Positions 1-64,000 of a DNA stretch of 64,000 nt are shown here, piece after piece. The notes under the pieces are model-generated. The model saw only the letters and a list, made by a program, of their open reading frames with translations, searched no databases and was not told the origin of the DNA. Position 1 is the stretch's first letter. Each line of letters starts with the position of its first letter. Both the position numbers and the translations under genes were made by a program. The DNA lies in IMG/VR virus record IMGVR_UViG_3300028549_000507, positions 96,001 to 160,000 of that record; one strand, 5' to 3'. The stretch comes from a virus. Its lineage: Duplodnaviria; Caudoviricetes.

Positions 1-2291
1 TGTTTTGGAGTTCCATCTTTTGGGAAAACGAATATACCACCAAGCAACAACTCATATATATTAGATAATACTCCAAGAGGGGACATTGCTGCCGCTTTTG
101 CCACGCCGTCACTAAATCCAACATCGCTCGGATTCATATTTCCGATTGTAGACTCCCGCCCACCAGCACTAATCTTAAGTTCTTCCATCGCTTTAATAGT
201 TTTAGCTTTTTGGATATTGTGCTCAAGAGTACCTTCTGCAAAGTCACCAGATCTATCAAGGATTTTAATACGCTCTTCTTGCGTAGTTTGACGTGCATCT
301 TGGATATAATTTGCAAGCAAAGATGATCCAGATCCGTCATTCATCATCTCTTGTACTTCTTCATTAAAGAATTTTCCAAGACGCATACGTATAGAATTCA
401 TAGATCTGGTAAACAGTTCTTGGTCATTCTGAGTATACTCTGTTCTAAATGATTCAACGAATCTAAGAAGATTATTCTTATCCTTCAACTTATTAGTCAG
501 AAGCTTCTGATAAGCTCCATCTCGCATAAGTGCTTCTGGGGTAAAGTGGTAGTTTAACCCTGCAATATTTTTGATAATCTGATCAACGTCGGCACTATAT
601 GATTTGGAATATTTTCCAAGATCCATATCATATTGATATTGATCTTTAGCAAGGTTTTCTTGAAGAGTTGCAAACTCTTTAGAATCCTTAGAGATCTTTT
701 CAGATCTAACTAATTCATTTATACGATCTTTTTCAGCCTTAAGTCTATCAGCTCGTTCTTTTAACTCAGCATTACCTTCAAGAATATATTTTTCACCAGC
801 AATTTTAGACTTATCAGTCAAGGCATTCATATCTGAATTACCTTCATAAATATTCTTTACAGCATATTTATATTCTTTAATTGCAAATGAACTTTTTCTA
901 AACGTATTAAGTTTATGATCGAAATAAATCTCTTCACTACCGCTATTAACAGCCAGTATCTTAGATAAAAGTCCAGGAATAGCTTGAGTTACTGAATTAT
1001 AGAATCGTTTGTCGAAATTAGCTTTCGCATTCAATTCTTTATCATCGAATCCTGTCTTAAACTTGTTGGTAGACAATTCTTTAACGCCAAGAAAAGATGA
1101 TAATGTTCTGAGTAATGGATTGTCACTAGTATTCGCAATGGTGTTAAACATTGTATTTATAGTTGTAGGTAGCCCTTCAACGGTTTCATTAAATCTTCCA
1201 AGCTTATCTTTAACTTTAGAGTTCATAAATAAACCAGGAATTTCAGGGAGAACCAACTCCATAAGAGCATTACCAGCACTCTTTTTACCCATCATACCTT
1301 GCATAGATCCAAGCATACCAAGGCTTCCGGCAATCTGACCTATCGGGCTATCCTCAATCCACCCTTTTATATTATCCATCACAGCATTAGAATAACCTTC
1401 ACCATTGAAACCGAAACCAAAGATGTCATTCATGACAGATTTACCTTTGTTTTCTCTTTCAAATTTTGGCACATACGTATTCTTATTAATCTGATTCAAG
1501 AGTTTTATAGTATCTTGTTGTAGTCCTAGAGATTTAGTAGAAAATTCCATTGCTGCTTGAGCGGAAGTTTGTCCTACTGTACCGAGATATCTGACAATTT
1601 TTCCAACATTACTATCAATGTTGGCCATATAGCCAACATTTTGAAGATGTCTCATGTCACTTCTATTCTCAGACCTAACATGCAACTTAGCATTCTGCCT
1701 AGTACCAGCTTTGAATACTTCTTGTTGCATATTTAAATTAGCTTGTGTACTTTTTACAGTAGCCGTAACGATGTGTTCTGCTGATTTTTTGTAAGTACTA
1801 TCAAGTTGAAGCTTGGAGTCATTACTAGAATCATCTTCATCGCCCCAAGAATCATCGCCAAACATAGAATCCATACTAAAGTCATCGTCAGATGTACCGA
1901 ATGTAAAGTCACCCGTTTTAGCAGCTTTAGCAAAGTCTCCAAGAACTTCTTTCAAGCTATCTTTCATTATAGATCCAAGAGCCTTACCAGCAGTCTTCTT
2001 TCTATATGATTCAGATACTTTATCAAGTCCATCCTTAGATCTCTGGATAGTATTGTTTTTAGCGCTATCTAATTCTCGGACCATATTTGTGACAGAAGGG
2101 AATAACGCATCCCCCAGACCCATGGCGGCAGTCTTAACAGTTTTGCCAAGATTTTTAGCATAACTGCGTATACCGCCCGGCTCAGAATCTTTTCCTCCAT
2201 CAGAATCAAAATCTCCTAAGGGAAAAAACTCATCTTCCCCATAGTCGAAATCATCATCTCCGAAGTCGTCAAAATTCTTATTATTAGCCAT
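1..2291 (-). CDS. Large virion protein, N-terminal part, runs off the left edge; probable tape-measure/tail lysin-like protein (phiKZ gp181-like)
   Basis: Not in the ORF track. ATG at 2291 gives MANNKNFDDFGDDDFDYGEDEFF. The frame was spot-checked as open at the start, middle (~1200) and left edge (..NIYELLLGGIFVFPKDGTPK). The acidic DDF-rich N-terminus resembles jumbo-phage tail-length proteins. Confidence 0.55.
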   Translation of the reverse strand, partial: MANNKNFDDFGDDDFDYGEDEFFPLGDFDSDGGKDSEPGGIRSYAKNLGKTVKTAAMGLGDALFPSVTNMVRELDSAKNNTIQRSKDGLDKVSESYRKKTAGKALGSIMKDSLKEVLGDFAKAAKTGDFTFGTSDDDFSMDSMFGDDSWGDEDDSSNDSKLQLDSTYKKSAEHIVTATVKSTQANLNMQQEVFKAGTRQNAKLHVRSENRSDMRHLQNVGYMANIDSNVGKIVRYLGTVGQTSAQAAMEFSTKSLGLQQDTIKLLNQINKNTYVPKFERENKGKSVMNDIFGFGFNGEGYSNAVMDNIKGWIEDSPIGQIAGSLGMLGSMQGMMGKKSAGNALMELVLPEIPGLFMNSKVKDKLGRFNETVEGLPTTINTMFNTIANTSDNPLLRTLSSFLGVKELSTNKFKTGFDDKELNAKANFDKRFYNSVTQAIPGLLSKILAVNSGSEEIYFDHKLNTFRKSSFAIKEYKYAVKNIYEGNSDMNALTDKSKIAGEKYILEGNAELKERADRLKAEKDRINELVRSEKISKDSKEFATLQENLAKDQYQYDMDLGKYSKSYSADVDQIIKNIAGLNYHFTPEALMRDGAYQKLLTNKLKDKNNLLRFVESFRTEYTQNDQELFTRSMNSIRMRLGKFFNEEVQEMMNDGSGSSLLANYIQDARQTTQEERIKILDRSGDFAEGTLEHNIQKAKTIKAMEELKISAGGRESTIGNMNPSDVGFSDGVAKAAAMSPLGVLSNIYELLLGGIFVFPKDGTPK

Positions 2292-2303
2292 AAAGAACTC
2301 CGA

Positions 2304-2576
2304 TTATATAACATTAGTTAATTTCATAATGCAAAGAATTATTATAATAATTGATAAAACTATAAGATATATCTTAAAGCTTTTTTCATATTTTTCAAAT
2401 TTCTTCATAAAGAGTAACATAGATTTTAATTCACTATTACTAATATTCAAGCCTTCACTTTTATATTTTTTATTTGCATAATAATATAATATGAATAAAA
2501 GTGCCACTGAAACCGCGTTAAATTGTAATACTATAAGTGTACTAGCTACTACCAAATCCGTAATAAAACCATTCAT
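2304..2576 (-). CDS. Small membrane protein, two predicted TM segments
   Basis: 90 aa with two hydrophobic stretches; overlaps the upstream stop by 4 nt (translational coupling). Confidence 0.6.
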   Translation of the reverse strand: MNGFITDLVVASTLIVLQFNAVSVALLFILYYYANKKYKSEGLNISNSELKSMLLFMKKFEKYEKSFKIYLIVLSIIIIILCIMKLTNVI

Positions 2577-3268
2577 TTTCCACCCTCCAACGATTGTTGT
2601 TTCTCAAGGAATCTGCTTTTTAATTTTTCAACAATCAACTTTTCAACATCCATAGATTCGATACCTTTATATGTATTATTCTGTATCATAGTTGGAGTAT
2701 ATTTTACGATATCAGGAATTTTATCAGGATCTTCATCCATCATTGCATTGAATTCTACAATTTTACCTCTAGCTTCATCGCTCATATATTCTTCATACTC
2801 TCTGAAGAATGATCTCCAATTACCTTCTACCATTCTTGGATGTATCTTTAAGCTTCCGGAATGTACAAGTTTGTGAGCCGTAGGATTTAGTGGAACTAAG
2901 CCCACTTTAAAAGAATAGTGTAAATAGTTTACTTCTTCTTCAACTTTCCATGGCTCAAAATGAGGATCCTCAGCATCTAATCTATAATGTTTAGTAGCTA
3001 CAGCTTCCACAATGTCGAATAAACATAGTGGGGAATGATGAAGTTCTATGATGAATCCGTTATCCATAGAATAATCTTTATAAAAACTACATTTATTAAT
3101 GTCCATAGTTCTTTTTAAGTATCCTATAAATTCTCGATATTCAAATATTCTTCTAATTCTTGCTGTCATATATTTGATAATCTTAACGTCTAAAACTCTA
3201 TACTTTCCATCAAAACTAGGTAATGGAACATCATCATCATAGACATATACGGTAGGAGTCTTTTTCAT
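2573..3268 (-). CDS. HNH-like His-rich conserved jumbo-phage protein
   Basis: IELHHSPLCLFDIV...VGLVPLNPTAHKLVHSG resembles an HNH/beta-beta-alpha-Me fold; RBS and promoter motif upstream. Confidence 0.5.
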   Translation of the reverse strand: MKKTPTVYVYDDDVPLPSFDGKYRVLDVKIIKYMTARIRRIFEYREFIGYLKRTMDINKCSFYKDYSMDNGFIIELHHSPLCLFDIVEAVATKHYRLDAEDPHFEPWKVEEEVNYLHYSFKVGLVPLNPTAHKLVHSGSLKIHPRMVEGNWRSFFREYEEYMSDEARGKIVEFNAMMDEDPDKIPDIVKYTPTMIQNNTYKGIESMDVEKLIVEKLKSRFLEKQQSLEGGK

Positions 3269-3292
3269 AGTCCCTCTTAATTCTTTTTATTA

Positions 3293-3304
3293 CATTATGA
3301 TGTT
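3293..3304 (-). promoter_or_regulatory. AACA-N6-TG promoter (AR9 nvRNAP-type)
   Basis: Minus strand AACA tcataa TG, 25 nt upstream of ATG 3268. Confidence 0.7.
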
Positions 3305-3415
3305 TGATAATTGATTTTTTAAAATGGATTATACATACATATTTAATAGTGGAGACATATGAGTATATGCACTCTACAGTACTATTAATTATTATTATTA
3401 TTAAGGGAGGCCATC

Positions 3416-3736
3416 ATGGCTTTTGTAATTTGTGATGACGGTAAAAAGACAGTAAACCTTAAAAAGGTTAGCGCAACTGAAGTATCATCTGTTGATGGGT
3501 GTATCAAAATCACGTTCCTCATGGATAATGGTATCGAAGATGAAATCGATATTGAACATGATTCTATTAAAGCTGGAGTTAACGTGTATACACGACTCTG
3601 GTCTGTAAAGGCCGGAGAATCAATGAATCTCATCTCAATGATGGACCTTCTTATGAAGGATGAAAACGTATACATGGACCTTCAGGGAAGACTTATGCTT
3701 TCTGCAGCGCCGCAGAAGAAGCATACTCCTAAGTAG
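3416..3736 (+). CDS. Hypothetical protein
   Basis: 106 aa, strong RBS (AAGGGAGG), followed by a terminator. Confidence 0.75.
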   Translation: MAFVICDDGKKTVNLKKVSATEVSSVDGCIKITFLMDNGIEDEIDIEHDSIKAGVNVYTRLWSVKAGESMNLISMMDLLMKDENVYMDLQGRLMLSAAPQKKHTPK

Positions 3737-3752
3737 TAAGTTGTAAAATAAA

Positions 3753-3777
3753 AGAGAGAGGATTAAATCCTCTCTCT
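3753..3777. terminator. Bidirectional intrinsic terminator
   Basis: agagagagga-ttaaa-tcctctctct flanked by A and T tracts, between convergent genes. Confidence 0.85.
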
Positions 3778-3784
3778 ATTTTTT

Positions 3785-5650
3785 TTATTTAGTAACCCGA
3801 TAAACAGTCGCCTGTCCAGGATAGATACTAAGCATCTGATTAGAAGAGATGAGTGTACCAACAGACCCAAACACAGAACTCATAAGTTCATAGTCAGTAT
3901 TAGCGGGAACAAGTGGATTTACCACATCATATTCTTCCAATCCTGCAAGTTTACCCTTAACAAGGTCGAATACTTTAGGACTTTCATCCGTAGTATATAC
4001 GTCAGAAATGATCTTCTTAGCAGCAGGAGTATCTTTACCAACCATATTTTCAATAGCAACAGTATATGCGGCTTTGAATGCTTCAGATACAAATCCAACA
4101 ATATCAGTAACGATAGCAGACACATGCTCTTCACTGTTACCGACGATTACATGGATATCATTTGAAACGATATTATTAGTAATATCTTTAACCATTTTAT
4201 CAAAGTTATCAGCAATGAAGTGCGTAATAGTTACATTACCACCAAGAGTTACACCGTGTTCGATAGATGAATGACATGCCATAATAGCATCATCAATGAT
4301 CAATCTACGAGCACGACGCTCTTTATCATTAGCTCCACCAACACGAATAATAGACATATCACTATTCAACATAGAGATACGGCGTCTAAGAGATTCTACT
4401 GATGCAAATGAAAGGATTCCTTCATTCAAACTAACTTCACCAATACGTTTTTCGATATGAGAAATACGCTCACGTACAGCTTCTTTATCTCCGCCACCAC
4501 GTTTGATGTTAGTTTTAAGCTGTGTACCTTTGAACTGAGCGGCATTACCCAAGAATTTTTCAATAAAGTCAACATTGGATTTGAAATCCATAATCTTACC
4601 TTTATTTGTTTCAACGATTTCACATCCAAGAATGATTCTAAGATCTTCAAGACGATCTCTAGATTTTTCATTCTCACCGTTAATAGATAAACAAACAAGA
4701 GGCTCTTTTTCATGAAGAACTGGTACATTTCCGCGCATCTCAGTATTACGAGTACAACGTCTTACGATACTATTGATCACCGGCTGATCGAAATCTTTGG
4801 CAACGAGAACAAGAGGTTTTCCAAGCTGGAATATAACATAGTCGATAACTTTGTTAACATTCTCAAGATCCGACAACGTAAGCGGTCCATCGATAAGAAG
4901 GAATTTAGGTTCTTCAAGAATACAAGTGATTCTATCAGTCTGGTTTGCCATGATAGGGTTAATAAATCCGGCACCGAAGTCGAATCCGATTTCTTCTTCA
5001 ACGAAAGTTTCATCAGTAGTACCGAGTTCAGTAGATACATATACATACTTACTATCGCGTTTTGTATACAGATTTGCAACAAGATTACCAATTTCAGGAT
5101 CATTATTTGCAGATACAGTAGATACACGTCTAATAAGTTTATCTTCGAGATCTCTATCAAGATCTTTAAGGATATATTTTGTATTTTTACAAGTATTAAT
5201 CATGATATACTTACGAATCTCTTCAAGAATAAGTCTGATAGAGATTGTAGGGAGCTTACATCCGATATGAGGATGAGCTTTTACGATATCATACTCTCTA
5301 AGATATTTATACAAAGCATACGCGATGATAATACCGGAAGTAGTACTGTCTCCGACTTTAACATTCATACGTTTTGAGATATCTTTAATGATCTCAGCGA
5401 TGAAATGTTTAACTTGGTCATTGAATTTATATTCCTGAACAACTGTAAATCCGTCTTTAGTAGGATATACTGGAACTGTTGCGTCGATATGCGAAATCAT
5501 ACACAATCCGCCACCAGGTCCCAAAGTTCTTTCGACACTACTTGCCATTTTACCGAATACGAAATCTACATTCGAATGAAAATCTACATCATTGATGATA
5601 TTTTCATCTTTCAAAACATCCGATATCTCTCTAACTGTTGCTTCCGACAT
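3785..5650 (-). CDS. groEL: Phage GroEL-like chaperonin
   Basis: RTLGPGG, PTKDGFTV, VGDSTTS (GDGTTT equivalent), IIRVGGAND.E..ARR..IDDA; 621 aa; no GGM tail. Confidence 0.92.
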   Translation of the reverse strand: MSEATVREISDVLKDENIINDVDFHSNVDFVFGKMASSVERTLGPGGGLCMISHIDATVPVYPTKDGFTVVQEYKFNDQVKHFIAEIIKDISKRMNVKVGDSTTSGIIIAYALYKYLREYDIVKAHPHIGCKLPTISIRLILEEIRKYIMINTCKNTKYILKDLDRDLEDKLIRRVSTVSANNDPEIGNLVANLYTKRDSKYVYVSTELGTTDETFVEEEIGFDFGAGFINPIMANQTDRITCILEEPKFLLIDGPLTLSDLENVNKVIDYVIFQLGKPLVLVAKDFDQPVINSIVRRCTRNTEMRGNVPVLHEKEPLVCLSINGENEKSRDRLEDLRIILGCEIVETNKGKIMDFKSNVDFIEKFLGNAAQFKGTQLKTNIKRGGGDKEAVRERISHIEKRIGEVSLNEGILSFASVESLRRRISMLNSDMSIIRVGGANDKERRARRLIIDDAIMACHSSIEHGVTLGGNVTITHFIADNFDKMVKDITNNIVSNDIHVIVGNSEEHVSAIVTDIVGFVSEAFKAAYTVAIENMVGKDTPAAKKIISDVYTTDESPKVFDLVKGKLAGLEEYDVVNPLVPANTDYELMSSVFGSVGTLISSNQMLSIYPGQATVYRVTK

Positions 5651-5659
5651 TGAAATCTC

Positions 5660-6010
5660 CTAGATTTTTATAGTAATCGTTTTTGTCTTTTTGTTTTCTC
5701 TGATAACCGGTGACTTACTGCCATTTTTCTTTAAACAGTCTGACAATTGGGATACGTCTTCCATAGTAATCTCTTCAACATTCTTTATATGGAATATTGC
5801 ACCATTTTTTTGGAAGTCCATAGCTATAGCAAATTTATGCGGACTATGATCTTTATGGTGCAACCCGTGTTGTAAATTGAAAAGATTCACAGACCTAAAC
5901 ATAGTTGTTATAGAAGGTACATTCTTAAATCCACAAACCTTCTTAGCAGTAACTCCACTATTGTCAGCTAACTCATTCACAAAGTTATTTAAAGTATTTT
6001 CAGTAGTCAT
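5660..6010 (-). CDS. Hypothetical protein
   Basis: 116 aa, GGAG RBS, 9 nt upstream of the chaperonin gene. Confidence 0.7.
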   Translation of the reverse strand: MTTENTLNNFVNELADNSGVTAKKVCGFKNVPSITTMFRSVNLFNLQHGLHHKDHSPHKFAIAMDFQKNGAIFHIKNVEEITMEDVSQLSDCLKKNGSKSPVIRENKKTKTITIKI

Positions 6011-6067
6011 TATTTATTCTCCTTAAGTATTACAATGCATATTATAAAATCGCATTATTTTACTCCT

Positions 6068-6274
6068 TTACATATTTTTAATTAGTTTTTCAATATCGGG
6101 ACCTTGGGACTTACGCTTATTTAGGTTTTCCAACCTCGATTTTACCATCGCTCTCATCATAGGCATATCCATATCCATCAATTCTTGGTAGGTTATCTTA
6201 CCTGAAAAGAGCTCTAGTACCGAATCTAACATGGACGTGAAGGCATACTTTACATCAGTATTACCTTCACGCAT
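6068..6274 (-). CDS. Small protein, possible T4 gp51-like baseplate/tail assembly partner
   Basis: 68 aa helical protein (KITYQELMDMDMPMMRAMVKSRLENL) directly after a gp26-like gene. Confidence 0.45.
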   Translation of the reverse strand: MREGNTDVKYAFTSMLDSVLELFSGKITYQELMDMDMPMMRAMVKSRLENLNKRKSQGPDIEKLIKNM

Positions 6275-6282
6275 ATCATCTG

Positions 6283-7854
6283 TTACATATCGATTATTGA
6301 GTCCATCATCGAGGCTGCCCGTGTAAAAAGTATATCCCGCATATCAAGAACAGTATCTTTCTGTGCACCATTACATTTTGGGCAGACACTATCTTTAATT
6401 CTGAAGTGGATTCCTTCTTTTTTCATAAGCTTACGATGCTCAGTACCCTCAGCCAATACTTTATAATCTTCTTTAGAAAGATTCATGAGGATTGGCGGAA
6501 TCATAATAGATTTCACATTAACGTATGTAACGTGGATCTTTTTACCATGCTCAGTTTCACTCTCTTCATAGAGAGGAACAATGAGCTTCCTCGTATAAAG
6601 TGCATGCTTATATGCAAGAACTTTAGATACTGTTGATTTTGTAATACGTTTATCAAGAGCCATCCACGAAATCGGATACAGAACTCGTCTAACGATATCA
6701 TCAGATTCACCAAGATCAGATTTAATATACTTAAGGAAGTTAATTACATCTTCCATATTAGGCATACCTTGGAATACTTTGATCTTAGAATCAGGAAGAT
6801 ATGTTGGTTTTTCAATCATCGCTTGTCCAACAAGGAATGATTTAATATTAGATCTATCGGCACCGGCTTTAATTTGATCGATTACTTTCTGATCAATATC
6901 TTCTTTAGATGATTCTGATACAAATGTAATGTCCATATTATCTCTAGACTCTTCGAATCTATGATTACAATGGTCACATACAGATGTGTATTTGTATATT
7001 CCGGGATAGTTCACATTATGTACTCCCCAATATATACAGAAGAAGTCAGGATATTTAATATTTCTAAGCCATTCATCAAATTCTAATTCTTTTTTGAATG
7101 TAGAATTCTTAGTATGCTCATATGCACTAAACAATTCTTGTTCAATTTTCTCAACCACATCCATATCATTAGATGATCTATGGATACCGAGCATTTCAGC
7201 ATTGGTAAATGTAGTAATATCATAGAAAATTCCAGAATATGGAAGAATTGTTCTAGTTACACCCTTAGGACCTACGAATGGTCCACCTTTAGATCCAACG
7301 ATATATTGGTCTACGATAGCTCTCTGATAATCATCGGAGTCTACAACTTTAATATTACTACTTGGGGTAAAGTTTGCAAACTTTTTAGATGCTTTACTTT
7401 CACCATGCTGACCAATGTGTACATGAACGAATTTTTCCTCATCCTTTGTAGAAACTTCTTCTTCTACAGAGATTTCAACAGATTCATCTCCAAGATCATC
7501 AGATTCTACCAACTCAGAAACTTCATCATCACCAAAATCATCTTCTAATGATGTATGGAACTCTCCAAGTTCGGGAACTTCATTTTCAGTAATATCAATC
7601 TCAACATCCGCATCATCTACAAGGATGAGTTCTTCAGATGTTTCGACGATATCCATATTCATACCCTCTTCAACTAACGCAGTTGCTCTTGATGCGGTCG
7701 GTGGAAGTGGGAGTGGTTGTGGAACTCTCCGTACATTTTTTTTCAATCTAGGTTTCACTTCTTCAACCGGAACATCCTCAAGAACTTCTTCAACTGGAGC
7801 TGTAGCTAGGTCACTGTCGTCTGGGATTCGCAAATCATCATTTGTACTAGGCAT
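6283..7854 (-). CDS. Probable baseplate hub/tail assembly chaperone (T4 gp26-like) with acidic N-terminal region
   Basis: Two CxxC pairs (CDHC, CPKC), C-terminal LDMRDILF, ~150 aa acidic disordered N-terminus. Confidence 0.5.
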   Translation of the reverse strand: MPSTNDDLRIPDDSDLATAPVEEVLEDVPVEEVKPRLKKNVRRVPQPLPLPPTASRATALVEEGMNMDIVETSEELILVDDADVEIDITENEVPELGEFHTSLEDDFGDDEVSELVESDDLGDESVEISVEEEVSTKDEEKFVHVHIGQHGESKASKKFANFTPSSNIKVVDSDDYQRAIVDQYIVGSKGGPFVGPKGVTRTILPYSGIFYDITTFTNAEMLGIHRSSNDMDVVEKIEQELFSAYEHTKNSTFKKELEFDEWLRNIKYPDFFCIYWGVHNVNYPGIYKYTSVCDHCNHRFEESRDNMDITFVSESSKEDIDQKVIDQIKAGADRSNIKSFLVGQAMIEKPTYLPDSKIKVFQGMPNMEDVINFLKYIKSDLGESDDIVRRVLYPISWMALDKRITKSTVSKVLAYKHALYTRKLIVPLYEESETEHGKKIHVTYVNVKSIMIPPILMNLSKEDYKVLAEGTEHRKLMKKEGIHFRIKDSVCPKCNGAQKDTVLDMRDILFTRAASMMDSIIDM

Positions 7855-7905
7855 AATTTATCTCCATAAGGTAAGATAGAATTGAATTTTTGGGTTATAA
7901 CTTTC

Positions 7906-7917
7906 CAATATATTGTT
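7906..7917 (-). promoter_or_regulatory. AACA-N6-TG promoter
   Basis: AACA atatat TG upstream of ATG 7854. Confidence 0.65.
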
Positions 7918-7976
7918 TCACTGTATATAATTTTATATAAATGTTGGAGCAAAACGCCCCAACATTTATATATTTA

Positions 7977-10900
7977 TTAGAATTTAAAATCCATTCCGTC
8001 ATCTCCACCTTCGGAATCGCCTCCAGCGTCTCCGCCTTCCTCACCACCAGCGTCTCCCCCGGTATCATCTCCTCCAAAATCTCCACCACCAGCGTCTCCC
8101 CCGGTATCTCCACCAGTATCTCCGCCGCCACCATAGTCATCGCCACCTTCTTCGCCAGATTCTTCATCCTCAACAAGCTCTTTATTATACGTTTTAAGTA
8201 TATTAAACCATTTGGGAGTTTCTAATCTAGCACGTTCGATAACTTCATCAATAGTAGCCCAGTCTGTAGACGTTGAGAGTTCTTTGACAAGGAGTCTCTT
8301 AGTAAGACCTACCAATGTCTCCCACTCTTTACTATCTCCAGAGAAGTCACCATAGTACATCTTAACAATATCTTCAGCAAGTGTAGATATATTACCAAGT
8401 TCTTCAGTAATCTTCGTAACTGTAAGATTCTTAGGGGCTGGGAATTTGAATTCGATTTTAGTAATATCAATTTCAATCTCACTTTTGACACCTTTTCCAG
8501 CACTCTGTTGAACATCTGCTGAACCAGTATTTACCAATTTAAGAGTAGGAATAGTTACATCTGAATAGTGTACTAAGAGCTTAATCGCTTTAGTTATAAA
8601 CTTAGAGTAATTTACCATTCTATCAACAATAAGATTTCTATAATCTATTCTATGTTGGGTCTGAGATGCAACATATTCATCTTGAGACATCATATCCAAT
8701 GTAGTTGGAGGTACTCCAATTTTCATAATGATAGATTTAAGAGTTCTCTCTGTAAAATCATCGTCAATATCTACATTATTTACACGCTCAATCTGAGTTA
8801 CTTCGTAAAGCTTTTCACCATTGATATTTGGAATAATCAATCGTTTAAAGTTACCAACAGATCGTACAATATTATCTGTACCCCCGAAAAGGGTTCGTGC
8901 TGATACATTTCGAGTTGAAGCATTCTGACTTATCATACCCACAGTCAAACCCAATTCTCTCGATTTACCAACATTAACTTCCATAACTTCAGTGTCAGAA
9001 GATTTCATAACTTTTATCATCAATGATGAAATAAGAGATGAAATATACATATAACAACTAAAGAGTGTTCCATCAAGGATACTTAAAGGAAATCCATTAT
9101 CATCAAGTTCTCTAGACATGTATACCATATGGGATTCAGGTATAAATGAGAATCGTACTTTATTCTTAAACATGATATCATCTCGTATCAGATTCATGAG
9201 AGATGATTGGAATGTTGCATTATCAATAAGAGAATCATCACCAAGACGTTTAACGATAGTCTTAATGAGAATGCTGCGGATCAGTTCAGATTTTCTATCA
9301 CTCTGACCACTATTACCAAATTGACCTCCATTATATGGAGTATTTGGACCATTTCCGGATCCTGAAAGAATAGGAGCCATGATCGTAGATGGAGAGAATG
9401 CTCCACTTGAGAATGGATTATTACTATCCACAGCAGATGAACCAGAGTTAGCAACTAACGCTTTATCTTCTCCAACACCAAGTCTTCTGATAATATCGAG
9501 GAATGATCCTTTATCTTTTTTGAGAAGAAGGAAGTTATCCCCTTTAGTCCGCTCATATTCCATTACATAATAACCAATATGAACTCCTCCAGAAGAGATA
9601 GGAATAACATGTTCGGGCTCATACTCAGTGAATATTGCACGTTTATTCTTAACAGATTTAACATATGCTTTAGGGTCGATAAAATCATCAGTAATATCTA
9701 TTTCAAGATTGTCAAGGTTAAATGTTTTCTTTTTAACATCGTCACCTTCTAATTCATTACCATCGCCAACTCTATAGAAATCATCTATAGCACCTTTAGA
9801 ATCATCTATAGTTTTATAGAATCCTTCAGGTTTTAATCTTTTAGAAGCTTGATATAGTGGAGTTTTTCTATGGTCCACAACTTCAATACTTCTATCAAAT
9901 GCTACAATGATATCCTTGATATGTTTCTTGATAGAACTCTCTTTAGAGAATACATGTTTAGGTTCTTCAAGTTTACCCATAAATGCATTATAAGATTCCA
10001 ATGCCTCTTTATACTTGACAGTTCCATCTTTACCATTAAGAATCGATATCTTTTCAGTATTAAATGATGATTTCAATTCTTCAATGCAAACCTCAGAATA
10101 TTCGTCAATGATATCATCACTAATGATTGAATCTGTAAAAGTTTCAATACTTTTATCAGCTTTCATTCTAACATAATCGTCAGATTCTGTACTGGTTAGG
10201 AGGTTTAGACTTTTTTTAATATACGCCTGACTTACTCCTTTAATCGGACTAGGCTTAAGATATGATTCTTCAGAAAACATACTTGCAAGATTTAAAGACT
10301 CAACTCCATGAGGAAGCCCTTTATTCTTCTTAATCTCTTCATTAATCATATTAATCACATCATCTTGTGGGAGAACGCTAAATGGTTTCACACCATAAAC
10401 TTCTGCAGCCCTAATATATCTACGCATTTTATCTTCGAAGTTATATTCTTCAAGAAGATCGGTAATTTTACCTTCAATGGTATTTTTATTATTCTCATCC
10501 AATTCGTTATAGAAGTTTTTAACGAATGTTCCACTAAATTCATCTCTATTTATGATATCTTTTACGATAACCCAAATAGCTTTATCGAGTTCAGGGATAA
10601 TCTGACACACTTTATTATACTCAGGCATAAGTGCGAAGTGATTTCTAACACCTGCAACCATTTCTTCAATAATATTACTATCACTAAGCTTATCAACTAC
10701 ATGAGAATCCTCTGTAATTTGATGAGATCCTGATGGATTTGTGAAAGATTCATTAATCTTTAAATCCCGAAGAAGAGTCATCTTATCTTCTTGTTGCATT
10801 GTCGATGTTAACAATGATACATATTGAGAAGCATTAGATCCCTTAGTATTACCAGTCTTCTGTGTCGAAGGGGTTAATCTATCGGATAGAGTCTTTCTAG

Positions 10901-11042
10901 TTTCCTCGAGCAGTTTATCATTATCTCTTAGGAAGTCCGGAGATATTCCATATGTGGATGATGTTAAGATGTCTAAAGCATCCCTAGTCGGACCTTTCGC
11001 AGCATCATCACCCTTAATAGGGCCTTTATCTTTTTCAGCCAT
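7977..11042 (-). CDS. Probable portal protein (phiKZ-like jumbo phage type)
   Basis: 1021 aa. The C-terminal half (VRFSFIPESHMV..., IIPNINGEKLYEVTQI, SIIMKIGVP) and Gly/Asp/Glu-rich tail resemble T4/phiKZ-type portals. Confidence 0.7.
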   Translation of the reverse strand: MAEKDKGPIKGDDAAKGPTRDALDILTSSTYGISPDFLRDNDKLLEETRKTLSDRLTPSTQKTGNTKGSNASQYVSLLTSTMQQEDKMTLLRDLKINESFTNPSGSHQITEDSHVVDKLSDSNIIEEMVAGVRNHFALMPEYNKVCQIIPELDKAIWVIVKDIINRDEFSGTFVKNFYNELDENNKNTIEGKITDLLEEYNFEDKMRRYIRAAEVYGVKPFSVLPQDDVINMINEEIKKNKGLPHGVESLNLASMFSEESYLKPSPIKGVSQAYIKKSLNLLTSTESDDYVRMKADKSIETFTDSIISDDIIDEYSEVCIEELKSSFNTEKISILNGKDGTVKYKEALESYNAFMGKLEEPKHVFSKESSIKKHIKDIIVAFDRSIEVVDHRKTPLYQASKRLKPEGFYKTIDDSKGAIDDFYRVGDGNELEGDDVKKKTFNLDNLEIDITDDFIDPKAYVKSVKNKRAIFTEYEPEHVIPISSGGVHIGYYVMEYERTKGDNFLLLKKDKGSFLDIIRRLGVGEDKALVANSGSSAVDSNNPFSSGAFSPSTIMAPILSGSGNGPNTPYNGGQFGNSGQSDRKSELIRSILIKTIVKRLGDDSLIDNATFQSSLMNLIRDDIMFKNKVRFSFIPESHMVYMSRELDDNGFPLSILDGTLFSCYMYISSLISSLMIKVMKSSDTEVMEVNVGKSRELGLTVGMISQNASTRNVSARTLFGGTDNIVRSVGNFKRLIIPNINGEKLYEVTQIERVNNVDIDDDFTERTLKSIIMKIGVPPTTLDMMSQDEYVASQTQHRIDYRNLIVDRMVNYSKFITKAIKLLVHYSDVTIPTLKLVNTGSADVQQSAGKGVKSEIEIDITKIEFKFPAPKNLTVTKITEELGNISTLAEDIVKMYYGDFSGDSKEWETLVGLTKRLLVKELSTSTDWATIDEVIERARLETPKWFNILKTYNKELVEDEESGEEGGDDYGGGGDTGGDTGGDAGGGDFGGDDTGGDAGGEEGGDAGGDSEGGDDGMDFKF
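8044..8108. repeat. 23-nt direct repeat within the portal acidic tail
   Basis: ccaccagcgtctcccccggtatc at 8044-8066 and 8086-8108, encoding DTGGDAGG. Confidence 0.85.
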
Positions 11043-11054
11043 TTAGTTTTTCTC

Positions 11055-12689
11055 CTAGTAAGTTAATCCGCGTATAGCTTGTTGACACAATTTACCAAGT
11101 GATCTGATAGTCGTACCATCTACACCCGTGAGATTTCCTAAGCTATGTATATGCTTATGTGCATTTTCATTTGCTTCTTTAGTAAATACGCCTACAACGG
11201 AAATCATGTCTCCATCATAGTCTCCATTTAGAGCCGATAGATAACCTGGGAAGATTATAAGCGAGTCTGTAAACATCGCAGATATATTTTCCATATCTTT
11301 CTCTCTATCGATAACTGGGAAGAATGGGTAAACACTATCTCCAACTCTAGCCTTTACAGTTCTATTGTAAGGAATAATAGACATCTTTGATGGATATGTA
11401 TTATTATGGTCTTCAATAGGATATCGTGTTATATAAATGTGTTTATCTTTTACAGTATTATATGCGGCAATATAGAATAACTCTAGGAGAGTTAAATTCT
11501 TATATCTACCTTCATATCCGCCAGAGATAACATCATTGTATTCGTCCTGAACTTCGGATATATCATCATGGTAATATACTATAGTTCTATTTACACCATC
11601 TTCACATGGTAATTGGAAATAATCCAATCTATGCTCAGGAGCTTCATGGAATAGTTCTATAAGATTATAGATATAATTCGATGTAAGAACTGTTTGCCAG
11701 TCGCTAGATAGTCTATGGCGAATGATATTCTCAGCAACAATACCCTTTTTAGGATCTTTAAGTGCCATCATATACTCAGAACCTTGTAAGAAGTTCATTA
11801 TAATATCACGAACACCATGAACAATGAAAGGTGCAAAACATTTAATACATGCAAACAGTGGGAGAGTCGTTCTTTCAAATGTTACAGTCATATCTTTAGG
11901 ACTAGCAACTTTCGAAGTATCCAATCCGGATATAACAAGTCGTGCGGCGAAGTCAATACTTTTACCCATAACGTATTTATGGATAAACCCTTTACGTCCT
12001 CCTTGAGTTTTTATAACCATCTCATGAAATTCGATAAGAGCATTATTGATATCTTTATATGCGTCACTAACATCATTATCAAGCGTCGTAAACATTGAAC
12101 TTGTTGATTTCATAATAGATACCAGATTGATAATCTTAATATAAAGATTATTAAATTCATTTCTATTACCACCGTCACGCATATCTACATCTCTATAGAA
12201 TGCTGGCATAACGAGTAGTTTACTCATGAATATCTGTTCTTTTTCTAAACTCTTAATGAATCTGGATCTATTGAAACGTATACCAGACTTAACATCTCCA
12301 GTATCAAACTTCAATTTCTCCCAATTTTCATATAAGAAATCAACTCCAGATCCAACTTTAGCATCACTCGGAGCAACTCCTTCTACTTTACAGATGTCAC
12401 CATCTTTGATATAGAATTCACCATCACCATTTATCAAATCCATATACTGTCTTTTAAGAGATTTCAACTCAAATAAACAGTGTGGATGAACGAATTTTAC
12501 AGATAAATCGATATATGCAAATCTCTTTTTACGTTCTTCTGTGCCCGGGAATCCAAATATCTCGTAAGACGCAAGTCCCTCAGGATCAGGTTCGCCCGGT
12601 CTTTCAAATATCTTAGAGGATACAACTTCAACAAGTCGTTCACCTGCTATAAGTTTATCATCAACCTTTAAAATATCGTATTTAAACAT
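11055..12689 (-). CDS. RNA polymerase beta-prime subunit, N-terminal half; probably the virion RNAP (phiKZ gp180-like)
   Basis: Catalytic NGDYDGD, GLASYEIFG, YVMGKSIDFAARLVIS, ITRYP. Virion assignment is inferred from the absence of the N-terminal Zn ribbon and linkage to the portal. Confidence 0.88.
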   Translation of the reverse strand: MFKYDILKVDDKLIAGERLVEVVSSKIFERPGEPDPEGLASYEIFGFPGTEERKKRFAYIDLSVKFVHPHCLFELKSLKRQYMDLINGDGEFYIKDGDICKVEGVAPSDAKVGSGVDFLYENWEKLKFDTGDVKSGIRFNRSRFIKSLEKEQIFMSKLLVMPAFYRDVDMRDGGNRNEFNNLYIKIINLVSIMKSTSSMFTTLDNDVSDAYKDINNALIEFHEMVIKTQGGRKGFIHKYVMGKSIDFAARLVISGLDTSKVASPKDMTVTFERTTLPLFACIKCFAPFIVHGVRDIIMNFLQGSEYMMALKDPKKGIVAENIIRHRLSSDWQTVLTSNYIYNLIELFHEAPEHRLDYFQLPCEDGVNRTIVYYHDDISEVQDEYNDVISGGYEGRYKNLTLLELFYIAAYNTVKDKHIYITRYPIEDHNNTYPSKMSIIPYNRTVKARVGDSVYPFFPVIDREKDMENISAMFTDSLIIFPGYLSALNGDYDGDMISVVGVFTKEANENAHKHIHSLGNLTGVDGTTIRSLGKLCQQAIRGLTY

Positions 12690-12704
12690 AACTATTCTCC
12701 AAAA

Positions 12705-13529
12705 TTAAATTACAGATAAACCTTCGTTGAATATAGTTAGTTCACTATTATTAGGACCAACTCTATCACTTTTATATAACTGGTATGCTACCTCGAAATA
12801 TCCGGCTTCTATACCATTATGTACAGAAGGACCAATTAGATTGAGGTTATATCTATGAGAATCCTCAATATAATCGAATGCATGTCCTAAGTTTTGCAAA
12901 ATAAAAATATCAACTTCTGCGCAATTTTTGACCAAAAATTCATATTCATTTTTATAATTATCCAATGTAGCTACACTAATTGGAATATTAAATCTTCCTG
13001 TAAAGTAATTATCGTAGAATGACTTTGCAAAGGATTCGATTCCTTCAAAATGAGTTCTAAAACAGAGTAAGACATTCTTATATATAGGCTCACATCTAAA
13101 GAATGGCATAAAGAATGATGACGCTGGTGATTTTTTAAGGATCTCTGCGTAATTATCTTTTTGGAAATCTTTTATAAATTGATCAGTTAGAGTTACTTCA
13201 TATTCCGTAAGGAAAAATGATTTAACAAATGTAATATAATCAGTATTATCATATCCTCTGTAGAAGAATTTAGTGTAATCCCAAACTATACCGGCATCTT
13301 CATGAACGTATTCTAAAAGACATTCTACCAATCCTATAGTTGTGAACTGCATCATATCATCCCAAAACAATATGACGCTTTTCTTAGATTTTTCTTTTGG
13401 AGAAAACTTCTCTTCCATCTCACGATAATGTCCCATAGTCATTTCGGTATTATCGAACGTTATGGTTTCCTCATCACTTAACAGTCGTTTAAATATATTA
13501 GTGGCATTTTTCTCGGAACTTAGATTCAT
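12705..13529 (-). CDS. Hypothetical protein (weak HAD-like start motif)
   Basis: 274 aa, VILFWDDMMQFT; own promoter and RBS. Confidence 0.6.
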   Translation of the reverse strand: MNLSSEKNATNIFKRLLSDEETITFDNTEMTMGHYREMEEKFSPKEKSKKSVILFWDDMMQFTTIGLVECLLEYVHEDAGIVWDYTKFFYRGYDNTDYITFVKSFFLTEYEVTLTDQFIKDFQKDNYAEILKKSPASSFFMPFFRCEPIYKNVLLCFRTHFEGIESFAKSFYDNYFTGRFNIPISVATLDNYKNEYEFLVKNCAEVDIFILQNLGHAFDYIEDSHRYNLNLIGPSVHNGIEAGYFEVAYQLYKSDRVGPNNSELTIFNEGLSVI

Positions 13530-13553
13530 ATCGCCCTCTTTTAATTTATTAAC

Positions 13554-13565
13554 TATTAATATGTT
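13554..13565 (-). promoter_or_regulatory. AACA-N6-TA promoter
   Basis: AACA tattaa TA, 25 nt upstream of ATG 13529. Confidence 0.65.
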
Positions 13566-13591
13566 TTGGATATAATTATATAAAAAAAAGA

Positions 13592-13613
13592 AGAGGAGAC
13601 AAATGTCTCCTCT
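13592..13613 (-). terminator. Intrinsic terminator
   Basis: agaggagac-aaat-gtctcctct followed on minus by a U tract. Confidence 0.8.
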
Positions 13614-13620
13614 ATATTTT

Positions 13621-14337
13621 TTAGAAATCTAATTCATCATCTTGATAAATACCATTACCGCCGCCACTATTGCCACCACCAGAATTTCCTCCACGAGGAC
13701 TATATGTCGGTTTATTATAGCTTCCGCCGCCACTATTACCGCCGCCATTTTTGTTAGCGACAACATTAAACAGTTTCTGCATAGAGGCGTTCTGCCACAT
13801 GAACATTGACCATTGTGAAACAACGTTACACAGACGGAGGAATGTTACATCACCAACGTCAAAAGTTGTGCCGAATGATGTATTAGCTTCAACTTCCCCA
13901 ACCAATCTCATATCACACAATACTACTGAATTAACTGTAGAGTTACGACCGACTGTAATCTGAATTCTCTTAACACCTTCAACTTCAACAGTGTCGAATT
14001 TGATTGTAGAGAATACTACAGGTTTACCATCAATATATCCACTTACATTCATGTAGAAATTGCTAATATCGCTGTATGGTTTTCCTGCACGATATTCTTC
14101 AACTCGACTTTTGAGGATAGACTGGAGCATACCGTTGAGGATAAAGATATGACTTTCTCCAATACTTACTTTATTATCCTTATTTTCAGAAGATTTTTCA
14201 CCTTTCTTCCAAAAATTCATATTCAGTCTACCTGCATATGCTCCAACATTGAAGCCGCAACCGCCATTGATTCCATCAAAGAACCCGTTTTCAATATTAT
14301 ATCCCATTGAAAGCGGTTTTGTAAAATTCTCAGACAT
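13621..14337 (-). CDS. Hypothetical protein with SSB-like Gly/Asn linker and acidic C-terminal tip
   Basis: Ends GGNSGGGNSGGGNGIYQDDELDF. Confidence 0.6.
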   Translation of the reverse strand: MSENFTKPLSMGYNIENGFFDGINGGCGFNVGAYAGRLNMNFWKKGEKSSENKDNKVSIGESHIFILNGMLQSILKSRVEEYRAGKPYSDISNFYMNVSGYIDGKPVVFSTIKFDTVEVEGVKRIQITVGRNSTVNSVVLCDMRLVGEVEANTSFGTTFDVGDVTFLRLCNVVSQWSMFMWQNASMQKLFNVVANKNGGGNSGGGSYNKPTYSPRGGNSGGGNSGGGNGIYQDDELDF

Positions 14338-14350
14338 GGATACCCTCGTT

Positions 14351-15592
14351 TTAAAAATTGTTTATAGGACTTGATACATTTGTTTCAAAAGATGTCATGG
14401 AATTTATTGTATCATATGTAGAAGATTGGTATTTAATACCCCTAACGCCAGTTTCAATTCGTTTTTTGCTATTATCTCCAAGGAGAATTGTCAAATCGTA
14501 TTTAAGATCGGTTAATCTACCGATTACTCTACAATTATCACACATCATAACGATATCAGCTAACGCGTTTGATACGCCAAAGTCTTCAATAACATAAGAA
14601 ATAAAGTCCACTATTATATCTGTTGGGGCTGGATTATAATAAAATTTTACTGATGGTAGAACTAACCTATTAGTATCAGAATCAAATATGAAATCTACAG
14701 AGTTTATCTGGTATCTCTGGCAGATTCTGAATAATCTCGAGAATAATTCATTTATAAGGCTAGTCATTAAACTAAACTTAATATGTAATGGCATAAAGTC
14801 TTTCATAGTACTCATGACATTATTATCATTATCCAAATAAGTTAACTCGGAATTGACATTATTATCATATTCATAATCCAAATCACCTCTATCAGTTATT
14901 CTATTATGCACAAGCTTATGTCTAGTTGTAACACTATCGAATAAATGTTTTCCAGGGATTCTACCCGAATGAGTTATTATAGGATCTTCCCTATTAGCTT
15001 CAGCATGCATTCTGCTATAGAATTGTGGTTTCGGAATTGGCAATATAGTTTGGAAAGTATCTCCGTCAAAAGATACTTCCAATTTAGCAGCCATTTCCAT
15101 AGTATTCATCGTGACACTTTTTCTAAAATGACTTGTGGACAATTTCATATCCATCATATTTAGAATACTAACGCCCATCGGAGCAGATGTCATAGAACCA
15201 TTATTATCCCATAGCCCTATGTATGACGTATACGCATTAAGTATTCTAAAATAAGAGTCATATATAGAAGAATCAGTAACAACTCCATCAGTTAGATCTG
15301 TAGTTATGGGTATTTGTATTTCCCCATTATACACGGTTTTACATAAAACTATGCCAGGATTAAAATTTGTATCATAGTTATATCTACCATCTAATACTGA
15401 TAGATTTATCAATGTACATTTAACACTATGTATACCTTCAATAGCACTGCGTTTTAGATCCACATCGGAATGTAGGATTATGACACGTTTTCTATCCAAA
15501 ATATCTACACAACCATTAAATGAATCATCGTATAATAAACCTATACTTTCCTCATCTATAATATTTTCTTTAGATATAGTTGGAATAAACAT
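14351..15592 (-). CDS. Hypothetical protein
   Basis: 413 aa ORF, GGAGG RBS, in operon context. Confidence 0.7.
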   Translation of the reverse strand: MFIPTISKENIIDEESIGLLYDDSFNGCVDILDRKRVIILHSDVDLKRSAIEGIHSVKCTLINLSVLDGRYNYDTNFNPGIVLCKTVYNGEIQIPITTDLTDGVVTDSSIYDSYFRILNAYTSYIGLWDNNGSMTSAPMGVSILNMMDMKLSTSHFRKSVTMNTMEMAAKLEVSFDGDTFQTILPIPKPQFYSRMHAEANREDPIITHSGRIPGKHLFDSVTTRHKLVHNRITDRGDLDYEYDNNVNSELTYLDNDNNVMSTMKDFMPLHIKFSLMTSLINELFSRLFRICQRYQINSVDFIFDSDTNRLVLPSVKFYYNPAPTDIIVDFISYVIEDFGVSNALADIVMMCDNCRVIGRLTDLKYDLTILLGDNSKKRIETGVRGIKYQSSTYDTINSMTSFETNVSSPINNF

Positions 15593-15606
15593 CTATCCTC
15601 CAATCT

Positions 15607-15813
15607 TTACCGATCAATCTTCAAATCAGCGTTACATCGTCCGGCTTTGTCAAGAATGAGCCATCTTACGAGATTAACTAAATCTCTCTTAGAATGACGT
15701 TCTCCAACAAGCGTCATTGCAAGCATATCGGCTGCAAATCCTTCAGGAGTATCAAGCTCCATAGGATGAGATGCGGTTATCTCATCCTCATAAGTCATCT
15801 TTTTTTCACTCAT
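15607..15813 (-). CDS. Small hypothetical protein
   Basis: 68 aa, GGAG RBS, early-type motif upstream. Confidence 0.65.
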   Translation of the reverse strand: MSEKKMTYEDEITASHPMELDTPEGFAADMLAMTLVGERHSKRDLVNLVRWLILDKAGRCNADLKIDR

Positions 15814-15849
15814 AGGTTCTCCATAGTAAATTGTAATTTGTCAATATTC

Positions 15850-15864
15850 TATATATATTTAAAA
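15850..15864 (-). promoter_or_regulatory. Early-type AT-rich promoter motif
   Basis: Plus strand tatatatatttaaaa, flanked by inverted repeat attgtaattt (15830-15839) / aaattacaat (15862-15871). Confidence 0.5.
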
Positions 15865-17877
15865 TTACAATATGGTTAATGGTGATATATGATTTCTAGA
15901 ACTATTAACTCTGTTAATATATATCCCTATACTTGGTAGTAACGATGTTAATGAATTAACATGTCTTTCAACAATATTATTCACATCAATAATATCAACT
16001 AACCAAGGTGGGAGTTTTTCAAGAGTATCAGGTACAGCAACAGTTCTAAGTCCAAATTTTACAAGATCTGGATGAGGTGGTAGATCGAAAATTGCAGCTT
16101 TCAATGCATGTCTCACACTATCATCCTTAACCATATAAAGATCGGCAACCTTCTCGACTTTAGTTTTAAATACATAAATCTTATTATAAGGTTCAATCTT
16201 ATTGCTAGGATAAAGATGATTCCAGATCTCAACACCTCTGATTCTACTATCACTATATGGGTTAGATTTCATACTATTCTTATAGGACGAAGTTATCCCA
16301 AATGTAACATCTCCCGAAAGTAGGCTATTTCGTATAGATGATTCTAAATCATATATACGTTTCATAATACGCATCACAGAAACATCTTTTACAGAATGAA
16401 TCTCTTTGAATATTATATCATTCATAGTCTTACTAACGAATTTATTCATATTAGAACCGGTCAAAGCTAGTCCAGTATTATTAACTTTATTAACAATAAC
16501 ACCTTCTCTTAACACAGTCCATGCTGAATAATTCTTCTTAATGAATGGGTATAGTATCAAACTCTTAAAGAAGAATTCATTTTTCAATGCAATTCGTTGA
16601 CAATGCTCTTTTGGAACATAGCAATTTCTTGCCATATTTCTACCCATAAAATTACATATGTCAGTAGATATATAGTTCATGATATTAGCAGCACGGTAAA
16701 CGTCAGACTCATCATAATATGTATCAAATTTATAGTCTCCAACTGAAGCCACAAAACCTGTCCATTCATCCAATCGCACGATGATTGAGTCTGTATCAGA
16801 GATTGGTACGATATATCTTCCACGATTAACATATTTATCAACTCTATCATAAGTTCCTATAGGAGTTGTTACAAAGTGTTGAAGTACCTCACACAATTCA
16901 TCCAGTTTTGGAATATATGCACAAGACTCATTCTTAACCATAACTTCTCTAAGAGGGGAGTTGAATTCCAATTTAGCTTTCATAATTCTATTAATGATAT
17001 CCATAACATCAACATTCATACTTAAGAATTTGTATAGATTATATCTATAATAAAAACTTATAGCTTTAGAAGGATCTTTGGATATATTTAAAGCTAAAAG
17101 GTATAGTGATTTACTATTCTTAGCAACCTCACGCTCATGCTCAGGAACAAATGCCAACAATTCAATCATTCGAACTTTAATCTGTTCAAACGTTGGTACT
17201 ACGATATTATATTTAGTTATAAAATCGATAGACATTGGTAAATTCAGTATCTCATTTATATATGAGTAGAACTCATTCATATCTTTGAATACCATATTAT
17301 TGCCAAGAAGCTTCTCAACAGTCCATAGCATTTCAGAAATCAATTCTCTCGCTTGGAGAGTGATCATTGAACTAGAGTCTGGAGAGTAGAAGAATCCTCC
17401 GGGCATAGTCGTAATACCATATGAAGAGTTATTATTCTCTTTTCTTGTATTTTGCAAGTTATCATTTTTACGAATACCGCCAACATCATTAGCTTCTTCG
17501 GCAATAAGTAGAAGTTTCTTTAAGTCACTTCGCTGTTTAAGCCATAGTATTAGAAGCTCGGATAGCTCTGACATCCTTACATAATGTCTAACCGTAAAGG
17601 TTCCATTTGCACCAATTATAAGGTGATTATCCTGAACCATTATAAGTACGTCGTTAAGTTCCATTTCCCAAAAACGTTCTTCGTAAATATTTCGCATTTT
17701 CGCAATAGGATTATGTGATTTAGCAAGTATTTCATCAAGGTATCTATTGATTCCATCTTCCTTAATCCCATCATTCCCATAAATATTACGAAGCGTCTCT
17801 TTAACCTTAAGTTTCCAAAAAGCTTTAAGAGTCATACCTGCTGATTGAGGTATCTTATCTTCAATACTAATATCCAT
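15865..17877 (-). CDS. Family B DNA polymerase, polymerase-domain subunit (phiKZ gp50-like split polymerase)
   Basis: IGANGTF, KENNNSSYG (motif B), ISDTDSII (motif C), SRIRGVEIWN; no recognisable 3'-5' exonuclease domain. Confidence 0.85.
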   Translation of the reverse strand: MDISIEDKIPQSAGMTLKAFWKLKVKETLRNIYGNDGIKEDGINRYLDEILAKSHNPIAKMRNIYEERFWEMELNDVLIMVQDNHLIIGANGTFTVRHYVRMSELSELLILWLKQRSDLKKLLLIAEEANDVGGIRKNDNLQNTRKENNNSSYGITTMPGGFFYSPDSSSMITLQARELISEMLWTVEKLLGNNMVFKDMNEFYSYINEILNLPMSIDFITKYNIVVPTFEQIKVRMIELLAFVPEHEREVAKNSKSLYLLALNISKDPSKAISFYYRYNLYKFLSMNVDVMDIINRIMKAKLEFNSPLREVMVKNESCAYIPKLDELCEVLQHFVTTPIGTYDRVDKYVNRGRYIVPISDTDSIIVRLDEWTGFVASVGDYKFDTYYDESDVYRAANIMNYISTDICNFMGRNMARNCYVPKEHCQRIALKNEFFFKSLILYPFIKKNYSAWTVLREGVIVNKVNNTGLALTGSNMNKFVSKTMNDIIFKEIHSVKDVSVMRIMKRIYDLESSIRNSLLSGDVTFGITSSYKNSMKSNPYSDSRIRGVEIWNHLYPSNKIEPYNKIYVFKTKVEKVADLYMVKDDSVRHALKAAIFDLPPHPDLVKFGLRTVAVPDTLEKLPPWLVDIIDVNNIVERHVNSLTSLLPSIGIYINRVNSSRNHISPLTIL

Positions 17878-17898
17878 CCAAACTCTCCTTTAAACTAA

Positions 17899-17910
17899 CA
17901 TTAAGGTGTT
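17899..17910 (-). promoter_or_regulatory. AACA-N6-TG promoter
   Basis: AACA ccttaa TG upstream of the DNA polymerase gene. Confidence 0.7.
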
Positions 17911-17945
17911 TTCTGATTTATATTTTTAAATCCCCTCATCTTAGA

Positions 17946-17957
17946 AACATTATAATG
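17946..17957 (+). promoter_or_regulatory. AACA-N6-TG promoter (divergent)
   Basis: AACA ttataa TG upstream of the plus-strand ORF at 17979. Confidence 0.7.
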
Positions 17958-17978
17958 AATTAAAATTATCCCCAGTAT

Positions 17979-18455
17979 ATGGAGCAAGTTATGAGTAAAA
18001 ATTTCGAAGTTACAAAAGCAATGCTTAAACATTGTCCTTCACTCGTAAGAAGTGAAGAAACCGTACACCAGTTGGTCATGCGTGGATTCCTCGATATGCA
18101 TACTGGAATGGAATCTATTGATATCCTTAAATCTCTCGAAGATGATGATCAGGTAGGACATGAAGCAGAACCTGCAACTGAAGCAGAACCATCTGATGGT
18201 CTCAAATTCCCAGATATCCATGCTGCTGTAGTTATCAAAACTACAATGGAACTCGCATCTGGTGATGAGAAAGAAGCATTCAATCGTAAGCTTGATGAAC
18301 TCAATCTCGCATTCCAGACAGCTTTTAAAAGACGTAAAGCGGATATCATCCGTCTCGTAAAAGAAGTTGTTGAAATTGACGGTGCCGTAAATGATGAAGC
18401 AGTAGCTATTGCTAAAGCAATCAAAGATGATCAGATCGTAGTTATCAAACGATAA
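17979..18455 (+). CDS. Hypothetical protein
   Basis: 158 aa. True start may be ATG 17991 (MSKNFEV) behind GGAG. Followed by a terminator. Confidence 0.75.
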   Translation: MEQVMSKNFEVTKAMLKHCPSLVRSEETVHQLVMRGFLDMHTGMESIDILKSLEDDDQVGHEAEPATEAEPSDGLKFPDIHAAVVIKTTMELASGDEKEAFNRKLDELNLAFQTAFKRRKADIIRLVKEVVEIDGAVNDEAVAIAKAIKDDQIVVIKR

Positions 18456-18463
18456 TACATTAA

Positions 18464-18492
18464 TAAATACCGGGAGTATATCCCGGTATTTA
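18464..18492. terminator. Bidirectional terminator
   Basis: taaataccggga-gtata-tcccggtattta between convergent genes. Confidence 0.8.
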
Positions 18493-18512
18493 TATATATT
18501 TTAATGACGTTA

Positions 18513-19355
18513 TTAAGCTAATGCTCCGATATACTTATTAACAATTGTTAATATAGCATTTTTTACATCACCATTTGAATCATCTATAAGTAATGCGGAA
18601 TCTCTAAGATTAGTAATATCTCCTGAAATAATATCTAGGAGGTCGTTCAAACGATCTCTTTCACCATCTAATATAGATTCTTTATTTATAACAGTTAATT
18701 CCTTGGCAGCCAATGCTACTTCTTTATCAGCTAGATTACTTATACGTTTTCTAAAACTAGACTCAGATATATCATTAGCTCTCTTAGAATCTTCGTAACT
18801 CTTAGTTTTTGATTCAACATATTCATTATAACTTGTAAGTTCTCTTAAAGTCTTTGACGTTTCAAAGTAAACATTTACAGGATAATCGCCAAATTCTTTA
18901 ATATTTCTAAGAGATTTCTTTAAATCTTTTTCAAGATTTTGAAAGAATTCTCCTCTATCATACGTAAGAGCACTATAAGATATAACATCCTCAACTCTTA
19001 CAATAATTTTATCACACTCAATAAGTCTATCAGTCCTATCAAAGTTTATAGTAAACTTAGGAATTAGTATAGGATCAGTGTCTTCAACTATCCCTTGAAT
19101 AGGATCATCTTTAACAAGAACCGCTACATATATAGTAGGCTCTACTTGTAGAGTTGTTACATATGTCGATATACTCATACCATGTCTAGCAAAATACTCA
19201 GAGAAAATAGAGTCTACACTATAGTATTTACCTTGTTCTTCTGAGGTTATCGCGACTATTTTAACTGTTGCGAATTCCGGATTATCACTATCCCATGGAG
19301 TCTTATATCTAACATTATAAAACTCCCCTATATTAAGTCTATTCATCAAAACCAT
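18513..19355 (-). CDS. Hypothetical protein, probable virion structural protein
   Basis: 280 aa, last gene of a three-gene operon, C-terminal coiled coil. Confidence 0.55.
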   Translation of the reverse strand: MVLMNRLNIGEFYNVRYKTPWDSDNPEFATVKIVAITSEEQGKYYSVDSIFSEYFARHGMSISTYVTTLQVEPTIYVAVLVKDDPIQGIVEDTDPILIPKFTINFDRTDRLIECDKIIVRVEDVISYSALTYDRGEFFQNLEKDLKKSLRNIKEFGDYPVNVYFETSKTLRELTSYNEYVESKTKSYEDSKRANDISESSFRKRISNLADKEVALAAKELTVINKESILDGERDRLNDLLDIISGDITNLRDSALLIDDSNGDVKNAILTIVNKYIGALA

Positions 19356-19358
19356 AGA

Positions 19359-20774
19359 TTATCCTCTCTTATACGCATGAAGTACGAATGTCATACCGAG
19401 CATATCAAATTTAATACTAGAAATGATATCAATGTTACCATCTCTAACCCTATCGACTCTGAAATTTAGAGATGGATTTAAGTTTAATGCTTTAGATATT
19501 TCATCATCATTCATATAGACAAAATCAACCCAATCATTCACGCCTATAAGATATTTGACGAAAAGTTTAATATGGAATGAGAATGATTCCCAAACAACAC
19601 TATCAGACTTTGCACCAGTAAATCTATTGTTATAATTTGGAAACAATGTTTGTATAGGATGAGTAACGATATCGGAATGAGCTACAAATGGGAATAATAT
19701 ATTTTTATCAGCTTTACTGGTAATGTTGAATATATCATCTTTAGAGTTGGCACATTCGATATTAAATACATCAATATTATCCCCAACAGTTAGAATCTCA
19801 TTATCATCCAAGTCAAGTATATTCATAATATTGGATATACTTAGAATATTGGAAGATAGTGAACCTATAGTTCCATCATTATTTACAAAATATGCTGGAA
19901 ATATATTAACATCTCCAACTGTAAATAGGTCTGGATAGTCTCTAACCAAGTATTGGTTAGCTACAATTCCATATAACAGCAAATACTTATCAGTAAGATA
20001 TCCCTTAATGGCCGATATTTTTTGTTGGTCAAGAGGTTGATATTTGTCCGATAGGTGACAATATATGAAGAATGTTCTTACATATGAATATACGAAAGTA
20101 GTACCTTCATGATGTCTATATGTAGTATTAAACTTCGATATATTTGTATAATTTCTATCACTTTCAAATTTGAATGGAGAATCTATAGGATCATTCATTA
20201 AATTTGATAAACTGGTAGTACTAACTGTATAATTATTTTCATCATGAGTTATATCATAGTATCCGATCTTATTCCAATTGTAGAAAATAAGATCATCAGG
20301 AGTAAGATATATCGTCATTGAGTAATTGTTATCAAGTATTTTATACTGAAAATTTAGTTTAGATATTCTATTTGGAATGTATAAACTTCTATGCACCGCA
20401 AGACTACCCGCGGTATAATTCGGTAATGTATCAAGAATTCTAGATATTTCTAAATCAGTTTTAGAATGATCCAAATTTATCTGTGATAATTTGTTAGTAA
20501 GAGCATTGATACCGCTAGTATCGAAATCTGTTATATTTGCGATATATTCATCGCTTTCAAACATATTCTCTATAACAAGATTATTATAACCATTAACTAA
20601 ACTGTGCGGTTTTATTAGAAAACTAAAGACATCACTAATAGAGTAGTCAAATATAGGATTTACTGCATCGGCTACAGTAAATCCAAATTTAGATTTAAAT
20701 GAACTACCATTAGGGATATCTAAAGATTTATTTTCATAATAAAACCCTACCATTGTAAAAGTAGGAGTTGACAT
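19359..20774 (-). CDS. Probable virion structural protein, paralog of the next gene
   Basis: Shares GFYYE..KFGF..PIF..IS and YPDLFT..DVNI with 20776-22131. Confidence 0.6.
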   Translation of the reverse strand: MSTPTFTMVGFYYENKSLDIPNGSSFKSKFGFTVADAVNPIFDYSISDVFSFLIKPHSLVNGYNNLVIENMFESDEYIANITDFDTSGINALTNKLSQINLDHSKTDLEISRILDTLPNYTAGSLAVHRSLYIPNRISKLNFQYKILDNNYSMTIYLTPDDLIFYNWNKIGYYDITHDENNYTVSTTSLSNLMNDPIDSPFKFESDRNYTNISKFNTTYRHHEGTTFVYSYVRTFFIYCHLSDKYQPLDQQKISAIKGYLTDKYLLLYGIVANQYLVRDYPDLFTVGDVNIFPAYFVNNDGTIGSLSSNILSISNIMNILDLDDNEILTVGDNIDVFNIECANSKDDIFNITSKADKNILFPFVAHSDIVTHPIQTLFPNYNNRFTGAKSDSVVWESFSFHIKLFVKYLIGVNDWVDFVYMNDDEISKALNLNPSLNFRVDRVRDGNIDIISSIKFDMLGMTFVLHAYKRG

Positions 20775-20775
20775 A

Positions 20776-22131
20776 TTATACTGCCTTTGATACTATAAAT
20801 TTTACACTATTAAAATTGAAAGTTACAGTATTAGTGGAAGAAACATACGTTACTTGGTTCTCTATAAGTGTCGTCGGAATTGTCACATTCTTAGTAACCT
20901 TATCAACGGCAATCTTTAAGAGTTTATAAAACTTTTCACTAGCATTACACGCCGAGAATGCTTTAGTATCGATATCCGAATACATATTATAAGCATTGCT
21001 TAATACGACTGATATAGGTCTAGTTTGATCGGCTATAGCAACATTATAAGCTATAGCCATTGTCGAAATATCTGTAAGATTCGGTCGATATATAGGAAGC
21101 ATTTCTGCATTTTTAAAATTGTTATCAGTAGAGTTCACGCCATTTCTAACAAGAATATCCGTTATATCTTTAACATTATAGGGAACTTTATTTGTAATAT
21201 TTGGAGTATATACTGCCAAGATATTCACATCTTTATTAGTAAATAAATCCGGGTAATGATCAATAGCTAAATTAAAATCATTATTATAAGCCGCTAATAC
21301 AAATTTACGTATTTCATCAAGAATGATATTTGTATTAGTAGATATATCCTCCAATGAATATAGGAAGAATATATGATCATAAAATTTAGCAGCATTTATC
21401 GATTTTCTAAGTGGATAATATTTAACAACGTAACTGGTCTTATGGTCGTATCGAGCATTGCCGAATATATCGATATGTTTTTGACTAATCTTGGTTTCCC
21501 ATTCACCTTTAGATATAGTATCCCAACCTGGAGTTTCATATGCATCACTATCGGTATACAGGTATACTTCAATACGATTTATATACTCATCAGCGAGTAG
21601 TTCGTCCGGGTTAAAGAATATTTCAAACATAACAGGATCAAGTGTAGCAGTAACATCCAAGTCAAGTTTAAACATCACCTTCTTAATACGTCCAGCGCCC
21701 ATAGTATCATCTAACACAACTTGAAGAGTATCTTTTACATAATATGACCAATTTGTACTATTAGTATTTACATAATTTACAATATTTGTTTCAGGTGTAC
21801 CATCATTGTTTACATCCGAATTAAACTGATACTTGTAAAGGAGTGATATAATCAACATAGCTTGATCAAATGCGGTCGCCCAATCACTCTGTTTGAAGGT
21901 TGTAGAGTCTACACTATATATGAGATTTCCAAAGTTACCATTTGCATTGGCGAATGTGCTAATTGGTTTCTTGAAAATATCATTAACTTTACTTATAGTT
22001 GTTTCAAATATAGGTACATTTACTCCGGTGTTGAATCCGAATTTTTCAAACGGACTATGACTTTTATTATAATCCTGTGATCCTATTTCGTAATAGAATC
22101 CTTTAATCTTTTCAAAATCAGATATAGACAT
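20776..22131 (-). CDS. Probable virion structural protein, paralog of 19359-20774
   Basis: 451 aa, same shared motifs, AACA promoter upstream. Confidence 0.6.
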   Translation of the reverse strand: MSISDFEKIKGFYYEIGSQDYNKSHSPFEKFGFNTGVNVPIFETTISKVNDIFKKPISTFANANGNFGNLIYSVDSTTFKQSDWATAFDQAMLIISLLYKYQFNSDVNNDGTPETNIVNYVNTNSTNWSYYVKDTLQVVLDDTMGAGRIKKVMFKLDLDVTATLDPVMFEIFFNPDELLADEYINRIEVYLYTDSDAYETPGWDTISKGEWETKISQKHIDIFGNARYDHKTSYVVKYYPLRKSINAAKFYDHIFFLYSLEDISTNTNIILDEIRKFVLAAYNNDFNLAIDHYPDLFTNKDVNILAVYTPNITNKVPYNVKDITDILVRNGVNSTDNNFKNAEMLPIYRPNLTDISTMAIAYNVAIADQTRPISVVLSNAYNMYSDIDTKAFSACNASEKFYKLLKIAVDKVTKNVTIPTTLIENQVTYVSSTNTVTFNFNSVKFIVSKAV

Positions 22132-22163
22132 TTTAGTCTCCTTTAAAGATTTTATTTATCATA

Positions 22164-22175
22164 CATTATAATGTT
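22164..22175 (-). promoter_or_regulatory. AACA-N6-TG promoter
   Basis: AACA ttataa TG upstream of ATG 22131. Confidence 0.7.
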
Positions 22176-22189
22176 TTGATAAAAAAAAA

Positions 22190-22212
22190 GGAGACGTATT
22201 ATATACGCCTCC
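22190..22212 (-). terminator. Intrinsic terminator after tubulin
   Basis: ggagacgta-ttata-tacgcctcc with 9 T on the minus strand. Confidence 0.8.
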
Positions 22213-22221
22213 AAATTAATA

Positions 22222-23352
22222 CTAGATTCTTCCTGTACGGAATGAGTCTAGTAGTTTCTTAGATGTAGGAATCTCTTCCCCAACCACAACTTCAACATTA
22301 TTTTTACGAATGTTATAGTGGAATACATCTTTCTTAAGAGCATTTAGCGAGTCAACACCGTTGCCCACATCATCCGCAGAATCAAGTTCTTTGAGTTCAT
22401 CAAATCTCTTACGATATGCAACAGTCTCTTTACGGAGACTGTTAAACCCGTGAAATGCGACAACTCCAACTTCATCACTCGTATATCCGAATTTGTAATC
22501 AAGATGAACACCTGCAAGTACAGCTTCTTCATATAGTTCGCAATTCTCTTCAGGAATCTCCGCCATAACGTGTTTAACTTTATTAGATCCGGGCTCAACG
22601 AATGGACTCTTGTCAACATTACACTCTCTCAATCTATTGAATGAATGTAATCCTGGATAAGCTAATCCTACACGTTTATCATTCAAATCTAGAACTCCAC
22701 CAGTCTTAGACTGATGAGAACCAGTAACGTAATCCATAAATAATGTTATAGACGTTTTATTGGCGGTAGTACGACGATCATTAAAGGATGACCCTTCGCC
22801 AGTATTCTTAACCAGAGCATATCTCCCACCATTCAGGAAACTAGTCTCAATTTCCCCAAGAGCAAGTAGATTATTTTTATGAATAGTTATACCTTCATCA
22901 AATGATGGAAGTAGCGCAAATCCAATAACTGATACATATTTAATATCTGTCTGCTGTTCCATAAGATTAAACAATGTATTTGTAAGGGCTGGTCCAATAC
23001 CTGAACCAGTGCCTCCACCAGTCGTAAAACATGTTGCAACAACATCGATATCATCTTCAATAACGCGTTCTCTGATAAGATCGATTAATTTATCATAATC
23101 GAATTTATCAGCAAAGGTATCGAGAGCCAAATCGCGATTCTTACCGGCACCACCATCCATAGTTCCAACATGAAACTTACCATTGAGTAATGCTGTATTA
23201 AACATTCCGAGCTCATCAGCACAGATGTTTACATAGATCGGTTCACCGTATTTAGAGTTTTTACCACCCTTTTGAGATTTCAGCTTAGTACTAATTTCTT
23301 TAGCATAGTTACTTCCACCAAGACCGATTCCGATAGGCAATACTTTAATCAT
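22222..23352 (-). CDS. phuZ: Tubulin/FtsZ-family protein (PhuZ-like)
   Basis: IGIGLGGSN, GGAGKNR, tubulin signature GGGTGSG. Start reassigned to ATG 23352 (MIKVLPIG) behind AGGAG, 376 aa. Confidence 0.9.
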   Translation of the reverse strand: MIKVLPIGIGLGGSNYAKEISTKLKSQKGGKNSKYGEPIYVNICADELGMFNTALLNGKFHVGTMDGGAGKNRDLALDTFADKFDYDKLIDLIRERVIEDDIDVVATCFTTGGGTGSGIGPALTNTLFNLMEQQTDIKYVSVIGFALLPSFDEGITIHKNNLLALGEIETSFLNGGRYALVKNTGEGSSFNDRRTTANKTSITLFMDYVTGSHQSKTGGVLDLNDKRVGLAYPGLHSFNRLRECNVDKSPFVEPGSNKVKHVMAEIPEENCELYEEAVLAGVHLDYKFGYTSDEVGVVAFHGFNSLRKETVAYRKRFDELKELDSADDVGNGVDSLNALKKDVFHYNIRKNNVEVVVGEEIPTSKKLLDSFRTGRI

Positions 23353-23393
23353 GAAAATCTCCTTTGATTTCATTAAACATTCATTCGTAATAT

Positions 23394-23408
23394 AATATAT
23401 AATCACAT
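23394..23408 (-). promoter_or_regulatory. Early-type promoter motif
   Basis: Plus strand aatatataatcacat upstream of tubulin. Confidence 0.45.
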
Positions 23409-23452
23409 TACCATTTTGAATTAAAGATAGTGAGGGTAATTCCCTCACCACT

Positions 23453-24016
23453 TTACTTAATTATTGAAAACCCTACACTGGCACCATATTTAAAAGAAAT
23501 CGATTCATAATCATTACTAATCATTCCAAGATTAACTCCTAGAATAGTTCGTCCGATTGTGAGATGCGGCGTTGTTGATAAATCAAATCCACCACCACGA
23601 ATGTAGTTTCCTCCAAATAAGATACCAAACCCTATGAAATTATCAAGTTTGAGTTTAGATACTGAATATGCTATTTCATCAAACCCTTCATTGATAGTTT
23701 CATCAAGCTTATCGTTTTGAGATTTAAGGGATAAGAGTTCATTTGAAGCCTTATCTAAATTATCCTTGATAAGGTAATTCGTCAAACGTATCTCTTTTAT
23801 AGTCGCAATATTAGCAGAATCATTAAACTCCAATAATGTCCTTACCGAATCTACTTCAGTAATAATACCGCATAAGCGATATATCATTTCAACACTTTCT
23901 TTGTAAGTTTTGGGAAGATCTCGTTCATAGATGTCACCTTTATATTTAAATGTAACAACTTCTCCACCCATAACAAATGATACAGCAATAACTATTAATA
24001 ACAATACTGTTTTCAA
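23453..24016 (-). CDS. Secreted/membrane protein: signal peptide, coiled coil, beta-strand-like C-terminus
   Basis: MKTVLLLIVIAVSFVMG; C-terminal alternating hydrophobic pattern (FKYGASVGFSII); TTG start. Confidence 0.65.
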   Translation of the reverse strand: MKTVLLLIVIAVSFVMGGEVVTFKYKGDIYERDLPKTYKESVEMIYRLCGIITEVDSVRTLLEFNDSANIATIKEIRLTNYLIKDNLDKASNELLSLKSQNDKLDETINEGFDEIAYSVSKLKLDNFIGFGILFGGNYIRGGGFDLSTTPHLTIGRTILGVNLGMISNDYESISFKYGASVGFSIIK

Positions 24017-24018
24017 AA

Positions 24019-24363
24019 TTATTCCTTTTTCTTAAATCCGCTATCTTTTATATTAGATTCAATAGAGGTATCTAGACTGATTATTTTATTACCAATAATA
24101 TCTCTATCACTCATCAATGATTCGATCTTTTCTTCTATATGTTGAGACTCTTTTTTAGAATCTTCAACATTATCCTCAATACGACCTACAGTCTTTTTAG
24201 ATTGTTTAGTCGTATCTTTGATAGAATCTTCTAGATCAGAAATAGTCTTCTTAACTTTAGACTTACTTCCTTTTTTGATAAATGTATTCATTATAAATGT
24301 AAATACCACAACAATAAATGCTGCTATTGCTCCCATTGGACCATATTCATTAAGAATTTCCAT
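24019..24363 (-). CDS. N-terminal TM helix plus coiled coil (i-spanin-like topology)
   Basis: GAIAAFIVVVFTFIMNTFI followed by a K/E/D/S-rich heptad region. Confidence 0.6.
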   Translation of the reverse strand: MEILNEYGPMGAIAAFIVVVFTFIMNTFIKKGSKSKVKKTISDLEDSIKDTTKQSKKTVGRIEDNVEDSKKESQHIEEKIESLMSDRDIIGNKIISLDTSIESNIKDSGFKKKE

Positions 24364-24366
24364 TAG

Positions 24367-24549
24367 TTACTCCATCGAGATAGAACGTTTATCGGGAGCA
24401 CTATTCCACTGCTCTTCAGTAATTTGATTCAAGTCTGTAATAGGTTTAGAAAAAGTCCCATTACCCAACCCTTCACGTACAACATTGAGTCCCGTAGAAT
24501 TACCATTATCAGGTTTCGGTGTTCCAGGAAGTCCAAATTTGCTATTCAT
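24367..24549 (-). CDS. Small hypothetical protein
   Basis: 60 aa, coupled to its neighbours. Confidence 0.5.
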   Translation of the reverse strand: MNSKFGLPGTPKPDNGNSTGLNVVREGLGNGTFSKPITDLNQITEEQWNSAPDKRSISME

Positions 24550-25052
24550 TTTCTCGAATCCTTCTTTAAAAGATTTAAAAACTTACTCTCTACATTGTGT
24601 ATAATATTAACAAAGAACAATACAACCTTTGTTGTCTTACTATACAATTTTGATCTCGGTGGCAGTTTCTTATGAGATTTCACAACAAGCTCTAATTCAT
24701 CCACCACCTTACGAAGATTACCGTATAAGCTATTACATACGCCAGGACAATCGATGTCTACCCCAATCGCATTGCACGAATTTTGCGACTTAAACGCCTC
24801 TTCAAATTTATTAGCAATCTCTGAGATTTTGATGTTAAATGCTCTTTCCTCATCTAAGATATTTTTAAGGTATATATTCTCATGAATCATACCTTTCAAT
24901 CTTCGACCCATCCAGAATATTCTATCAATATCATCTTTATCAGCTCTACCAATCCTACATAGTTCGGCAAGAGTTTGAACATTTTCAAACTCCTCCACGA
25001 ACCAGTAGTCAGTATGCGGTTTGCGCACATTATTTTTGGATTCTTCAGACAT
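24546..25052 (-). CDS. Hypothetical protein
   Basis: Start reassigned to ATG 25052 (MSEESK) behind AGGGGG, which removes the overlap with gyrA. Confidence 0.65.
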   Translation of the reverse strand: MSEESKNNVRKPHTDYWFVEEFENVQTLAELCRIGRADKDDIDRIFWMGRRLKGMIHENIYLKNILDEERAFNIKISEIANKFEEAFKSQNSCNAIGVDIDCPGVCNSLYGNLRKVVDELELVVKSHKKLPPRSKLYSKTTKVVLFFVNIIHNVESKFLNLLKKDSRK

Positions 25053-25083
25053 AAAACCCCCTAACATTACACTCGGTAACAGT

Positions 25084-27459
25084 TTATGAGACATCTATCC
25101 CTATGAAATCAAACGCTTTAGACGTAATTTTTCTAGGAGTATTGAGATTTCTCAAGTTTATAGTTTTTAGGCTAGAAGTTCCTGTTTCGGATATAAATAT
25201 TCCCAACTGATCTCGTATTTGTAAATCAACAACCCCGACACCTGTACAAGTGTATCCTTCAAATAAGTATAGTTTCTTTAATTTATTTGTTCTATTCATT
25301 TGTGGGATATCACTGATTTTAATAGTATAAACACAACCACCTACAAGTTTTGAATCTAACAATACTACCAAGTGATTATATTTAATAGGATCAACCAGTG
25401 TCATATGTACGCCAACCCCACTAGAGAATCCACTCTGCACACCACCAGCGGTCTTCCCTTTAACGGGAATGTCGGTTATCTTAATATACTGATACTCACC
25501 TTTTTCATTTGTGAAAAGGATGAACTTATCACTATCTTCTTCTCTTACAAATAAACAATTTTCAATTATAGTATTTGTATTCGATATTCTATTCGTTATA
25601 GTTTCCGATTCGAGTCGTTTAAGTTGACCATCATTCGTTATACAAACAATAGTTCCACTAGAACCATATATAGGACATGCTATTTTTATATGATTATCAG
25701 CTTCTTGAGAAGGTATCCAGCAATTCACAGTCGTAGGGAGTATCGAATTAACACACCCATTCTCATAGAATATCGCTATCGAAGAAATATTTTCATCAAT
25801 TCTATGTGATCCAACGATTTCTTTAACCCATTTGCCATCAATCTTAACACCCTTGAACCCGTTCAGAATCTTCTTACCCGATATAATGTTCGAAGAGTCG
25901 AATATTCCTATACTATTTCTAGTAGAAAGTATTGCTCCATTAGAAATTACGATATCTTCTCTATCCATTAGTCTAGAAAGAACTTTTGTACGTCTAGGTC
26001 TACCGTATTTAGAAATTAATTCATCGAGATCGTTTATAAGAATATCGTCGATTCGGGTTAGATCTGTAGCGTTTGTAATGATACTAACTCTAATCTTTTC
26101 AATATTCTTTGCAAGGTCATCTTTAGATCTCTTTGTAAGTGATCCAAGTTGCATCTCATAAATACCTTTAGCTTGAATAAGCGTAAGATCAAACTTCTTT
26201 TTGAGATTTAAGACAGTTATATCTTTTGAATCGTTCGAAGTTCTAATAAGATCAATAACCTTATCCACATTATCGTATACTTTATAGAGACCGTCTAGGA
26301 TGTGTACTCTATTTTCAAGACTATTTATGACATGAATAATCTTTCTACGACGGTTATCATAGTTTACATCATACCAATCTTTGATAACATCTCGGATTGT
26401 ACAACGTTTAATTTTACCATTAAAGTTAGTTGTAAGTATAAAACTGTTTGATATTTGAAGATTTGTATTTTTATACAAGTTATCAAGTATCTCAACAAGA
26501 TTAACCCCACTCTTACAGTTTACAGCGATATACGGGTTACCATTATTGTTATCCTTACATTCGCCAGCATACAATATTCCACCAGCCATGATTGGATTTT
26601 TAGGATTTCCCTTATCATCTTTATCATTCTGTATAAACTTGATCTTCGAAATTATAGAATCGAAGTCATAAGGTATTGGTAAACTGCGGATAATAATTCT
26701 ATTATTAACATTATCAATCTCAGCATCACCACGAAGCTTAATAGTTGTAGAAAACTCCGCATCATAGTAACATTTCCTGAGGTCGTCGCCGTTTGTGATT
26801 GTACATCCATTTACATAATCCGGGTAAATATTTCTTGATAATTCGTACGATGTAACACTTTTGTTTCGTATATATCGTTTACAAATTTCAGCAATATCAA
26901 TCAAATTATGTTGTGGAACATCCGAAGTAAATGACTCAGCAATACCAAAAGAACCATTGATAAGTAACAATGGAATCTTAGTAGGAACGTACATCGGCTC
27001 ATACTCACCAAAGTCGGCTTCAGATTCGATCATCTCCATAGCATGTTTATCCATAAGAGATACCATTACATCCCAACCGAAATCTGATACTTTGGTTTCA
27101 ATGTATCTTGGAGCTGCTGCCGACATATCAGATATATTACCAAATGATCCCTTAGGATGCAATAGTGCATGATTATTTACAACATTACGAGCAATATTCA
27201 CAATAGAATCTGTAATAGATTTATCGCCATGAGGATGATATGCAGCAACCATACCTCCGAGTTTATTCAACTTAGTATTTGAATAAATCTTATTTTCCCA
27301 ACAAACATACATGATACGGCGTACAACAGGTTTCAGCCCATCAAAACTACTAGGAATCATTCGATCGAATGTAGCTATGCCATACTTGTAGATATCATCT
27401 TTAACACGGTCTACTACCTCTTCTTCATCAGGCATATTCTCAGGGTTCAAGATCATCAT
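25084..27459 (-). CDS. gyrA: Type IIA topoisomerase subunit A (GyrA/ParC-like) with C-terminal pinwheel-like repeats
   Basis: DGLKPVVRRI, YHPHGD, catalytic AAPRYIE, PLLLINGSFGIAESF, blade-like DIPVKGKTAGGV. Confidence 0.92.
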   Translation of the reverse strand: MMILNPENMPDEEEVVDRVKDDIYKYGIATFDRMIPSSFDGLKPVVRRIMYVCWENKIYSNTKLNKLGGMVAAYHPHGDKSITDSIVNIARNVVNNHALLHPKGSFGNISDMSAAAPRYIETKVSDFGWDVMVSLMDKHAMEMIESEADFGEYEPMYVPTKIPLLLINGSFGIAESFTSDVPQHNLIDIAEICKRYIRNKSVTSYELSRNIYPDYVNGCTITNGDDLRKCYYDAEFSTTIKLRGDAEIDNVNNRIIIRSLPIPYDFDSIISKIKFIQNDKDDKGNPKNPIMAGGILYAGECKDNNNGNPYIAVNCKSGVNLVEILDNLYKNTNLQISNSFILTTNFNGKIKRCTIRDVIKDWYDVNYDNRRRKIIHVINSLENRVHILDGLYKVYDNVDKVIDLIRTSNDSKDITVLNLKKKFDLTLIQAKGIYEMQLGSLTKRSKDDLAKNIEKIRVSIITNATDLTRIDDILINDLDELISKYGRPRRTKVLSRLMDREDIVISNGAILSTRNSIGIFDSSNIISGKKILNGFKGVKIDGKWVKEIVGSHRIDENISSIAIFYENGCVNSILPTTVNCWIPSQEADNHIKIACPIYGSSGTIVCITNDGQLKRLESETITNRISNTNTIIENCLFVREEDSDKFILFTNEKGEYQYIKITDIPVKGKTAGGVQSGFSSGVGVHMTLVDPIKYNHLVVLLDSKLVGGCVYTIKISDIPQMNRTNKLKKLYLFEGYTCTGVGVVDLQIRDQLGIFISETGTSSLKTINLRNLNTPRKITSKAFDFIGIDVS

Positions 27460-27487
27460 ATCCTCCGAAATTAAAATTTATACAAAA

Positions 27488-27624
27488 AATTAAAGTGATG
27501 TGTGGGGATTATCCCACACATCACCTTTTTCACTATACCTATCCTAGTATTTTTGGATAGGAGCTAAGATAGATATAATGCAATCTATCGTAGGAATGTT
27601 AAAGGAGCTTAAAATCATACCTAC
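27488..27624 (-). ncRNA. Candidate structured small RNA or attenuator leader upstream of gyrA
   Basis: Promoter +1 at 27624, three hairpins, terminator at 27495-27524. Confidence 0.55.
27495..27524. terminator. Strong intrinsic terminator
   Basis: gtgatgtgtggg / cccacacatcac 12-bp stem with T tracts on both strands. Confidence 0.85.
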
Positions 27625-27635
27625 AATAAATTGTT
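27624..27635 (-). promoter_or_regulatory. AACA-N6-TG promoter
   Basis: AACA atttat TG; predicted +1 G is the first base of hairpin 1. Confidence 0.65.
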
Positions 27636-27651
27636 GAGTATTTAATAAATT

Positions 27652-28221
27652 TTAATATCCAAACATTTCGAGAATCTGTTTATTTAGAATCTCTTCTTCC
27701 CGTTCTTTAGGAAGACCTATCAGATTGATCGCACATGTATCGTATAATTCTTCAGACTTATGCACATAAACTCCGAGGATAATGAAATCTGTAAGATCAC
27801 CGTCGAACATATCAGCATGATATGATCTGGTATAGTATCCGTTTGTACCATGTTCAGCAGGAGCTGCTACAACAGATTGCATAAGTTCTACAAATTTATG
27901 TATAGAACCTTTCCAACCTTTCTTGTAATTATCCTGACCAAATGCGGCAATAATAATTTCAACATCATCAGTAATGTCGATTTCTCCATCATTCATACGC
28001 TTGATAAGGGCATGAAGGGATGGTTCACAATACTTAAGAGAGTCCATAACTTGAAGACTCACAATAACAGTACCAGTTCCATCCTGCTTACCATGTTTAA
28101 TCTTCTTGAGAGACTTACAATATTGTTTAAGTTTTCCAATTCTTACATCTGTTTTATCAGATATAACGCCGAAAACATCATCAAAGAAGTCTACAACAAA
28201 TTCTCTAGTTTCACTAACCAT
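27652..28221 (-). CDS. Hypothetical protein
   Basis: Start reassigned to ATG 28221 (MVSETREF) behind GGAGG. Confidence 0.7.
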   Translation of the reverse strand: MVSETREFVVDFFDDVFGVISDKTDVRIGKLKQYCKSLKKIKHGKQDGTGTVIVSLQVMDSLKYCEPSLHALIKRMNDGEIDITDDVEIIIAAFGQDNYKKGWKGSIHKFVELMQSVVAAPAEHGTNGYYTRSYHADMFDGDLTDFIILGVYVHKSEELYDTCAINLIGLPKEREEEILNKQILEMFGY

Positions 28222-28257
28222 GTGTCCTCCACATTTAAATTTATATAAGATCACTTT

Positions 28258-28273
28258 TATATATATAATCAAA
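28258..28273 (-). promoter_or_regulatory. Early-type promoter motif
   Basis: Plus strand tatatatataatcaaa. Confidence 0.5.
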
Positions 28274-28286
28274 TACCAAGTTTGAA

Positions 28287-30335
28287 TTAATCCGGCTTTA
28301 CACCGATATTTACAACATCAACGATTTCATCAGTATAAATCGAGTACCCAAGTTGTTGCATAAGTGATACAAATGCGTCACTAGGAATACTACTATCGAT
28401 GTCTTCGCTCTTGATATTTACATTATGATATACAAATGGATCTTCCTCAATAAGCATTTTAGCAACACGATCACGATGTTTCATATTAGTTCCACATCCC
28501 GCAAGGAATCTGTTAACTATTTCCGGCGAACATCTATTCATCGCAATATTAACTTCCATCTCTCCAAACTTAATAGGAGTAGTTTTAAGCGGAAGAACTT
28601 TATTCTTAGACACAGATTTATCAGGCAATCCGTACCCATTAACACTACTAATTGATACTGAAGACGATTTACCTTCTGTAGTATGTTTTAGTACCATGAT
28701 ATATTCTTCACCGATAACTACAGCATTCTTAGAAGTATACTTCTTGATACCATGAATAGTATCAATTGTAACCTCAACGCTAGATGGATGAACGTCAAAT
28801 TCCATATAAATCTGCTTCATCTCTTCAAATGTAAGGTTCTTGAAAGAATGCTGTCTCACATATAATCCGCCAGATTCAATAGTTTGAATGAAGCGAGTTC
28901 TATGTTGAGGGGTTGGAAGATTCTTATAGTATTTAACAAGCTCACCATGACTATCGGCATCAACACGACTCATAAATCGACTAAGAAGTTCAAACTTTGA
29001 AGAAAGATTTGGAAGATCTTTCATCTTATCGACTATACGAGTAGATATGAAATTAAGTTCCTGTTCATACATTTGACCAGGATTACTTCGGCCAACAACG
29101 CCACAAGGATTGAAAATGATCTCAGCTCTAACACCATAAGCATCAAGAGGCATCATGTCGTCCGGTATAATCTTGGTAATAACTCCTTTACCACCAAATC
29201 TATTTGTGAGTTTGGAACCCTCAGACAAACACATTTCTTTTGAGATTGTAAATTTAACAAATGCAAATTCAAAAGGATTTTCGGTAGTTTTATTCATATA
29301 TTTGATATTATCATCAGTACACGCGTCATAATGATTTTTATAATAAGTATACTTCGTATTCGCATACGTTGTAACTTTATATGCTTTATCTCGAATATAA
29401 GGTTCGAGGTGTTTGATAATCTTAATCTTATAATCCATAGACAAATTGTAATACATTAACAATTGTTTTCTATGCTCATAATCTTTTAGCAATTCCGCAT
29501 TATTATTTACAACAACATCGATATCAATGATTCTCCCTTTTGCATGGAAGATTTCATCATTAGTATTTGTGATATTATTCAACGAGTTAGAAGTTGTATC
29601 ACAAACAACATTACTAGAATCGATAGTACGCTTTATACAGAATATACCATCAGATACTTCTGTAAAGATGTCGGGAAATCCTTTATAGAAGTCCGGAGTT
29701 CCGTATTTATTGAGGAGAATATCATTGAAATTCAAAACTAATTCAATAGTCTTGATTGATGTATAAGTAACTCGTTTAGCAAACGATTCTGATACAACGA
29801 TACCATCTTCAATATTATCTTTTGTGGAAATATATGCAACATTCCCATTAATACCGTATCTATAGTTAAGATTTTCATCATGACTATGAGTCTTAGATAT
29901 AATTGAACCAGGCTCAATCATCGCCCCAACAGTCTTATAATCAAGATCAACCATAGGTTTAGTATACCCATGTTCTTCTGCGAGATTCTCGTAATGTTTA
30001 TTTTCAATAATATCAATAACACCGGTAATAGTATCTTGAACGATCAGAGTATAATGGTGTCCAGGATTGGAAGGAAACTTATCAATTCGATGTAATATCT
30101 TATATTGAGCTTTGGCTATCCGTAATGAATCGTTAAAACTACCGAATTCTTTTTCAAATCCAGTATATAGTCTAGGAACTTCGGAGTTATTTAGAATCAA
30201 ACTCTGTTCGAAATACGTTCCAACAAGATGCAATCTACTACCAGACGACTTATTATAAAGTGTCATATTATAAATTCCACCAACTTTTTCAGGATCTAAC
30301 GAATCAGATGCCAAAAGTTCTTCTTTAAGCCCCAT
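28287..30335 (-). CDS. RNA polymerase beta subunit, C-terminal half (non-virion; phiKZ gp71-73/AR9 gp089-like)
   Basis: EDGIVVSESF, GSKLTNRFGGKGVI, IIFNPCGVVGRSN, GEEYIMVLKH, PIKFGEME; 682 aa. Confidence 0.92.
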   Translation of the reverse strand: MGLKEELLASDSLDPEKVGGIYNMTLYNKSSGSRLHLVGTYFEQSLILNNSEVPRLYTGFEKEFGSFNDSLRIAKAQYKILHRIDKFPSNPGHHYTLIVQDTITGVIDIIENKHYENLAEEHGYTKPMVDLDYKTVGAMIEPGSIISKTHSHDENLNYRYGINGNVAYISTKDNIEDGIVVSESFAKRVTYTSIKTIELVLNFNDILLNKYGTPDFYKGFPDIFTEVSDGIFCIKRTIDSSNVVCDTTSNSLNNITNTNDEIFHAKGRIIDIDVVVNNNAELLKDYEHRKQLLMYYNLSMDYKIKIIKHLEPYIRDKAYKVTTYANTKYTYYKNHYDACTDDNIKYMNKTTENPFEFAFVKFTISKEMCLSEGSKLTNRFGGKGVITKIIPDDMMPLDAYGVRAEIIFNPCGVVGRSNPGQMYEQELNFISTRIVDKMKDLPNLSSKFELLSRFMSRVDADSHGELVKYYKNLPTPQHRTRFIQTIESGGLYVRQHSFKNLTFEEMKQIYMEFDVHPSSVEVTIDTIHGIKKYTSKNAVVIGEEYIMVLKHTTEGKSSSVSISSVNGYGLPDKSVSKNKVLPLKTTPIKFGEMEVNIAMNRCSPEIVNRFLAGCGTNMKHRDRVAKMLIEEDPFVYHNVNIKSEDIDSSIPSDAFVSLMQQLGYSIYTDEIVDVVNIGVKPD

Positions 30336-30351
30336 TTAACTCTCCCTTTTG

Positions 30352-30392
30352 AAATTATATATTACTCACGTACAATGAGTAATATATAATTT
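30352..30392. repeat. Perfect 17-bp inverted repeat containing the early promoter motif in both orientations
   Basis: aaattatatattactca - cgtacaa - tgagtaatatataattt. Confidence 0.9.
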
Positions 30393-30414
30393 AAATAACT
30401 TTTTAACCCTCACG

Positions 30415-31908
30415 TTATTTTACTGAGTCATAGTGAGAACCTTCGCACTCACAGTAACCATTTTCACTATATTCAACAAGTTTCTTAATGATATCCACAT
30501 TAGTAGGACTAACATACCCGTCACCAAGACCAGTATACATATCACCAACAGCAGCCAATGCTTGTTCATTATAGTATGCATATTCACCCAAATCTTTAAT
30601 ACCATATCTAGGATATGGTGAAGTCATTGAAAGAATGATAGACATTCTCCATTCAATAGGCATATTAGCAAATCGTTTCAAATCTAATTCACCAAATTGA
30701 TTCATGATAATTACATCATTACCCATATGATATTTTGCAACAAAACTAATAGCTCTCGAAAGAATTGGATTTTCCAAGCATTTATCGATAAGATTCTTTC
30801 TTGTGAATTTAATCTCTGGCAGTATAGTGATATACATAGACATTGGGCTTCCCTCGATCCCAAATTTCTTAGCCAGAAGATATTCAAAGTCACTAAGTTC
30901 AGGACGATATCCAGTACGTTTGTCGAATACAAATCTAAATTCATTTGCAGATACATTAGATTTATTCTTAATCAGATCAAGAGCGTTTACAGAACCGCGA
31001 ATACTATCACCATAGATAGGATTTCTATCATCGATGGTTTCTTTCTTGGCGATTCTCCACATACCGAATGACTGATAAATCTGCTCATATCCACCCTTAA
31101 GTTTTTCACCTGCTTTAAGGTTTGGATGGTAACTCTTAGGTCTATCAAACATTCCCATCGGAACTTCTTTACTAAGGTGGTTGATAAGGATAAGGATGAT
31201 ATTATATTCATCCAATACACCTTTAACCTTTCTCAAGAATGCAGTATTATCTTTAGCTTCACGCATACCATCCATATTCTCAGACATCTTATCAATAGCT
31301 TTGAATTCCTTCTTACCATCAACTTGCTCTTCTTGAGTCTGAGCAATTACGAGTGCCGGAATACTATCAACGATCACTACTGTTGGGGGATAAATTTCAA
31401 TATGTTTACCAGATACATCTGCATATGGTGTAACTACTTTGAATTTATCTTTCTTAGCAGATTTGGAATGAGCAATTCGTCTAATCACATCATACACATC
31501 ACCAATCGAGATTGGAGGCGAAGGTGGAATATATCGACATTTCTGTCTAAATTCTGATTCACTCCAACGGTTAAGTGTCATAATACGGTCAGGAGTAGTA
31601 TTTCCTTCTGCATCAACGAATACAAGCATAGCTCCCCAACATCTGTCAACGATAGATCCGCCAAGTTGTACCATTGTTGTAGTTTTACCAGTACCGGATT
31701 CACCGATAGCACTATAGATTCTCGGGAAAAGTCCACCATTAGGAAGGATTAGTCCTGTATCAATATTCTTATCTTTATAAGCAGTCGGATAGTCAAAGTA
31801 TGTAAATCCACTCATATGACCAATAGCTTTACATTCTTCAGTACCAATATCGCCAAACATATTTGACTCTAAAATGTACTTAGGATCCTTAGGTCTTCCA
31901 ATAAACAT
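30415..31908 (-). CDS. uvsX: UvsX/RecA-like recombinase
   Basis: Walker A GESGTGKTT, FVDAEG, Walker B VIVDSIP, LINHL, IKNKSN. Confidence 0.9.
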   Translation of the reverse strand: MFIGRPKDPKYILESNMFGDIGTEECKAIGHMSGFTYFDYPTAYKDKNIDTGLILPNGGLFPRIYSAIGESGTGKTTTMVQLGGSIVDRCWGAMLVFVDAEGNTTPDRIMTLNRWSESEFRQKCRYIPPSPPISIGDVYDVIRRIAHSKSAKKDKFKVVTPYADVSGKHIEIYPPTVVIVDSIPALVIAQTQEEQVDGKKEFKAIDKMSENMDGMREAKDNTAFLRKVKGVLDEYNIILILINHLSKEVPMGMFDRPKSYHPNLKAGEKLKGGYEQIYQSFGMWRIAKKETIDDRNPIYGDSIRGSVNALDLIKNKSNVSANEFRFVFDKRTGYRPELSDFEYLLAKKFGIEGSPMSMYITILPEIKFTRKNLIDKCLENPILSRAISFVAKYHMGNDVIIMNQFGELDLKRFANMPIEWRMSIILSMTSPYPRYGIKDLGEYAYYNEQALAAVGDMYTGLGDGYVSPTNVDIIKKLVEYSENGYCECEGSHYDSVK

Positions 31909-31909
31909 A

Positions 31910-32494
31910 TTACGCTCCCACTTCTTCTAATGAATCAATTCGTTTACAATCATCTGAAATCAATATAGTCAGTTTTCCATAAATAAATGAATCCTCATCT
32001 ATAGGAGACATTTCATTTCTAACTGCGTCTGTATTGATCTTTCTAACATCACCTTCTAGCATTTTCATGCGTTCTATAATCTTCATGGTATAGCTTTCCA
32101 GTATATTACTAACTTCATTAATAATATCGGAATTGCTACTAAAATATATCATAAACCTAGATTTCAAGTGTGGACTCATAGAACCTATGACTTTAACAAT
32201 TATACCTTGAAACTCTGGTTCGATTGGTGATGATATTTTCTTAAATACCGTTCTAGTTCCGGTATGATCTCTCTCCGAGAATAGTACAAGCTCGAGAACA
32301 GATCTTGTAATAATAGATAGTGCATAAGTTTTAAGTTCTTCATGCATTATGTTATACGTATAATTCTTTGGAAGATTTGTAAATCTTTTCAAATTATCAA
32401 TATATCTACCTATAATAATGGATAAATACATAACAGATACACTACAAACTAGTATAAAAATGCTTTGGAAAACAATCATTAATCCCTCACCCAT
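31910..32494 (-). CDS. Hypothetical protein with N-terminal TM helix
   Basis: 194 aa, hydrophobic residues ~5-30. Confidence 0.65.
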   Translation of the reverse strand: MGEGLMIVFQSIFILVCSVSVMYLSIIIGRYIDNLKRFTNLPKNYTYNIMHEELKTYALSIITRSVLELVLFSERDHTGTRTVFKKISSPIEPEFQGIIVKVIGSMSPHLKSRFMIYFSSNSDIINEVSNILESYTMKIIERMKMLEGDVRKINTDAVRNEMSPIDEDSFIYGKLTILISDDCKRIDSLEEVGA

Positions 32495-33266
32495 TTAAAA
32501 GTACCGATCTCATTATAGGTAATATGAAGTTTATATAGTTTTGATCTATACAAACATCAATCCCCTCTTCTCCAGATAAATCCATATTACCATCAAAATA
32601 AACTATTTCATTATTCATTTTGACTCCTAATCGATTATCGTTCAAAATATCTTGATATATAGATATATCTTGACTATTAATATACGATTCTCGCATATGT
32701 TTAAGATTGTTGAATATCTTTGTTTCCCCTCGCTTTTGACAACTCTCAATCAATCTCAAATGTTTACTTAGGAATTTTTGTAGGAATGGAGAGTTATTAC
32801 TAACCTCTTCACCAACTCCTTTACAAACAATATTGCCACTAATCATATCGAAAAATATAGTAGTTCTATTAAATCTATACATTGAACTGAACGATCCGTC
32901 TTTATTTCTAAACTTAACATTACCAAATTCAGTAAACAAGGGTATCTTATTGTAAACTACTATAGAATCTCTAGTTGTATATATTAAATTTGAAGCTTTT
33001 ATCTTATTTTTAGTTATAAACATGTTAAGATATTTTAACATAAGAGCATTAACTTTACTTGACAATCCAGGCTCATCTCGCATCATCAAACCTATACGAA
33101 TATTTCTTTCTTTTTTACTAAAAGTCATGAGTTCATTGTAAATAGTATCACCTTTTAATTCTCGTATAGCCGTCGATCCCGCAGATTGTATATCGTATTC
33201 GGATATATTACCACCAATTATAGTGTCAAATAAAGTGTTAACGTTAATCAACTTTTCAAGTATCAT
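32487..33266 (-). CDS. Small polymerase-palm-like protein
   Basis: EYDIQSAG (motif A-like) and TTRDSIVV (motif C-like), 259 aa. Confidence 0.45.
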   Translation of the reverse strand: MILEKLINVNTLFDTIIGGNISEYDIQSAGSTAIRELKGDTIYNELMTFSKKERNIRIGLMMRDEPGLSSKVNALMLKYLNMFITKNKIKASNLIYTTRDSIVVYNKIPLFTEFGNVKFRNKDGSFSSMYRFNRTTIFFDMISGNIVCKGVGEEVSNNSPFLQKFLSKHLRLIESCQKRGETKIFNNLKHMRESYINSQDISIYQDILNDNRLGVKMNNEIVYFDGNMDLSGEEGIDVCIDQNYINFILPIMRSVLLNG

Positions 33267-33298
33267 AGTTAAACCTTATTTTTTATGAAACATAAATA

Positions 33299-33310
33299 CA
33301 TTAGATTGTT
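33299..33310 (-). promoter_or_regulatory. AACA-N6-TG promoter
   Basis: AACA atctaa TG upstream of ATG 33266. Confidence 0.65.
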
Positions 33311-33328
33311 ACCTCAAACTTTATTAAA

Positions 33329-33358
33329 TAATAAGGAGGGAATGTTCCCTCCTTATTA
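33329..33358. terminator. Intrinsic terminator
   Basis: taataaggaggga / tccctccttatta stem. Confidence 0.75.
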
Positions 33359-33369
33359 TATATAGTCAT

Positions 33370-34749
33370 TTATACCGTTTCAGTAAACCATATTCTTTCA
33401 ACAAGTGAAGAATTAAGTAAATTCTTATCAGGATATCTTGAAATATAATCCGTAAGAGGGTATTTAATAACACCTTTAGAGTGGATAGTATATTTTTCAA
33501 ATGCTCCATCAATAAGAATCATATCTCCAACATTAATTTCTGGGAAATTGATGTGGAATGGATACGGGTAATTCTTACGACAATTGGTCTCTCTATGCAA
33601 TTTAACGGTTTTATTAGGATTTAAGCTAGAAAACTTAACTAATTTATAATCGTAAATTCCAGGAAGAAGACTTTCTAGATATTCAACAGTACTGGATTGT
33701 AGGTGGTTACCATATTCTCTCTTATAATCATCAATAACTTCAAGAAGTTTATTATAAGTTCCCAATAGTTCAACATTACCATTTTTACCAATACGATATG
33801 AAGTTCTAGGAAGAATAACTCCATTACATATTATGAAAGAATTTTCATCAACATCAGCTTCAAATGATAGTTCTGACAGGTAATCGAATCTAACCTTACT
33901 ATTATTAAAATCAACCTCAACATCATTATGCATCTGGTAATCACTACCATATGTATCAATTTTGAGGTTATTCCATTTGAATATTTTCAAATCGAATACA
34001 TATCCTTTAAGCTCTTGAGAACTATTGAATACTACTGCCGCAGTATTATCACTGTGTCTGTTGAGTGTCGAATTAGGTTTGAATCCAATTCGTTCAGGAT
34101 ACATAATAGAAAGAGCGTTTCTAATAAATACAGTTTTACTATCAAACCTTGTAGCACTAACAAACATTCCGTTAAGCCACACTAGAGTATTATCCAATCC
34201 TCCTAGGATTCTATCATCCTTAAGACCAACCTTAAGGTCTCTAGAACTCACAGGATCATCTGTCGTCGGATTATCGAAGTTTGAAAGTTTAGTATCTACA
34301 AGATTCTTATCCTTTTGAGATATTAGAATATTGTGAATAACCGTATCAAACTTCAATCCATCAAATTCTCCAATATGAGAAACATTACCAACTGCATCAG
34401 TGTAGAATGCTTCTTTTATATCTTTTTCTTGAACTTTATACAAGTTTCTATTTGTAAAGATATTTTTATAGATATTCACATAGCTATTTGTAGTCGTTTT
34501 ATACAATCCTAGGTCAACCCATTGGGTAAGTGTTCCATTGTTTATAATATCATAAGATTTATAATATTCTTTTACAATAGGATTTCTACCAAATGTAGTC
34601 TTTAATGCTATATACGAATGGATAGGACTAGAAGAAGGAGTATTGCTACTATAAGCAACAACACTCCCATCCAGAAATTCCAAGTATATGGCACCTTTAG
34701 GCATTGAATTTAAAAAAGGTTCAACTTTTTCATTCAATATCTGGTGCAT
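33370..34749 (-). CDS. Probable virion structural (baseplate/tail) protein
   Basis: 459 aa, beta-rich (LVWLNGMFV, ICNGVIL, ILIDG), in a structural operon. Confidence 0.55.
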   Translation of the reverse strand: MHQILNEKVEPFLNSMPKGAIYLEFLDGSVVAYSSNTPSSSPIHSYIALKTTFGRNPIVKEYYKSYDIINNGTLTQWVDLGLYKTTTNSYVNIYKNIFTNRNLYKVQEKDIKEAFYTDAVGNVSHIGEFDGLKFDTVIHNILISQKDKNLVDTKLSNFDNPTTDDPVSSRDLKVGLKDDRILGGLDNTLVWLNGMFVSATRFDSKTVFIRNALSIMYPERIGFKPNSTLNRHSDNTAAVVFNSSQELKGYVFDLKIFKWNNLKIDTYGSDYQMHNDVEVDFNNSKVRFDYLSELSFEADVDENSFIICNGVILPRTSYRIGKNGNVELLGTYNKLLEVIDDYKREYGNHLQSSTVEYLESLLPGIYDYKLVKFSSLNPNKTVKLHRETNCRKNYPYPFHINFPEINVGDMILIDGAFEKYTIHSKGVIKYPLTDYISRYPDKNLLNSSLVERIWFTETV

Positions 34750-34767
34750 ATATCATCTCCTATATAA

Positions 34768-36357
34768 TTATTTCAAATGACATACGTAAAGTTTTGTAAC
34801 AAACTTAGACCCATTATCACCAGGTTTGTAGAATTGTACAAGAAGTGGAATATTCTTAGAAGCCATTTCTACCGTAGCAATGGCTGTATTCAAGGCAAAC
34901 CCTGCTCCAGCGTCACCAATAGCTACACCATTTGCAATAAGTTTAGATCCAAGATTACCATACGGCAATGTATACACATCGAAGTGTGTAGGAACTTTTT
35001 CTATACCATTAACAGATACTTTAGCAAATGTCGCGAAATCACTAATGCCATCGATCTTGTATACACCATTTGTGGTGGATATTTCTCCATAGATATTAGT
35101 CAATCCGCCCATAGCAATAACGTGTTTATTGGTACTAGTTTTACCAGTAAACGTATATGTCAAACGTTTATCAATAGTACCCATAACTCCGAGTTTGAAA
35201 TCACTTATAATAGGAGTTGCCAAGTTATTAACAATTGCCGATGTAGAAGCATCCGCAACTTTACAAGATGTAACTTCATACGAATTACCATTATCATCGG
35301 TAGCCCAATATTTCTTAGAAATAGTTGTAACACTATTTGTATTTGGGGTGAAATATATTGGAGTTATAACCGGATTAGGTACAGTCAGATCGTCTATAAC
35401 ATGAAGTTTTACAGTCTTACTAACAAAATTAGTTCCAGCAGGATTATATGTAAATGTAAGTAAGAACGGATTATCGCCTGTAATACTTGTAGTATTAATG
35501 GTATCAATTCCGGCATTAGTGCCATTCACTTTTATAGTCAATTTACTTCCAAGAGTATTTGTAACATCAACAACTTGTCCGCCATTATATTTAGCCATAA
35601 CCATAAATGTAATATCATTTATAGATGCACCTTTGAATAATTTAGCATCACCATTAGCAGTTGTACTAGATGGAGTTACAAGGAGTTCAGTGATACCATC
35701 GCCAATATCGCCTCCAGCATAATAAAGCATATATTCAGCATGGAATACATCTCTATCAATTAGACGCTTAGACTCATCATAGAATTCTACAATATATGTA
35801 TCACCATCATTAAGAGTTTTATTTGGGAGAATAAAACCTGGATTAGGCTTCATAACAATCTGATTTGATGACGGAGTTGTTCCCATAGGAATAGGAGTTC
35901 CGCCAGAATTCAGAAGATATCCGCCCATAGATACGATATTCGTAGTAACTACACCATTATCAATTACTCCTGTAATATACCCACTCCCATCACGAATTGC
36001 ATAATACTTATACGTATGAGGGTATACCAAGTTCTTATTGAAATTAACAGTCTTATTTACATTATCAAAAAGAAAATAAGTCAATTCTTTACTAATCAAG
36101 CCTGCACTAGCATTGTCGATTACACCAGTATTTTCCAATTGTCCAAGTAGATCGGTTACAGCTTTAGATTCACTAACGAACTCCCAAACTCCCGTATCTT
36201 TATAAACAATTCTACCAATAGAACCAGTACCTTCGTCATCATATACAATTTCATTATCATAAGGAATTATCGCATCGACAGCCGTAAATAGGGATAAAGG
36301 CGTAACGATAAATACCGGTCTACCTCTTTTAGCGGGGTTAACACTATTCATTATCAA
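34768..36357 (-). CDS. Probable virion structural protein with Ig-like segment
   Basis: 529 aa, T/G/N-rich, LLVTP...FMVMAKYNGGQVVDVT. Confidence 0.55.
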   Translation of the reverse strand: MIMNSVNPAKRGRPVFIVTPLSLFTAVDAIIPYDNEIVYDDEGTGSIGRIVYKDTGVWEFVSESKAVTDLLGQLENTGVIDNASAGLISKELTYFLFDNVNKTVNFNKNLVYPHTYKYYAIRDGSGYITGVIDNGVVTTNIVSMGGYLLNSGGTPIPMGTTPSSNQIVMKPNPGFILPNKTLNDGDTYIVEFYDESKRLIDRDVFHAEYMLYYAGGDIGDGITELLVTPSSTTANGDAKLFKGASINDITFMVMAKYNGGQVVDVTNTLGSKLTIKVNGTNAGIDTINTTSITGDNPFLLTFTYNPAGTNFVSKTVKLHVIDDLTVPNPVITPIYFTPNTNSVTTISKKYWATDDNGNSYEVTSCKVADASTSAIVNNLATPIISDFKLGVMGTIDKRLTYTFTGKTSTNKHVIAMGGLTNIYGEISTTNGVYKIDGISDFATFAKVSVNGIEKVPTHFDVYTLPYGNLGSKLIANGVAIGDAGAGFALNTAIATVEMASKNIPLLVQFYKPGDNGSKFVTKLYVCHLK

Positions 36358-39300
36358 TCTCCAGTCGCTTTAAATGTTGGACCTCTACCCACAATGATAT
36401 CATCACCTTCAAATGTGACATCTGCTCTTATTGGTAGTAAGTCTCTTTTAAATATTCTATTGCTATGTTTAAACTCTTCATATCTTTCAAATCCGTCCTG
36501 TATACTCAGTTCGTTTTCTACACAACATTCTAAGAAATTTTTAACAGTTTCACCATAATCAAATCCACCATACGTTTCGCGCTTTGTAGATAATTCTATA
36601 TTATTAATTATAGAATTTAACCAAGGTCGAAGTATAACATCTCTATTAGTTTGACCTATATCTAAGAATATTTCAAGCTCATTTAATATATTCAAAGGGA
36701 TATCTTCATAAGATTTCCACTGATGATTACATCTATCGCTTATAAAATATCTAAGGTATGCGTCTAAATATAGATTATATCTAGGGGATATATACTCAGA
36801 TGATCTAATTCTATTAGGAGTTTTGTAATTTGAATCTACATATTTATCAAATGACTCATATAATGCATCACTTTCAAGTCTACCAAGACCATTAACCATA
36901 CCTTTAAAATCTATATCATAATTACTAAAAGAGTGTTTTATGAATTTCTCAAAGTTACTCTCATTATAGAATTCTATAAAAGGTGCTAGTTGCGTAAATG
37001 AAGCTCTCAAGTTAAATTCAACAAATACGTTTTGAAGACTTACTTCCTCATCATACAATCTAATAAGTTTATCAGACAATCTGTTTATATACTTCGGGTT
37101 TATGGATTTATTATTAGCATAAACTCTAGTATATCTACTAGAATATGGAAATTTCATCTTACTCAAATATAAAAGTCCATACTTATTAGGACCAGTATCT
37201 TCTATATTCATTGAAGGATATTCGAAACTATTGGTATATTCTGGCATGATTGCGATATTAATAATACTATCAGCTTCTAATTCTCTTTTGAAAATTATAC
37301 AAGAACCTCTAATTGCACTTGTATTAAGTTGATGTTTTATCATATAATCGATACCTTCGAACAACCGATATCCCTCACCCTCAACCGAAACAGAGAATGC
37401 CCCAGTATGTATAATTGGAACTTTAACATCGTGATATTCATCATTGTAATAGAAAGATTCAATTCCGGCATATAAACCTTGAAATAATGATTCGTAAGTA
37501 TCATTAAAATCTTTTACTTTAACTTGTAATAGTTTATGATGTTTTAGGGAAGTGACGATTACCATATCAAGACGAGGATCATCTTTAAAAAACTTTTTTT
37601 CAAAGTTTATATAAATCTTACCATCACCACCGATAAGTCTCGGAGCCTCTGATCCTGGTATAATTCTAAAACCATACTCAGAGTCATCTATATAAATCCC
37701 AATAGGATCAAATTCCCGTTTCACAAGAGCAATAACTTTAAAGTCATCTATAGAATGTATTGAACCAAATGTATCCAATACAGCCATATATACATTATTA
37801 TTTCCAAAGTTATCTACAAATTCAGATCCTTCTAGACGTTGTACTGGCACAATTTTATAAGATGAGTTGTAGTATATAGATGAACTCTCTATTATTACAA
37901 CATCATTATCACAGCCAACTTTAAACCATTTCTTATCTACATCAGTCGAATGATATCGCATATTATCATGAACTATAAACTCTTCAATAGAAGCAATCTT
38001 ACCATTCACATCAATTATACGTATAACCTTTGTTCCAGAGTCATAAGTTATACTATGTCCAATTGTAACATGGTCAGCAATACCATCATAACAAGCAAGT
38101 TTTCTAACTTCTTCTGCGGCAAAGTAATCCATAAAATCGGAAATAAGATATCTACATTTATTCAATATCATTTGAATTCTCTGATTAACGTCTGGAACAT
38201 TGTATAATTCTTTTAAGAATAGCATGAAATCCGCATAATCGAATCCCTCACCCTCTATAACATTATTCATAATTCCGACAGGATCAACAATAGATAGCGG
38301 TTGGGTATCTTTTACTAAATTATTATATCTAGTAATGTATTCTTCTAGATTAGAATTATTTGTATCATTCATAAGTAATGATGTAACGCCTCTAACACCT
38401 ATCATATTATATATATAATAATCTTCATTATAGATCTTAACATTTTCGGTTGAAATAATATCATTATCCGTAAATATGATACTATAAGTATCTCCAGCGG
38501 AGATAGACTCATTTAAACAATGATAATCAACTCTACCAACTTGAGTTATGGACGAATTCTCTATTCTTAATCCGTTTTTGAAAAACATACAATTATCTAC
38601 AGATATAGGACCGTATAATGGATCCATAAATTCAAGTTCATCGGAATTTGAGTTATTATATCTACCTATACTGAATGGTATTTTATCAAGTGGGGCATCT
38701 ATACTTCTTGTAGAAGAGTATTTTATAGATCTATCGATAAATATTTCAACATTACCAGATATAAGCTTATTGAAATTTACTCTATAAACCCAATTGGAAG
38801 ATGATACTGTTGATATAATATTTCCGATATATATCCCATCAACGAATGCAATTACGCTCATTTTTTCACTAGATATATTTCTATGAGAACCATATCCAAA
38901 TTCTATAAATGATGAGTTATTACCCTTAACATATACACCCGCATAAGTATTATCTGTAAACTGTCTACGTTCAACAATTATATCAAATTTAGTAATACTG
39001 CTATTATTCTTAAATACTGGAAGAGATTTTGACAAAATTATATTTGTACCACTCTTGCCAACGTAAAGAAGAACCTCGCTATCAGGAATCTTATATCCAT
39101 TAACATAAACGAATAAACTATCCTTATTATTTCCAAATCTAACATTTGATCTATGAAAATCGGGAGTATCACAACCGCTCAATTTCATATTTGTAAATAT
39201 ATTAAACGCATCAAGTATACCATATCTATTTGTAGGCTGTTGCGGGATGGTTAATAATGGTCCATCCCCAACCTTACATGCCCCATTGAATATATAATTT

Positions 39301-39455
39301 TTACCAGATGGAGTAGTACAACTGGCTGTATCAAATTCAAAGTCCATGATTGATTTTATACTACTATCACCAAGTTCCAATCTAGAAGCTACGGCGATAG
39401 ATTTCGTTAAAAGGTCATTGTATATTTCCAATGAACTTACACCAGATCCAAACAT
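36354..39455 (-). CDS. Large probable baseplate/virion structural protein
   Basis: 1033 aa with recurrent [FV]x[VF]NG beta motifs; coupled to the next gene. Confidence 0.55.
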   Translation of the reverse strand: MFGSGVSSLEIYNDLLTKSIAVASRLELGDSSIKSIMDFEFDTASCTTPSGKNYIFNGACKVGDGPLLTIPQQPTNRYGILDAFNIFTNMKLSGCDTPDFHRSNVRFGNNKDSLFVYVNGYKIPDSEVLLYVGKSGTNIILSKSLPVFKNNSSITKFDIIVERRQFTDNTYAGVYVKGNNSSFIEFGYGSHRNISSEKMSVIAFVDGIYIGNIISTVSSSNWVYRVNFNKLISGNVEIFIDRSIKYSSTRSIDAPLDKIPFSIGRYNNSNSDELEFMDPLYGPISVDNCMFFKNGLRIENSSITQVGRVDYHCLNESISAGDTYSIIFTDNDIISTENVKIYNEDYYIYNMIGVRGVTSLLMNDTNNSNLEEYITRYNNLVKDTQPLSIVDPVGIMNNVIEGEGFDYADFMLFLKELYNVPDVNQRIQMILNKCRYLISDFMDYFAAEEVRKLACYDGIADHVTIGHSITYDSGTKVIRIIDVNGKIASIEEFIVHDNMRYHSTDVDKKWFKVGCDNDVVIIESSSIYYNSSYKIVPVQRLEGSEFVDNFGNNNVYMAVLDTFGSIHSIDDFKVIALVKREFDPIGIYIDDSEYGFRIIPGSEAPRLIGGDGKIYINFEKKFFKDDPRLDMVIVTSLKHHKLLQVKVKDFNDTYESLFQGLYAGIESFYYNDEYHDVKVPIIHTGAFSVSVEGEGYRLFEGIDYMIKHQLNTSAIRGSCIIFKRELEADSIINIAIMPEYTNSFEYPSMNIEDTGPNKYGLLYLSKMKFPYSSRYTRVYANNKSINPKYINRLSDKLIRLYDEEVSLQNVFVEFNLRASFTQLAPFIEFYNESNFEKFIKHSFSNYDIDFKGMVNGLGRLESDALYESFDKYVDSNYKTPNRIRSSEYISPRYNLYLDAYLRYFISDRCNHQWKSYEDIPLNILNELEIFLDIGQTNRDVILRPWLNSIINNIELSTKRETYGGFDYGETVKNFLECCVENELSIQDGFERYEEFKHSNRIFKRDLLPIRADVTFEGDDIIVGRGPTFKATGD

Positions 39456-39464
39456 ATTTTCTCC

Positions 39465-40472
39465 TTACTTGGAGTTTGAGAATACTGTCAAAAGAGCATC
39501 CACAATATTATCAACCTGACTTTTAATAGCCTTTGAGATAAATTTATCATTATAAAACCCAATAGGCACAGTTAGTATCATATTCATAAATGAGGTAGAA
39601 TGTTCAATAGAAAACCATGAATTTGCACCATACATCTTCTGCCACAGGTTTGCAACAAGTCGAATATTGAATGTACCTTCACGAATATAATCACTAAACT
39701 CATAAGCATAAACTTCTAAGAATTCTGTAAGAGTTTCGAACTGCAATTTACCTTCTCTAAGTAGCTTACAGTCGCCTTCAATACTAGCTCTATCAGATAT
39801 TCTTGATGAGAATACTATATTTTTAGCATCTTCAATACTATATCCGAAGAAAGTTTTCAAGCAAAATACTGCAGATAGGAATAGTGATACAGAGAATACA
39901 TCAGAGTTTGCTGATATAGGGTATGCTCTATCGATACATTTTGAAAAAAGTCTAGAATATGCTATAGCAGTATTCTTAACAATGACTCCAGATTTATCTA
40001 TAATAGCTTCATTCTTCTTACAATTAGCATCAACATATGCGAATTGTAGAAGTGAATACAGTTCTACTTCTTTAATCTTGAGAGATTCTACATTTTTCAT
40101 AGTATCTCTTGTATATCTCGCTCTAGAAGATAGATCAACATATCCCACAATACCTCCAGGAGTACTGAATGTGGGGATTGTTGTTGTAAGGATTATAGGT
40201 CTATCCTTCAAATCCTTAGGCTCTACAAGAAGAAGTGGTTTAATAGTTTCTTCTAATGCAGCCTTTACAATAAGTCTACTAAGCGGGTACTTATACGATC
40301 TCATAGCTTTTACCATGAAATCATAGTGTTTACTTTCTATAGTATATTTATCTACACTCTGAGATATGTCAACAAGGGTTCGCATGAGTGACCCTTTGAA
40401 GCTTGCGTCCGCTAATTTGAATAGCTCACATGAACTTAATTTATTCAAAACTTCCTCCAAATTTATTAACAT
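39465..40472 (-). CDS. Hypothetical protein
   Basis: 335 aa. True start may be TTG 40448 behind GGAGG. Confidence 0.7.
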   Translation of the reverse strand: MLINLEEVLNKLSSCELFKLADASFKGSLMRTLVDISQSVDKYTIESKHYDFMVKAMRSYKYPLSRLIVKAALEETIKPLLLVEPKDLKDRPIILTTTIPTFSTPGGIVGYVDLSSRARYTRDTMKNVESLKIKEVELYSLLQFAYVDANCKKNEAIIDKSGVIVKNTAIAYSRLFSKCIDRAYPISANSDVFSVSLFLSAVFCLKTFFGYSIEDAKNIVFSSRISDRASIEGDCKLLREGKLQFETLTEFLEVYAYEFSDYIREGTFNIRLVANLWQKMYGANSWFSIEHSTSFMNMILTVPIGFYNDKFISKAIKSQVDNIVDALLTVFSNSK

Positions 40473-40478
40473 TTAAAT

Positions 40479-40490
40479 CATTCATATGTT
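40479..40490 (-). promoter_or_regulatory. AACA-N6-TG promoter
   Basis: AACA tatgaa TG. Confidence 0.6.
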
Positions 40491-40511
40491 CTTGGCGTCT
40501 ATTTTATAAAA

Positions 40512-40546
40512 AAAAATGGGTGAGGGTTGAACCCTCACCCATTTTT
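40512..40546. terminator. Intrinsic terminator
   Basis: aaaaatgggtgagggt-tga-accctcacccattttt. Confidence 0.85.
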
Positions 40547-40564
40547 CTCTTTTCACATTCTCCC

Positions 40565-49862: not shown

Positions 49863-52800
49863 ATGAGTCATAAAATATCACAAGAAGTTTACTTTGGAGA
49901 AAAACACCCATTTAGCCAAGGGATGTTGATCGCTGTAAGAGATCTAAGAAATGCGGTTGTATCTAGTATTGGTGCGGAATGGTCTGAAACTGATAAGCGT
50001 TCCAATATTAAAACTGCAAATGATATGTGTAATAATATTGATGGATTTGCCAAAGTTAAAGAATGTTTGTTAGCTATGGAATTGTTAATTGCAAAGCATT
50101 GTAATGTGGAGCGTGTATATGTAGGACTTTCGTCCGACTTTAATGCATATACATACCCTCCACTATATTATGATGATGCAATTCTCGATGAAGCATTCCC
50201 CAGATCTAAAATGGTAACGAAGAGTCCTGAGGAGTTGGATAAATTCTATAATGATATCGACTCTATTATTCTTGATAGAGCAAATGGGTATAGATTCAAG
50301 AGTAGTAAAAATAAAGTTATGATAATAAATATCGGACTAAATTTATTACTACCTACTCAATACTCAAAATTCAATTTCAGACAAGTGAATATGACTGATG
50401 AGGATGTTTGTTCTATAATATTCCATGAGATTGGACATAACTTCCAACACATCCTTGGCGGATGTAAGAGAATGATTGCCAATTATGATATGAGAATGGC
50501 CATAGCTCTTTCAGATGTGTTAGGTATGCTATTTTTTCCAGGTTGGTCATTTTTAACATATGCAATAATTAATATATTCCTTTCAGATACTATTGGAGTT
50601 ATCAAAGGTGGCGATAAGGGTGCCGCTAGAGATCATATTACAAAAATACTAAAAGCTCATCTAAATACAACTGTTAATGGTGAGAAAGTTAATCGCGATG
50701 TTTTGGGTAAAGCTATAACAAAGGATATTCTTGGAGTCATCCAAAGATATAACTCTGAACAGAAGCCGATACCTCAGTTTATAGGCGCGGTAGTTGGTCT
50801 ACTTATCAGAGGACTTATAATGTGGTGGACCACAACAATGATCATGGGTAAGAAGTTACTTATACCATTCATTGTAACTGATACTCTCGTTAATGGTATT
50901 ATTGCCGATTTGATTGGTACAAGTAAATATGTTGATAAATATAAGCAATACGAACAGTTCGCAGATGCATTTGCCCTTGCATACGGATTCCCTTTCCCTA
51001 AGAATTTCACAAAAGCAATACTTAATCTACGAGCTGGCGGTGATGTAACATCTGACTATCTTCCGATATTCAAGTGGGTACCGATTTTAGGCGATCTATC
51101 AATGGTTACAAGTGATGCGTATAATGAAAGAATGATAAATATCGGAGGATATGATACTGACATTGATAGATTCCAAAATAGTCACAGATTATTGTTGAAA
51201 GAATTGGAAAAGAATAATATCCCTAAAGAATTAAGAGATGAAATCTTAGTTAAAATTGAGAAGCTTGAAAAAGAAAATGATCAATTAATGAAAGATAATG
51301 AAAATTCAAAAGGATTGATCTTTACAAATTTCATCTATAAATTGATATCAAGAAACCACACTAATAATATCGACAAAGTTGGCGAACGAACAGATATCGA
51401 TAGATTATTTGATCAGGTTGAAGGGTATGCGAATACAAATGATATAAATTCTGCTATAAATACTAATGATGGTATAAAACAGTATACAACTATTAGTAAA
51501 CTTATAGCCGGATCATTCAATAAACTCGGTGACTTTATGAAAAAACTTCCAAAGTTTAAAGATCTCGAGTTTGTAAATAAGTTCGATTTACAACCGGTAG
51601 GGGGTACAAGTTTTGAAAATGAACTTACCAGCATGATGGGAATTGAATCTGATAATGCGTCATTTGGCGAAAGAATTGTTAAATCTTTGGAATCCGGCGA
51701 TAGTAATCCGTCATATTCCGAAGAAGCTTATTTCGGTTCAACCCACCCATTCAGTCAACAGATGATTAATCATGTTAAGAATCTTAGAGAAGAACTTCGT
51801 AAACTTCTTGGAGCTAGTTGGAAAGATGTAAATAAGAGAAATCTTATCATCCGTAAAACTCTAGAACCTAAGGATAATATTACAGATCTTCAAAAGATAC
51901 TTGAAAATATGGGTAAGTGTATTGCATTCCATTGTAATATCGAGAATGCTCATATAGGATTATTCCCTGAGTTGAATGCTTATACGATTCCTTTATCTTG
52001 GGATAGTTCTATACTATTTAAAGATATGAGTAAAGGAGTATATAAGAAAGCTGGTATGTATTATATCAATGAAAGAGAGTTAAGAACCAATTCTGATATA
52101 GAGTCGCAACTTATAAAACTTGATGATATCGTTCTTAATAAAGATGGTTGGAAGTTTAGAAATAAAGATGGTAAAGTATTCATAATTTCATTAGGAATAC
52201 CATTACTTCTTGACGATAACTTCGAAACAAGTGATGAAGATGTTTGTTCTGTAATATTTCACGAAATAGGACATAACTTCCAGCAGATTCTCCATGGAAC
52301 TAACCAAATGTTTATCGATTATTATATAAGAAGTTGTATACAATTCTTATATAGTGGACCATTCATAAGTATACTTATGTATTTTGATAATCTTATTGTT
52401 GGAGAAATTCTTAAGTCAGTAGTTGATGGGAGTGGTAAGAGTAGCAATATACGGTATGATATTATAAGAGAAATGCTTATGGGAAATATAACCGTAAATC
52501 GTGATGGAACTATTACTACCAGAGATGATATCGGTAATGAGATGAAGGATTATCTGTATAAGGTGATTAAGTATGCTCGTGAACATGGTGCATTTGAAAA
52601 GCTTCATGCTATATTTAAAGTTGGTAGATTCATATTTACTAATATAAGTAGAGTTATTGAAATTGGAATGGCACCTCTTACAGGTATTGCTAATACACTA
52701 TATAGAAATGGTTTCAATTCTAAATATGAAACTCTCATAAAAGATAATAAGAAGTATGAACAGTTTGCGGATATGTTTGCTGTTTCATATGGATTTGGTT

Positions 52801-53417
52801 CAAGTAGTGCTAAACTATATCTAAATACTAGTAAATTCATTGGAGAAGAGTATCCTAGCGTAGCTATTGAACCTCTTAATCATATTCCGATCTTATCAGT
52901 TATTGTTGCTGAAAATCGGTTGAGAAACTTGAAGATGATGTACAATGTAAACGGATATGATGAACACTATGTGAGAATTGCTCAAGCACATAGAGCATTA
53001 GAATATGAGCTAAAGAATAACAAAGGTATCACTTCTAAACAAAGAAGTGAAATCGAAGAGCATATGAAAATAATAAAATCCGACTACGATGAATATCGTA
53101 AACTCGAGATGGAAAACTTTAGAGGCAAAGGAAGTCTTTCTAAACGACTAATGGACAAATTCCGGTCAGGGGATATTACATCGGTTGCAGATGAAAGTGG
53201 GATTGTCGATCAAGTTTTGGAAGTAATCAAAAACTATGAGGAGAATGGTAACAAAGTTGTCGGACCTAAAATTGTAGAAGATTTTAAATCGGTGAACGGT
53301 TTATCTAAATTTAAGGAAAGAATGACATCAATGTTGTCTAAAAATATCTCAGAGTTGAATGATAAATTCAAAATAAAGTTACCATTCTCAAAGAATGAAT
53401 CGGATTTATTACTATAA
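49863..53417 (+). CDS. Tandem-duplicated HExxH zinc metallopeptidase-like protein
   Basis: Two copies of (S)IIFHEIGHNFQ and YEQFAD.FA..YGF; both halves begin E.YFG..HPFSQ.M. Confidence 0.8.
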   Translation: MSHKISQEVYFGEKHPFSQGMLIAVRDLRNAVVSSIGAEWSETDKRSNIKTANDMCNNIDGFAKVKECLLAMELLIAKHCNVERVYVGLSSDFNAYTYPPLYYDDAILDEAFPRSKMVTKSPEELDKFYNDIDSIILDRANGYRFKSSKNKVMIINIGLNLLLPTQYSKFNFRQVNMTDEDVCSIIFHEIGHNFQHILGGCKRMIANYDMRMAIALSDVLGMLFFPGWSFLTYAIINIFLSDTIGVIKGGDKGAARDHITKILKAHLNTTVNGEKVNRDVLGKAITKDILGVIQRYNSEQKPIPQFIGAVVGLLIRGLIMWWTTTMIMGKKLLIPFIVTDTLVNGIIADLIGTSKYVDKYKQYEQFADAFALAYGFPFPKNFTKAILNLRAGGDVTSDYLPIFKWVPILGDLSMVTSDAYNERMINIGGYDTDIDRFQNSHRLLLKELEKNNIPKELRDEILVKIEKLEKENDQLMKDNENSKGLIFTNFIYKLISRNHTNNIDKVGERTDIDRLFDQVEGYANTNDINSAINTNDGIKQYTTISKLIAGSFNKLGDFMKKLPKFKDLEFVNKFDLQPVGGTSFENELTSMMGIESDNASFGERIVKSLESGDSNPSYSEEAYFGSTHPFSQQMINHVKNLREELRKLLGASWKDVNKRNLIIRKTLEPKDNITDLQKILENMGKCIAFHCNIENAHIGLFPELNAYTIPLSWDSSILFKDMSKGVYKKAGMYYINERELRTNSDIESQLIKLDDIVLNKDGWKFRNKDGKVFIISLGIPLLLDDNFETSDEDVCSVIFHEIGHNFQQILHGTNQMFIDYYIRSCIQFLYSGPFISILMYFDNLIVGEILKSVVDGSGKSSNIRYDIIREMLMGNITVNRDGTITTRDDIGNEMKDYLYKVIKYAREHGAFEKLHAIFKVGRFIFTNISRVIEIGMAPLTGIANTLYRNGFNSKYETLIKDNKKYEQFADMFAVSYGFGSSSAKLYLNTSKFIGEEYPSVAIEPLNHIPILSVIVAENRLRNLKMMYNVNGYDEHYVRIAQAHRALEYELKNNKGITSKQRSEIEEHMKIIKSDYDEYRKLEMENFRGKGSLSKRLMDKFRSGDITSVADESGIVDQVLEVIKNYEENGNKVVGPKIVEDFKSVNGLSKFKERMTSMLSKNISELNDKFKIKLPFSKNESDLLL

Positions 53418-53432
53418 GATTTTATTATTTTA

Positions 53433-53460
53433 AATAAGAGGGGATTACTCCCCTCTTATT
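53433..53460. terminator. Bidirectional terminator
   Basis: aataagagggga-ttac-tcccctcttatt between convergent genes. Confidence 0.85.
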
Positions 53461-53463
53461 AAT

Positions 53464-55953
53464 TTATACTATTGGAGCTTCTTCAACAACTCTACCATAC
53501 AATATTACATCAGTATCTCGTTTACCAGAAGATCCTCTAGTACCTTGAAGAGGACTAGTTATCTTCTTAAAATTCTTAAAGTCTGCACATATAGGGTTAA
53601 CTATAATAGAATCAACCTTAAATGTACTAGAATTACTACCATTAGAAAATATCTTCATAGAAATATTTTTACCATAATCTTCATATACACCACTATTTAT
53701 AGCAGATCTATTGATAGAATGAGTTCCTTCTGTTTTAAATTCCGAAGGCCCATCTACATTATCAGTGTTGAAAGTTAAACCACTTCCACCCTTTAAAGTA
53801 AATGTATTATCCATTCTTGGTATATTTTTAAGAGTCATAGTTGTAATCCTATCACACATCATAACTGTATCACTGGCGCTGAATTTACCGGATATATCAT
53901 GGATATCAAGTATACCAGATGCTATATTATTATATCTAAAGATCGCTTGTGATATACTATGGATTGTTAAACTCTTACCAAATACAGTACCATTTATAAA
54001 CTCGGCTACAGTATTCTTCGATGTTTTAGAACTAATCTCCATAGAACCAGTATCAAATGAAGAATCTTCAAACATAAATTTAGAATCATCTAACATATCA
54101 CAAACGAATGACTCACTAACAACTTCAGTATCTTTCATTTTAACACTTGTACTACAGATAACCGTAAGACTATCGGAACACTTTATAGACGATTTAGCAG
54201 TACTAACTTCCCCTGCATCTAATATCAATTTCTTAGATGTAATTTTGGAATCAGCACTAATATCTATAATGTTTGGACGTTTTGCCATAGTTTTATATAA
54301 TGTATCTATATCAATAGTTGATCCAGATATATTAAAAGTTCCAAGATCCCCACCAGAATTGACCAATGTACCACATTTAATATTACAATCGGAAAGCTCA
54401 ACCTCAGCCAGATCATTGAGATCTAATATGTTGAGGAATGTACCATTTCCAGTATAATTAAACTTCTTAAAAGTTAGATCGCTGAATTTCGTAACCATTA
54501 CAAATTTAGGATTATCAGAAGTAACAGATCCTTCAGTTAAAGTAACTGTTTTACACAGGTCAATCTTTAAAGGTATTCCTTTAACACCTGCGGATGAACT
54601 AAATTTAGTAATATCAACTTCCTCAAATCCTGCAAGTGAGAATTTTGCTCCATCATCTTTACCATTATAGTTCAATGTCACATCACTAAGATCAATCTTT
54701 GATAGATTTTCTATAGCACTAGATATCATGACTTTGAAATCGGAATCAATATACATTCTATCAACTTTAAGATCTTCACCTTTAACATCTATAGATAGAG
54801 TTCCATTATCTATGCTAGATTTGAATCTAGTATTCTCAATGGAGAACTTACCCGTAACGGTTATCTTATTATTCGCAACTTTTACACTACAATCTTTAAA
54901 GAGTAACTCATCAAAATTAGATACAGGAGGAAGGTTTATCATCATGAATCTATTTTTTATATGTACTTTCTTAAATCGTTTTATAAATTTCTCAAATATT
55001 GGAAGAGATACTTCACAATCTAATATATCGATCTTATTGTCAGGTTTATCTATATGATTTTCAATTATAACTTTTTCAAATTTATAATCTTTTAATCTAA
55101 TATCCTTAGTAAGTATCTTTAAACCGGCTTCCATACACCCAACCATAGGTAAAATATACCGTATAAATGGAGTTTTCTCAGCGTATACTTCTGATAAGAA
55201 GTTTTTAGTATAATGATTATTAGGGAGTTCGTAATCATAATCTTTATCTAATACGACTTTATCATTAACAAAGTATCCATCGGAAAATGATAAGAAAGTT
55301 ATAACTCCACCAGTAGTAGGATCTGTATCCGGTATATTATACTCAATTCTAGTTATAGTTGGTGGAATTGTACTTGAATCAGTTGTAACCTGTTCAGTCT
55401 TTTTGCTAGTCTGAAATTCCATACGAGTATCCATATGGCTCTCTCGCAATTTATAATCTTTACTTATAGTAATTCTATCCAAAGCTACAGGTGTTGATTT
55501 ATATAATAATTTTGGATTACCAATTTTTCTAAAACTTTGTACCTTTTTAGCAATTAGAGTATAAGTTCTATCTTTCTTTCCTTCTTTATACAATGACATA
55601 GAAGGAACGCTCGGTATACTATCATCGACTCTACCACCGATTCCATCATTATATTCATCATTCGAATTATACGTTGTGGAGTTATCTACAGCAATATTAG
55701 TATATACTGAGTTTGGTGGTTTTGAATATATATCATCCGACGTTTTACCAAAGAATCGTCTACCACCAGGACCAGTCCCTATCTCCCTAGGAATCTCTTC
55801 AGTTTTAACTATAAGAGTCTTTGTTTCTTTTCTCTTATCAAAGTCGAGGATAGTACCTTCGGCATCTGCAAGATGGATGGCGAAGCATATAAATTTCTCT
55901 ACTTTAAATTGTTGAGAATCGAAGTTGTTAAGTTCAACTACTTCTTCTGCCAT
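53464..55953 (-). CDS. Hypothetical protein with beta-helix-like C-terminal two-thirds
   Basis: 829 aa; repetitive short beta-strand pattern rich in S/D/K/I/T. Confidence 0.6.
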   Translation of the reverse strand: MAEEVVELNNFDSQQFKVEKFICFAIHLADAEGTILDFDKRKETKTLIVKTEEIPREIGTGPGGRRFFGKTSDDIYSKPPNSVYTNIAVDNSTTYNSNDEYNDGIGGRVDDSIPSVPSMSLYKEGKKDRTYTLIAKKVQSFRKIGNPKLLYKSTPVALDRITISKDYKLRESHMDTRMEFQTSKKTEQVTTDSSTIPPTITRIEYNIPDTDPTTGGVITFLSFSDGYFVNDKVVLDKDYDYELPNNHYTKNFLSEVYAEKTPFIRYILPMVGCMEAGLKILTKDIRLKDYKFEKVIIENHIDKPDNKIDILDCEVSLPIFEKFIKRFKKVHIKNRFMMINLPPVSNFDELLFKDCSVKVANNKITVTGKFSIENTRFKSSIDNGTLSIDVKGEDLKVDRMYIDSDFKVMISSAIENLSKIDLSDVTLNYNGKDDGAKFSLAGFEEVDITKFSSSAGVKGIPLKIDLCKTVTLTEGSVTSDNPKFVMVTKFSDLTFKKFNYTGNGTFLNILDLNDLAEVELSDCNIKCGTLVNSGGDLGTFNISGSTIDIDTLYKTMAKRPNIIDISADSKITSKKLILDAGEVSTAKSSIKCSDSLTVICSTSVKMKDTEVVSESFVCDMLDDSKFMFEDSSFDTGSMEISSKTSKNTVAEFINGTVFGKSLTIHSISQAIFRYNNIASGILDIHDISGKFSASDTVMMCDRITTMTLKNIPRMDNTFTLKGGSGLTFNTDNVDGPSEFKTEGTHSINRSAINSGVYEDYGKNISMKIFSNGSNSSTFKVDSIIVNPICADFKNFKKITSPLQGTRGSSGKRDTDVILYGRVVEEAPIV

Positions 55954-55954
55954 T

Positions 55955-56638
55955 TTAACCTACATAAGCTTTAATTTCTAACCCTCTGTTATCAATAGGA
56001 ACACCATTCTCAACACGATTGAATCGCATTTGTTCAGGTATTCTTTCAACATTGTACCCTTCGATTTTATTACCACTAGAATCTAATGCAACCATAGTTG
56101 AATTAGAATCATCATATCTATAGTTTACTCCACCAAAATCATATTTCATATTAGTTTCATTACTATTAACCTTCAAGTTCCCAGTAGTCATCTCAGACTT
56201 CAATCGATTTTTAAGTTCTTCCGAACCATCAGATACAATAGTACCTCTAACATCATTTGCTCTATTAACTTTTCTATCCTCAAAAGATTGTTTCTGAATA
56301 GTCTCTGTAAGTTGGCGCATAAGCATTGCAGTAGAGTTAACATCTTCATCACCCTTATCAATACGCTCTTTCTTAAGTTTCAATTCTTCAACTTTCATAC
56401 GAGCATTAAACGCATGACTTGTAGCCATAATCGCATCCCCACGGATACTACTCATAGATTTCGCAGCTTCAGAAATATCCCGCAATCCGCCTGATATAGT
56501 GATACTCTGTTTAGCTTTGGATATAACTACATCAACGATACTTTTTACATTATCATATAACTCTTGAGCCTGTCTATCGTGCTCTTTAAAGCGTCTAATA
56601 CCTTCTTCAAAATCGTCAAAAGCTTCTTCATTAGTCAT
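55955..56638 (-). CDS. Hypothetical protein (helical/coiled-coil N-terminal part)
   Basis: 227 aa ORF with promoter AACA tttcat TG at 56679-56668. Confidence 0.7.
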   Translation of the reverse strand: MTNEEAFDDFEEGIRRFKEHDRQAQELYDNVKSIVDVVISKAKQSITISGGLRDISEAAKSMSSIRGDAIMATSHAFNARMKVEELKLKKERIDKGDEDVNSTAMLMRQLTETIQKQSFEDRKVNRANDVRGTIVSDGSEELKNRLKSEMTTGNLKVNSNETNMKYDFGGVNYRYDDSNSTMVALDSSGNKIEGYNVERIPEQMRFNRVENGVPIDNRGLEIKAYVG

Positions 56639-56704
56639 ATTTATTTCCTTATTGATTGTTTATATACCAATGAAATGTTTCCATCAAACTTAAATATAAA
56701 AAAA

Positions 56705-56726
56705 AAAGAGGGATTGCTCCCTCTTT
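56705..56726 (-). terminator. Intrinsic terminator
   Basis: aaagaggga-ttgc-tccctcttt with a long U tract on minus. Confidence 0.8.
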
Positions 56727-58244
56727 CTAATCATCTAACGATATGATCTTATTGAAACCAAGTGTATCTGGATCAATGTCACAGTTCGGTAGAATATTAA
56801 GAGTTACGCCAGGGCTATTTACGGAAGTACTGATTAGATCAGTTCTACCTGTCATAGAGTGGTGTAATCTTTTAAATTCTCTTGGAAGGAAACTCGATTT
56901 CCCACTACCTGGAGCTCCGGGTCCAATCTGAGTAGTCTTGGTTATAGCATGCATTAGACTCAAGTCATTCACATTACTTGTAAACTTACCAATATTTAAT
57001 CCAGATGTTTTACCATTGATGGCATCCAATATAATGGAAGGACTAGGTCTAAACACATTCTCTAAAGCTTTGATATCTTTGTAACTACCACGAATCTTAG
57101 TAAAACGATTAGCTTTATTTTTCAATTCACTCTTGAGAGGTTCGATAATATACTCGGATAATCTAAGTCGTTTGTTTACAAGAGATACATCTTTGGATAC
57201 GTTAGTTGAATAATTGAAAAACATCCAACGAACTACGTCATATGTACTATTGATATTTTCTTTACCAATAAACGATTTAATAATGTCACTAGTTCTAGGA
57301 TCTAGCGCACTCATAAATGTAAAACGTATGCCAGCACCTTTAGTTAAACAATTAGTTTTATCCAACATAAATCCGAGATTATAAATCCAAAAGTTTACGT
57401 CAGAAATATTTGTTTCATTAATAGTACGTTTATCCATAAGGAGTATTGTAGCAACAAGATCTCGAGTATGAACACTATTTTCAAAAATATATTTTCTAAC
57501 AAGGATATACAGAGATCCAAATTTGAAGAATAGATAATCATTGTATATAACATCATCCGGTTCCGGTAATTCTGTAATCACTCTGAGATATAATCCGAAG
57601 TATTTCATTGTGGTATGAAATCCAAAGGTTGCAAAATAGAATAATAGGAATGGTACATTCTTTAATTTAGAGTGAAGTTTTATAACGAATGAATTCACAT
57701 TATAAACAACTCCCTTTACATCGCGAATAGTACTCTTGTATCGTTGCATTTGAATAGGCTGGGTTGCAGTTCTGAGGATAACCTCATCATACTTACCCTT
57801 CGGATCAGTTCTATTAAATGTAACAGCGTCAACCATTTGGAATGGCACACAATATTTATTACCCTTAATAAGATAATTTACACCGTCATCGGAAATCAAT
57901 GGAATGTATATAAGCATATCTACTTTACTTATAGATCCATCATAACTTAGTTTAAATTTAAACTTATAAGCTCTAGAATAAGTTTCTTCAGTGGAATAAA
58001 TTTGACCATTGAATGATTTCTTAAATTTAGATTTAGCCTTATTCATTTCTCTAATTTGATTGAGATTATCGCTTGGTTCAAAGCCATCATATACGACATG
58101 ATCTCTAAGTTTCTTAGCAATTTCCTTACACAAATCGTCAACAAATTCGACCATATTGATATCCATATTTCGTCTAGCATTAACTAGATTCATATTAACC
58201 AACCGTTCTATGGTGTCGGAATAATATGCAACAAAATCGACCAT
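56727..58244 (-). CDS. RNA polymerase beta subunit, N-terminal half (non-virion; phiKZ gp123/AR9 gp105-like)
   Basis: YLIKGNKY, KRLRLSEYI, TTQIGPG, LHHSMTGRTDLISTSVNSPG; 505 aa. Confidence 0.85.
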   Translation of the reverse strand: MVDFVAYYSDTIERLVNMNLVNARRNMDINMVEFVDDLCKEIAKKLRDHVVYDGFEPSDNLNQIREMNKAKSKFKKSFNGQIYSTEETYSRAYKFKFKLSYDGSISKVDMLIYIPLISDDGVNYLIKGNKYCVPFQMVDAVTFNRTDPKGKYDEVILRTATQPIQMQRYKSTIRDVKGVVYNVNSFVIKLHSKLKNVPFLLFYFATFGFHTTMKYFGLYLRVITELPEPDDVIYNDYLFFKFGSLYILVRKYIFENSVHTRDLVATILLMDKRTINETNISDVNFWIYNLGFMLDKTNCLTKGAGIRFTFMSALDPRTSDIIKSFIGKENINSTYDVVRWMFFNYSTNVSKDVSLVNKRLRLSEYIIEPLKSELKNKANRFTKIRGSYKDIKALENVFRPSPSIILDAINGKTSGLNIGKFTSNVNDLSLMHAITKTTQIGPGAPGSGKSSFLPREFKRLHHSMTGRTDLISTSVNSPGVTLNILPNCDIDPDTLGFNKIISLDD

Positions 58245-58284
58245 CTGAAACTCCCTTATTTACAGACATTACTACTCTTGCTAT

Positions 58285-58329
58285 TATATATATTTGAAAA
58301 ATAAATTTGAAAATATACATTAACTTGTT
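58285..58329 (-). promoter_or_regulatory. Tandem early-type and AACA-type promoters of beta-N
   Basis: tatatatatttgaaa 58285-58299; AACA agttaa TG 58329-58318. Confidence 0.6.
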
Positions 58330-58343
58330 TCATGTTAAATAAA

Positions 58344-58376
58344 ATATAATGGTAGGAATTACTCCTACCATTATAT
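58344..58376. terminator. Intrinsic terminator
   Basis: atataatggtagga / tcctaccattatat stem. Confidence 0.75.
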
Positions 58377-58384
58377 AAATATAA

Positions 58385-59605
58385 TTAACCACCGGCAGTA
58401 ATATCACTTATCAATTTACTCTTAAGTTGAGCATAAGTTATAGCTCCTCTATCATTTCCATTCTTACAATAAATTATAGTATTATCATTTATAGTTAAAG
58501 AATTTCCATTTCCAAGAATTTTATCTCTAACGGTAATAAATGATACATTTTTAATATCTGTAGCATTTGAACCTTCTCCACTACCGGTTGAGTAGAACAA
58601 TATGCTATCGCCATCATTAATATTGTTTTCCGAATTAGAAGAATTTATAGAGTATTTCTCATCGACCTTCTCCATAATATTTGCAGAAATCAATGACATA
58701 GTCACAGTTCCTTCTTCACAATAGAAATTAGCAGAATCAAGTTCTATGGCCTGCAATACTGTTGTATTCAATATTGATGATTTAAGATCTGGTCCATGGA
58801 TAGCACCGTATTTTCCAGGAAGAGCACTAGATTTAAATAGGATAAAATCATCTGCGGGATTAAATTTATCAACACCGAGAGTAAACTCTGGAATGGTAAT
58901 GCTCTCCAATACGAAATCGGCAATATCACCAATAGTAGCCCAACCATCTCCAAGACTATCCTTAGAATATATTGAAAGACTATCAGTAACTCTATTAGAT
59001 TCTATACCAATATTTGATACAATACTCTCAGACAGTTTTGCAAAAGAAACCTTACCAGCAGAAGAGTTTCCTCTAGTAATAGTAATATTATCTATCAGTT
59101 CCAGCTCTTCATATACTTGATTTCCAAACAGCGAACTTCTAAATACACTATAATCGATCTTAGAATTTTCACCCGCAACAATGAGTCTAACAGAAGTTTC
59201 ATCAAGATTATCAAGAGATAATACTTCAGCATCACCTTTGATTATAAACTTAGATATATTTTCTAAGGTTACAAATCCTCTAGCAGTACCTTTAATAGCT
59301 CTGATTTTTATCTCTTTAACAACGTCCGTAAAGTCAGTCTTTCCAAGCAAATATTCATCAATTGCTGCAACGGTAAATTGTTTGTTAAAACTAGCGTTAG
59401 AATTTCTCATAGAAAATACGAGATCAGGTTTTATTTCCTGAGTAGTACCCATATCTGTTCCGAGAATTTTATTCATTAAAGTGCCAAATTTTAAACGTCT
59501 ATCACCATTTAAACCGCCAGCAATAGGTTCTATAGCATAAAATAATACATCAGAATTCAACTTATCAAGTTGCATTTCTGTAAAATTTACAACATCATTA
59601 CTCAT
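58385..59605 (-). CDS. Repeat-containing protein, probable tail fibre component
   Basis: About 8 degenerate 35-45 aa repeats of type DD.ILF.....G.I...L...I. Confidence 0.55.
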   Translation of the reverse strand: MSNDVVNFTEMQLDKLNSDVLFYAIEPIAGGLNGDRRLKFGTLMNKILGTDMGTTQEIKPDLVFSMRNSNASFNKQFTVAAIDEYLLGKTDFTDVVKEIKIRAIKGTARGFVTLENISKFIIKGDAEVLSLDNLDETSVRLIVAGENSKIDYSVFRSSLFGNQVYEELELIDNITITRGNSSAGKVSFAKLSESIVSNIGIESNRVTDSLSIYSKDSLGDGWATIGDIADFVLESITIPEFTLGVDKFNPADDFILFKSSALPGKYGAIHGPDLKSSILNTTVLQAIELDSANFYCEEGTVTMSLISANIMEKVDEKYSINSSNSENNINDGDSILFYSTGSGEGSNATDIKNVSFITVRDKILGNGNSLTINDNTIIYCKNGNDRGAITYAQLKSKLISDITAGG

Positions 59606-59616
59606 ATCATTTCTCC

Positions 59617-62600
59617 TTAATATACCAATTTACCAGAATCAACTATAGGAATTCCTTCACAACTAACAAGAGGTTCATTCTCAGCACCACATAAAGTTAT
59701 AACCTCAGTAGATACTCTAGGAATTGCCTCTTTCTTAATTCTTTCGAACTCATTAACAAATGAACCACCACGTTTAACGGTTAGTAATTTGAAACTAGTA
59801 TTTTCAGAATATCCAACATCACCATAATCAATTCCAAAATATTTTATTTTGTTAAGTCGACCAGCTATAAGTTTTGTGAAGTCTCTATTTATCTCATAAG
59901 ATACAATATCTCCATCATAAGTTCCAACCAAAGCTTTAAGATTATCTTTATCAAAATCTCTAATAAAAGATAATATCTTACCATCGTCAGAATTCACAAC
60001 ACCCATAGCTTCGAATATAAACAAATCCAAATCTTTATCGTCAGAGAATGATATATTAGTCACAATTCCAAAGAACTTGTTAAATATACTAACACTATGC
60101 GTTTTTGAATGTACCAATTCACCATTAACTCCGCCATGAAATCTTAACAATTCAACTCCGGTAGAGTTCTTTAAAACCACATCATATCTTAAAGTATCCT
60201 TATTATATGATACGATAAGTGTTAAAAATTCAGTAGATCCTATCTCATAATTCCAACTAGGATTAATATCATAACTTTCACTAAAGTCTCCATTATTTAT
60301 ATCTGTTATCAAACTTAAATTTCCACTACTAGTTATTAGTGCATCTATTTTAAATCCATAGAACTCAATAAGTGTAGCCCTGAAATTTTTATGAATCATA
60401 GACATAGAAAATTCTAGTTTAAAAAATAATCTAGATGATGTTAGATCCATATCTATAATTCTTTTCAAATACTTACCAGACGTTTCATAATTGATATGAG
60501 TAATAGGTAACTCATTGTACGAATTGTGATGTCGATTATATCCATTCAATACTATAGGATGATCTATAGCCATAGGAACTGTTTCAGTTATATCTCTCTC
60601 AATTATAGAATGAGTTATAGCTAATTTACAATTAAATGGTATCCCACTTGTAGCATCGAAAACCGATATTACATGTAGATTTGTAATAGTGTCACCGATA
60701 TTGAGCGCATCATCAACAATACTACCAATATCTATAATCGCCGTTTTAGAATTTGTAAATTTATCATTATCAATTCCATAAAGAGAATAACTAGATAGAT
60801 CCACTTTGACTTCTTGAACCCCTCCGGAATTCAGTGAAGTTTCAATATAAAGATATAAGCTTCTCAAGAAATGACCAAGATCTTCACCATTATCATGCGG
60901 TTCAATATTCAAAACTAAATATCTGCAAAAGTTTATCTTATCATAATCCAGTTTCAATAAAGGTATACCCATATCAGTACCAATTGAATAAGAACTATTA
61001 TCCATAGATATATTTGAAACGTAATTGAATATACCAACTTCACCATCAACAGGGAATACATTTACGCTGGTTGATTCTATGTTCTCGCCAGGTAGCACTA
61101 ATCCGTTATAAGGAGTAACTCCGATCTTATCTCTAAAAATAAGACCTCTCTCACCCTCAACACAACCCGGAGCACTTTTCATATATCTGTGTAGGTTATT
61201 TATTCCAAATCGTTTAGAATATGCAACCTTAAGAGTGTTATGTATTCCTGAATTATTATGTATGGTTCCATCAAATATATTTAGAAACGAAATTCCACTA
61301 GATTCAATCATACCAACAAGAGGACCATAACTCTCACTATAGAAATAGCAAATATTATCAGAAGGAGTTTTATGATTAATTCCTGACTCAAAGAATAGTA
61401 TATCCTTATCAAGGGAAATCCCGCCAGCATCTACCATGAATTGAACTTTATTATTCAAATAAATAAATTTGGAAACAGTATTAACTACTAAACCATTTAC
61501 TTTATTAAAAATAACTCCAACTATAGAATTATGATTTTCGCAAACAAACCATTTATGAACCAGATGATATTGATCATCTCCGGGGGATGGTGTTCCAATA
61601 TTTAATGCAAAAGGAATCTTAACAATATCTCTATTATTAGTGACATACTTTTGACATATATGAGGAATTCCATCAATTCTAGCATACTCTATCAAACAAT
61701 CTTCTTTACCAAATCCTATAAAATTAGGATTACTAGCATTAAATTGTGAATTTGTAATTCTATCAATATAATTATCAGTTCTATGCTGTATAAAGTCGTC
61801 ATTTCTAGTTACGATGAATGACAATGTTGATCTATGACACTTATCATTTTCAAAAACAACACTACCACCAAAGTCGGTTATAGAATTATCTCCAGATATA
61901 CAACTTTCATTGATTATAACATTACTCTTTGAAACGGATCTTGAAACATTTGTATTATACAGTAATGGACTTATATCCAATTTTGTATTTTTCAAAATAT
62001 TAAGATCAAAATCAAGTGTATAAAAATTATCAAGATCATTATTAATTACAAGTATCAAATTGTTATTATAAGCACTCAATTTTATATTAACAATATTCTT
62101 GTAGTCTGGTATAACTAATGTACGGATAGGGGCAACATCGTTATCACACTGTTTGATTAGTATAGTAAATTCACTTAATAAGCTCGCGGTAAATACTTTA
62201 TTACCAAGTTTACAAAAGTCTCCAACAAAACCTTTTGCATCTTTACTCTGACAGAGTATCGTTTTACGACTAGCATCATTATTTTGAATAGCATACATAT
62301 TTGGAGTTTCAACACTCGAATAATTGGAACTTATTGTAAATTCGAATAGACTTCCGGCATAATAAAATATAGTTATACCATTACTGTTAGTCATTATCGT
62401 TTTTATACCCATAGTTCCTACAAGACTAGGAACGTGACTATTTCTCAACTCATAGTATGCACCAGTCGTCGAAATTAATGTTGGACTAATTGACACATAG
62501 TTGGCGCTAAGATTTAACTTGAGTCTTCTACACATTGTAGTCGGTTTATTCTTTTCCAAAACAATAAATGCTGTAGACGTTTGTTCAACAAACGATTCTA

Positions 62601-64000
62601 CTAATAGATAATTTCCATGAGAATAAACTCTATCGGAAATAAGATCAATATTAATAACCTTCAATGTATCAGTAGATGAATCATATTCAAACAATCCGCG
62701 TTTTCGAGATGTCAATGTCGAATATTCAATATCATGATAACCGCTACATGAGAAGTAAACTTTATTTCCATCAGATGCAACATTTGATGCTACGGTATTT
62801 ATATCATTCTGGAAGTCCTGTACATCGTATCTATCAAATAGATCTTTAAAAATATTATAATTTCCTTTATAGATATTTTTAACAATATACCCTTTATTTT
62901 TTAGAGATATATAGAGGAAACCATCATCTCCATAAATGGCATCATGAATAAATGTTCCGGATATAAATCCGGAAATCCTATCATTGATAGTAGTTAGGAT
63001 CCCACCTTTTTCAATAAGATATATAGTCCCATTATTATTTACAATAACTACATTTTCACCATCATTACTGAAATTTATTTTGCAAGTTTCTTCATCTATG
63101 TATGGGATTACTGTTGGGTTTTTGATATCATAAAGATTATCGCTATCATATATTATACAAATATCATTAGTTGATGGATTTTTAATATTTAAAACTACCT
63201 TAAACCCTCCGCCAGGTTTAAATGATAATCCTATAACATTGTCGACAATCAAGTTATCTCTACATCCACTATAGTATACTAGAAAGTTTGAATCAGAAAT
63301 ATTAACATTCATATTTCTACTCATTATTCCACTTCTAAAACCTTCACGCACAAGATTAAATAGTACACTTTTTTCAAAACCAACACTCATAAGAGAATCC
63401 GACAATTGTATACCATTCATATACATGAAATAAATAGCACTTACAGTTATAATATTTCCATTATCTATATACAATGCAATTAGTTTTAAAGATTTATGTA
63501 GTTCATCTCTAACAAAGTATCTATAAGAATCACTCTTATAACTACTAGATGATGAGTCAGTTTTATATAATCTATATTCATTTACAATATAATTATAACC
63601 GTGTCTATTATAAGTTTGATTGCTAGAATAATCTACCAAGATAGAGTCTCCGAGTAAACAATAAAATTCATAACCATCAAAACAAACACAATTCTTTTTA
63701 ACAAATTGCCCAAGAGATGGGAGTGTTAATGTCGTTTTATCTCCATCATACATTCTAACTATATCCAAATAATTATCATGCTGGTAGAAAATTCTAAGAA
63801 TACCGTCATCAGATTTAACAAATCCAATAACTATTCCGTCAACCATATCAAATGATTTTGATACAGAAACATCTCCATCAGTATAATTTACTAACCCATT
63901 TTCATAAATAATACTACTATATGAATCAGTAATTATAGTATCCAATATTTTAACATCATTACTTATATGAGAATCTAAGAGTTGAGTGTAATCTACAATC
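59617..64000 (-). CDS. Very large beta-rich protein (propeller-like), probable tail/receptor-binding; N-terminus lies beyond the right edge
   Basis: Frame stays open from 63945 to the window end (IVDYTQLLDSHISNDVKILDT), so the TTG in the ORF track is not the true start. Confidence 0.6.
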   Translation of the reverse strand, partial: IVDYTQLLDSHISNDVKILDTIITDSYSSIIYENGLVNYTDGDVSVSKSFDMVDGIVIGFVKSDDGILRIFYQHDNYLDIVRMYDGDKTTLTLPSLGQFVKKNCVCFDGYEFYCLLGDSILVDYSSNQTYNRHGYNYIVNEYRLYKTDSSSSSYKSDSYRYFVRDELHKSLKLIALYIDNGNIITVSAIYFMYMNGIQLSDSLMSVGFEKSVLFNLVREGFRSGIMSRNMNVNISDSNFLVYYSGCRDNLIVDNVIGLSFKPGGGFKVVLNIKNPSTNDICIIYDSDNLYDIKNPTVIPYIDEETCKINFSNDGENVVIVNNNGTIYLIEKGGILTTINDRISGFISGTFIHDAIYGDDGFLYISLKNKGYIVKNIYKGNYNIFKDLFDRYDVQDFQNDINTVASNVASDGNKVYFSCSGYHDIEYSTLTSRKRGLFEYDSSTDTLKVINIDLISDRVYSHGNYLLVESFVEQTSTAFIVLEKNKPTTMCRRLKLNLSANYVSISPTLISTTGAYYELRNSHVPSLVGTMGIKTIMTNSNGITIFYYAGSLFEFTISSNYSSVETPNMYAIQNNDASRKTILCQSKDAKGFVGDFCKLGNKVFTASLLSEFTILIKQCDNDVAPIRTLVIPDYKNIVNIKLSAYNNNLILVINNDLDNFYTLDFDLNILKNTKLDISPLLYNTNVSRSVSKSNVIINESCISGDNSITDFGGSVVFENDKCHRSTLSFIVTRNDDFIQHRTDNYIDRITNSQFNASNPNFIGFGKEDCLIEYARIDGIPHICQKYVTNNRDIVKIPFALNIGTPSPGDDQYHLVHKWFVCENHNSIVGVIFNKVNGLVVNTVSKFIYLNNKVQFMVDAGGISLDKDILFFESGINHKTPSDNICYFYSESYGPLVGMIESSGISFLNIFDGTIHNNSGIHNTLKVAYSKRFGINNLHRYMKSAPGCVEGERGLIFRDKIGVTPYNGLVLPGENIESTSVNVFPVDGEVGIFNYVSNISMDNSSYSIGTDMGIPLLKLDYDKINFCRYLVLNIEPHDNGEDLGHFLRSLYLYIETSLNSGGVQEVKVDLSSYSLYGIDNDKFTNSKTAIIDIGSIVDDALNIGDTITNLHVISVFDATSGIPFNCKLAITHSIIERDITETVPMAIDHPIVLNGYNRHHNSYNELPITHINYETSGKYLKRIIDMDLTSSRLFFKLEFSMSMIHKNFRATLIEFYGFKIDALITSSGNLSLITDINNGDFSESYDINPSWNYEIGSTEFLTLIVSYNKDTLRYDVVLKNSTGVELLRFHGGVNGELVHSKTHSVSIFNKFFGIVTNISFSDDKDLDLFIFEAMGVVNSDDGKILSFIRDFDKDNLKALVGTYDGDIVSYEINRDFTKLIAGRLNKIKYFGIDYGDVGYSENTSFKLLTVKRGGSFVNEFERIKKEAIPRVSTEVITLCGAENEPLVSCEGIPIVDSGKLVY

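Follow-up and report, generated by a model that had tools for sequence, protein, structure and literature searches.

Does the spacer in front of the topoisomerase II A gene ("gyrA") of this giant phage encode an RNA in its own right and, if so, which messenger would that RNA control? The question goes back to an original prediction, made for the minus strand of the window (the whole 64,000-nt stretch of DNA analysed here), of a structured RNA with an anti-Shine-Dalgarno loop that gates gyrA. The observation itself is confirmed, and the sequence features that it named are found at 27635-27484 on the minus strand. Giant phages run their own transcription, and many separate transcription from translation inside a protein "nucleus". 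The cataloguing of their regulatory RNAs is at an early stage and, to our knowledge, none of these RNAs has a known target.

The layout of the locus sets it apart from most other intergenic regions of the genome. In AR9, the consensus late promoter is AACA-N6-T-A/G, and the final G of the motif is the transcription start (PMC5312081). The same elements (AACA, a 6-nt spacer, then T and the A or G of the start site) are present in AACAATTTATTG at 27624-27635 on the minus strand, an AR9-type late (non-virion RNA polymerase) promoter of the form AACA-N6-TG whose predicted +1 is G27624, exactly as had been proposed. Scored with a matrix from 44 other sites of the same genome, this promoter reaches 16.5 bits against a median of 15.4, and only 20 late-promoter sites genome-wide attain that score. 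Those 44 sites precede many genes at a median of 30 nt from the ATG; here the distance is 165 nt. The upstream gene ends with its stop codon 16 nt ahead of the promoter. At the other end stands an intrinsic terminator (27484-27527, minus strand) with a 15-bp stem (27527-27492; 7 G-C pairs) in place of the 12 bp first counted, a 6-nt loop and a U-tract tail, AAUUUUUU. This hairpin alone folds at -24.3 kcal/mol with a mean pair probability of 0.98, and a terminator scan of the region returns two sites, one per strand over the same stem, against 0.3 expected in shuffles. AR9 polymerases terminate strongly at predicted terminators of such a type (PMC5312081).

Promoter and terminator thus enclose 141 nt. 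In about 30 other spacers of the genome, the usual order is a terminator 33-53 nt past the stop codon and then a promoter; the order here—promoter, 135 nt of structure, terminator—is unusual, and is flagged in only three other spacers, namely a second sRNA locus, a very short unit and genome positions 21552-21653. At the last of these, the early-motif match overlaps the upstream stop codon and looks like chance. Taken at the level of its sequence, the spacer is probably the gene for a small non-coding RNA of ~141 nt, running from 27624 to about 27484 on the minus strand.

The predicted fold of this RNA is exceptionally stable. Its energy over the entire spacer is -63.9 kcal/mol, whereas shuffled sequences give -31.7 +/- 3.7 (z = -8.7). 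Hairpin 1 (27590-27624, minus strand) has the form originally drawn, with an apical-loop CUCC at 27607-27604, within AGCUCCU at 27609-27603, whose probability of being unpaired is 0.93. A linker, GAUAGAUUG (27581-27589, minus strand), is single-stranded in the predicted late transcript, is predicted to pair with the promoter region in a longer read-through transcript, and serves as the 5' arm of a GAUAGAU/AUCUAUC hairpin in an alternative fold. Beyond it, hairpin 2 (27531-27580, minus strand) has a 17-bp stem with a pair probability of 0.94 and a 16-nt loop that holds a second CUCC at 27563-27560. The near-isoenergetic alternative to this hairpin consists of two 7-bp hairpins, at 27589-27568 and 27561-27538, and the competing folds stand at -51.6 (17-bp hairpin) and -48.9 kcal/mol (two hairpins). 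Hence the hairpins GAUAGAU/AUCUAUC and CCUAUCC/GGAUAGG of the original prediction both exist, but the minimum-energy fold has the single long hairpin instead. The claim that AGCUCCU occurs twice holds, the second copy lying at 27565-27559, and both copies are exposed in the predicted minimum-energy fold. One repeated 7-mer is by itself not unusual; its significance comes from enrichment across relatives.

Neither a coding function nor a curated RNA family accounts for the spacer. The 24-codon ORF that had been pointed out at 27618-27544 is present, but it is not conserved: a one-base insertion in a 97%-identical relative shifts its last codons, and it has no counterpart in more distant relatives. 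A leader peptide is rejected on that ground. An Infernal/Rfam search and R-scape covariation had been suggested as checks. Rfam yielded no family at gathering or permissive thresholds, the best sub-threshold match scoring 24.7 bits against a threshold of 56, nor any sequence or structure homology to RsaE/RoxS or another curated family; a tRNA/tmRNA scan of the RNA gave no match. As for covariation, the hairpins of distant relatives (50-59% gyrA identity) are not alignable position by position, and conservation was judged by design, motif counts and exposure.

Judged in this way, the spacer appears to be under purifying selection. Relative to the 97%-identical phage, it carries one substitution and one loop insertion in 192 nt (99.5% identity), against 8.4-14.8% divergence at third codon positions in the genes on either side. 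The sole substitution, A27540G, converts a U-A pair to U.G in both folds and keeps the pairing. Further afield, at gyrA identities of just 50-59%, 8 of 11 relatives show hairpins with unpaired CUCC, as well as a terminator, in the corresponding spacer; 6 of these 8 carry a late-type promoter, which in one of them has a 7-nt spacer within the motif. Overall, 9 of 12 phages have the RNA body at this position, 7 of them with a late-type promoter. Three relatives (L009, L010 and L042) have a terminator hairpin only, and one with a gyrA of 33% identity has no spacer at all before the gene, so the RNA is dispensable in some lineages. In this set of spacers, CTCC was counted 22 times, where dinucleotide shuffles give 6.6 +/- 2.4 (none of 1000 gets to 22), and GGAG only once, a strand-specific ratio of 22:1. 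There are 12.2 copies of CUCC per kb here, where the remaining spacers hold 2.2 (this genome) and 1.5 (the relatives), and the mean probability that the motif is unpaired is 0.82 against 0.375 (p < 1e-4). Each RNA usually holds several copies (1-5), with variable flanks around a core of 4-5 nt that is kept in unpaired loops.

What might such loops do? The RNA is quite possibly, though by no means securely, a trans-acting sRNA directed at ribosome-binding sites, with the polymerase beta messenger as its best candidate target. To judge from its motifs, the non-virion phage RNA polymerase would start at the late promoter right after the upstream gene's stop codon and end at the strong intrinsic terminator common to that gene's messenger. 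The two predicted hairpins would each show an unpaired CUCC(U), complementary to the GGAG core of ribosome-binding sites, and a loop would pair in trans with a messenger, around its ribosome-binding site or start codon, and keep translation from being initiated. Should the early messenger of polymerase beta be the one so bound, the result would be late negative feedback on polymerase synthesis.

The polymerase beta gene (28287-30335; a match to PHROG 3295) lies two genes upstream of the gyrA-side RNA. Its translation start region (-10 to +13; 30323-30345, minus strand) forms a predicted duplex of -19.7 kcal/mol with loop 1, ranking first among 167 start regions (z = -4.1), and is the best non-self site for this loop on either strand of the whole genome (200 kb). 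Other sites genome-wide follow it smoothly (-18.8, -18.6 and -17.7 kcal/mol), and in 10-18% of trials a shuffled loop attains -19.7 kcal/mol against one start region or another, so that the match in a single genome is not significant alone. What makes the polymerase beta gene a candidate target is that loop 1 co-varies with its start region: in a test of only six loop/target pairs, one from each of six phages, the cognate pairing is the best of 720 permutations, and still the best of 120 without this window. The register of pairing differs between phages, falling on the start codon here and on the ribosome site in others. In a related phage of 181 kb, the polymerase beta start ranks only 8th of 189, and better pairing is predicted for a DNA ligase gene and for a small uncharacterised gene. 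Between genes with early and late promoters there is no difference in loop pairing energy, and a global shut-off of early genes is therefore not indicated.

The design is not confined to one place. A second late-promoter RNA of ~138 nt lies at genome positions 190026-190245, with the same promoter type right after a stop codon, two exposed CUCC and a strong terminator. It has no alignable sequence in common with the spacer RNA except the motif context (GCUCUCCUAU versus GCUCCUAU), and it stands alone because an early promoter follows it. Its loop 1 would pair, over 13 bp plus one bulge, with a further gene of the RNA polymerase beta type (PHROG 3015) at its ribosome site, and this pairing is essentially tied for rank 1 of 167. 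It is conceivable, if rather doubtful, that both late-promoter RNAs and their counterparts in relatives make up a feedback circuit on messengers of RNA polymerase subunits, beta included. Such a circuit would throttle polymerase synthesis once late transcription runs, amounting to RNA-based autoregulation of a viral multisubunit polymerase. The more general part of the original prediction is supported, namely a discrete promoter-to-terminator unit that would yield a structured RNA of ~140 nt with exposed loops resembling an anti-Shine-Dalgarno sequence; the unit is conserved in relatives and duplicated in kind within the genome.

A link to gyrA, on the other hand, is where the original prediction fares worst. 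The gene starts 36 nt past the terminator, and the short spacer between them (27456-27483, minus strand) contains a ribosome site, GGAGG at 27466-27462, and start codons at 27459 or 27456, the second of which is better spaced from GGAGG. The site is thus where it was expected, although 26 nt and not 30 nt past the terminator stem. The absence of any other promoter before gyrA also holds: no further late-type match exceeds 4 bits (none between 27527 and 27459), early-type scores peak at -0.1 bits, where real sites have 12.6 or more, and no host-type sigma-70 promoter is found from terminator to ATG, consensus matches in the region being fewer than in shuffles. The gene would be supplied by read-through: some of the transcripts begun at the late promoter, or at the early promoter of the upstream gene, would pass the terminator and reach it. 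These observations lend some weight to a cis-acting leader or attenuator, in which a late gyrA transcript would be terminated early, in its 5' leader, leaving the short RNA as a by-product, as does the position directly upstream of gyrA, kept in 9 of the 12 phages. There are precedents too: in 201phi2-1, premature termination within 5' leaders gives rise to 8 of its 11 sRNAs (PMC11512511), and AR9 genes expressed throughout infection combine early and late promoters (PMC5312081). We nonetheless regard a cis leader as unlikely, and equally so its elaboration, that the terminator sets the amount of gyrA and is perhaps modulated by a factor binding the CUCC loops. The best competing pairing of the terminator arm with upstream RNA reaches only -11.4 kcal/mol, against -24.3 for the terminator, which leaves nothing in the RNA to act as antiterminator and goes against a folding-based attenuator; with no such structure, no Rfam riboswitch family and no conserved leader peptide, riboswitch or antiterminator logic is rejected. 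Nor do the loops co-vary with the gyrA ribosome site, since they pair with cognate and non-cognate sites at -9.1 and -10.1 kcal/mol, respectively (p = 0.85), and gyrA ranks 66th and 114th for loop pairing among the 167 start regions of the genome. An action of the loops on this site, in cis or in trans, is rejected for want of a cognate advantage and for the poor rank. One relative, L008, has its own late promoter between terminator and gyrA, the second RNA of the same design stands alone, and a terminator is found right in front of gyrA even where a relative lacks the RNA body, so this arrangement is independent of the RNA. The "gating gyrA" reading is weak; the RNA is probably a phage regulatory RNA and not a switch dedicated to the neighbouring topoisomerase gene, and supply of gyrA by read-through would be a feature of the locus, not of the RNA's loops.

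Less likely again is a sponge or decoy, whose CUCCU loops resemble the 16S rRNA 3' tail and, in place of a specific messenger, would bind a protein or compete for some factor by which the anti-Shine-Dalgarno sequence is recognised. Its appeal is that conservation is limited to the short unpaired core and that no single target stands out in two genomes; in addition, some loops read ACUCCUUUCU or CCUCCUUAUU, which we take to be close to the 16S 3' end. The canonical CCUCC core, however, is present in only 5 of the 22 motifs, and a generic decoy would have no need of flanks that co-vary, as these do, with one start region in particular. Nor is an RNA-binding protein recognised next door: the upstream gene (27652-28221, minus strand; syntenic in all relatives) encodes a 189-aa protein with no Pfam or PHROG family, and its model (pLDDT 88) has no Foldseek match at E <= 0.001 and a best VIA-align Z of 4.5, so neither family nor fold search supports it as an RNA-binding partner. 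This gene has no terminator of its own before 27527, and the RNA region is therefore also its 3' UTR. One might suppose that CUCC folds back on the gene's own ribosome site, or that the hairpins stabilise its messenger, and that the late promoter is secondary. An anti-Shine-Dalgarno motif in a 3' UTR has a reported precedent in S. aureus icaR (PMC3868564), and cognate start-region pairing is marginally better than non-cognate (-11.8 versus -10.3 kcal/mol, p about 0.06). A 3'-UTR element is improbable all the same, as p rises to 0.11 with all loops, the upstream start region pairs poorly in this window (-9.0 to -9.7 kcal/mol), and 6 of the 8 further relatives with an RNA body have the strong late promoter right where the region begins, which points to a separate transcript. 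Very improbable, finally, is the absence of any dedicated function, that is, a chance stacking of a promoter-like word, hairpins left over from cassette shuffling and the upstream gene's terminator. Spacers do vary widely among relatives in sequence and in length (104-406 nt), and the near-identical L013 and L017 differ by a 61-nt hairpin module. Chance would not readily explain a spacer so much better preserved than the synonymous sites around it (8-15% diverged), the stability of the fold, or a strand-specific motif bias and loop exposure that recur in independent lineages.

The trans-acting reading has its closest parallels in Firmicutes. In S. aureus, RsaE, other Rsa RNAs and hairpins 7, 13 and 14 of RNAIII carry C-rich loops with an unpaired UCCC motif (PMC2790875). 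Like these C-rich-loop RNAs, the spacer RNA is about 100-150 nt long, with a 5' hairpin and a classical terminator, and shows one or more C-rich motifs that are left unpaired and complement the Shine-Dalgarno sequence; in both, helices vary and the loop motif stays. It has in common with the class a stand-alone non-coding unit without a conserved ORF and a conserved unpaired C-rich loop motif, and its proposed action, read from sequence, would be the same blocking of initiation-complex formation. The motif differs, CUCC(U) in place of UCCC; there is no sequence or Rfam relationship, and the spacer RNA is virus-encoded, behind a phage-polymerase promoter. It appears, in short, to represent a new phage sRNA family of a kind of RNA already known. 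Among giant phages, 201phi2-1, which has its own multisubunit RNA polymerases, is reported to have 11 sRNAs derived from intergenic regions or 5' UTRs, among them sRNA005, with a phiKZ sRNA upstream of gp182 (PMC11512511). In both cases a terminator comes no more than 250 nt after the start site (a predicted one here) and shortly before a coding gene, and position relative to the homologous gene is conserved across related phages. The neighbour in our case is a topoisomerase and not a tail protein, the lineage is another one with an AR9-like AACA promoter, and the 201phi2-1 sRNAs are not known to have anti-Shine-Dalgarno loops; they, moreover, were found by transcript mapping, whereas the spacer RNA is known from sequence alone.

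Functionally, the nearest comparison would be with proteins. Phage T4 encodes the repressor RegA and the GGAG-specific nuclease RegB, which shut off early messengers late in infection at their ribosome sites. If the proposed mechanism is right, the spacer RNA would likewise be a phage-encoded repressor of early-gene translation at the GGAG or start region, but it would act by pairing, and without the class-wide bias to early genes. Giant phages would then time translation by small RNAs too, not only by proteins such as these. Even if the RNA were only a leader by-product, the locus would still show an essential replication gene expressed through a terminator in this lineage.

For now, the locus offers an RNA family defined by sequence and found repeatedly in one clade of uncultured phages, with an anti-ribosome-site loop signature and a testable candidate target. 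It is foreseeable that a simple rule—a late promoter after a stop codon, CUCC loops, a terminator—could serve to find such RNAs in metagenomic phage genomes, should the proposed mechanism be correct. BLAST of the locus against 50,697 phage records gave no DNA match, and its protein matches were all below 30% identity. Among viral contigs, a degenerate promoter and hairpin-1 pattern and a scan with a single gyrA protein brought up no additional relatives; an alignment-based scan recovered one.

The source record, of which the window takes in bases 96001-160000, is a 200-kb giant phage from IMG/VR; neither it nor its host has been cultured. Among the genes of the genome (33% G+C, about 94% coding) are those for multisubunit RNA polymerase subunits, tubulin and a topoisomerase II A subunit. 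The last of these, "gyrA" (25084-27459, minus strand; Pfam PF00521, PHROG 551), is separated by a 192-nt spacer (27460-27651) from a conserved 189-aa gene (27652-28221), and an RNA polymerase beta gene (28287-30335; PHROG 3295, E = 1.6e-113) lies two genes upstream. The 189-aa protein, specific to the clade and always adjoining the RNA locus, is conserved clade-wide in a protein alignment. It is modeled with confidence as alpha/beta (pLDDT 88, pTM 0.85), and neither a family nor a solved structure matches it convincingly (best structural Z 4.5). In gyrA (window 27456-27466 region), GGAGG precedes one ATG (27459) by 2 nt and a second ATG (27456) by 5 nt; the latter is the likelier start, in agreement with the 790-aa call in a relative whose gyrA protein is 97% identical (L003/L004).

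Two promoter motifs recur when all the genome's spacers are listed. One, AACA-N6-TG, typically about 30 nt upstream of start codons, is the consensus of late promoters in Bacillus phage AR9; there, transcription starts at its last base (PMC5312081). The other is A/T-rich (consensus GTATATATTTAATAGTG), resembles the AR9 early (virion polymerase) consensus and lies 20-93 nt before start codons, at window 28222-28286, 30336-30414, 23374-23452 and 45901-46039 and in about 20 further genome spacers; the polymerase beta gene is preceded by a divergent copy. Scored on a matrix built from 44 other sites, whose median is 15.4 bits, the late-type site at 27635-27624 reaches 16.5 bits, a level that only 20 sites genome-wide attain. 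Within the spacer no other late-type site exceeds 4 bits, and the best early-type score is -0.1 bits versus at least 12.6 for true sites. Thus gyrA is without a recognizable promoter of its own, bearing out the original observation on this point.

The spacer has a folding energy of -63.9 kcal/mol, compared with -31.7 +/- 3.7 in dinucleotide shuffles (z = -8.7). From +1 (G27624), the minus-strand RNA is predicted to form three elements: hairpin 1 (27624-27590), with CUCC in a 4-nt loop; a 17-bp hairpin 2 (27580-27531), with a second CUCC in a 16-nt loop; and a 15-bp terminator with U-tract (27527-27492; -24.3 kcal/mol). The sequence features originally listed were all present on checking, and the hairpins 2 and 3 drawn there constitute a real alternative fold, 2.7 kcal/mol less stable.

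The signals of this spacer RNA exceed chance along three lines: layout, selection and relatives. The usual layout in the genome is a stop codon, a terminator within about 50 nt and then a promoter; only three other spacers were flagged for the order promoter, long structure, terminator. One is a further RNA-like locus, another is a very short unit, and in the third, at genome 21552-21653, an early motif match overlaps the stop codon upstream and seems fortuitous. Relative to L003/L004, the 192-nt spacer differs by one substitution, A27540G, which turns a U-A pair into U.G in both folds, and by one A inserted in the hairpin-2 loop; in the three flanking genes, 8.4-14.8% of third codon positions differ. 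Among further relatives, taken from contigs of gyrA homologs at 50-59% identity, the order polymerase beta, ~200-aa gene, spacer, gyrA is kept in all that were fetched, except for an IS605-type TnpB/OrfB gene (PF01385, PF07282) between polymerase beta and the ~200-aa gene at L012:1362-2567; one relative has a different upstream block. Spacer length ranges from 104 to 406 nt. Hairpins with CUCC loops, followed by a terminator and U-tract, occupy the spacer in eight of 11 further phages, and in six of these eight a late-type promoter right after the stop codon opens it (one promoter having a 7-nt spacer). Stems are unrelated in sequence among relatives; the loop motif is kept. The near-identical L013:2765-3000 and L017:2826-3000 differ by a 61-nt block that takes one hairpin and part of the following one out of the RNA; hairpin modules come and go as units.

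In ten RNA bodies the loop motif CTCC was counted 22 times, with 6.6 +/- 2.4 expected from shuffles (none of 1000 reached 22), and its complement GGAG once. The density of CTCC is 12.2 per kb, compared with 2.2 per kb in other spacers of this genome and 1.5 per kb in those of relatives. The motifs are also exposed: their unpaired probability averages 0.82, and that of random 4-mers drawn from these RNAs 0.375 (p < 1e-4). Their flanks vary, and the canonical CCUCC core is present in only five of the 22.

The terminator immediately precedes gyrA and no promoter intervenes, so transcription must enter gyrA by read-through. This would start at the spacer late promoter or at the early-type one ahead of the 189-aa gene. 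Such an arrangement would suit a cis leader or attenuator of gyrA, but this reading appears unlikely. The best pairing that competes with the terminator reaches -11.4 kcal/mol versus -24.3, and the terminator has a pair probability of 0.98, so the attenuator originally envisaged finds no competitor upstream. Nor is there a sign that the loops gate the gyrA ribosome site, as had been suggested: cognate pairing, at -9.1 kcal/mol, is no better than pairing with the gyrA sites of other phages, at -10.1 (permutation p = 0.85), and in this genome the gyrA start region ranks 66th and 114th of 167 for the two loops. In the related phage L008 a separate late promoter lies downstream of the terminator, three relatives carry the terminator hairpin alone before gyrA, without an RNA body, and a phage at 33% gyrA identity has no spacer at all. 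The absent competition, the lack of cognate pairing and the relatives' layouts make the terminator before gyrA a property of the locus; the RNA itself shows no sign of controlling gyrA read-through. In essence, the RNA is a unit inserted between upstream gene and terminator, and is also the 3' untranslated region of that gene. In L042:2835-2938, which is without an RNA body, the hairpin that terminates before gyrA has a late-type promoter word, AACAATTATATA, in its 5' arm. Late transcription would begin inside this arm and could not yield the full terminator, which an early transcript could form; judged by its sequence, this may be a promoter-dependent terminator bypass.

We tentatively favor a trans-acting role. 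The late promoter would yield a small RNA with late timing, which would pair with ribosome-binding or start-codon regions, seeded by its exposed CUCC(U) loops, and so block translation initiation; its best candidate target is the polymerase beta messenger. Computation supports the transcription signals, predicted fold, conservation, motif enrichment and exposure, and cognate co-variation. Both loops were scanned against the 167 called genes, each over its start region (-30 to +15); the simple duplex model behind the energies leaves out what it costs to open hairpin 1. For loop 1 the polymerase beta start region is an outlier, at -19.7 kcal/mol (z = -4.1; next match -15.4), with about 19 pairs over -10 to +13, AUG included. 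It is the best non-self site genome-wide on both strands, although the tail of scores is smooth. Shuffled loops reach -19.7 kcal/mol on some start region in 10-18% of trials. Taken alone, the match is not significant, and it was therefore treated as a hypothesis and tested on other phages.

Both the RNA and a polymerase start region were available for five other phages (L005, L006, L008, L013/G001 and L041). Of 120 assignments, the one that matches every first loop to the polymerase beta start region of the phage it comes from gave the lowest total energy; this was also the lowest of 720 with the window added, six loop/target pairs in all. For example, L005 pairs UCUCCCUU with AAGGGAGA, L006 UUCAA(A)CUCCUUU with AAAGGAGUUGAA, and L013 ACCUCCGA with UCGGAGGU. 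The same test was marginal for the upstream gene (p about 0.06) and negative for gyrA, so the polymerase signal is not mere genome-wide ribosome-site flavor. The pairing register varies between phages, and in a fully retrieved 181-kb relative polymerase beta ranks 8th of 189 start regions, with a DNA ligase gene and a small uncharacterized gene pairing better. Early- and late-promoter genes do not differ in start-region pairing energy. Exposed CUCC loops might instead serve a protein- or ribosome-directed decoy, which we consider distinctly unlikely alongside the cognate co-variation. An element acting as the 3'-UTR of the upstream gene, the position of which the RNA shares, is quite improbable, and an absence of function highly so, set beside signals that exceed chance.

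By working principle, the closest known systems to this putative trans-acting RNA are the C-rich-loop sRNAs of Staphylococcus. In RsaE, other Rsa RNAs and RNAIII, an unpaired UCCC binds the Shine-Dalgarno sequence and prevents initiation-complex formation (PMC2790875). An Rfam search of the spacer RNA gave no match, and hence no homology to these RNAs. By genomic setting, the closest are sRNAs that were mapped in giant phage 201phi2-1 and are intergenic or 5'-UTR-derived; none is described there with a known function, and one is conserved in position across phiKZ-like phages (PMC11512511). Among known kinds, the spacer RNA represents a new family; feedback onto the polymerase that the phage itself encodes would, if true, be new.

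Another late-promoter small RNA built on the same plan, at locus L056, lies outside the window at genome 190026-190245 (window scale 94026-94245, minus strand), where a late promoter directly after a stop codon precedes a ~138-nt structure, a terminator and the next gene's early promoter. It has two exposed CUCC motifs, UUUUCCCUCCGUUUA and GCUCUCCUAU. The first loop matches the ribosome site of a polymerase beta-like gene (genome 83971-86082, PHROG 3015) over 13 bp with one bulge, essentially tied for rank 1 of 167. At genome 67014-67296 (minus strand), a late promoter, AACATATAAGTG, is followed by about 45 nt, a small U-run hairpin and a second late promoter for the next gene; this unit may encode a tiny RNA, or else act as a pause site or terminator close to the promoter. 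The spacers at genome 187293-187446 and 188134-188363 contain tRNA-like sequences, for instance GGGGAAGTAACTCAGTTGG.
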